DNA of 32,000 nucleotides from Megasphaera elsdenii DSM 20460. GTDB lineage: Bacteria > Bacillota > Negativicutes > Veillonellales > Megasphaeraceae. The DNA lies in assembly GCF_003010495.1 (NCBI RefSeq), contig NZ_CP027570.1:30001-62000 (forward strand), read 5' to 3'. The notes beneath the pieces were generated by a model that worked only from the letters and a program-made list of their open reading frames with translations, was not told where the DNA came from and made no database searches. This document shows positions 1-32,000 of the stretch, one piece after another. How positions within the stretch are numbered: the first letter of the stretch is position 1; every line of letters begins with the position of its first letter. Both the position numbers and the translations under genes were made by a program.

Positions 1-623
1 TAGCGGTCATGCGTGCTGAGGAGGATGGCCGCCTTGCTGTCGCGCAGGTATTCTTCCAGCCACAGGATGGTCTTGTCGTCGAGATGGTTCGTCGGTTCGT
101 CCATGATCAGCAGGTCGCAGGGCATGATCAGGGCCCGGGCCAGGCCCAGGCGTTTGCGCTGGCCGCCGGATAATTCGTCGACGGACTGGGAAAAGTTGGA
201 AATGCCCAATTTACTGAGAATGATCTTGGCATGGGCTTCCAGTTCCCACGCCTGCTGTTCGTCCATTTCGGCGCTGAGGGCGACGACAGCCGCATCATCA
301 TCGCGCTGGACCGCTTCTTCGTAGCGCTGGAGGAGCTTCATGACCGGCAGGTCGCCGTCGAGGACGCTTTCCAGGACCGTATGGCCCGCGACGAACTGCG
401 GTTCCTGCGGCAGGTAATGGATGCGCGCCTTGGGATTGCGCCAGATGTCGCCGCTGTCCGTGTCGGTCAGGCCGGCAATGATTTTCAAGAGTGTCGTCTT
501 CCCGGCACCGTTGAGGCCGATGAGGCCCAGTTTCTGACCGCCGTCGATGGCAAAGGTCACGTCGTCGAAGAGGACCCGCAGGCCGTAAGATTTCTTTACA
601 TGTTCTACTGTCAATATATTCAT
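1..623 (-). CDS. ABC-F family ATP-binding cassette protein, N-terminal part (runs off the left edge of the window)
   Basis: Absent from the ORF track because it has no in-window stop. My translation of the minus strand from ATG 623-621 gives MNILTVEHVKKSYGLRVLFDDVTFAIDGGQKLGLIGLNGAGKTTLLKIIAG... It carries Walker A GLNGAGKTT, ABC signature LSGGQRKR and Walker B LLIMDEPTNHLD. A purine-rich SD-like GAAAGTGAAGAG lies upstream. The + strand ORFs 13..324 and 231..701 are antisense shadows. Confidence 0.85.
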   Translation of the reverse strand, partial: MNILTVEHVKKSYGLRVLFDDVTFAIDGGQKLGLIGLNGAGKTTLLKIIAGLTDTDSGDIWRNPKARIHYLPQEPQFVAGHTVLESVLDGDLPVMKLLQRYEEAVQRDDDAAVVALSAEMDEQQAWELEAHAKIILSKLGISNFSQSVDELSGGQRKRLGLARALIMPCDLLIMDEPTNHLDDKTILWLEEYLRDSKAAILLSTHDR

Positions 624-663
624 TATATGCTCTTCACTTTCTCTGTAGATTTGTCTTTACCGT

Positions 664-698
664 ATCACACATCACATCAAACGTCAAACATCAAACCC
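664..698 (-). repeat. Heptad (period-7) degenerate tandem repeat, 5 units
   Basis: The plus strand reads atcacac/atcacat/caaacgt/caaacat/caaaccc in exact 7-nt register. The complement is GT-rich (gggtttg atgtttg acgtttg atgtgat gtgtgat). Confidence 0.8.
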
Positions 699-700
699 TA

Positions 701-750
701 AGAGCAACCCCTCCGGCCCTCTGGGCCACCTCCCCTATTAAGGGAGGCTT
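701..750 (-). repeat. Family-A ~47-nt intergenic repeat, copy 1
   Basis: agagcaacccctccggccctctgggccacctcccctattaagggaggc matches 12051-12098 with only ~4 mismatches. It contains two small hairpins (ggccc-tct-gggcc and cctccc..gggagg). Confidence 0.85.
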
Positions 751-755
751 TCCCC

Positions 756-783
756 TTGCCAACAGCCCCCACGGGTGTACAAT
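756..783 (+). promoter_or_regulatory. Candidate sigma70-type promoter for ftsH
   Basis: TTGCCA (756-761), a 16-nt spacer, then TACAAT (778-783), about 40 nt upstream of the GTG start at 822. Confidence 0.35.
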
Positions 784-821
784 ATAAAGAATAGATAAAA
801 CACAAAAGGATGTGACGGATC

Positions 822-2642
822 GTGAAAGAAGTCAAAGAAAAGAAAAAGCCGATTTTATTCTACTATATCGTCGCTTTGGCTGTCATTTTCATATTCAACG
901 CCATTGCCCGGCCGTACTACGACTCGCAGAGCGTGAAACAGGTCGACTACGGGACGTTCATGAACATGACCGAAGACGAACAGATTGCCGACGTCCAGAT
1001 TGAAGAAAACCAGATTCTCTTCAAGGACAAAGACGGCAAGGAATACCGCACGGGCGTCGTCAACGACCCGCAGCTGACGGAACGACTGCACAAGGCCAAG
1101 GTCTCCTTCAACGAAGTCATTAAGGAAAAGGATTCGCCCTTTACGGACTTCCTCATCGCCTGGATCCTGCCGATCCTGATTTTCTTCGGCATCGGCCACT
1201 ATTTCAACCGCAGGCTCATGAACCGCGGCGGCGGCAATTCGCTCATGTTCGGCGCCAAGAACCAGGTCAAGGTCTACGTCCCGTCGGCTAACGGCATCCA
1301 TTTCGATGACGTCGCCGGTGAAGATGAAGCCAAGGAAAACCTGTCGGAAATTGTCGATTTTCTCCACCATCCCGATAAATACGCCAAAATCGGGGCCAAG
1401 ATGCCCAAAGGCGTCCTCCTCGTCGGCCCGCCGGGCACCGGCAAGACCATGCTGGCCAAAGCCGTCGCTGGCGAAGCCGGTGTACCCTTCTTCCCCATTG
1501 CCGGTTCGGAATTCGTGGAAATGTTCGTCGGCATGGGGGCTTCCAAGGTCCGCGACCTCTTCCAGCAGGCCAAACAGAAAGCGCCGTGCATCATCTTCAT
1601 CGATGAAATCGACGCTATCGGTCAGAAGCGTACAGGCAATGCCATGGGCAACAGCGAACGGGAACAGACGCTGAACCAGCTGCTGACGGAAATGGACGGC
1701 TTCAACGCCGACGACAACGTCGTCATCCTGGCAGCGACGAACCGGCCGGAATCGCTGGACCCGGCCCTGCTGCGGCCAGGCCGTTTCGACCGCCGCGTCC
1801 CTGTCGAACTGCCGGACCTGGCAGGCCGTGAAGCCATCCTCCAGGCCCATGCCAAGAAAGTCGTCCTCGGCGACGACGTCGATTTCCACACCATCGCCCG
1901 CATGGCTGCCGGAGCTTCCGGGGCCGAACTGGCCAATATCGTCAACGAAGCGGCTCTGCGCGCTGTCCGCGACCACCGCGATGCCGTCAGCCAGGCTGAC
2001 CTGGAAGAAAGCATTGAAGTCGTCATCGCCGGCTATCAGAAGAAGAACGCCATCTTGTCGGACGATGAAAAGAGGACCGTCGCTTACCACGAAATCGGCC
2101 ATGCGCTGGTCGCTGCCCTCCAGACCCATTCGGCACCGGTCCAAAAAATCACCATCATCCCCCGCACGTCAGGCGCCCTGGGCTACACCATGCAAGTCGA
2201 CCAGCAGGATAAATACATCCTGTCCCGGGAAGAACTGGAAAATAAGATTGCCACCCTCACCGGCGGCCGGGCTGCCGAAGAAGTCGTCTTTAACCAAGTC
2301 ACGACAGGCGCTTCGAACGACATCGAACAGGCGACCAAGCTGGCCCGGGCCATGATCACCCGCTACGGCATGACGGACGAATTCGATATGGTCGCCATGG
2401 AAACGGTCACCAATAAATACCTCGGCGGCGATACGTCCCTGGCCTGCGCGCCGGAAACGCAGAAATACATCGACGCCAAAGTCGTCTCCGTCGTCAAGGA
2501 ACAACACGCCAAGGCCAAGAAAATCCTGGAAGACCATCGCCCGGCCCTGGATGCCCTGGCCAAGTACCTCTACGAAAAAGAAACGATTACGGGCAAAGAA
2601 TTTATGGATATCCTGAAAGCGCAGGCCGCAGATCGTGGCTAG
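822..2642 (+). CDS. ftsH: ATP-dependent zinc metalloprotease FtsH
   Basis: 606 aa with an N-terminal TM pair, AAA+ Walker A GPPGTGKT, Walker [13 protein letters not shown] region and zinc motif HEIGHA. GTG start with AAAGGA upstream. Confidence 0.97.
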
Positions 2643-2676
2643 TGGCTCGTGGCTCGTGATTCGTGGTTTGTGAAAG
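2635..2676 (+). repeat. Heptad GT-rich repeat array overlapping the ftsH stop codon (6 units)
   Basis: gtggcta/gtggctc/gtggctc/gtgattc/gtggttt/gtgaaag in exact 7-nt register. The first unit encodes the last ftsH codons and the TAG stop (2640-2642). Confidence 0.8.
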
Positions 2677-2792
2677 CCTCCCTTGATAGGCCCTTTTTGG
2701 CCCGTCAGGCGTTGACCGCGGGGAAACGCAGGACGGCTGCCAAAACGGAGAGCCGGGCTGGAGGTGGCCCGACGGGCCGGAGAGGTTGGCGG
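2675..2792 (+). repeat. Family-A repeat, copy 3, opposite orientation and split by a ~66-nt insert
   Basis: The reverse complement of 2761-2792 is ccgccaacctctccggcccgtcgggccacctc, the 5' part of family A. The reverse complement of 2675-2694 is gggcctatcaagggaggctt, the 3' part. The two parts are in the right order, separated by 2695-2760. Confidence 0.6.
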
Positions 2793-2879
2793 CTGACACT
2801 TCACTATATACAAGGTTAGGTAAATGTGCTAAAATTAGTTGTTATGTTGGTAAAAATTCTATAGAGTTAAGGGGTTATC

Positions 2880-4430
2880 ATGGCAAACAAGTTTATCTCC
2901 GGCACATTGATCCTGACCTTGTCAGGCTTTGTCGTCAAAGCCATTGGCAGTATCAACTGGATCATCTTGTCCCGTATTCTCGGCGGTGAAGGCATCGGCA
3001 TCTACCAGATGGCCTTCCCGATTTACCTGCTGGCACTCGATATTTCCAGTGCCGGCCTGCCGATCGCAATTTCCATCATCACAGCTGAAAAAGTAGCGAA
3101 ACAGGACTATTTCGGCGCCCAGCGCATTTTCCACGTGTCCCTGTCCATGCTGTGTACGACGGCGCTCTTTTTGAGCATCCTCATGTTCTTCGGCTCCAGC
3201 TTCCTCATCGATGAACACATCATCCGCGAAAGCCGGGCCTATTATTCACTCATCGCCCTGGCACCGGCCATCTTCTTCACGACGATCATCGCCGGTTACC
3301 GCGGCTACTTGCAGGGCTGGCAGCAGATGACGCCGACGGCGATTTCCCAGATCGTCGAACAGCTGGTCCGCGTCGTCGTCATGCTCGGCTTCGCCGCCCT
3401 CCTCCTGCCGTACGGCCTCGATTATGCTGCCGGCGGTGCCAGTCTCGGTGCCGGCGCCGGCGGGTTTGCGGCCTGGCTGGTCCTGGTCTATTACTACTAT
3501 AAACTGAAGCGGTCCCTCCCCGTCGGCGGGCCGACGTTCGAACAGGAAAGCATCAAACACATCTTGAAGCGCCTGGTCATCCTGGCCATCCCCATTTCCC
3601 TGTCGAGCATCATGCTCCCCGTCGTATCCAACCTGGACCTGCTCATCGTCCCGCGGCGGCTGGAAGTGGCTGGTTATTCGACCCATCAGGCCACGGAACT
3701 GTTCGGCTACTTAACGGGCATGTCCGTACCGCTCATCAACTTGGCCACTATCCTGACGGCGGCCATGGCCATGAGCCTGGTACCGGCCATCAGCCACAGC
3801 TTCACCTTGAAGGAATACGATGAAATCCGCGAACGGACGGCGACGTCCATGCGCATTTCCTTCCTGGTCACCATTCCGTTCAGCGTCATCCTCTACGTCA
3901 TGGCCGAACCGATCGTCACCTTCATCTACAATGCACCGGCCGCGACGGAAGCGACGCGGGCTGTGGCCATCGCCATCTGCTTCTTAGGCTTGCATCAGAT
4001 TTCGACGGCCATCCTTCAGGGCCTGAAGAAGCCGAAGATCCCGGTCATCAACATGGCTGTCGCCTGTGTCGCCAAGGTCCTGTGCAACTGGTTCCTGGTC
4101 GCCATCCCGACCTTGGGCATCACCGGGGCTTCCTATGCGACGGTGGCCGACATCGGCGTCGCCGCCGTCCTCAACATGTTCTTCATTTACCGTAAAATCG
4201 GCTACGTCATCGACGTCAAAGTCGTCTTGAAAAACATCGTCTCCGCCGCCATCATGGGCGTCGCCATGTATTTCATGTACGCTTTCCTCTTCCCCTACCT
4301 GGGACTCTTCCTGGACCTCTTCCTGACCTGCATCGTCGGGTCGGCCATCTACATCGGCTGCATGGTCCTCAACGGAGGCGTCACCAAAGAAGACGCTGCC
4401 AAAATGCCCCTTATCGGACGATTTTTCTAG
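2880..4430 (+). CDS. MOP-superfamily polysaccharide/lipid-II flippase (SpoVB/MurJ-like)
   Basis: 516 aa, highly hydrophobic with roughly 14 predicted TM segments. The N-terminus MANKFISGTLILTLSGFVVKAIG...ILSRILGGEGIGIYQMAFPIY is typical of the polysaccharide biosynthesis protein / SpoVB family. SD AAGGGG lies 5 nt before the ATG. Confidence 0.8.
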   Translation: MANKFISGTLILTLSGFVVKAIGSINWIILSRILGGEGIGIYQMAFPIYLLALDISSAGLPIAISIITAEKVAKQDYFGAQRIFHVSLSMLCTTALFLSILMFFGSSFLIDEHIIRESRAYYSLIALAPAIFFTTIIAGYRGYLQGWQQMTPTAISQIVEQLVRVVVMLGFAALLLPYGLDYAAGGASLGAGAGGFAAWLVLVYYYYKLKRSLPVGGPTFEQESIKHILKRLVILAIPISLSSIMLPVVSNLDLLIVPRRLEVAGYSTHQATELFGYLTGMSVPLINLATILTAAMAMSLVPAISHSFTLKEYDEIRERTATSMRISFLVTIPFSVILYVMAEPIVTFIYNAPAATEATRAVAIAICFLGLHQISTAILQGLKKPKIPVINMAVACVAKVLCNWFLVAIPTLGITGASYATVADIGVAAVLNMFFIYRKIGYVIDVKVVLKNIVSAAIMGVAMYFMYAFLFPYLGLFLDLFLTCIVGSAIYIGCMVLNGGVTKEDAAKMPLIGRFF

Positions 4431-4465
4431 AAAAAAAGCGCTGTCTTTACGACAGCGCTTTTTTT
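4431..4465. terminator. Bidirectional rho-independent terminator between the convergent flippase and aminotransferase genes
   Basis: A7, then agcgctgtc (4437-4445), loop tttac, gacagcgct (4451-4459), then T6. Confidence 0.85.
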
Positions 4466-4506
4466 AGTGGTTCGTGACTAGCCACGAGCCACGAACCACT
4501 AACAAC
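4465..4506 (-). repeat. Heptad GT-rich repeat array / 12-bp perfect hairpin overlapping the aminotransferase stop codon
   Basis: The minus strand reads gttgtta/gtggttc/gtggctc/gtggcta/gtcacga/accacta. tagtggttcgtg (4465-4476) and cacgaaccacta (4490-4501) are exact inverted repeats. The TAG stop (4501-4499) lies in the stem. Confidence 0.85.
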
Positions 4507-5674
4507 TTCTATATTTATCCACAAAGCGGGCCATGCGTTTCAGGGCTTCCTGGATGGTGTCCATGCTGGCGGCGTAGGAGATGCGGACGAAGCCTTCGCC
4601 TTGGGCGCCGAAGGCCGTACCCGGGACGACGGCGACTTTTTCTTCCTGGACCAGTTTTTCACAAAATTCGGCCGACGTCATACCCGTGCAGCGGATATCC
4701 GGGAAGATGTAGAAAGCCCCTTTCGGTTCAAAGACGGGCAGTCCCATATCGCACAGGCCTTTATAGATGACTTTGCGGCGGCGGTCGTATTCCTGGCGCA
4801 TGGCTTCGACGTCATCATCACATTCCTTGAGGGCCGTGATGCCGCCGACCTGGGCCGTCGTATTGGCACACATGATGGCGTACTGATGGAGCTTCAAAAT
4901 AGGCGCCAGGCCTTCCCGCGGGGCACAGACATAGCCCAGGCGCATACCGGTCATGGCATAGGCCTTGGAAAAGCCGTTGAAGATGACCGTCCGTTCGCGC
5001 ATGCCCGGCAATTTGGCAAAGGATGTGAATTTGGCATCGCCGTACATGAGTTCACAATAGATTTCATCGGACAAGACGATGAGGTCGTGTTCTTCGGCAA
5101 ATTTGGCAATGGGCATCAGTTCTTCGGCAGACATGACCGTCCCTGTCGGGTTGTTGGGATAGCCGATGACGATGGCCTTGGTCTTGGGCGTGATGACTTT
5201 TTCCAAGGCTTCGACAGTCAATTTGAAGTCGTGTTCCGGATAGGTCGGCACGAAGACCGGCGTCCCGCCGGCCAGTTCGACAGACGCCGGATAGGCGACA
5301 TAGGCCGGGTCGGGGATGATGACTTCATCGCCCGGTTCGGTAATGGCCAAAAGGGCCATGGCCAGGCCTTCGGAGACGCCAACGGTGACCAGGATTTCGT
5401 CTTTTGGGTCATAATGGACGCCATAGCGCTTTTCAAAGTGCTGGCTAATGGCTTCACGGAGCTCCATCATGCCTGAATTGCCGGTATAACTCGTTTCCTT
5501 GGCATCGAGGCTGGCCTTCATGGCGTCCAGGACCTTGTCTGGTGCGGCAAAATCTGGTTCACCGATACTCAGGGACAAGACCCCTTTGACCTGAGCCGCA
5601 ATATCGAAGAACTTGCGGATCCCCGAGGGTTTGATGGCTTTGACATTAGCCGCTGTTTTGTTATTCCAATCCAT
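4499..5674 (-). CDS. Pyridoxal-phosphate-dependent class-I aminotransferase (AspC-type)
   Basis: 391 aa with motifs GYPNNPTG and the PLP-lysine context FSKAYAMTGMRLGY. The substrate cannot be assigned from sequence. Confidence 0.9.
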   Translation of the reverse strand: MDWNNKTAANVKAIKPSGIRKFFDIAAQVKGVLSLSIGEPDFAAPDKVLDAMKASLDAKETSYTGNSGMMELREAISQHFEKRYGVHYDPKDEILVTVGVSEGLAMALLAITEPGDEVIIPDPAYVAYPASVELAGGTPVFVPTYPEHDFKLTVEALEKVITPKTKAIVIGYPNNPTGTVMSAEELMPIAKFAEEHDLIVLSDEIYCELMYGDAKFTSFAKLPGMRERTVIFNGFSKAYAMTGMRLGYVCAPREGLAPILKLHQYAIMCANTTAQVGGITALKECDDDVEAMRQEYDRRRKVIYKGLCDMGLPVFEPKGAFYIFPDIRCTGMTSAEFCEKLVQEEKVAVVPGTAFGAQGEGFVRISYAASMDTIQEALKRMARFVDKYRSC

Positions 5675-5723
5675 AATACAACACCGCCTTTTTTATGATT
5701 ATTTTGCATTTATGTATGCATGT

Positions 5724-5750
5724 ATCTTATATACAGTATACCACTTGCAA
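5724..5750 (-). promoter_or_regulatory. Candidate promoter region for the aminotransferase gene
   Basis: AT-rich block. The minus strand carries TTGCAA (5750-5745) and two alternative -10 candidates: TGgTATACT (extended -10, 5743-5735) or TAAGAT (5729-5724). The spacings are not ideal. Confidence 0.3.
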
Positions 5751-5768
5751 CAAAATCATGGAAGGGAT

Positions 5769-5804
5769 AAAAAAAGGATTGCTGCTGACGCAGCAATCCT
5801 TTTT
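5769..5804. terminator. Rho-independent terminator downstream of alr (bidirectional form)
   Basis: A7, then aggattgctgc (5775-5785), loop tgac, gcagcaatcct (5790-5800), then T-run. The stem is 11 bp and perfect. Confidence 0.85.
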
Positions 5805-5832
5805 CGTGGTTCGTTTGTCGTTCATCGTTTGT
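5805..5832 (+). repeat. Heptad repeat array (4 units, CGTNNNT)
   Basis: cgtggtt/cgtttgt/cgttcat/cgtttgt in exact 7-nt register. cgttcatcg (5819-5827) is complementary to cgatgaacg at 5908-5916 and 5922-5930. Confidence 0.75.
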
Positions 5833-5879
5833 CGAAGATTCACACAAATACTGAATAAGGCTATTCACAGGATTCAGGC

Positions 5880-5906
5880 GGGCCGCCGACTATGGCGGCC
5901 CCTACA
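5880..5906 (-). repeat. GC-hairpin+CTAC element (family C), copy 1, 30 nt downstream of the alr stop
   Basis: gggccgcc (5880-5887), loop gactat, ggcggccc (5894-5901), then ctaca. The 8-bp stem is perfect. The architecture matches 15368-15393 and 23402-23427. Confidence 0.75.
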
Positions 5907-5907
5907 T

Positions 5908-5935
5908 CGATGAACGGCCTACGATGAACGATTTC
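5908..5935 (-). repeat. Heptad repeat array abutting the alr stop codon (4 units)
   Basis: The plus strand reads cgatgaa/cggccta/cgatgaa/cgatttc in 7-nt register and ends exactly at the alr stop (5936-5938). Confidence 0.75.
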
Positions 5936-7135
5936 TTACGGTTTATCAAATAAATATTCTTCGCGGCCGACGACTTTGCCGTTCTTCATGTAGACGCGGG
6001 GGACGCGGCGCGAGATGTCGCACATGATTTCGTAGTTGATGGTGCCGCAGGCGGCGGCGATTTCTTCGATGGGGATGAAGCTGTCGCCTTGGCGGCCGAA
6101 GAGAACGACTTCGTCACCGGCATGAACATTGGCTTCGCCGCTGACATCGATCATGCATTGGTCCATGCAGATGGCGCCGACCTGGGGGACGCGGTGGCCA
6201 TGATAGAGGACGTCGACTTTCCCCGACAGGATGCGCGAATAGCCATCGGCATAACCGACAGGCAGGGTCGCGATTTTCCGGCGCGACGGTGCCGTATAAT
6301 GGCGGCCATAGCTGACCGTCGCCCCGGCGTCGATGAGTTTGACATGGGCAATGCAGCAGCGCAGGGACATGACCGGCCGCAGGTCATAGGGCTTGATATC
6401 GACATCCGGCGACGGTTCGCAGCCGTACATGATGATGCCCGGCCGGACCATGTCACAATAGTATTCCGGCAGTTCCAGGGCAGCCGCACTGTTGCAGCAG
6501 TGGCGCAGGGCGATGTGGATGCCTTCTTCTTCCATGCGCTTGCACATCCAGCGGAAGTGGCCGTACTGTTCGCGCGTAAAGGTCTTGTCCTTGATATCGG
6601 AGACGGCAAAATGAGTGAACATGCCGCGGATCTCGATGTTGGGCAGGGCGGCGATGGCCTTGATTTCAGAGACGCTAAATTCATTGACCTGGAAACCGAC
6701 GCGGCTCATGCCCGTATCGACGGCGATGTGGACGCGCAAGGTCTTGCCCAGGCGCTGGGCTTCCTGCGAGAAAAATTCAGCGTTCTTCAAGTTGAAGACG
6801 GCCGGTTCGATGTCATAGGTCAGGAGTTCTTCCGTCCGCCGGGCATCGGTATGGCCGAGGATGAAGATTTCCTTGTCGATATGCGCGTAGCGGCGAAGTT
6901 CGACGGCTTCGTCCAGGCTGGATACGGCAAAACAATCGGCGCCGTTTTCGGCAAAGGTCTTGGCCAGTTCGACGCTGCCGTGACCGTAGGCATTGGCCTT
7001 GACGACGGCGGCAATCTTGACGTCAGGACCGACGTGTTTGCGGATCTGGCGCATATTGTGAGCGGCTGCGTCCAGGTCGATCTGGGCCCAGACGGCGCGG
7101 CGCGTAAAATTCATGGTACTTTCATATGCATTCAT
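5936..7135 (-). CDS. alr: Alanine racemase
   Basis: 399 aa with PLP-lysine motif AVVKANAYGHG and a C-terminal beta-barrel domain carrying the conserved YGRHY...GYADGY pattern. SD AGGAAGG lies 8 nt upstream of the ATG at 7135. Confidence 0.95.
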   Translation of the reverse strand: MNAYESTMNFTRRAVWAQIDLDAAAHNMRQIRKHVGPDVKIAAVVKANAYGHGSVELAKTFAENGADCFAVSSLDEAVELRRYAHIDKEIFILGHTDARRTEELLTYDIEPAVFNLKNAEFFSQEAQRLGKTLRVHIAVDTGMSRVGFQVNEFSVSEIKAIAALPNIEIRGMFTHFAVSDIKDKTFTREQYGHFRWMCKRMEEEGIHIALRHCCNSAAALELPEYYCDMVRPGIIMYGCEPSPDVDIKPYDLRPVMSLRCCIAHVKLIDAGATVSYGRHYTAPSRRKIATLPVGYADGYSRILSGKVDVLYHGHRVPQVGAICMDQCMIDVSGEANVHAGDEVVLFGRQGDSFIPIEEIAAACGTINYEIMCDISRRVPRVYMKNGKVVGREEYLFDKP

Positions 7136-7191
7136 CGTTATCGCCTTCCTATAGGGAATGTCATTTACATTTCACTATCATAGCACAGCCC

Positions 7192-8478
7192 TTATAGGCC
7201 GTCAATCAACCGGCACAGGCCGTCCATGACCTTTTCTTCCCAAATATAATTGCGGCTGAACTGACCGGCACTGCGCGGGTCGTCGTCTTCGGCCAGGGCC
7301 TCCCCATTCATGACATAGGCAAAGCCGCTTCCCGTCCCGGGACGGATGAAAAGGCCCGATAAGAGGCCAAAGGCCTGGCCCGTATGGCCCCATAAATCGA
7401 TGGCCTTGGTACGGCAGCAGCGGGCCGGCCCTCTGCCGTCGACGAAGAACTCGCCCAGGCCATAGGTCAGCAGGGTCTGGCCGCACGTATCGCCATTGTG
7501 GCCGTCATAGGTCCATTGCGGGCTGAACATGGCCTGGAGCGAAGCGGGCCGGAGGACCTGCCGCCCGGCGTAACGGCCGTCGTGAAGAAGCATCGCCAGG
7601 ACGTGGCCCAATTCTTTCAGGGACAGGCGCAGGCCGCCTTGGGGAGAAAAAATCGTCGCATTGGTCCCAGGCTGATAACCGGCCAGGTCGTAAGTCTGAC
7701 AGACGTCCTGGGCATAGGGATTCTGCAAGGACAGGGTCTCCCTTGGCGGCTGGACACCGCCAAAATCGTCCATAATCCCCTGCCAGGGGCCTTTTTCCTC
7801 CCACCGGCCCTGTCTATCCTGCTTGCGGTAAATCGTCCCTAAGCGGGCGAACTCAGGCGCTTCCAGGTTGCCCGGCACGTAATCAGCCCGGCATTCCAGG
7901 TCCTTCAGGATATGGGTCTTCTGATACTGGTCGAAACGCTGGCCCGTCACGGCTTCGATGACCGTCCCCAAGAGGCCGTAGTTGAGGTTGCAATAGGTGA
8001 AATAGGCGCCCGGTGCCTGTCCGGCCGGCGCGAAATGGGCGCCGCCTTCCCAATAGGGACTGCCTGGCCTAAAGAAGGCCCGGACGCTGACGGATGGCGG
8101 GATACTGTAGACTTTGCCGTCGCGCAGGCCCGACGTATGAGAAGCCAGGCTGCGGAGCGTAATGGGCATGTCGGGATACGACGGATGGCGCAGGCGAAAG
8201 CCGAGGTACTCGCTGACATCCTCGTCGAGGGACAGCTTCCCTGCTTCGGCGAGCTGCATAATCGTAAAGACCGTGAACATCTTGGAGACGGACGCCATGC
8301 GGAAACGGCTGTCTTCCGTCATGGGCCAGGTCTGTGCCCCGGCCATGCGGCGGATACCGCCGGCAAAGCGGTAGACCTCACGGCCGCCGGCATAGGCCAG
8401 GACGGCCAGGCCGGGCACGCAGGTCCCGCTGTCGCCAATAAGGGAGGCAAAATAGCCATCCCAATCCCTTCGCTTCAT
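7192..8478 (-). CDS. Serine hydrolase of the class-C beta-lactamase / DD-peptidase (S12) fold
   Basis: SxxK (SVSKMF), YxN (YCN) and HTG (WGHTGQAFG) boxes are present. I moved the start to ATG 8478 (MKRRDWDGY...), which has AAAGGAG 5 nt upstream. The tracked start at 8499 lies inside the upstream terminator. Confidence 0.85.
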   Translation of the reverse strand: MKRRDWDGYFASLIGDSGTCVPGLAVLAYAGGREVYRFAGGIRRMAGAQTWPMTEDSRFRMASVSKMFTVFTIMQLAEAGKLSLDEDVSEYLGFRLRHPSYPDMPITLRSLASHTSGLRDGKVYSIPPSVSVRAFFRPGSPYWEGGAHFAPAGQAPGAYFTYCNLNYGLLGTVIEAVTGQRFDQYQKTHILKDLECRADYVPGNLEAPEFARLGTIYRKQDRQGRWEEKGPWQGIMDDFGGVQPPRETLSLQNPYAQDVCQTYDLAGYQPGTNATIFSPQGGLRLSLKELGHVLAMLLHDGRYAGRQVLRPASLQAMFSPQWTYDGHNGDTCGQTLLTYGLGEFFVDGRGPARCCRTKAIDLWGHTGQAFGLLSGLFIRPGTGSGFAYVMNGEALAEDDDPRSAGQFSRNYIWEEKVMDGLCRLIDGL

Positions 8479-8497
8479 AATAGCTCCTTTCGGGTGC

Positions 8498-8533
8498 AAA
8501 AAAGGACTTGTCGTCGTACGACAAGCCCTTTTG
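8498..8533 (-). terminator. Rho-independent terminator after the M15-like gene, about 20 nt before the hydrolase RBS
   Basis: The minus strand reads GGGCUUGUCG, loop uacga, CGACAAGUCC (one G-U pair), followed by U6. Confidence 0.8.
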
Positions 8534-8549
8534 AGTTTGAAGTTGTTTC

Positions 8550-9347
8550 TTACCCTTTATAATTTTCCGGATAGATTGTGATGTCGTAGTGGTTCTTGTC
8601 CCATTCGTGGGTAATCTGGTGTTTATACGGCGACAAGGCGTTGATGAGGACTTCGTAGGCTTTGGTGCCCTGGTAGATGCCATCATCGGAGATGTCGACT
8701 TTATAACCATTTTCATGGGAATAGATACCGCTGGCGTGGTAACCGCTTTCGGCACCGCCGGTAATGACGAAGGAAATGCCGGCCTGGCGGGCTTCCGTAT
8801 TCAGACGGTCCAGGAAGGCGATGGTCGAGCTCTGGAAATGAGCCGTATCGGTCGTCCAGTTGCTGTCCCACGGCGTATCCATGCCTTCAGTGCTGCTCCA
8901 CTTGCGCAGGTTGCTCTTGCCGAAATCACGGCGGTACGCATAGGCGTCGGCAATGGCCGCATCATACGAGTCATGCTGGTACTGATACTGGTACTGGTCT
9001 TCATATTTCTGACGGTTCCAGGCCGTGACCGGCGTAGCCATGTGCTGCGATTCGGCATAGTGGTACTTGACAGTGTCGGGCGTAATCGTCCCGGGGTTGT
9101 CGATATTAGAAAAGGCCGATGCCGGAATCAGGGCGTGGACGCGGTCCCGAAGGCGGTCACCGATCTTATCGGAGTTTTTATTTTCAGTGGTTTTATCTTT
9201 CTTTTTGGCTTTGTCCTGTGCCTGTACCTGAGCCATGGCAGCGACGGCCGGAGATACGGTTTCCGCATCTTTGACCTGTGCAGCCGAAGCCGTGACGGTT
9301 CCCATAAGACAGCAGAGAAACAGAATGGTAATGATAGACTTCTTCAT
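8550..9347 (-). CDS. Secreted protein with a C-terminal M15/LAS-type (Hedgehog/DD-peptidase fold) zinc-peptidase-like domain
   Basis: The start is moved to ATG 9347 (MKKSIITILFLCCLMGTVTASA, a signal peptide) with SD AAGGGGGA. The C-terminal domain FVITGGAESGYHASGIYSHENGYKVDIS...NHYDITI fits the M15 pattern itSGyR..S.H..G.AvDi...HvD, giving H-x6-D plus a distal H as putative Zn ligands. The functional call is tentative. Confidence 0.55.
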   Translation of the reverse strand: MKKSIITILFLCCLMGTVTASAAQVKDAETVSPAVAAMAQVQAQDKAKKKDKTTENKNSDKIGDRLRDRVHALIPASAFSNIDNPGTITPDTVKYHYAESQHMATPVTAWNRQKYEDQYQYQYQHDSYDAAIADAYAYRRDFGKSNLRKWSSTEGMDTPWDSNWTTDTAHFQSSTIAFLDRLNTEARQAGISFVITGGAESGYHASGIYSHENGYKVDISDDGIYQGTKAYEVLINALSPYKHQITHEWDKNHYDITIYPENYKG

Positions 9348-9414
9348 TAAATTCCCCCTTAAAATACTGAAATTATGTGTATGACATTTACTTGTTTTCA
9401 CGAACAACATTTCA

Positions 9415-9443
9415 ATTATATCATATTCAGGGGAATTTGAAAA
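9415..9443 (-). promoter_or_regulatory. Candidate promoter for the M15-like gene
   Basis: The minus strand reads TTTTCA (9443-9438), a 17-nt spacer, then TGaTATAAT (extended -10; TATAAT at 9420-9415). Confidence 0.4.
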
Positions 9444-9449
9444 GTCCAG

Positions 9450-10622
9450 TTACGAACCCAGGAGCTCGCGCTGCTCGATTTCCTGGGCCGCTGCTTCATC
9501 CTGGTCAGCTCTCTTCGTATCGCCTAACTTGCGCCAGACCTGGCTGCGCAGGCGATAGCCGTCTTCATAGGGCTTGATGGCCAGGGCCTGGCTCAGGTAC
9601 TGCACCGCCCGCCGGTAGTCGCCCTGGTCTATGGCCAGTTGGCCCAGACTGTCGTAGACGGCCAGCTTATCGTCATCATCTGTCGCCAGGCGGATGGACT
9701 GGTCGTAGTCCCGTTTGGCCAGGTCGAATTGTTTCAAGTGGCGGTAACATTCGCCGCGGTTGTTGTAATCCATAGCCGTTTCCTTCAGTGCCAGGGCTCT
9801 GGTCAAGTCGGCAATGGCCAGCTCATCCTGACCCATCTTGGCATAGACCAGGCCCCGTTCGGAATAGACCCGGCTGTCGTCGGGATGGCGTTTCACCGCT
9901 TCCTGGAGCAGGGCCAGGGACTGGTCATAGAAACCGGCTTCTTCGGCGACGGACCCGGCCAGGAAGTAATCGCCGCGGTGCATGAGTTCGTACATGACGC
10001 CGACATGGCGGCTCCGATCGGCCAATTTCTTATCGCCTTTCTTTTCATAGACCAGGCTTTCGAGGAAATAATTATGCGGGAAGGCCGGCGCCAGCTTTTC
10101 ACCCTGCTTGAGGTCGGCCAGGGCTTTGTCGTAGGCTTCTATGGCCGTATAGGCCCGGGCCCGATTGAAATACATCAGTCCCTGCAGGTGATCCCCGTTC
10201 TGGCTCAGGGACAAGGCCTTGGTATAATCGTTGACAGCCAGCTGGTATTCTTTACGCTGTTCATAGATAGCGCCGCGGTTGAAATAATGGAAGGCTGCGC
10301 CCGGTTCCAGGGAAATGGCCTTGTCACAATCGGCCAGGGCCTGGTCATAGCGTCCCAAAAGGGCGTAAATAGCGCTGCGGCGGTCGTAGGCATCGGCATC
10401 GCCGGGATGGGCTTCGATCTGGCCGTTGACGATCTGCAGGGCCTTGTCATAATCCTTGGCCCGGACGGCCTGCAACAGGTCGCTTTTCCCATCGGTCTGC
10501 AAGGCGATGGCTCCTCCGCCCGCGCCTTCCGGTATCTTCTCATCGTTAGCCAGGGACAGGCAGGGAACGGCCAAAAAGCATGAAATCAGCCCGGCTAAGA
10601 TACATTCTTTCCATCGTCTCAT
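9450..10622 (-). CDS. Secreted tetratricopeptide (TPR) repeat protein
   Basis: The start is moved to ATG 10622 (MRRWKECILAGLISCFLAVPCLSLA, a signal peptide) with SD AGGGGG. The rest consists of about 9 consecutive 34-aa TPR-like units (A..Y.NRG..Y...g.Y..A..D..KA..L.P). Confidence 0.85.
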   Translation of the reverse strand: MRRWKECILAGLISCFLAVPCLSLANDEKIPEGAGGGAIALQTDGKSDLLQAVRAKDYDKALQIVNGQIEAHPGDADAYDRRSAIYALLGRYDQALADCDKAISLEPGAAFHYFNRGAIYEQRKEYQLAVNDYTKALSLSQNGDHLQGLMYFNRARAYTAIEAYDKALADLKQGEKLAPAFPHNYFLESLVYEKKGDKKLADRSRHVGVMYELMHRGDYFLAGSVAEEAGFYDQSLALLQEAVKRHPDDSRVYSERGLVYAKMGQDELAIADLTRALALKETAMDYNNRGECYRHLKQFDLAKRDYDQSIRLATDDDDKLAVYDSLGQLAIDQGDYRRAVQYLSQALAIKPYEDGYRLRSQVWRKLGDTKRADQDEAAAQEIEQRELLGS

Positions 10623-10689
10623 AACGAGCCCCCTATCTTTCGGAATTTGCTTTACTTTATAAATTTCGACACAGGCCCGCCAAAATCCT

Positions 10690-10718
10690 GCTAACAAATG
10701 AAAATAATATGCTATAAT
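10690..10718 (+). promoter_or_regulatory. Candidate promoter for the esterase gene
   Basis: An extended -10, TGcTATAAT (10710-10718), with a weak -35 (gCTAACa) about 17 nt upstream. Confidence 0.45.
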
Positions 10719-10745
10719 GAAGAAAAAATGTAAGGAGAAATATGC

Positions 10746-11777
10746 ATGCAAATATTCAAAGGCAAGGAAAAATCTAAAAAACAGCTGCTAACCCTGGCCT
10801 TGATGGGGTTGATGTGTATAGGAGGCAATGCCATGGCCACCCAGGTAAACGTCGACTCGGCGACGAAAGACATGCCGGGAAAAGTAGAAAGCACGAAGCT
10901 ATCCGTGCCGGTAAAGACACCGGTCATCAATCAGATTTCCGATGTCGTATATGAACAAGTCCCCATGCGGGGCTACCCCAACGTGGCCATGAAGATGGAC
11001 ATCCTTCAGCCGAAATCAGCTGCGAAACTGCCTGCCATCGTTTATGTCACAGGCGGCGGCTTCATCAACGCCAATAAGGACAATGGCATCCAGCTCCGCA
11101 TGCACCTGGCCGAAGCGGGCTATGTCGTCGCTTCCATCCAGTACCGTGTCGCACCGACGGCCCGCTTCCCGGAACCCCTGGAAGATGTGAAGGCCTCTAT
11201 CCGCTATTTGAAAGCCCATGCAGACCAATTCGGCATCGACCCGGAACGAATCGGCATCATCGGCGGCAGTGCCGGCGGCTATCTCACGGCGATGGCGGCG
11301 ACGACCAGCGGCACGAAAACCTTCGACAAAGGCGATAATCTCCAGGTCGGCAGCGACGTCAAAGCCGCCGTCGACCTCTACGGCCTCTCTGACCTGACCC
11401 GCATCGGCGATGACTATAATGATTCCGTGAAAAAAGCCCACCGATCGGCCGGCGCCACCGAAGCCCTTTGGGTGAACGGCTCTGCCGTATTCGGCGGCCA
11501 CGACGGCGGCATCCTGGCCAATCCGGAAGGCGCCCAAAAGGCCAACCCCATCACGTACATTTCCCAGACCAGTGCGCCCCTGCTGCTCATGCACGGCACG
11601 AATGACACCGTCGTTTCCCCGAGCCAGACGGACCTGCTCTTCCAGGCCCTCCAGAAACATCATGTCCCGTCAAAACGCTACCTGGTAGAAGGCGCGGCCC
11701 ATGGCGGCATCTACTGGAACCAAAAAGAAGTACTCGACATCATCACGACCTTCTTCGATTCGTATTTGAAAAAATAG
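10746..11777 (+). CDS. Secreted alpha/beta-hydrolase (carboxylesterase/lipase-type)
   Basis: 343 aa with an N-terminal signal peptide, oxyanion-hole motif VTGGGF, nucleophile elbow GGSAGG, and C-terminal HGTNDTVV and GAAHGG (catalytic Asp/His region). SD AAGGAG lies 8 nt upstream. Confidence 0.85.
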   Translation: MQIFKGKEKSKKQLLTLALMGLMCIGGNAMATQVNVDSATKDMPGKVESTKLSVPVKTPVINQISDVVYEQVPMRGYPNVAMKMDILQPKSAAKLPAIVYVTGGGFINANKDNGIQLRMHLAEAGYVVASIQYRVAPTARFPEPLEDVKASIRYLKAHADQFGIDPERIGIIGGSAGGYLTAMAATTSGTKTFDKGDNLQVGSDVKAAVDLYGLSDLTRIGDDYNDSVKKAHRSAGATEALWVNGSAVFGGHDGGILANPEGAQKANPITYISQTSAPLLLMHGTNDTVVSPSQTDLLFQALQKHHVPSKRYLVEGAAHGGIYWNQKEVLDIITTFFDSYLKK

Positions 11778-11780
11778 AAA

Positions 11781-11812
11781 AGAGGCTGTCGCACGTGCGA
11801 CAGCCTCTTTTC
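11781..11812. terminator. Bidirectional terminator between the esterase gene and the feo operon
   Basis: A perfect 28-nt palindrome, agaggctgtcgcac/gtgcgacagcctct, flanked by A-rich and T-rich runs. Confidence 0.85.
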
Positions 11813-11817
11813 TTATG

Positions 11818-12003
11818 CTATTTCTGGCAGCACGGAGGCAGTTTCGAGTTGCCTCCCGTTTTTGTTTTGCTGCTGGATGAGCAGCTGCCGGAGCAATGGC
11901 TGCAGCAGCTGGTGGTTCCGTTGAACAGACCACGGATATGATGGATGAAGTACGCTACGGCCATGAGGACGACGATAGCGACGATGATGGTTGCAGGACT
12001 CAT
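11818..12003 (-). CDS. FeoB-associated Cys-rich small membrane protein
   Basis: The start is moved to ATG 12003 with a perfect AGGAGG SD. The 61-aa product has one TM (MSPATIIVAIVVLMAVAYFI) and a Cys cluster, CCSHCSGSC...CC. It lies directly downstream of feoB. Confidence 0.8.
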   Translation of the reverse strand: MSPATIIVAIVVLMAVAYFIHHIRGLFNGTTSCCSHCSGSCSSSSKTKTGGNSKLPPCCQK

Positions 12004-12050
12004 AGATATACCTCCTCCCGGGATTAGCAAATTAGCGATTATTAGTTGTG

Positions 12051-12098
12051 AGAGCAACCTCTCCGGCCCTTTGGGCCACCTCCCCTATGAGGGGAGGC
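12051..12098 (-). repeat. Family-A ~47-nt repeat, copy 2, inside the feo operon (feoB / Cys-rich gene spacer)
   Basis: agagcaacctctccggccctttgggccacctcccctatgaggggaggc. On the transcribed strand it has an 8-bp hairpin (CCUCCCCU/AGGGGAGG) and a 5-bp hairpin (GGCCC/GGGCC). TGTTAGTGG lies immediately 5' on the RNA (12110-12102). Confidence 0.85.
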
Positions 12099-12141
12099 AG
12101 GCCACTAACATTATACGTTATGGAAGGGGTTGTTTCAAGGC

Positions 12142-14577
12142 TTAGGCGCCGAGGCCGGCCATGAGGGCCAGGTGATAGGTGACGAAGGCCAGGACGTACG
12201 AGAGGACGAGGCACATGCCGTTGCTGGCGAGGAGCATTTTCCACGAGCCCGTTTCACGTTTGATGACGGCCATGGCAGCGACGCACGGCATGTAGAGCAG
12301 GACGAAGACCATGAGCGACAGGGCGACGGCCTGGTTGAAGTCCGGATCATCTCTGAGGTAAGCGACGAGGCCCGATTCATGAGTATCGTCCCCGCCGACG
12401 CTGTAAATCGTACCCAGCGTGGAGACCATGACTTCTTTAGCAGCCGTGCAGGCGATGAGGCCTACGCCGATCTTCCAGTCGAAGCCGAGCGGTGCGATGA
12501 CCGGTTCTACGAAGTGACCGAGGCGGGCCGCATAGGACTGTTCCAATTTTTCAGCATTCTGCTGATCTTCGAGCTTAGACGTTTCGTCGTCCGCATCGGC
12601 TTTGGCATCGAAGAGCGGCAGGGCCTGGGCGAAGACGGCCGGATTCTGTTCCTGGAGATCGGCGAAGCTCTGCGGGTATTTGCCCATGAAGAGGTTATCT
12701 TCTGCATTTTCAGAGTCTTTGACCTGGTCTTCAACGGAGCTCAAAGCAGCAGCCGGGTTCAAGGCGTTGCCCGTATCGGCTTCGTTTTCATCGGCTTCGT
12801 CAGCGGCTTCATCGGCGGCGGCGACCATGGATTCATACATCTCATTCAAGGCGTCATTGTCTTCGATAGCACTGAGGCCATAGGACTGGAGGATGTCAGA
12901 TTGTTTCTGTTCCATTTCGGCTGTGACCTGATCTTTAGCGGCATCGAAATCCTGGGAATAATCGACATCCACCGGGTAAGCTGTGAGGAACCAAACCAGG
13001 ACAGAGGCACCGAGGATGAAGGTACCGGCTTTCTTGAGGTACAAGACCGTGCGTTCCCACATGTGCATGAGGACGCCTTTCAAGGTCGGAATGTGATACG
13101 GCGGCATTTCCATGACGAACGGTTCCTGTTCCCCTTTAAAGGTCGTGTGACGGAGGACCAGGGCGACGCAGATGGAAATAACGATGCCTAAGAGGTAAAT
13201 GCCGAAGAGGACTGTACCGCCGTGGCCGGAAGCGCCGAAGAAAGCAGCGATGAGCAGGGTGTATACGGGCAGGCGGGCGCCGCAGCTCATGAACGGGCAG
13301 GCCAGGATTGTGACCAGACGGTCTTTTTCGTTATCCAAGGTACGAGCGGCCATAATGCCCGGTACGTTGCAGCCAAAGCCGAGGATCATGGGGATAAAGG
13401 ACTTGCCGTGCAGCCCCAGGGCACGCATGGCGCGGTCGATGAGGAAAGCGGCGCGGGCCATATAGCCCGTATCTTCGAGAAGGCTGATGAATAAATACAA
13501 GAGGACGATAAGCGGGACGAAGGATAGGACGGAGCCGACACCACCGATGACGCCGTCGACGACGAGAGACCGGAGCTGTTCATCTTCGATGACATCACTG
13601 CACCAGTCGCCGAGCATGGAAAAGCCCGTATCGAGCCATCCCTGTGGGTAAGCGCCAACGTTGATGACGACGACGAACATGAGCCACATGAGGGCCAGGA
13701 AAATAGGAATCCCTAAATAGCGATGAGTCAAGACACTGTCGATCTTATCGGATAAGGAGTCGCTGGAACCGACATTGATAATCGATTTATTAAATACGTC
13801 TGTTGCGAATTGATATCGGCATTGAGCGAAATAAAAATCCAAATCAATCTTGCTGGTCAGAGAATCGCGCAGGGTCGAAGCCAGGGCCAGGATGGACTGG
13901 GTGCCTTCCATGGCACGGACTTTTTCGACGGCATCAGAGTCGTTTTCCAAGAGCTTGACAGCCAGCCAGCGGACCGGATATTTGATGATGCCCATTTTTT
14001 CGATGGCATCGGTCAAATTGGCGATAGCCGGTTCGACGTCGGGACCATAATCGACTTTGGCATTGACCAGGTCCTTCGTCTGCGTGCCGGAAATGGCGTC
14101 GAGCAATTCTTTCGTGCCGATGTTCTTGCTGCCGACAAGGGGCACGACGACGGCGCCGAGCTGCTGTCCCAGTTTCTTGAAGTCGATTTTGATGCCCATG
14201 CGGTCGGCAATATCCATCATGTTCAGGGCGATGACCATGGGCCGGCCCAGTTCGACAAGCTGTGCCGCCAGATATAAGTTACGTTCCAGGTTGGACGCAT
14301 CGAGGACGTTGACGATGATGTCCGGTTTTTCATTGATGATGACGTTACGGGCGACGACTTCGTCCAGGGACCGCGCCGTCAGGCTGTATGTACCCGGCAG
14401 GTCGACGAAGAGCAGGTCCTTGCCGTTGAAGGTGCGATGGCCTTCTTTCTTTTCAACAGTAACGCCAGGATAGTTGCCGACGTGCTGTTTGGCGCCGGTA
14501 ATGTTGTTAAAAATCGTCGTTTTACCGCAGTTCGGATTGCCGGCCAGGGCAATCTTGATTTTTGCTGCATTTTCCAT
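12142..14577 (-). CDS. feoB: Ferrous iron transporter FeoB (G-domain plus membrane permease)
   Basis: 811 aa with N-terminal GTPase motifs (GNPNCGKTT, DLPG, NMMD) and a polytopic membrane domain with the conserved Cys gate motifs. It contains a long acidic insert. Confidence 0.97.
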   Translation of the reverse strand: MENAAKIKIALAGNPNCGKTTIFNNITGAKQHVGNYPGVTVEKKEGHRTFNGKDLLFVDLPGTYSLTARSLDEVVARNVIINEKPDIIVNVLDASNLERNLYLAAQLVELGRPMVIALNMMDIADRMGIKIDFKKLGQQLGAVVVPLVGSKNIGTKELLDAISGTQTKDLVNAKVDYGPDVEPAIANLTDAIEKMGIIKYPVRWLAVKLLENDSDAVEKVRAMEGTQSILALASTLRDSLTSKIDLDFYFAQCRYQFATDVFNKSIINVGSSDSLSDKIDSVLTHRYLGIPIFLALMWLMFVVVINVGAYPQGWLDTGFSMLGDWCSDVIEDEQLRSLVVDGVIGGVGSVLSFVPLIVLLYLFISLLEDTGYMARAAFLIDRAMRALGLHGKSFIPMILGFGCNVPGIMAARTLDNEKDRLVTILACPFMSCGARLPVYTLLIAAFFGASGHGGTVLFGIYLLGIVISICVALVLRHTTFKGEQEPFVMEMPPYHIPTLKGVLMHMWERTVLYLKKAGTFILGASVLVWFLTAYPVDVDYSQDFDAAKDQVTAEMEQKQSDILQSYGLSAIEDNDALNEMYESMVAAADEAADEADENEADTGNALNPAAALSSVEDQVKDSENAEDNLFMGKYPQSFADLQEQNPAVFAQALPLFDAKADADDETSKLEDQQNAEKLEQSYAARLGHFVEPVIAPLGFDWKIGVGLIACTAAKEVMVSTLGTIYSVGGDDTHESGLVAYLRDDPDFNQAVALSLMVFVLLYMPCVAAMAVIKRETGSWKMLLASNGMCLVLSYVLAFVTYHLALMAGLGA

Positions 14578-14595
14578 GACTACTATGTACCCCCT

Positions 14596-14832
14596 TTATG
14601 ATTCAACAGCGACGGAAATCATGGCCGCTTCATTCATACGCAATGCCAGTGCGCACCCTTTGACTTTGACTTCGACAGGGTCTCCAAGCGGGGCCTTTTT
14701 GAAGACCGTAATGTGCGAGCCCTTGACGACGCCCATGTCGACGAGGCGGTGCTGGATGTTCCCCCGCCCTTCTAAGGCTTCGACGACGCCCGACTGGCCG
14801 ACTTTCATTTCGGCTAATGAAACAATTTTCAT
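14596..14832 (-). CDS. feoA: FeoA family ferrous iron transport protein
   Basis: 78 aa with an SH3-like FeoA pattern (L..M..G....V......G......L..MG...G..I.V....P.GDP). It lies directly upstream of feoB, with an AGGGGAG SD. Confidence 0.92.
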   Translation of the reverse strand: MKIVSLAEMKVGQSGVVEALEGRGNIQHRLVDMGVVKGSHITVFKKAPLGDPVEVKVKGCALALRMNEAAMISVAVES

Positions 14833-14855
14833 GACTAACTCCCCTTTTCTGGCCC

Positions 14856-15146
14856 TCAGACGGCTTCTTCCGTCCGGGCGGCTAATATGCTCTTCAGCGC
14901 GTTCGAGCTGCTCGTATGGGAACGGACGACTTCGACGTTCTTGCGCTGCGCTTCCTTGATGGCGCAGCGGACCATACTGTGGCTCACGGTGCTGGTAAAT
15001 AACACGACAAGATCCGGCGATCCGATTTTCGACTTGAAATCGCTCGGTACTTGTGTAAAGACTTTGGCCTTATAATCGTATTCTTTGCAGATACGCTTAT
15101 AACGACAAACCATACAATCATTTCCACCTACGATGACGACACTCAT
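14856..15146 (-). CDS. DUF2325-type small protein (first gene of the feo operon)
   Basis: 96 aa, MSVVIVGGNDCMVCRYKRICKEYDY...DLVVLFTSTVSHSMVRCAIKEAQR. From memory this matches the DUF2325 pattern that is commonly feo-linked in Firmicutes. AAGGAG SD. Confidence 0.75.
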   Translation of the reverse strand: MSVVIVGGNDCMVCRYKRICKEYDYKAKVFTQVPSDFKSKIGSPDLVVLFTSTVSHSMVRCAIKEAQRKNVEVVRSHTSSSNALKSILAARTEEAV

Positions 15147-15198
15147 TTACCTCGCTCCTTTCAGCTCCGTAAATAATACTCACACATCCCTTCTTTTA

Positions 15199-15213
15199 TG
15201 ATAATATATTTCA
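15199..15213 (-). promoter_or_regulatory. Fur-box-like operator just downstream of the feo promoter
   Basis: The minus strand reads TGAAATAtATTATCA, against the Bacillus-type 7-1-7 Fur consensus TGATAATnATTATCA. That is 11/14 matches, with the second half-site perfect. It lies about +5 to +20 relative to the -10. Confidence 0.4.
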
Positions 15214-15224
15214 TTACCAAAAAC

Positions 15225-15253
15225 ATTATATATTTTTTCACATAGTCTGTCAA
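15225..15253 (-). promoter_or_regulatory. Perfect-consensus sigma70 promoter of the DUF2325-feoAB operon
   Basis: The minus strand reads TTGACA (15253-15248), exactly 17 nt, then TATAAT (15230-15225). Confidence 0.75.
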
Positions 15254-15277
15254 TAGATGTTATTGAAATTCATTTAT

Positions 15278-15318
15278 AAAAAAGGGACTTGTCGTTTTGC
15301 GACAAGTCCCTTTTTAGG
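15278..15318. terminator. Rho-independent terminator after the P-type ATPase cassette (bidirectional form)
   Basis: A6, then gggacttgtcg, loop ttttg, cgacaagtccc, then T5. The stem is 11 bp and perfect. The stem core GGACTTGTCG/CGACAAG is shared with the terminator at 8504-8528. Confidence 0.85.
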
Positions 15319-15367
15319 GGCGCCCGTTCACGCCAATCCGTTCACAGACAGCTTACATATACCTGAC

Positions 15368-15393
15368 GGGCTCGCCACATGCGAGCCCCTACA
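15368..15393 (-). repeat. GC-hairpin+CTAC element (family C), copy 2, 25 nt downstream of the ATPase stop
   Basis: gggctcgc (15368-15375), loop cacat, gcgagccc (15381-15388), then ctaca. It is near-identical to 23402-23427. Confidence 0.8.
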
Positions 15394-15417
15394 AATATGG
15401 GCATGGGCGAGCCCTTA

Positions 15418-17511
15418 CTATGCGGAACGGCGGATGGTCCGCGCCGGTTTGAGGATGCGGACGCTGTTGAGGACGACGGCCAGGGTGGCTGTGTTATGGA
15501 TGACAGCGGCCCAGAGGGGGCTGATCTTCCCTAAGGCGCCGAGGAGCATGGCTGCCGAGTTGACTACGATGGTAGCCGTAAAGTTCTGGTTGATGGCCCG
15601 CATCGTTTCCCGCCCGATGTACAGGGCATCGTACAGTTTCGACGGGTCTTCAGAGCGGATGGTGATGGCTGCCGATTCAGCGGCGATGTCCGTCTTGTTG
15701 CCGCCGAGGCTGACGCCGATATCGGCAAAGGCCAGGGCCGGCGCATCGTTGATGCCGTCGCCGACCATCATGACGTTGCCCCGCTTCTGCATTTTCATGA
15801 CGTAATTGGCCTTGTCTTCCGGCAGGATTTCGGCATGATACGAGTCGATATCCATGTCGCGGGCGACTTCGGCGGCGACGTCCTTGGAATCCCCCGTGAG
15901 CATGACGACTTCGTCGATGCCCAGGCGGCGCATGCGGTTCAAGGTCTTCTTCATGCCCGGACGGACCGGGTCCTGGATGACCAAAAAGCCGAGATACCGG
16001 CCATTGCGGGCGATGTACAAGAGGTTCTTGCCCCACGTCTTGTTGTCCGTGGCCGGCATGCCTTCTACGCCTTCTTCGGTCATGAAGCGGCGGCTGCCGA
16101 CGAGGACGTCCCCGCCTTCGTAGCCTTCAAAGTCCGGCACGGCAGCTTTCATGCCGCGGGCGACGACCGTTTCCGACGAAGCGTGCGGCGGCGTCTGCCA
16201 GCCCTGGGCATTGACGTATTTCTGGACGGCTACGGCCAGGGGATGGACCGAGTGCATTTCTGCCGAAGCGGCGAGGAGGATCATTTCTTTATCATCGACG
16301 CCTTCGACCGTTTCGATATGGTCGATCTGCGGGACGCCCATGGTAATGGTCCCGGTCTTATCGAGGACGACCGTGTCGATGTCGGCCAGGTTTTCGATGT
16401 AGTTGCCGCCCTTGATGAGGATCCCCTTGCGGGCTGCCACGCCGATGGCGGCCGAGATGGCCGTTGCCGTCGACAATTTCAGGCCGCACGAGAAGTCGAT
16501 GAACAAGAGATTGAGGACGCGCTGCCAGTCCTTGGTCGCCCCGTAGACGATGGCTGCGCCGATGAAGGAGATAGGAACCAGGAGATTGGCCATCTTATCG
16601 GCAAAGTTCTGGACCGGTGCCCGGCGGGTCTGGGCTTCTTCGACGAGGTGGATGATCTGGGCCAGGGACGTATCGGCGCCGACCTTCTCGACGCGGATGA
16701 CCAGGTCGCCCGCTTCGATGACGCTGCCGGCATAGACCGGCGATTTTTCCTGCTTGATGGCCGGGTTCGATTCGCCCGTAATGGACGCCTGGTTGACGGC
16801 GGCATTGCCGCTGACGACGCTGCCGTCGACACAGATCTTTTCGCCCAGGTGGACGGCGATGAGGTCGCCCCGCTTCAGCGATTCGACGGGGACCTTGCGT
16901 TCATGGCCGTTTTCGACGAGCCAGACGTCGCGCTGGTCTAGTTTGAGCAGGCCCGAAATCTGACGGCGTGCCTTTTCGGCGGCGTATTCGGTCATCATTT
17001 CGGCGCCGTTCGACAGGGCCAGGAGGGTCAGGCTCGATTCGGGCTTGCCGGCCAGGACGGACGCAGCGACAGCCGTCGCCGTCAGCGTGTCGGCATTGGC
17101 CTGATGGTCTTTTACGAGGCCCAGGATGCCGTTCTTAATGTAACGGCGTGCAATATATAAGGTAAATAATCGGCGAAACAAGAGGATCGACCCGTAAAAT
17201 TCCGGATTGACCTTGCGCAGGATGTTCATGGCGATGAAGCCGCCGACGGAGATAATCGCTTCCCGGCGGTACGTGGCGACGTCCATATCGTCGTTCTTGG
17301 CTTCTTTCTTGCGGCCATATTTTTCTTCAAAAGCGCGGACGAAGAGCTGGAGCGCCCGCAGGTCCAGCCGTCCCATATAGTAGACAGTGACCTTCTTTTC
17401 TTCGACAACAGCTGAGACGATGCCCCGGACCTGGCGGAGCTTGACACTCAGGACAGGCCGCAGGCGGCTGGGGAGCTCGCTGTTCAGGAAGATCGTATTG
17501 CGCATGTACAT
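15418..17511 (-). CDS. Atypical P1B-type (heavy-metal) P-type ATPase, FezB-like / P1B-6-like candidate
   Basis: 697 aa with TGES (ITGES), DKTGT, MLTGDS and GDGINDAPAL motifs. The TM4 metal motif is F-S-C-G (codons at 16491-16483) in place of CPC. TM6 reads AVIHNTATLAVVLNS. The N-terminal ~75 aa form a cysteine-less HMA-like domain with no CxxC. A GAGGAGG SD lies inside the end of the upstream gene. Confidence 0.93.
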   Translation of the reverse strand: MYMRNTIFLNSELPSRLRPVLSVKLRQVRGIVSAVVEEKKVTVYYMGRLDLRALQLFVRAFEEKYGRKKEAKNDDMDVATYRREAIISVGGFIAMNILRKVNPEFYGSILLFRRLFTLYIARRYIKNGILGLVKDHQANADTLTATAVAASVLAGKPESSLTLLALSNGAEMMTEYAAEKARRQISGLLKLDQRDVWLVENGHERKVPVESLKRGDLIAVHLGEKICVDGSVVSGNAAVNQASITGESNPAIKQEKSPVYAGSVIEAGDLVIRVEKVGADTSLAQIIHLVEEAQTRRAPVQNFADKMANLLVPISFIGAAIVYGATKDWQRVLNLLFIDFSCGLKLSTATAISAAIGVAARKGILIKGGNYIENLADIDTVVLDKTGTITMGVPQIDHIETVEGVDDKEMILLAASAEMHSVHPLAVAVQKYVNAQGWQTPPHASSETVVARGMKAAVPDFEGYEGGDVLVGSRRFMTEEGVEGMPATDNKTWGKNLLYIARNGRYLGFLVIQDPVRPGMKKTLNRMRRLGIDEVVMLTGDSKDVAAEVARDMDIDSYHAEILPEDKANYVMKMQKRGNVMMVGDGINDAPALAFADIGVSLGGNKTDIAAESAAITIRSEDPSKLYDALYIGRETMRAINQNFTATIVVNSAAMLLGALGKISPLWAAVIHNTATLAVVLNSVRILKPARTIRRSA

Positions 17512-17514
17512 GAC

Positions 17515-18165
17515 TTAACGCCTCCTCAATAAAGACAGGGCCCACCACAGCATCTGCGGTCCTGTCGGGCGTTGACCCAGGAATACGGTCTTCCGCAGGC
17601 CGCGAAGGGTCAGGACTACGGCGATCAGGGTCCGCAAATCCAGGAAGGCCTTGCTTTTCCGAAAAATAGCCTGACTGAAGACGTCGGCCGTATCCTGGAC
17701 AGCCTTCAAATACGTCGCCGATTCCGCTTTCCCGGCTTCAGCCTGTCCGGCATCGCAGACGGCACCGACAAGGCCTTCTACGGCATTTGGAAAGAGGCGG
17801 AAGCGGAAAAAGTTTTCCAATTTATCCAAGGTCCCTTCGCTATGGGCGAAGACCAAGATGCTGCCCGTAACGGCGCTGACCTGGACGAACTGGACATCCG
17901 GCAGGGTGCTGACTTTTTCTTCGATCAATTTAGCCAATTCCGCATTGCCAACGAGGGCGGCCGCACGGTAACGGCGGCGTCCTTTCAAGACAGAAACGCA
18001 GGCAAAATGGGGCACAGCAGCGGCAGGCTTTGCCGCCTGGACCTGAGACCGGCATACACCGGCGGGCGCAGCTGCGGCAGCCGCTTTGCCCTTCTTATTG
18101 TGGAACATATCGTATACGGCTTTGCCAATCGACGTGCCCACCATAAAACCTGAGGCATAAGACAT
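17515..18165 (-). CDS. Hypothetical protein: Gly-rich N-terminal hydrophobic segment, Ala-rich linker, cysteine-less HMA-like domain and hydrophobic C-terminus ending in RRR
   Basis: 216 aa, MSYASGFMVGTSIGKAVY..KGKAAAAAAPAG...VLKGRRRYRAAALVGNAELAKLIEEKVSTLPDVQFVQVSAVTGSILVF...RTLIAVVLTLRGLRK...MLWWALSLLRRR. Its stop is 3 nt from the ATPase ATG. An AAAGGAGAAGG SD lies upstream. Confidence 0.8.
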   Translation of the reverse strand: MSYASGFMVGTSIGKAVYDMFHNKKGKAAAAAAPAGVCRSQVQAAKPAAAVPHFACVSVLKGRRRYRAAALVGNAELAKLIEEKVSTLPDVQFVQVSAVTGSILVFAHSEGTLDKLENFFRFRLFPNAVEGLVGAVCDAGQAEAGKAESATYLKAVQDTADVFSQAIFRKSKAFLDLRTLIAVVLTLRGLRKTVFLGQRPTGPQMLWWALSLLRRR

Positions 18166-18167
18166 AA

Positions 18168-18452
18168 TTACCTTCTCCTTTCAACGTGGCTCATGATATA
18201 ATTTTCTACCCGGACGAGTTCCCGGTTGGCCCGCAGGACCTGCGGACGATACGTGATCAAGACAGAACCCGTGAGGACATTGACATCGACTTTATCGATT
18301 TCTTTATAGCTGGCAATGTAGGCATAGACCTTGCGGCCCAAATCAGCATTGCCGACGAGTTTCTTGCTGTACAGGCGGATACGGCCCGGCAAGTAAGACG
18401 AAATAGTAACAGATCTCATGATGAGGTCCCATTTCGACGTCGGAATAATCAT
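18168..18452 (-). CDS. Small cysteine-less HMA-like (HMA_2-type) protein ending in RRR
   Basis: 94 aa, ...YLPGRIRLYSKKLVGNADLGRKVYAYIASYKEIDKVDVNVLTGSVLITY...HVERRR. Its stop is 2 nt from the next ATG. An AGGAAGGA SD lies 8 nt upstream. Confidence 0.8.
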   Translation of the reverse strand: MIIPTSKWDLIMRSVTISSYLPGRIRLYSKKLVGNADLGRKVYAYIASYKEIDKVDVNVLTGSVLITYRPQVLRANRELVRVENYIMSHVERRR

Positions 18453-18477
18453 ACAAGCAGTCCTTCCTGTTTTTTTC

Positions 18478-18516
18478 CTAAAAAAAAGAAGCCGTCATCC
18501 AAGACGGCCTCTTCTT
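18478..18516 (-). terminator. Intrinsic terminator (possible attenuator) between the small membrane-protein gene and the HMA-like/ATPase genes
   Basis: The minus strand reads AAGAGGCCGUC, loop uuggau, GACGGCUUCUU (11 bp with one G-U pair), followed by U8. The U-run ends only ~20 nt before the start codon at 18452. Confidence 0.75.
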
Positions 18517-18518
18517 GA

Positions 18519-18580
18519 GTTTGAAGTTTGTAGTTTTTAGTTTTCAGCAAGTGAAAACGCAAAGGCCTTCACTACAAACT
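18519..18580. repeat. Heptad repeat array forming a nested hairpin directly after the small-gene stop codon
   Basis: gtttgaa/gtttgta/gttttta/gttttca (18519-18546) are in exact 7-nt register. The outer stem is agtttgtagt (18525-18534) with actacaaact (18571-80). The inner stem is gttttca (18540-46) with tgaaaac (18552-58). Confidence 0.8.
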
Positions 18581-18798
18581 TATTTCGCCTGTGCGGCTTC
18601 CTGGGCTGCAATCATGTCTTCCAATTCTTCTTTCTGACGCTGCAATTCAGCCAGGGGAACCGACGCGGTCATAGCACCGGCAGCCGGCTGCTGCAGAGCC
18701 ATGAGCTGCTGTTCCCGTTCAGACATCAATTTGTAACCGAAGACGCCGGCGACGACACCGATACCTAAGCCAATCCAAAAATCTGTATTCTGAAACAT
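18580..18798 (-). CDS. Small membrane-anchored coiled-coil protein with a glycine-zipper TM (YtxH-like architecture)
   Basis: I prefer ATG 18798 (MFQNTDFWIGLGIGVVAGVFGYKLMSEREQQ...; 72 aa), because the SD AAGGGAG ends at 18808: it abuts the tracked ATG at 18807 but sits 9 nt from 18798. The protein has one TM with a GxGxGxxxGxxG pattern, then a Gln/Glu-rich helix. Confidence 0.75.
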   Translation of the reverse strand: MFQNTDFWIGLGIGVVAGVFGYKLMSEREQQLMALQQPAAGAMTASVPLAELQRQKEELEDMIAAQEAAQAK

Positions 18799-18843
18799 AC
18801 GACACATCTCCCTTTAAAATATTGATATTCATTTACAGCTATT

Positions 18844-18872
18844 ATTATAAAGTGCTTTTCTTCACGTGTCAA
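18844..18872 (-). promoter_or_regulatory. Perfect-consensus sigma70 promoter of the small membrane-protein gene (and probably the whole ATPase cassette)
   Basis: The minus strand reads TTGACA (18872-18867), exactly 17 nt, then TATAAT (18849-18844). Confidence 0.75.
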
Positions 18873-18884
18873 TAGTACTTATCA
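18870..18884 (-). promoter_or_regulatory. Weak Fur-box-like motif overlapping the -35 element
   Basis: The minus strand reads TGATAAGtACTATTG, 10/14 against TGATAATnATTATCA. The surrounding sequence is AT-rich, so this could be a chance match. Confidence 0.25.
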
Positions 18885-18966
18885 ATTTCATTAGTGCATT
18901 TTGTTATTATTGCAAACATAAAATCATCCTATATCGCCTGATTGCGCTATGTTACTGGGTTCCCCA

Positions 18967-18995
18967 TTTATTTTCCCGGCCGGATTTGCTATAAT
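18967..18995 (+). promoter_or_regulatory. Candidate promoter for the kinase-like gene
   Basis: An extended -10, TGcTATAAT (18987-18995), with a weak -35 (TTTATT) 17 nt upstream. Confidence 0.4.
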
Positions 18996-19029
18996 ATAGA
19001 AATACTTCCAGGTATAGAAACTGTAAATT

Positions 19030-19788
19030 ATGAAATTGTATCTTAATATTTTGAAAGGTGTGACTTTCTTGTTCAACAAGTCTCTCTTAAAATCCGTTCA
19101 GTCTGCCATTGCCGAACACCCGGACAAGCGGGTTTTATCGCTTTCATTTGAAAATAAAAAGTATTTCATCAAACGCCGCAGGGGCAACGGCCGCAATGCC
19201 TTTGCCAAACAGAACCCGTCTGCCGCGTTCTGGTGCGAAGCCTATAAGATCATGACCGTCAACGCCCGCCTGCGCCTGGCGCCGAAACTGGTCCTCCTGG
19301 ATGAAGACTTCTTCGTCATGGAAGCGGCCGGCAAGACCCTGCAGGGCGTCGCCAAAGAAGCAGAATATGCCGACGTCCGCCAGGAGGCCTTTGAAAAAGC
19401 CGGCCAGGGCCTGGCCCGTCTCCACGCCGCCGGACTGCACCACGGCCGGCCGGCCCTGCGGGACATCGCCTACGACCGGGAAGACGGGACGATTACCCTC
19501 CTCGATTGGGAAAACGAAAAGAAATTCGTCGACGCGCCGGCACCGGTCCTGGACCTGTTCCTCTTCCTGCACAGCTGTTTCCGCGAAGAATGGCCGGACA
19601 ACGCCCTCATCGATGCGGCTGTCGCCGGTTATGGCAGCGTCGAAGGCAGCGACCAGGTCTTCATGGCGCTGAAAGCCTTCATCGCAGACCACCACACCCT
19701 CTTCGCGGTGTGTCACGCCCTGACCCCCTTCGGCTGGATCGACGTCGTCTCCGTAGACAAGGCCAAAGCCTATATCGCCGCCTTATAA
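19030..19788 (+). CDS. Protein-kinase-like fold protein (LPS/Kdo-kinase or RIO-like family) with a non-canonical catalytic loop
   Basis: Lys-containing strand YFIKRR, hinge FFVMEAAG, catalytic-loop position LHHGRPALRDI (canonical form HxDxxxxN) and LLDWE in the DFG position. The start is uncertain. ATG 19030 has no SD, whereas the in-frame TTG at 19069 has GAAAGGTG 8 nt upstream. Confidence 0.6.
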   Translation: MKLYLNILKGVTFLFNKSLLKSVQSAIAEHPDKRVLSLSFENKKYFIKRRRGNGRNAFAKQNPSAAFWCEAYKIMTVNARLRLAPKLVLLDEDFFVMEAAGKTLQGVAKEAEYADVRQEAFEKAGQGLARLHAAGLHHGRPALRDIAYDREDGTITLLDWENEKKFVDAPAPVLDLFLFLHSCFREEWPDNALIDAAVAGYGSVEGSDQVFMALKAFIADHHTLFAVCHALTPFGWIDVVSVDKAKAYIAAL

Positions 19789-20898
19789 GACAGAAAAGGC
19801 CGCCGCACAGCGGATGTAGCCGCCAGGCAATTCCTCGGCGGCTTTTTTCATCTGCAGGGCCAGGAGGATGGGCAGCAGGTCGGCGACGGCCAGGCCCGTC
19901 TTTTCCAGGAGCTCGCTCACCGGCGCCGCCCGGTCGAAGGGGATGACGTCGATGACGGCCTGTTCAGCCGGGCTCAGGCTGGGTGCTGCTGCCTCAGCGA
20001 CGGTTTCCGGTCCCTGCCAGCCGCGGCGGCGAAATTCCCGGATTACATCGTCGACGCAGGTCAAGGGAATGGCGCCGAGCTGCAAGAGGTGGTTCGTCCC
20101 GCGGCTGGTCTCGGAAAAGACACTGCCCGGCATGGCAAAGACGTCGCGCCCTTCGTCGAGGGCCAGGTCGGCCGTAATCAGGGAGCCGCTGCGCAGGGCT
20201 GCTTCGACGACGATCGTCGCCGCCGCCATGCCGGCGATGATTCGGTTCCGGGCCGGGAAATTCCGGGACAGCGGCTCGACGCCAAAGGCATACTCGGAAA
20301 TGACGGCGCCGCCGTTCTCGACGACCTGCCGGAACAGGGCCTTGTTTTCCCTGGGATAAGTCCGGTCCAGGCCGTTGGCAGCGACGACGACGGGGCGCCC
20401 CTTCCCCTTCAGGGCGCCCCGGTGGGCCCGCGTGTCGATGCCCCGGGCACCGCCGCTGATGATGGTAAAGCCCTGGGCCGCCAGTTCGGCAGCCAGTGAC
20501 TCCGCCGCGTTCAGGCCGTAAGGGCTGGCCTTGCGCGAGCCGACGATGGCGAGGCTGCTGCTGTCGCGGCCCATCGTTCCCTGACAGAAGAGGACCAGCG
20601 GCGGCTGGGCGGTGAAGGGCAGCCACGCCGGATAGTCGTCATCCCACAGGGCCAGGGGCCGGACGCCATAGAAATCCAGCTGATGCTGGAATCGGTCCCA
20701 GTCAAAAACGTTTCGTTCTTGTCTGAGCTGGGAAAATATCTTGGCCGGGATTCCCGTCCGGCGCCGCAAATCCTCATCCCAGACGGCTTCCCAGGCCCGG
20801 CGCGGCGAGCGGCAGACGTCGAGGAGGGCCTGCAGGCGGCGGCTGCCGCAGCCCTTGAGGGACTGGAGGGCCGCGGCGTACATCGTTTCATGGTTCAC
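19783..20898 (-). CDS. dprA: DNA processing/protecting protein DprA (Smf)
   Basis: 371 aa with a Rossmann-like DprA core (IVGSRKASPYG...ISGGARGIDTRAHRGAL...PGS.....GTN.L). GTG start at 20898 with GGAGG 7 nt upstream. Confidence 0.92.
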   Translation of the reverse strand: MNHETMYAAALQSLKGCGSRRLQALLDVCRSPRRAWEAVWDEDLRRRTGIPAKIFSQLRQERNVFDWDRFQHQLDFYGVRPLALWDDDYPAWLPFTAQPPLVLFCQGTMGRDSSSLAIVGSRKASPYGLNAAESLAAELAAQGFTIISGGARGIDTRAHRGALKGKGRPVVVAANGLDRTYPRENKALFRQVVENGGAVISEYAFGVEPLSRNFPARNRIIAGMAAATIVVEAALRSGSLITADLALDEGRDVFAMPGSVFSETSRGTNHLLQLGAIPLTCVDDVIREFRRRGWQGPETVAEAAAPSLSPAEQAVIDVIPFDRAAPVSELLEKTGLAVADLLPILLALQMKKAAEELPGGYIRCAAAFSVL

Positions 20899-20911
20899 AG
20901 TCTTCCCTCCT

Positions 20912-22426
20912 TCATGGCTGCTGCATCTTATTGCGGTAACTGATGGCTTCGGCGACGTGTTCCTTGGCGATGACCGGCTCTTTGGCCAGGTCGGCGATGG
21001 TCTGGGACACTTTGATGATCCGATCGTAGCTGCGGGCGCTGAGGCGCAGGACGTCGAAGGCTTCGCGCAGCAGCTGCTGGGCTGCTTCGGTCAATTGGCA
21101 CGTCGCCCGTATCTCCCGGTGGCCCATGTGGGCGTTGCAGGTGCAGCCATAGGGCGCCAGGCGCTCCTGCTGGCGACGGCGCGCCGACAGGACCCGCGAG
21201 CGGATGGCTGCCGACGATTCGGCTTTCCGCCGGGTTATCAGTTCCTGGTACGCCGGCCGCTCGACGCGGACGTGGAGGTCGATGCGGTCCAACAGGGGGC
21301 CGGAAATCTTATGGGTGTAGCGGCGTATCTCGCTTTCTGAACAAATACAGCCTTCATCGAAGCCGTAACGGCCGCAGGGACAGGGATTCATGGCGGCTAC
21401 CAGGACGAAGCGCGACGGATAGGACAGAGCCGCCTGGACACGGGCGATATGGACGACACCGTCTTCCAGGGGCTGGCGCAGGACTTCCAGGACCGACCGG
21501 GGAAATTCCGGCAGTTCGTCGAGGAAGAGGACGCCGTGATGACTGAGGGTCACTTCGCCCGGCTTGGGGATGGACCCGCCGCCGACGAGGCCGGCCATGG
21601 AAATGGTATGATGCGGGCTGCGGAAGGGCCGCTGCTGCAGGAGACGGCCCTTCCCGAGGAGACCGGCGACGCTGTAGATTTTGGTCGCTTCCAGGGCCTC
21701 GGCTTCATTCATGGGCGGCAGGATCGTCGGGATGCGCTTGGCCAGCATGGTCTTGCCGCTCCCGGGCGGTCCGATCATGAGGACGTTATGGCCGCCGGCC
21801 GCAGCGATTTCCAGGACCCGTTTGGCTTCGGCCTGGCCCTGGACTTCGGAAAAATCGACGTCGTAATCGGGCAGGTCCGGGTCCGGCAGTGCGGCCCGGG
21901 CGGCCTCTAACGCCTTCTCGCCCGTCAAATGGCCGGCGACGTCGCAGAGAGTCCCGACGCCATAGACCGTAAGGTCCGGGCAGAGCAGGGCTTCGGCGGC
22001 ATTGTCCCGGCTGACGAAGACCGTCTTCATCCCCTGGGCCGCCCCTTCCAGGACCATGGGCAGGATGCCGTTCACCGGGCGGATGCGACCGTCCAGGGCC
22101 AGTTCACCCAGGAAGAGGCAGTTTTCGCAGACCTCTTCGGGAATCTGGCCGCTCGACACGAGGATGGCCACGGCCAGGCTCAGGTCGAGACCGGCCGTAT
22201 CCTTCTTGAGGTCGGCCGGCGCCAGGTTGACCGTCAGGCGGCGCATGGGAAATTCATAGCCGCTGTTCTTGACGGCTGCCCGGACCCGCTCTTTGGCCTC
22301 TTTCACCGACGTCGCGGCCAAACCGACCAGGTCGAACGACGGCAGACCGTTGGAGATGTCCGTCTCGACGGCGATGACATGGCCGTTCAGGCCCAACGTC
22401 GCCGCCCCGTAGATACGCGCGAACAC
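20912..22426 (-). CDS. comM: YifB/ComM family Mg-chelatase-like ATPase
   Basis: The true start is most likely GTG 22426 (VFARIYGAATLGLNGHVIAVETDISNGLPSFDLVGLA...), 5 nt after the yraN stop, giving 504 aa. It has Walker A GPPGSGKT, Walker B LFLDELPEF and a C-terminal ChlI-like domain. The tracked 621-aa ORF adds an implausible Arg/Ser-rich extension that overlaps yraN out of frame. Confidence 0.9.
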   Translation of the reverse strand: MFARIYGAATLGLNGHVIAVETDISNGLPSFDLVGLAATSVKEAKERVRAAVKNSGYEFPMRRLTVNLAPADLKKDTAGLDLSLAVAILVSSGQIPEEVCENCLFLGELALDGRIRPVNGILPMVLEGAAQGMKTVFVSRDNAAEALLCPDLTVYGVGTLCDVAGHLTGEKALEAARAALPDPDLPDYDVDFSEVQGQAEAKRVLEIAAAGGHNVLMIGPPGSGKTMLAKRIPTILPPMNEAEALEATKIYSVAGLLGKGRLLQQRPFRSPHHTISMAGLVGGGSIPKPGEVTLSHHGVLFLDELPEFPRSVLEVLRQPLEDGVVHIARVQAALSYPSRFVLVAAMNPCPCGRYGFDEGCICSESEIRRYTHKISGPLLDRIDLHVRVERPAYQELITRRKAESSAAIRSRVLSARRRQQERLAPYGCTCNAHMGHREIRATCQLTEAAQQLLREAFDVLRLSARSYDRIIKVSQTIADLAKEPVIAKEHVAEAISYRNKMQQP

Positions 22427-22430
22427 AGCC

Positions 22431-22802
22431 TCACCGCCTTTCTGCCTGGAAGGCGTGGACGAGGTGGCGGATAACGGGTTCCCCCTGGTCATCGGGCCAG
22501 ACCTCGATGACATCGAACCGGCACGGCCGCTCCCAAAGATCGAACTGGGCCAGGTAGGCCGAGGCAACGCGGGTGATCTTGCGGCGCTTGTTCCGTTCCA
22601 CGGCCTCACAGGGCAGGCCGTAAGCGGCCGTCGTCCGCGTCTTGACCTCGATGAAGACCAAGGTATGGCCGTCTTCGGCGATGAGGTCGATTTCCCCCAG
22701 GCGGTTGCGGTAATTGCAGCAGCGCACGTGATAGCCCTTCTCGTGGCGCACATAAGCCAGCGCCGCCTGTTCTCCATAATAACCTAATGCTTTCTTCTCC
22801 AT
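22431..22802 (-). CDS. yraN: YraN family (UPF0102) endonuclease-like protein
   Basis: The start is moved to ATG 22802 (MEKKALGYYGEQAALAYV...) with SD GAAGGGGGA. It carries the PD-(D/E)xK-like pattern GEIDLIA...LVFIEVKTR. Confidence 0.88.
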   Translation of the reverse strand: MEKKALGYYGEQAALAYVRHEKGYHVRCCNYRNRLGEIDLIAEDGHTLVFIEVKTRTTAAYGLPCEAVERNKRRKITRVASAYLAQFDLWERPCRFDVIEVWPDDQGEPVIRHLVHAFQAERR

Positions 22803-22867
22803 GGCGGGTCCCCCTTCTCTCTTGATTCCAATTACCCCCATAGTAGCAGAGAAAGATTAAAAATACA

Positions 22868-22900
22868 TAAAAAAAAGACCCTTCCGGGCCTTTTTTTCTG
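22868..22900 (-). terminator. Probable intrinsic terminator after the HIT/small-ORF pair
   Basis: The minus strand reads A7, GGCCCggaaGGGUC, then U8. The stem is short and imperfect, but both flanking runs are strong. Confidence 0.5.
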
Positions 22901-22909
22901 AGAAGAAGA

Positions 22910-23035
22910 TTAAATTTTGTGAATCATCAGGAACGCGACGATACCGATGAGCAGGACGATAGCGATGATGCGGGTCAGGACGGCCGGCGTCATCGTCACC
23001 TGGCGCCGGGGCTTCTGTCCCCGCTGCGTACTCAT
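22910..23035 (-). CDS. Untracked 41-aa single-TM membrane peptide, translationally coupled to the HIT gene
   Basis: My translation is MSTQRGQKPRRQVTMTPAVLTRIIAIVLLIGIVAFLMIHKI*. Its ATG overlaps the HIT stop as ATGA (23035-23032), and the terminator follows directly. It is below the 60-aa ORF-track cutoff. Confidence 0.6.
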   Translation of the reverse strand: MSTQRGQKPRRQVTMTPAVLTRIIAIVLLIGIVAFLMIHKI

Positions 23036-23376
23036 ACGCCGGGCCAAGCCATTTCCTTGCCGCCTAAGATATGGGCGTGCATGTGATGGACCGTCTGGCC
23101 GGCCTTTTCACCGGTGTTGAAGACGACGCGGAAGCCGTCCTTGTCGAGACCCATGACCTGGGCGACTTTCTGGATGGCGAAGAGCATCTTGCCGGCGACA
23201 TCGGCATCGTCCGGCGTCAGGGCCGCGATGCTCTGGATATGCTTCTTAGGGATGACCAGGACGTGGACCGGGGCGACCGGGTTGATGTCCTTGAAGGCGA
23301 AGAAATCATCGTCTTCCCAAACTTTGGTGCTCGGGATTTCCCCGGCAACGATCTTGCAGAAAATGCAGTCTTCCAT
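23032..23376 (-). CDS. HIT family (histidine triad) nucleotide hydrolase
   Basis: The start is moved to ATG 23376 (MEDCIFCKIVAGEIP...) with AGGAGG 7 nt upstream. The histidine triad is HHMHAHIL. The tracked start at 23412 lies inside a repeat element. Confidence 0.9.
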   Translation of the reverse strand: MEDCIFCKIVAGEIPSTKVWEDDDFFAFKDINPVAPVHVLVIPKKHIQSIAALTPDDADVAGKMLFAIQKVAQVMGLDKDGFRVVFNTGEKAGQTVHHMHAHILGGKEMAWPGV

Positions 23377-23401
23377 GATAAATTCCTCCTTTGTTGTGTA
23401 A

Positions 23402-23427
23402 GGGCGCGCCACGTGCGAGCCCCTACC
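23402..23427 (-). repeat. GC-hairpin+CTAC element (family C), copy 3, between mtaB and the HIT gene
   Basis: gggcgcgc (23402-09), loop cacgt, gcgagccc (23415-22), then ctacc. The stem has one mismatch. It is near-identical to 15368-15393. Confidence 0.8.
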
Positions 23428-23442
23428 CGTTTCGTGTCGGAA

Positions 23443-23490
23443 ACTAGTGGTTAGTGGTTAGCAGGCCGAAACCACGAGACACTAACAACG
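23443..23490 (-). repeat. Heptad repeat array overlapping the mtaB stop codon
   Basis: The minus strand reads gttgtta/gtgtctc/gtggttt/cggcctg/ctaacca/ctaacca/ctag. The plus strand shows tagtggt/tagtggt/tagcagg. The mtaB stop TAG (23484-23482) lies in the first unit. Confidence 0.8.
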
Positions 23491-24786
23491 AGCTTCCAGC
23501 TTCTGTCCGTCGGTACCGGTGAGGGTGACTTCGACGATGGTGCCTGCGGCATCATCCGGCAGGTTCCCGACGACGGCCCGTTCGTAGTTTTCCGTGAAGC
23601 CTTCGCCGGTCGTGCCGTCCTGTTTTTCGATGAGGACGGCGGCCTTCTGTCCGATCAGGGACGTCAGGAGCGCTTCTTTCTGCCGGGCCGACAGTTCATT
23701 GACGAGTTCGACGCGCCGCTTCTTTTCGGCCGTATCGACTTGGTCCTTCATATCCGCAGCCGGCGTCCCCCTGCGCTGGGAGTACGGGAAGGCGTGGATA
23801 TGGGAGAACCGGAGCCGTTCCAGGGCCGCCATGGTTTCGTCAAAGAGGGCTTCCGTTTCGCCGGGAAAGCCCAGGATGAGGTCTGTCGACACGGTCAGGC
23901 CGTCGATGCGGCTGCGCAGGCGGGCGATGAGGTCTTCATATTCAGCCACGGTATAATGGCGGTTCATGGCCTTTAAGATCGTGTCCGACCCGGACTGGAG
24001 GGGCAGGTGCAGATGCGGGCAGATGCGGTCCGAACTGTTCATGACGGCAATCATGTCGTCGCCGATTTCCAGGGACTCGATGGAGCCCAGGCGGATGCGG
24101 GCCACGTCGGTTTCCTTGACCAGGCGGTCCAGGATGTGGGCCAGCGTCGGATGGTCGTCGAGGTCGCGGCCGTAGGCGCCGAGATGGATGCCGGTCAGGA
24201 CGATTTCCTTGAATCCCGCGGCGACGAGGCGCTGTGCTTCGGCGACGATGGCATCGGGACGGCGCGATTTCAGGGCGCCCCGCGTATAGGGGATGATGCA
24301 ATAGGAGCAGAAATTATTGCACCCTTCCTGTATCTTCAAATCGGCCCGCGTATGTTCTACAGCTGACGGATAGAGGGGGATCTCCTCAAATTCGTCATGA
24401 CGGCGCACGTCGTGGACGGCTGTGATGGCTTCGTCTTCCCCGTCGTGCAGGAGCTCGCGGACGATGGAAACGATGCGATTGCGTTCATTGGTCCCGACGA
24501 CGGCATCGACTTCGGGCATGGACGTCAGGAGCTCCGGGTCGAGCTGGGCATAACAGCCGGTGACGATGACCTTGGCGGCCTCGTTGCGCTTCTTCGTCCG
24601 GCGGATGAGCTGGCGCGATTTCTTCTCGCCCACCTGGGTGACCGAGCAGGTATTGATGACATAGACGTCGGCCGGGCCGTTGAAATCGGCTTCCGTGAAG
24701 CCTGCAGCCAGGAAGAGGCCGCGCATACTGTCCGTATCGTACTGGTTGACACGGCAGCCAAGAGTGGCAAAAGCGATAGTTGGCAT
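23482..24786 (-). CDS. mtaB: Radical-SAM methylthiotransferase, MtaB-type (tRNA t6A37 methylthiolation)
   Basis: 434 aa with an N-terminal UPF0004 Cys triad (C..C..C in TLGCRVN / NTCSVT / GCY) and radical-SAM motif CNNFCSYC. Its position after prmA-rsmE matches yqeV of the Bacillus dnaK operon. Confidence 0.88.
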   Translation of the reverse strand: MPTIAFATLGCRVNQYDTDSMRGLFLAAGFTEADFNGPADVYVINTCSVTQVGEKKSRQLIRRTKKRNEAAKVIVTGCYAQLDPELLTSMPEVDAVVGTNERNRIVSIVRELLHDGEDEAITAVHDVRRHDEFEEIPLYPSAVEHTRADLKIQEGCNNFCSYCIIPYTRGALKSRRPDAIVAEAQRLVAAGFKEIVLTGIHLGAYGRDLDDHPTLAHILDRLVKETDVARIRLGSIESLEIGDDMIAVMNSSDRICPHLHLPLQSGSDTILKAMNRHYTVAEYEDLIARLRSRIDGLTVSTDLILGFPGETEALFDETMAALERLRFSHIHAFPYSQRRGTPAADMKDQVDTAEKKRRVELVNELSARQKEALLTSLIGQKAAVLIEKQDGTTGEGFTENYERAVVGNLPDDAAGTIVEVTLTGTDGQKLEARC

Positions 24787-25514
24787 TACTTGAATCCTCT
24801 TTCGTACATAATGATAGACAGGGCCGCCAGCGACGCCGTTTCAGCGCGCAGGATGCGGGGCCCGAGAGAGACCGTGCGGCACCACGCCAGATGCTGCGTG
24901 GCATAGGCGATTTCTTTTTCTGCATAGCCCCCTTCAGGGCCGATGGCGATGACGGCGTCGCCGGTCCGCACGTCGTGGCAGGCTTCCGACAAGGGCGCCG
25001 TTTCCTGTTCATAAGGGATGATGAAGCGCGTGTCGGCATAGGCGTCGACGAGCTCCGTAAAGCTCATGACCGGCGCTACCTCCGGCACGTCGTCGCGGCC
25101 GCATTGCTTGGCCGCTTCCAGGGCCAGGCGCTGCCACCGTCCGAGCCGGGCCTGCCGCCGTTTATCATCTAATTTTACTACACAATGTTCCATTTGTACA
25201 GGAACAATCCGCCCTACGCCGAGTTCCGTCGCCTTCTGGACGACCCAGTCGAACTTGTCACCTTTGAGAAGGCCCGCTGCCAGGATGACCTTGCCGTTCG
25301 CTGACGGCCCGTCGGACAGCTTGCGCGCCGGCGTAAGGTACGCCGAATGGCCTTCCATGCGGGTGATGAAACATTCATAGGTCGCGCCGGTGCAGTCCGT
25401 GACGTTCAGCGTGTCGCCGACGGTATGGCGCAGGACGACGACGACGTGATGGGCATCGTCGGCAGACAGTTCAAAGGTCCCGCAAATGGGGAAATCCGTG
25501 AAAATCTTACGCAT
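24786..25514 (-). CDS. rsmE: 16S rRNA (uracil1498-N3)-methyltransferase RsmE
   Basis: 242 aa with an N-terminal PUA-like domain, a C-terminal SPOUT knot (IGPEGG...LGPRILR.ETA) and a TAATG overlap with mtaB. Confidence 0.9.
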   Translation of the reverse strand: MRKIFTDFPICGTFELSADDAHHVVVVLRHTVGDTLNVTDCTGATYECFITRMEGHSAYLTPARKLSDGPSANGKVILAAGLLKGDKFDWVVQKATELGVGRIVPVQMEHCVVKLDDKRRQARLGRWQRLALEAAKQCGRDDVPEVAPVMSFTELVDAYADTRFIIPYEQETAPLSEACHDVRTGDAVIAIGPEGGYAEKEIAYATQHLAWCRTVSLGPRILRAETASLAALSIIMYERGFK

Positions 25515-25518
25515 AGTC

Positions 25519-26394
25519 TCACCTCTTCATCAAAACGGCATACCAGCCGCTCCGGAACTGTTCATCGACCCAGGTGAAGCCGACGGCAGCCGCCGCGCGG
25601 CGCACTTCGTCGATGCGTTCGTCGATGATGCCGCTGGCGATGAGCGTACCGCCTTCCTTGAGGTACGGCGGCAGTGTCGGCAACAGGGCCAGGACGGCGT
25701 TGGTCACCAGGTTGGCTACGACGACGTCGGCCTGTTCCCCTTGCGGGATGGCCGCCAGGAGGTCGCTGTTGGCGATGGTCAATCGCTCTTCGACGCCGTT
25801 CAGTTTGGCGTTGACGGCCGCCTGCTTGACGGCGACGGCATCGAAATCGACAGCCGTCACGCGGGACGCGCCCAGTTTGGCGGCGGCAATGGCCAGGATG
25901 CCCGTGCCCGTGCCGATGTCAAAGACCGTATCGCCGGGCTTCACCGTGTCTTCCAGGTACTGGACGCACATACACGTCGTATCGTGGAAGCCGCTGCCAA
26001 AGGCCAGGCCCGGATCGATGGAGAGGACGTCCTCGCCGTCCGCCGGCCGGGCCGGTTCCCATGCCGGTGCCGCCCAGAAATGGCGGGAAATCTTCTTGGG
26101 ATGGAAATGTTCCTGCCAGGCAAAGAGCCAGTCCTTGTCATCGGCTTTCTTTTCGACGACCTTCCAGTCGCCCAAATCGACACCCCGGCTTTCCAGGGCG
26201 CCCATCTTTTCTCGTATCGTTTCCACAAGACCTTCCTGTGCCAGCGGGAAATACGCCGTAATGCGGATGCGTCCTTTGTGGTCCGGGTGTTCGTCATCGA
26301 TGACCGATCCATTGCTTCCACATTCAAAAACAAGAAGGGCCACCAAATCGGTGGCCGTTGGGGAAACGAGCAAATCTACTTCATTCCATTGCAT
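25519..26394 (-). CDS. prmA: Ribosomal protein L11 methyltransferase PrmA
   Basis: 291 aa with an MQWNEV start, the FGSG.H.TT motif (AFGSGFHDTT) and SAM motif DIGTGTGILAI. Confidence 0.92.
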   Translation of the reverse strand: MQWNEVDLLVSPTATDLVALLVFECGSNGSVIDDEHPDHKGRIRITAYFPLAQEGLVETIREKMGALESRGVDLGDWKVVEKKADDKDWLFAWQEHFHPKKISRHFWAAPAWEPARPADGEDVLSIDPGLAFGSGFHDTTCMCVQYLEDTVKPGDTVFDIGTGTGILAIAAAKLGASRVTAVDFDAVAVKQAAVNAKLNGVEERLTIANSDLLAAIPQGEQADVVVANLVTNAVLALLPTLPPYLKEGGTLIASGIIDERIDEVRRAAAAVGFTWVDEQFRSGWYAVLMKR

Positions 26395-26408
26395 CGTTCA
26401 TTCTCCCT

Positions 26409-27668
26409 TTATCTTTCCAGATCTTCTTTTAACTTACTCCAAAAGCCCTTCTTAGACTTCTTGGTATCTTTCTTGTCGTTCTTCGCGTCTGTGGCGTCAC
26501 CGTCGGCCGGTTGTTCAGCCGGCTTTGGCTCCCCCACCCACGTTTCGCCGCCAGCATAGGCAAATTCCCGCAGGAGTTCCTTCTGTTTGGCATTGAGGTC
26601 TTTCGGTACGGAGACCGTGACCTGGACGTGGTGGTCGCCGCGGCGGTTCTTGGACCCCAGGACAGGGACGCCTTTGCCGCGGATGCGGAAGACCGTACCC
26701 GTCTGGGTGCCGGCCGGGATGGTCAGTTCGATCTTGCCATCCAGGGTTTCGACGGGAATCTTTGCACCCAGGGCAGCCTGGGCGAAGGAAATCGTTTCCT
26801 GGGACAAGATATCGTTGCCTTCACGGCTGAACTTGGGATCGCGGCGGACGAAGATGTAGACGTACAAGTCGCCGTGACCGCCGCCGCGGACGCCCGGTTC
26901 GCCTTCTCCGGCTACGCGCAGGCGTGCGCCGTCATCGACACCGGCAGGGATCTTGATCTTCAATTTCTTGCGGACCTTGACCGTCCCCGTGCCATGGCAT
27001 TTCTTGCACTTATCATGGATGATCTTGCCTGTGCCGCCGCAGCGGGAACAGGTGCGGACATTGACCATCTGGCCGAAAGGCGTGTTCTGTACGACGCGCT
27101 GCTGGCCCGTGCCGTGGCAGTCCGGGCAAGTATCGACTTTGCTGCCCGGTTCGGCACCGTTGCCGTGACAGTGGTCACACGTTTCTTCCTTGGGGACCTG
27201 GATTTCCATTTCCGTACCAAAGGCAGCCTGCTTGAAGGTGATGTCTACGTCGAAGCGCAAATCGGCACCGCGCTGCGGGCCATTGGCCGACTGACGGCTG
27301 CCCTGGCCGCCAAAGAAGGAATCAAAGATATCTTCGAAGCCGCCGAAGCCCTGGCCGCCCTGGCCGAATCCGCCAAAGCCGCCAAACCCTCCGAAGCCGC
27401 CCTGGCCGAAACCGGCACCGGAACCGGCAGCATTGCCGTTCTGGAATGCTGCCGGACCGAACTGGTCGTACTGGGCGCGTTTCTGTTTATTCGACAGGAC
27501 GCTGTACGCTTCGTTGATTTCCTTGAATTTTTCTTCGGCTGCCTTCGGGTTGTCCGGGTTGCGGTCCGGATGGTATTTGAGCGCTAATTTCTTGAACGCT
27601 TTTTTGATTTCTGCGTCGCTGGCGTCTTTGGGAACGCCAAGGACTTCATAATAATCTCTTTTACTCAT
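26409..27668 (-). CDS. dnaJ: Molecular chaperone DnaJ
   Basis: J-domain with HPD (KYHPDRN), a G/F-rich linker and four CxxCxGxG zinc-finger repeats. Confidence 0.97.
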
Positions 27669-27692
27669 GGTGGGCAGCCCCTCTTATCTATC

Positions 27693-29552
27693 TTACTTCT
27701 TGTCGTCGTCGACTACGGTGTAATCGGCATCGACTACTTTTTCATCTTTCTGGCCATCGCTCTGAGCCTGCTGTGCACCGGCCTGGGCACCTGCCTGCTG
27801 CTGAGCCTGCTGGGCAGCGTCAGCGTTCTTGTACATTTCGCTGGTCAGGTCATAGAGCGGTTTGGTCAAGGCTTCGGAAGCGGCTTTGATCTTATCCGTA
27901 TCGTCGGTCTTCATGGCTTCTTTCAAGGCAGCGATCTTATCCTTGATTTCCGAAACTTTGGAAGCATCGGCTTTGTCGCCCATATCCTTGATGGTCTTTT
28001 CAGCCTGGTAAATGAGGGAGTCTGCGTTGTTCTTGGCTTCGATGGCTTCTTTACGTTTCTTGTCTTCCGCTTCGTGAGCTGCAGCTTCTTTGACCATGCG
28101 GTCGATTTCGCTCTTATCGAGGCCCGACGAAGATTTGATGGTGATCTTCTGTTCCTTGCCCGTACCGAGGTCTTTGGCCGAAACGTTTACGATACCGTTG
28201 GCATCGATGTTGAAGGTGACTTCGATACGAGGTACTCCACGGGGAGCAGCCGGGATACCTGTCAGTTCGAAACGGCCGAGGGTCTTGTTGTCAGCAGCCA
28301 TTTCACGTTCGCCCTGGAGGACGTGGACGTCAACGGACGGCTGGTTATCGACAGCCGTCGAGAAGACCTGGCTGCCGGATGTCGGGATGGTCGTGTTGCG
28401 GTCGATGATCTTGGTGAAGACGCCGCCGAGGGTTTCAATGCCCAGGGAAAGCGGAGTGACATCGAGGAGCAGGACGTCTTTGACATCGCCGACGAGGACA
28501 CCGGCCTGGATAGCTGCGCCGATAGCAACACATTCATCGGGGTTTACGCCCTTGCTCGGTTCTTTGCCGAGGATGGATTTGATAGCTTCCTGGACAGCCG
28601 GGATACGGCTGGAACCGCCGACGAGGATGATCTTGTCGATTTCGTCGATGGTGAAGCCCGAGTCAGCAATCGCTTTCTTGGTCGGTTCCATCGTAGCCTG
28701 GACGAGGTCTTCCGTCAATTCGTTGAATTTAGCACGGGTCAAGGTCAAATCGAGGTGTTTCGGGCCCGTAGCATCGGCCGTGATGAACGGCAGGTTGATG
28801 TTGGTCGAGAGGACCGTGGACAATTCGATCTTGGCTTTTTCAGCAGCTTCTTTGAGGCGCTGTTCAGCCATCTTATCCTGCGAGAGGTCGATGCCCGTTT
28901 CTTTCTTAAATTCGCTGATCATCCATTCCATGACTTTGTTATCGAAGTCATCGCCGCCGAGGTGGGTGTTGCCGTTGGTAGCCTTTACTTCAAAGACGCC
29001 ATCGCCGAGTTCGAGGATGGAAACATCGAAAGTGCCGCCGCCGAGGTCGAAGACGAGGATCTTGCCGTCGCCGCCTTTATCAAGGCCGTAAGCGAGGGCA
29101 GCTGCCGTCGGTTCGTTGACGATACGGAGAACGTCGAGGCCGGCGATCTTGCCAGCATCTTTGGTAGCCTGGCGCTGGCCGTCGTTGAAGTATGCCGGAA
29201 CGGTGATGACAGCCTGCGTGACTTTTTCGCCGAGGTAGCTTTCAGCATCTTCCTTCAATTTCTGAAGAATCATTGCGGAGATTTCCTGCGGTGTATATTT
29301 CTTGCCCTGGATGTCTACAGTGTAGCTTTCACCCATGTGGCGTTTAATGGACGAAATGGTGTTTTCCGGGTTGGATACGGCCTGGCGTTTTGCCAGCTGG
29401 CCGACGAGGCGTTCGCCCGTCTTGGAGAAGCCTACGACAGACGGTGTGAGGCGAGAGCCTTCCGTATTCGTGATGACCGTAGGTTCGCCGCCTTCCATAA
29501 CAGCTACTACGGAGTTTGTTGTACCTAAGTCAATACCAATAACTTTACTCAT
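27693..29552 (-). CDS. dnaK: Molecular chaperone DnaK (Hsp70)
   Basis: The start is moved to ATG 29552 ([14 protein letters not shown]) with GGAGG 8 nt upstream. The tracked start is a TTG five codons upstream. Hsp70 signatures are present throughout. Confidence 0.98.
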
Positions 29553-29585
29553 AAAAGATTCCTCCAATCTTATTTCAAACGATGG

Positions 29586-30197
29586 TTAACCGTTGAATGC
29601 AACTTTTACCATGGCCGGACGCAGTGTCTTGTCGCCCAGGAGATAACCTTCCTGGAGGACTTCTACGACGACGTCGTCATCGTATTCGTCACTGGGCACG
29701 CGCATGACGGCCTGATGATAATTGGGGTCGAAAGGTTTGCCGACGGCATCGATCTTGGTGACCCCTTCCTTTTCCAGGACGCCCAGGAGCTGTTTATAAA
29801 TCATTTCATAGCCGTCGATGAAGGATTTCACATCATCTGCCACCTGGTCCTGCGGGACCTGCAAGGCCCGTTCGAAATTATCGATGACCGGCAGGATGCT
29901 ACTGATGACGTCCATCTTGACGACTTCTGAAATCTGGAGCTTTTCAGCAGCTGTGCGTTTTTTATAGTTGGCAAAATCTGCCTGGAGACGGACGAACTGC
30001 TGCTGGAGCTTGGCGGCCTTTTCGGCGTCTGCGCTGGCAGCTTCGTCTTTGGCATCCGGTGCCTTTTGATCGGCACTTTCATCTGCCGCAGCTTCCTTGG
30101 CTTCGTCTGCCTTTTCTTTGGCAGCGTCTTCGACGACTTTTTCTGCGTCGTCTTTCAACACTGTGTCTTTTTCTTCTTTATTTTCTTTATTACTCAT
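29586..30197 (-). CDS. grpE: Nucleotide exchange factor GrpE
   Basis: 203 aa with an acidic/Lys-rich N-terminus, a long helix and a C-terminal beta domain (GYLLGDKTLRPAMVKV). Confidence 0.95.
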   Translation of the reverse strand: MSNKENKEEKDTVLKDDAEKVVEDAAKEKADEAKEAAADESADQKAPDAKDEAASADAEKAAKLQQQFVRLQADFANYKKRTAAEKLQISEVVKMDVISSILPVIDNFERALQVPQDQVADDVKSFIDGYEMIYKQLLGVLEKEGVTKIDAVGKPFDPNYHQAVMRVPSDEYDDDVVVEVLQEGYLLGDKTLRPAMVKVAFNG

Positions 30198-30213
30198 GTC
30201 TGTGTACCCCTCC

Positions 30214-31248
30214 CTACTTATCGTCGTGGTAATGCGCCAGCATATGTGTCACATGCTGTTTCATGAAATCCAAGAGACCGATAATCTTAGCATACTCCAT
30301 ACGGGCTGGTCCCAAGACGGCCAGCTTGCCGAGGACTACATCATGGTCGGTAAAGGTCGCTTCAATGATACTGCAATCATTGATAGGCGATAACTTCGCT
30401 TCTTCGCCGATGCGGACCGTAACGGCCTCGCCTTCTCCTTCGTCGTGAAGAAGATTGGCGACGACATCCTGTTCTTCCAGCATGGTAAAGAGGCTCTTGG
30501 CCTTGTCGACATCTTTAAATTCCGGCTTGTTCAAAAGTTCCATGGTCCCGCCTTTATAGAACTGCTGTCCCTTGTGGAAGGCCCGTCCCATGGACCGGAA
30601 TGCCAGGCGGTATAATTCGACGTCATCGACGATGGTCTCGTGAAAGGCTTCGATGGCCTTTTCATCGATATGGTCTATGGCCATGCCGGCCAGGTAATTG
30701 GTCAGCCGCTGGGCGATGATGTTCAAATCGTCCAGGCTGGCACCGGCCGGTCTGGGGTAAAGGCAGTTCTCTACCTGCCCCGTATCGGTGACGACAATCA
30801 TGATGGCCCGGCGGTCATCAAGCGGTAAGAAGCGGATGTACTTCAGCTTGGAATTGAGCCGCTGTGACGCCATGACCAGGGTGACGTTGTGGGTGATCCT
30901 GGCCAGTAACTTGGCCGTCGACTGAAAGATCTGGTCGACGCTGCTCACTTTATCCTGGAACCAGGCCCGGACGAATTGCTTTTCTGCGTCCGTGATCTTC
31001 GTCGGCTTGAGCAGGCAGTCGACGTAAAAGCGGTATCCCTTCAGCGACGGGATGCGGCCAGACGACGTGTGAGGCTGTTCCAGGTAGCCCATCATTTCCA
31101 AATCGAACATTTCGTTGCGGATCGTCGCGGCACTGACGCCTAAGTCATACTTGCGGGCAATCGTTCTCGACCCGACAGGTTCGGCAGAGGAGATGTAATC
31201 CTGAATAATGGCCTGCAGTATTTTTTGTTTTCGTGCATCCAAATCCAT
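30214..31248 (-). CDS. hrcA: Heat-inducible transcription repressor HrcA
   Basis: A winged-helix N-terminus (ILQAIIQDYISSAEPVGSRTIARKY), then the HrcA dimerisation and inserted domains. I prefer ATG 31248 (AAGGTGAG SD 5 nt upstream) over the tracked GTG at 31257. Confidence 0.95.
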   Translation of the reverse strand: MDLDARKQKILQAIIQDYISSAEPVGSRTIARKYDLGVSAATIRNEMFDLEMMGYLEQPHTSSGRIPSLKGYRFYVDCLLKPTKITDAEKQFVRAWFQDKVSSVDQIFQSTAKLLARITHNVTLVMASQRLNSKLKYIRFLPLDDRRAIMIVVTDTGQVENCLYPRPAGASLDDLNIIAQRLTNYLAGMAIDHIDEKAIEAFHETIVDDVELYRLAFRSMGRAFHKGQQFYKGGTMELLNKPEFKDVDKAKSLFTMLEEQDVVANLLHDEGEGEAVTVRIGEEAKLSPINDCSIIEATFTDHDVVLGKLAVLGPARMEYAKIIGLLDFMKQHVTHMLAHYHDDK

Positions 31249-31278
31249 CGTACTCACCTTCTGCTCATTTGACTATTC

Positions 31279-31305
31279 TTAGCAGTCTGACTATTTGACC
31301 TCTAA
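31279..31305. promoter_or_regulatory. CIRCE-like HrcA operator (degenerate)
   Basis: TTAGCAGTC-N9-GACCTCTAA against CIRCE TTAGCACTC-N9-GAGTGCTAA. The left arm matches 8/9 and the right arm 6/9. It lies immediately downstream of the -10, which is the expected position. Confidence 0.55.
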
Positions 31306-31315
31306 GACTATATAT

Positions 31316-31344
31316 AAGATAGCATGGAGAATATGTTTTGTCAA
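31316..31344 (-). promoter_or_regulatory. Promoter of the hrcA-dnaK operon
   Basis: The minus strand reads TTGACA (31344-31339), a 17-nt spacer, then TGcTATCTT (extended -10; hexamer at 31321-31316). Confidence 0.55.
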
Positions 31345-31373
31345 GAGAATATAAGTCAAAAAGTCAAATTAAT

Positions 31374-31414
31374 TGCAAAAAAAGACGCTGTCCCATAAAG
31401 ACAGCGCCCTTTTA
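31374..31414 (-). terminator. Intrinsic terminator after the hydrolase-Sel1 gene
   Basis: The minus strand reads GGCGCUGUC, loop uuuaug, GGACAGCGUC (one G-U pair), followed by U7. Confidence 0.65.
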
Positions 31415-31447
31415 CGTCGATTCTTCGTCGTATGGAATTAAAAAGGA

Positions 31448-32000
31448 TTAGCCCATCGCTTTCAGCGCTTCGATGGCGTCGAGATTACCTGTGGCAGCGG
31501 CTTTTTGATACCAGGCTTTGGCCTTGGCCGTATCGGCAGCTACACCCAGGCCGTACAAGTAGGCAATGCCCGTATTGAGCAGGGCTCGTCCGGCCGGGTT
31601 CCCCTTAGGACCATGGCCCTTTTCGCCCTGCTGGGCTGCCCCCTGGGTCGGAGCCGTCTGTTTCAGGACATCTTTGGCTTTTGTCTGAGCAAAGAGCCAA
31701 TCCCGGATGCCTTCGATATTGTAGGCAAAGGACCACGTGTACATATGGCTGCCGCCTTGGAAGACCGTATAGTTAATCGGTGCCTGCTGGTCTTCCATGA
31801 CCCGCATCATCTGTTCAAAGACAGGCGTCCCGCCAGTACTGTCCCACATACGGCTGCGGGCGACGACAGCGCCATCCTTTTCCCACAAGGCCGTCGCTTC
31901 ATTCATGCCGGGGAAGGCTTTCGTATCGCCTTGGCAGACCGTAATCCAAAGATTCTTGTCCTTCAGTTTTTCCATTTCCTGCGTATCCCACTGGCAGACG
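31448..32000 (-). CDS. Alpha/beta-hydrolase-like domain fused to a C-terminal Sel1-type repeat (5' end outside the window)
   Basis: The frame stays open upstream of the first Met to the window edge (...VCQWDTQEMEKLK). It has an esterase-like C-terminal His region (VFQGGSHMYTW) and a Sel1-like repeat (GIAYLYGLGVAADTAKAKAWYQKAAATGN). Confidence 0.65.
   Translation of the reverse strand, partial: VCQWDTQEMEKLKDKNLWITVCQGDTKAFPGMNEATALWEKDGAVVARSRMWDSTGGTPVFEQMMRVMEDQQAPINYTVFQGGSHMYTWSFAYNIEGIRDWLFAQTKAKDVLKQTAPTQGAAQQGEKGHGPKGNPAGRALLNTGIAYLYGLGVAADTAKAKAWYQKAAATGNLDAIEALKAMG

Follow-up and report, generated by a model that had tools for sequence, protein, structure and literature searches.

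Organization of the locus

The cassette consists of four co-oriented ORFs on the minus strand of the Megasphaera elsdenii genome, which encode proteins of 72, 94, 216, and 697 amino acids (Table 1). The initial annotation had described these four genes at the same coordinates in what it took to be a Negativicute host, the last three joined by junctions of 2 to 3 nt with embedded Shine-Dalgarno (SD) sequences and the whole framed by a perfect promoter and a strong terminator. All of this was found: the two gaps measure 2 and 3 nt, and the GGAG-type SD sequences of the downstream genes lie inside the preceding genes. For the 72-aa gene, a start at position 18798 is likely, because the alternative ATG at 18807 is too near its GGGAG SD sequence and because homologues of the protein begin with MFQN.

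Table 1. Features of the cassette and its neighbor in the 32-kb window (the whole stretch of DNA that was analyzed)
Feature	Position	Strand	Basis or detail
Sigma-70 promoter, TTGACA-17-TATAAT	18872-18844	-	12/12 consensus match
Operator candidate TGTAAATGAATATCAAT, degenerate Fur-type 7-1-7 site directly after the -10 element	18819-18837	-	3 mismatches to TGATAATNATTATCA
72-aa protein gene	18798-18580	-	ORF
Terminator-like hairpin plus U-run (putative attenuator), between the 72-aa and 94-aa genes	~18516-18476	-	dG -22 kcal/mol, z -4.95
94-aa protein gene	18452-18168	-	ORF
216-aa protein gene	18165-17515	-	ORF
697-aa P1B-type ATPase gene	17511-15418	-	ORF
Intrinsic terminator ending the cassette, 16-bp stem plus U6	~15315-15275	-	dG -33.2 kcal/mol, z -5.56
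DUF2325-feoA-feoB operon, adjacent, with its own promoter	12142-15253	-	Promoter 15253-15225, Fur-like site 15213-15199

The -35 and -10 elements of the cassette promoter are kept in two other Megasphaera species. The Fur-type operator candidate is one of only three such matches within the window, and two of the three best matches, each with 3 mismatches, lie just after a -10 element, namely, that of the cassette promoter and that of the feo promoter. The candidate site is conserved across three species, and the block TGTAAAnnnnTATCAAT is kept in the related loci L084 and L095 although the flanking sequence diverges. The neighboring DUF2325-feoA-feoB operon is shared by L084 and missing at L095. 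In a relative of 59% identity, the cassette is separated from a divergent DUF3793-flavodoxin operon by a region with two near-perfect Fur boxes.

The description of four genes running from promoter to terminator had overlooked the hairpin after the first gene, although both outer signals are indeed present. L084 (two copies), L081, and L095 likewise carry a hairpin here, though one of unrelated sequence: across all the Negativicute copies that were inspected, the element is conserved in placement and not in sequence. The approximately 25 nt that separate the hairpin from the 94-aa gene are too short for a promoter. Given this position-conserved element, the four genes do not form a simple uniform operon.

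The accessory proteins

The 72-aa protein is a single-pass membrane protein whose N-terminal helix carries GxxxG (GLGIGVVAGVFGYK) and whose C-terminal helix is rich in Glu and Ala (ELQRQKEELEDMIAAQEAAQAK). It matched no Pfam model at an E value of ≤10, including DUF1490 and DUF6110, and comparison with DUF6110 (FezA/PacL-like) gave no detectable kinship (hhalign probability, 3.7%). Its family comprises 1337 clusters, all of them unnamed.

The other two accessory proteins match the Pfam model HMA_2 (PF19991), as the initial annotation had expected, with E values of 3e-12 (94 aa) and 3e-23 over the whole profile (216 aa). HMA_2 corresponds to the CoBaHMA domain, a domain without metal-binding cysteines that displays a basic patch and is also known from another system of intracellular biomineralization. 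The 94-aa protein is a free-standing CoBaHMA/HMA_2 domain with the basic motif LPGRIRLYSKK, and orthologues were found in L084 and L095. It is free of cysteine, as had been claimed for both proteins, but the 216-aa protein has three cysteines, though no CxxC motif. The latter is composed of an N-terminal GxxxGxxxG helix, a CoBaHMA domain with the sequence GRRRY, and a C-terminal helical hairpin that ends in a highly conserved RPSGPQMLWWA motif. Its AF2 model (pLDDT of ~90 for the beta0-beta1-alpha1-beta2-beta3-alpha2 core, residues 54 to 124; helices at residues 148 to 213) has an HMA-type fold, and the top Foldseek matches of the model are HMA domains, so that model and fold search agree with a predicted CoBaHMA fold. 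Both proteins combine this fold, devoid of metal-binding Cys pairs, with a conserved basic patch. Arg-rich tails had also been noted, but it is not only the tails that count: the important arginines are those of the GR(I/R)R motif at the N terminus of the HMA-like domain.

Motifs and phylogenetic placement of the ATPase

All catalytic motifs of a P-type ATPase are present in the 697-aa protein (TGES, DKTGT, HP, TGD, and GDGINDAP), together with DFSCGLK in TM4 and HNTAT in TM6. CxxC domains are missing, as are the motifs CPC, SPC, and CPH, in line with the earlier description of a pump with S-C-G in TM4, and the first 130 residues lack cysteine. A conventional Cu, Zn/Cd, or Co resistance pump with soluble metallochaperones might be suggested by the high scores against generic P1B models (TIGR01525, 527 bits; the broad Cd-family model TIGR01512, 400 bits, which it passes) and by the best solved structures, CopA, CadA, and ZntA. 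Against this stand the absent motifs, scores that fail to reach the cut-offs of TIGR01511, which is Cu specific, and of the CopA/ZntA equivalog models, and accessory HMA-like proteins that lack a metal-binding Cys pair. Furthermore, ~77 ordinary P1B-ATPase loci (CopA/ZntA/CadA type) were without the small protein and without any free-standing HMA_2 protein. Largely refuted already by the motif and tree data, this explanation is very improbable.

The initial annotation had assigned the ATPase to FezB/P1B-6. Grant and Komeili define FezB by D[Y/F]SCA in TM4 plus HNxxT in TM6. In a search of 1.8 billion representative proteins, however, the best ~20 relatives of the ATPase all carried D[FY][SVC]CG. 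The corresponding SCG clade, in which the TM4 glycine (G343) is invariant and which also includes VCG and CCG variants, was monophyletic in 90 of 100 bootstraps of a neighbor-joining (NJ) tree, whereas it paired exclusively with the SCA (FezB-type) clade in only 1 of 100. Clustering with Cu/Zn/Co P1B pumps was not seen in this tree, and neither was the proposed clustering with FezB.

It might be argued that the cassette is nevertheless an ordinary fez cluster and that its ATPase is a genuine FezB (P1B-6) in which the replacement of Ala by Gly in TM4 is trivial. The HNxxT motif, an N-x20-HN spacing equal to that of a FezB-type pump, the DFSC stretch in TM4, and accessory protein classes that fit the description of Grant and Komeili are all in favor of this. 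We consider it improbable in view of the clade-wide glycine and the NJ tree, which already indicates that SCG sequences lie outside FezB. Moreover, in the supplementary table of Grant and Komeili, the Megasphaera cerevisiae ATPase (DFSCGLK/HNTAT) falls in a color group apart from FezB, and according to their supplementary data, the Negativicutes Veillonella parvula and Acidaminococcus fermentans carry a true SCA FezB. Finally, Firmicute FezB pumps have a DUF6110 protein as their FezA-type partner, and DUF6110 is a different family from that of the 72-aa protein. By its motifs and place in the tree, the ATPase is a P1B pump of the HNxxT super-group, within the D[FY][SVC]CG clade, and not FezB/P1B-6 as defined. 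Because it departs from FezB in both motif and clade, experiments on FezB are not simply transferable to it.

Conservation of the module

A member of the small-protein family is present at every SCG-clade locus examined (11 of 11 distinct loci), and free-standing HMA_2 proteins are present at 10 of these 11. Six look-ups started from SCG-clade ATPases of 43 to 81% identity and returned the small protein in all six cases and a free-standing HMA_2 protein in five; at the sixth locus, HMA_2 is fused to the pump. Three look-ups from the small protein all led to DYSCG[IV][KR] ATPases accompanied by two to four HMA_2 proteins. At a Megasphaera locus of 85% identity, the four genes are kept and the flanks differ. 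The co-occurrence implied by the initial annotation is seen at the SCG-clade loci examined and is absent from the ~77 ordinary P1B loci.

CtpC-like pumps have been reported as zinc exporters that work with the small scaffold PacL, whose single TM segment has a GxxG motif and whose Glu/Ala repeats bind the Cys-less N-terminal domain of the pump. By analogy, the cassette could encode an efflux platform in the plasma membrane, similar to the CtpC/PacL "effluxosome" and with no intracellular compartment. The 72-aa protein, which shares the PacL architecture, would stabilize and cluster the pump, and the pump would either move a surplus or toxic divalent metal (Zn, Mn, Fe, Co, or Cd) into the periplasm or supply metal to metalloproteins there. 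CtpC-like ACPCA[AV]G/HNxxT pumps (39 to 42% identity) are among the nearest non-SCG relatives of the ATPase and score equal to or above FezB-type pumps, and the point-estimate NJ tree sets the SCG clade beside a subset of them. Also, Clostridial SCG loci adjoin a ZIP metal transporter (permease); these loci lack a good Fur box, so the metal could vary from lineage to lineage. Yet in 69 of 100 bootstraps the SCG clade fell together with the FezB and GTG clades, and in 0 of 100 did it form a single clade with all CtpC-like pumps. The small protein matches neither DUF1490 nor DUF6110, and the one CtpC-like locus sampled had no free-standing HMA_2 protein and no small-family member. In Negativicutes, the Fur-type operator and the feoAB/flavodoxin neighbors point to expression under iron scarcity, so that an iron exporter would be futile. 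On balance, we find an efflux platform possible but doubtful.

A proposed role in metal sequestration

We favor, with a probability of about 50%, a ferrosome-like (fez-like) metal-sequestration module, probably iron linked, whose pump is a paralogue of the ferrosome pump rather than FezB itself. Of the fez-type system first proposed, the glycine-zipper (GxxxG) membrane protein, the two Cys-poor HMA_2 proteins, and the P1B ATPase without CxxC domains stand, but the pump is not FezB as defined. The HNxxT motif of the pump and the feo neighbor also fit the fez description.

Starting from the gene content, protein families, conservation, and cis-elements found at the locus, we infer a possible scheme for its regulation, stoichiometry, substrate, and destination compartment. 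Ferrosomes are bacterial organelles for iron storage, and iron limitation reportedly induces their genes. Similarly, the cassette may be de-repressed under iron limitation together with the neighboring feoAB operon. We propose that most transcripts would end at the hairpin after the first gene and that the 72-aa protein would for this reason be made in excess. This GxxxG protein might form a membrane scaffold by oligomerization, and its cytoplasmic helix, rich in Glu and Ala, could contact the basic surface of the CoBaHMA domains. Read-through past the hairpin would supply the pump and both CoBaHMA proteins in smaller quantity, with their translation coupled. Conceivably, the CoBaHMA proteins carry no metal; their role would be to bind anionic lipids and to hold the pump in place or regulate it. 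The 216-aa protein would be anchored by the GxxxG helix at its N terminus and the helical hairpin at its C terminus. The ATPase would pump a divalent metal, most probably Fe2+, via a site formed by Ser-Cys-Gly in TM4 and His-Asn-x-x-Thr in TM6, moving it from the cytosol into a membrane-bounded store, as has been proposed for FezB.

Comparison with known systems

The cyanobacterial system for intracellular CaCO3 (iACC; calcyanin, ccyA neighbors) uses the same CoBaHMA domain, both stand-alone and fused to a C-terminal helical hairpin, and is likewise accompanied by glycine-zipper or single-TM small proteins. It differs in mineral and transporter, with a Ca/H antiporter context instead of a P1B ATPase, and belongs to another phylum; the cassette lacks the GlyZip triple repeat of calcyanin.

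Like the cassette, CtpC-PacL1 of Mycobacterium tuberculosis pairs an HNxx(S/T) pump whose N-terminal domain lacks cysteine with a co-encoded single-pass small protein, in which a small-xxx-small motif in the TM segment is combined with a cytoplasmic helix rich in Glu and Ala. CtpC-like pumps are about as far from the cassette pump in sequence as FezB is. However, TM4 of CtpC carries CPC instead of SCG, PacL is a DUF1490 protein, free-standing HMA_2 proteins were absent from the CtpC-like locus sampled, and CtpC is zinc induced, whereas the cassette lies in an iron-uptake context.

The fez clusters described by Grant and Komeili encode a GxxxG hydrophobic protein, R-rich HMA-type proteins, and an HNxxT pump without CxxC, with iron-homeostasis genes as neighbors. 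Known fez clusters include fezABC of D. magneticus, the six-gene fez clusters of S. putrefaciens and R. palustris, and fez of C. difficile. The cassette has a comparable set, with R-rich (GRxR) HMA-like proteins of which one is soluble (FezD-like) and one membrane anchored (FezC-like), and adjacent iron-uptake genes. The pumps have HNxxT in TM6, the lack of CxxC, and an N-terminal Cys-free HMA-type domain in common. They differ in TM4 (SCG versus SCA) and fall into separate clades. SCG loci have at least two free-standing HMA_2 proteins per locus, and the 72-aa partner, for which there is no Pfam model, is neither the DUF6110 protein found beside Firmicute FezB-type pumps nor of the DUF5132/YtxH-like type of a proteobacterial fez-type locus. 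Judged by sequence, the cassette pump looks like a sister branch of the ferrosome pump. Thus, the cassette resembles ferrosome gene sets and yet, unlike the known fez systems, combines an SCG-clade pump with an unnamed family of small proteins.

Results

The four open reading frames of the cassette lie co-oriented on the minus strand where the initial annotation had placed them, and the compact architecture described there held up. Genes 3 and 4 follow their predecessors after only 2 and 3 nt, and their GGAG-type ribosome-binding sites lie within the preceding gene; the promoter is perfect (12/12 positions), and the unit ends in a strong terminator, a 16-bp hairpin followed by a U-run (dG -33.2 kcal/mol, z -5.6). 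For the 72-aa gene, an alternative upstream ATG at 18807 directly abuts the Shine-Dalgarno sequence; the homologues begin MFQN. An Rfam search at 15100-19100 found no riboswitch or sRNA, and no tRNA genes were found in the 32-kb window. An M. elsdenii protein annotated "HMA2 domain-containing protein" shares 99% identity with the 216-aa protein, and the relatives of the ATPase carry Megasphaera names. Divergent from the promoter region is a 252-aa ORF that has no Pfam match at E<=0.01, and beyond it are ordinary housekeeping neighbors, dprA (DNA_processg_A) and a 621-aa ORF that by its appearance resembles a ComM/Mg-chelatase-type ATPase.

Positions of the cassette, its signals and its neighbors in the window
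Feature	Position	Strand	Remarks
dprA, then 621-aa ORF	19783-22777	-	
252-aa ORF	19030-19788	+	
Cassette promoter	18872-18844		TTGACA-17-TATAAT
Fur-type site of cassette promoter	18837-18823		directly after the -10
72-aa gene	18798-18580	-	ORF
Hairpin	~18516-18476		directly 3' of the 72-aa gene
94-aa gene	18452-18168	-	ORF
216-aa gene	18165-17515	-	ORF
697-aa ATPase gene	17511-15418	-	ORF
End terminator	~15315-15275		
DUF2325-feoA-feoB operon	12142-15253	-	own perfect promoter TTGACA-17-TATAAT 15253-15225; Fur-like site 15213-15199, directly after the -10

The ATPase carries the P-type catalytic motifs TGES, DKTGT, HP, TGD, and GDGINDAP. Its residues 1 to 130 are free of Cys, there is no CxxC domain, and the N-terminal R-rich (RxR) motif is present only as a degenerate SRLR. 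The HMM that we built for the HMA_2 domain did not match this N terminus, although it matches other members of the clade, and Grant & Komeili scored the R-rich motif at the N terminus of the Megasphaera cerevisiae ATPase as n/a. TM4 reads DFSCGLK and TM6 HNTAT. Against TIGR01525 the protein scores 527 bits, but it falls short of the cut-off in the Cu-specific model and in the CopA and ZntA equivalog models. FezB, the P1B-6 pump of the ferrosome (fez) gene clusters, is defined by Grant & Komeili through D[Y/F]SCA in TM4 and HNxxT in TM6, and a 2026 review also gives SCA as the mark of P1B-6 (our definitions of FezB and ferrosomes are drawn from a 2020 preprint and two 2026 reviews). The TM6 signature is there, with H672, N673, and T676 invariant; TM4 has SCG rather than SCA, the Gly being invariant across 18 clade members, and it has SCG also where CtpC-type pumps have CPC. 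Out of three sequence tests by which FezB is recognized, the window pump fails two, on TM4 motif and on clade. No solved structure was found for the SCG, SCA, GTG, or CtpC-like clades.

When the pump was scored against 1.84 billion representative proteins and the TM4 and TM6 motifs were read off the best 150 aligned sequences, the best ~20 all carried D[FY][SVC]CG[LIVM][KR] together with HNxxT; we refer to these as the SCG clade. Next in rank were CtpC-like ACPCA[AV]G/HNxxT pumps (39 to 42% identity), and the first D[YF]SCA pump appeared only at 385 bits and 39% identity. A neighbor-joining tree was built from 134 full-length sequences (560 columns, 100 bootstraps), with clades labeled by motif, the N-terminal motifs of characterized FezB and CtpC being absent among the 50%-identity representatives. 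In this tree the CG clade was monophyletic in 90/100 bootstraps, the SCA clade joined a D[FY]G[TS]G clade, which is probably the FezH of Grant & Komeili, in 81/100, and SCG, SCA, and GTG came together as one group in 69/100. With an exclusive pairing of SCG and SCA in 1/100 bootstraps, the placement of the ATPase inside the FezB clade that had been proposed was not borne out. Supplementary Table 1 of Grant & Komeili lists Veillonella parvula, Acidaminococcus fermentans, and C. difficile with FezB; M. cerevisiae (DFSCGLK/HNTAT) is colored differently, as are Selenomonas, Propionispora, Clostridium kluyveri, C. sporogenes, Leptotrichia, Fusobacterium varium, and several bacilli. Taken together, the SCG motif, the separate clade, and the authors' table argue that the window pump is a relative of FezB, to be placed, as far as sequence can tell, outside FezB proper.

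The accessory genes are tied to this clade of pumps. All six look-ups from SCG-clade ATPases (43 to 81% identity) returned a homologue of the small 72-aa protein, and five returned two or more free-standing HMA_2 proteins, the sixth having HMA_2 fused to the pump. Another Megasphaera, with an ATPase of 85% identity, holds a 70-, 94-, 213-, and 694-aa copy between entirely different flanks; the conserved unit is the four genes and not the neighborhood. HMMs of the small and HMA_2 proteins matched every SCG locus examined and gave no match in ~77 loci with CopA, ZntA, CadA, or other P1B pumps. These loci came from a scan of a genome collection with the SCG-clade alignment, in which universal P-type motifs dominated and none of the 80 loci obtained was SCG; they served as 3 FezB-type comparators and ~77 negative controls. 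We reject a conventional Cu/Zn/Cd pump as a reading, given the motifs and these control loci. Starting from the small protein instead, a profile search collected 1337 clusters, all "hypothetical" and none with a Pfam domain; the three that were traced, in Desulfosporosinus youngiae, Clostridium botulinum C, and Peptacetobacter, all adjoin DYSCG[IV][KR] pumps and 2 to 4 HMA_2 proteins.

Variants of the unit were also seen. At 1307-2114, a Megasphaera sp. locus with an ATPase of 81% identity (L084; GCA_900095875.1) encodes a second small protein of 69 aa, whose gene has a terminator hairpin to itself, and a 171-aa HMA_2 protein. Beside this second copy stand a P1B ATPase of the classical HMA kind, in convergent orientation, and a DUF3793-flavodoxin operon, and the pair of small and HMA_2 proteins can therefore occur without an adjoining SCG pump. 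Clostridial, Peptacetobacter, and Desulfosporosinus modules encode an extra protein of 273 to 285 aa, absent in Megasphaera, with an N-terminal CoBaHMA (HMA_2) domain and a hydrophobic middle (L087 8215-9072, L090 5097-5939, L091 5140-5961, L092 5074-5931). In one of them, Clostridium botulinum C str. Eklund (L091 2927-5137), two ORFs of 523 and 161 aa stand in place of an intact SCG-type ATPase, probably a frameshift or pseudogene in that strain. In one SCG-clade locus (L089 6001-8595), the 864-aa pump carries the CoBaHMA module fused at its N terminus, in place of free-standing copies, with the small protein encoded just downstream; such a fusion supports a physical interaction of the HMA_2 proteins with the pump.

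Both HMA-like proteins gave the HMA_2 match that had been expected (PF19991, above the gathering cut-off), over residues 15 to 75 of the 94-aa protein (3e-12) and over the whole profile in the 216-aa protein (3e-23). This CoBaHMA domain is an HMA fold that lacks the Cys pair for metal binding and has an additional strand at the N terminus as well as a patch of conserved basic residues; it was first seen in calcyanin and the neighbors of ccyA in cyanobacteria with intracellular CaCO3. The 216-aa protein was modeled with AlphaFold2 from 23 aligned sequences (mean pLDDT 67). In this model, an N-terminal helix (residues 3 to 22) with GxxxGxxxG and a disordered linker precede a beta0-beta1-alpha1-beta2-beta3-alpha2 core (residues 54 to 124, pLDDT ~90), which is the beta0 plus beta-alpha-beta-beta-alpha core of CoBaHMA, and helices follow at 148-170, 177-195, and 201-213. 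A ccyA neighbor has the same layout of CoBaHMA plus C-terminal helical hairpin. The top Foldseek matches of the model were HMA domains, namely ATP7B metal-binding domains, CsoZ, and MerP, and the KipI-like YbgJK, which are weak by E value (at least 0.025) with probabilities up to 0.99. Conservation is highest at GRRRY, TGSIL, and the C-terminal RPSGPQMLWWA. The basic face of the domain was reportedly proposed by Gaschignard and colleagues in 2024 to bind anionic partners such as lipids. As in fez clusters, N-terminal R-rich HMA-type accessory proteins (FezC/FezD-like) are present, with GRIR and GRRRYR, and GxxxG motifs occur both in the 72-aa protein (GLGIGVVAGVFG) and at the N terminus of the 216-aa protein (GFMVGTSIG).

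The small protein itself belongs to no family in Pfam, NCBIfam, a PDB sequence search, or hhalign. Six family members gave no match at E<=10 to Pfam, including DUF1490 (PacL) and DUF6110 (PacL-like), and hhalign against a DUF6110 protein returned a probability of 3.7%, over the TM helix only. A seven-member alignment shows one TM segment with small-xxx-small, a linker, and a Glu/Ala-rich helix, EELxxQKEeLEDmIAeQEA. PacL, the small scaffold of the mycobacterial pump CtpC, has an analogous architecture (TM small-xxx-small plus a cytoplasmic Glu/Ala-rich segment), the likeness being one of layout alone. According to a 2026 review and a mycobacterial review, PacL attaches through its Glu/Ala repeats to the N-terminal domain of CtpC, which is free of Cys, and clustering is brought about by the TM motif. 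The main rival explanation, a platform for efflux or metallation in the style of CtpC/PacL, would fit this layout, as it would the rank of CtpC-like pumps directly after the SCG clade; set against the SCG in TM4 and the missing match to DUF1490, we consider it rather unlikely. By its profile, the small partner would represent a different, unnamed family from those of FezB and PacL.

Overlooked in the initial annotation was the GC-rich hairpin with eight U behind the 72-aa gene (dG -22, z -4.95). The 94-aa gene begins only ~25 nt further on, so that there is no space for a promoter in between. A hairpin of unrelated sequence stands at the equivalent place after both small-gene copies of L084, in the Megasphaera at 85%, and in a 59% relative. 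From this conserved position we infer that the hairpin acts on transcript levels; as an attenuator, it would allow the small protein to outnumber the other three products. In other words, the cassette seems to point to an attenuator that sets stoichiometry.

The cassette is followed by the separately promoted DUF2325-feoA-feoB operon, an arrangement kept at 81% identity and missing at 85%. The FeoB encoded here is long (811 aa), with an acidic low-complexity insert at residues ~545-640. The E. coli Fur box 19-mer had no match in the window at <=3 mismatches. Sites were scored with the Firmicute 7-1-7 consensus TGATAATNATTATCA, which gave only three, degenerate, sites at <=3 mismatches in the 32-kb window, and two of these are the ones in the cassette and feo promoters. 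The former lies within a block, TGTAAAnnnnTATCAAT, that three Megasphaera species have in common, the spacer that flanks it having diverged. The only strong sites were those of the 59% relative (L081), which has a pair of near-perfect Fur boxes, with 1 and 2 mismatches, in the space that separates the cassette from a divergent DUF3793-flavodoxin operon; Desulfosporosinus has one 2-mismatch Fur-type site in front of the operon; the background in the control loci is ~1 such site per 43 kb. Clostridial and Peptacetobacter loci showed no good Fur, Zur, or PerR site, the Zur and PerR scans being uninformative in AT-rich spacers, and these loci adjoin a ZIP permease. Control of the Negativicute copies by iron limitation is plausible from their promoter sites, and the substrate of the pump may differ between lineages.

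Discussion

The reading of the locus as a fez system stands in part: the locus has the fez parts list and an iron context, the latter not constant among its relatives, but the pump departs from the FezB clade and TM4 motif, and the small partner appears to come from another, unnamed family. We give about even odds (roughly 0.5) to our best explanation, in which the cassette is a sequestration system of ferrosome-like kind that would be induced by low iron. The SCG clade, known from its genes, already figures as FezB-related in the ferrosome authors' listing, and ferrosomes have so far been demonstrated solely for FezB (SCA) systems. Ferrosome gene clusters are characterized as both needed and enough for Fe-P-O granules bounded by a membrane, and the fez genes of S. 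putrefaciens reportedly gave a dark pellet and granules of roughly 20 nm. More tentatively, the SCG cassette, consisting of the pump, 2 to 4 CoBaHMA proteins, and a Pfam-less single-pass scaffold, might represent a second class of organelle for metal storage, bounded by a membrane and independent of FezB, spread over the Firmicutes (Negativicutes, Clostridia, and Bacilli) and including the rumen/gut commensal M. elsdenii, a possibility that we place on the doubtful side. If true, sets of CoBaHMA and small TM proteins would be a general toolkit for biomineral compartments, with the cyanobacterial CaCO3 inclusions as the other case, and such compartments might serve metals other than iron in some lineages.

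A 2026 review asks whether there are other ferrosome-like structures and whether other metals occur inside. The cassette offers a compact four-gene test object for that question in a culturable, agriculturally important anaerobe, with relatives in Clostridium botulinum, Peptacetobacter, Pontibacillus, and Desulfosporosinus, and it defines an unnamed family of small proteins with ~1300 sequence clusters. Should efflux prove to be its role, PacL-type scaffolding of P-type ATPases would reach far past the Actinobacteria. Either reading would give a function to many gut and rumen proteins that are now only "HMA2 domain-containing" or "hypothetical protein."

Compared with known systems, FezB-type pumps likewise have an N-terminal HMA_2 domain, and in two FezB-type loci from Firmicutes, the small protein encoded upstream belongs to DUF6110 (2e-37 and, weaker, 8e-5), a family called "PacL-like" in a mycobacterial review. 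The one CtpC-like locus sampled differs in having HMA_2 only as the N terminus of the pump, and it adjoins znuABC. A six-gene proteobacterial fez-type locus (L021) encodes a 126-aa HMA_2 protein, comparable to the HMA_2 proteins of the window, and a GxxxG protein that weakly matches DUF5132 and YtxH. In the Microcystis CaCO3-inclusion loci, DUF5132 and CoBaHMA proteins flank ccyA (bioRxiv 10.1101/2024.07.07.602159), and the GxxxG protein of the fez-type locus (L021 3620-5584) resembles the former in its weak DUF5132 match. Both of these systems of intracellular biomineral formation, unrelated as they are, thus contain the same two kinds of small protein.
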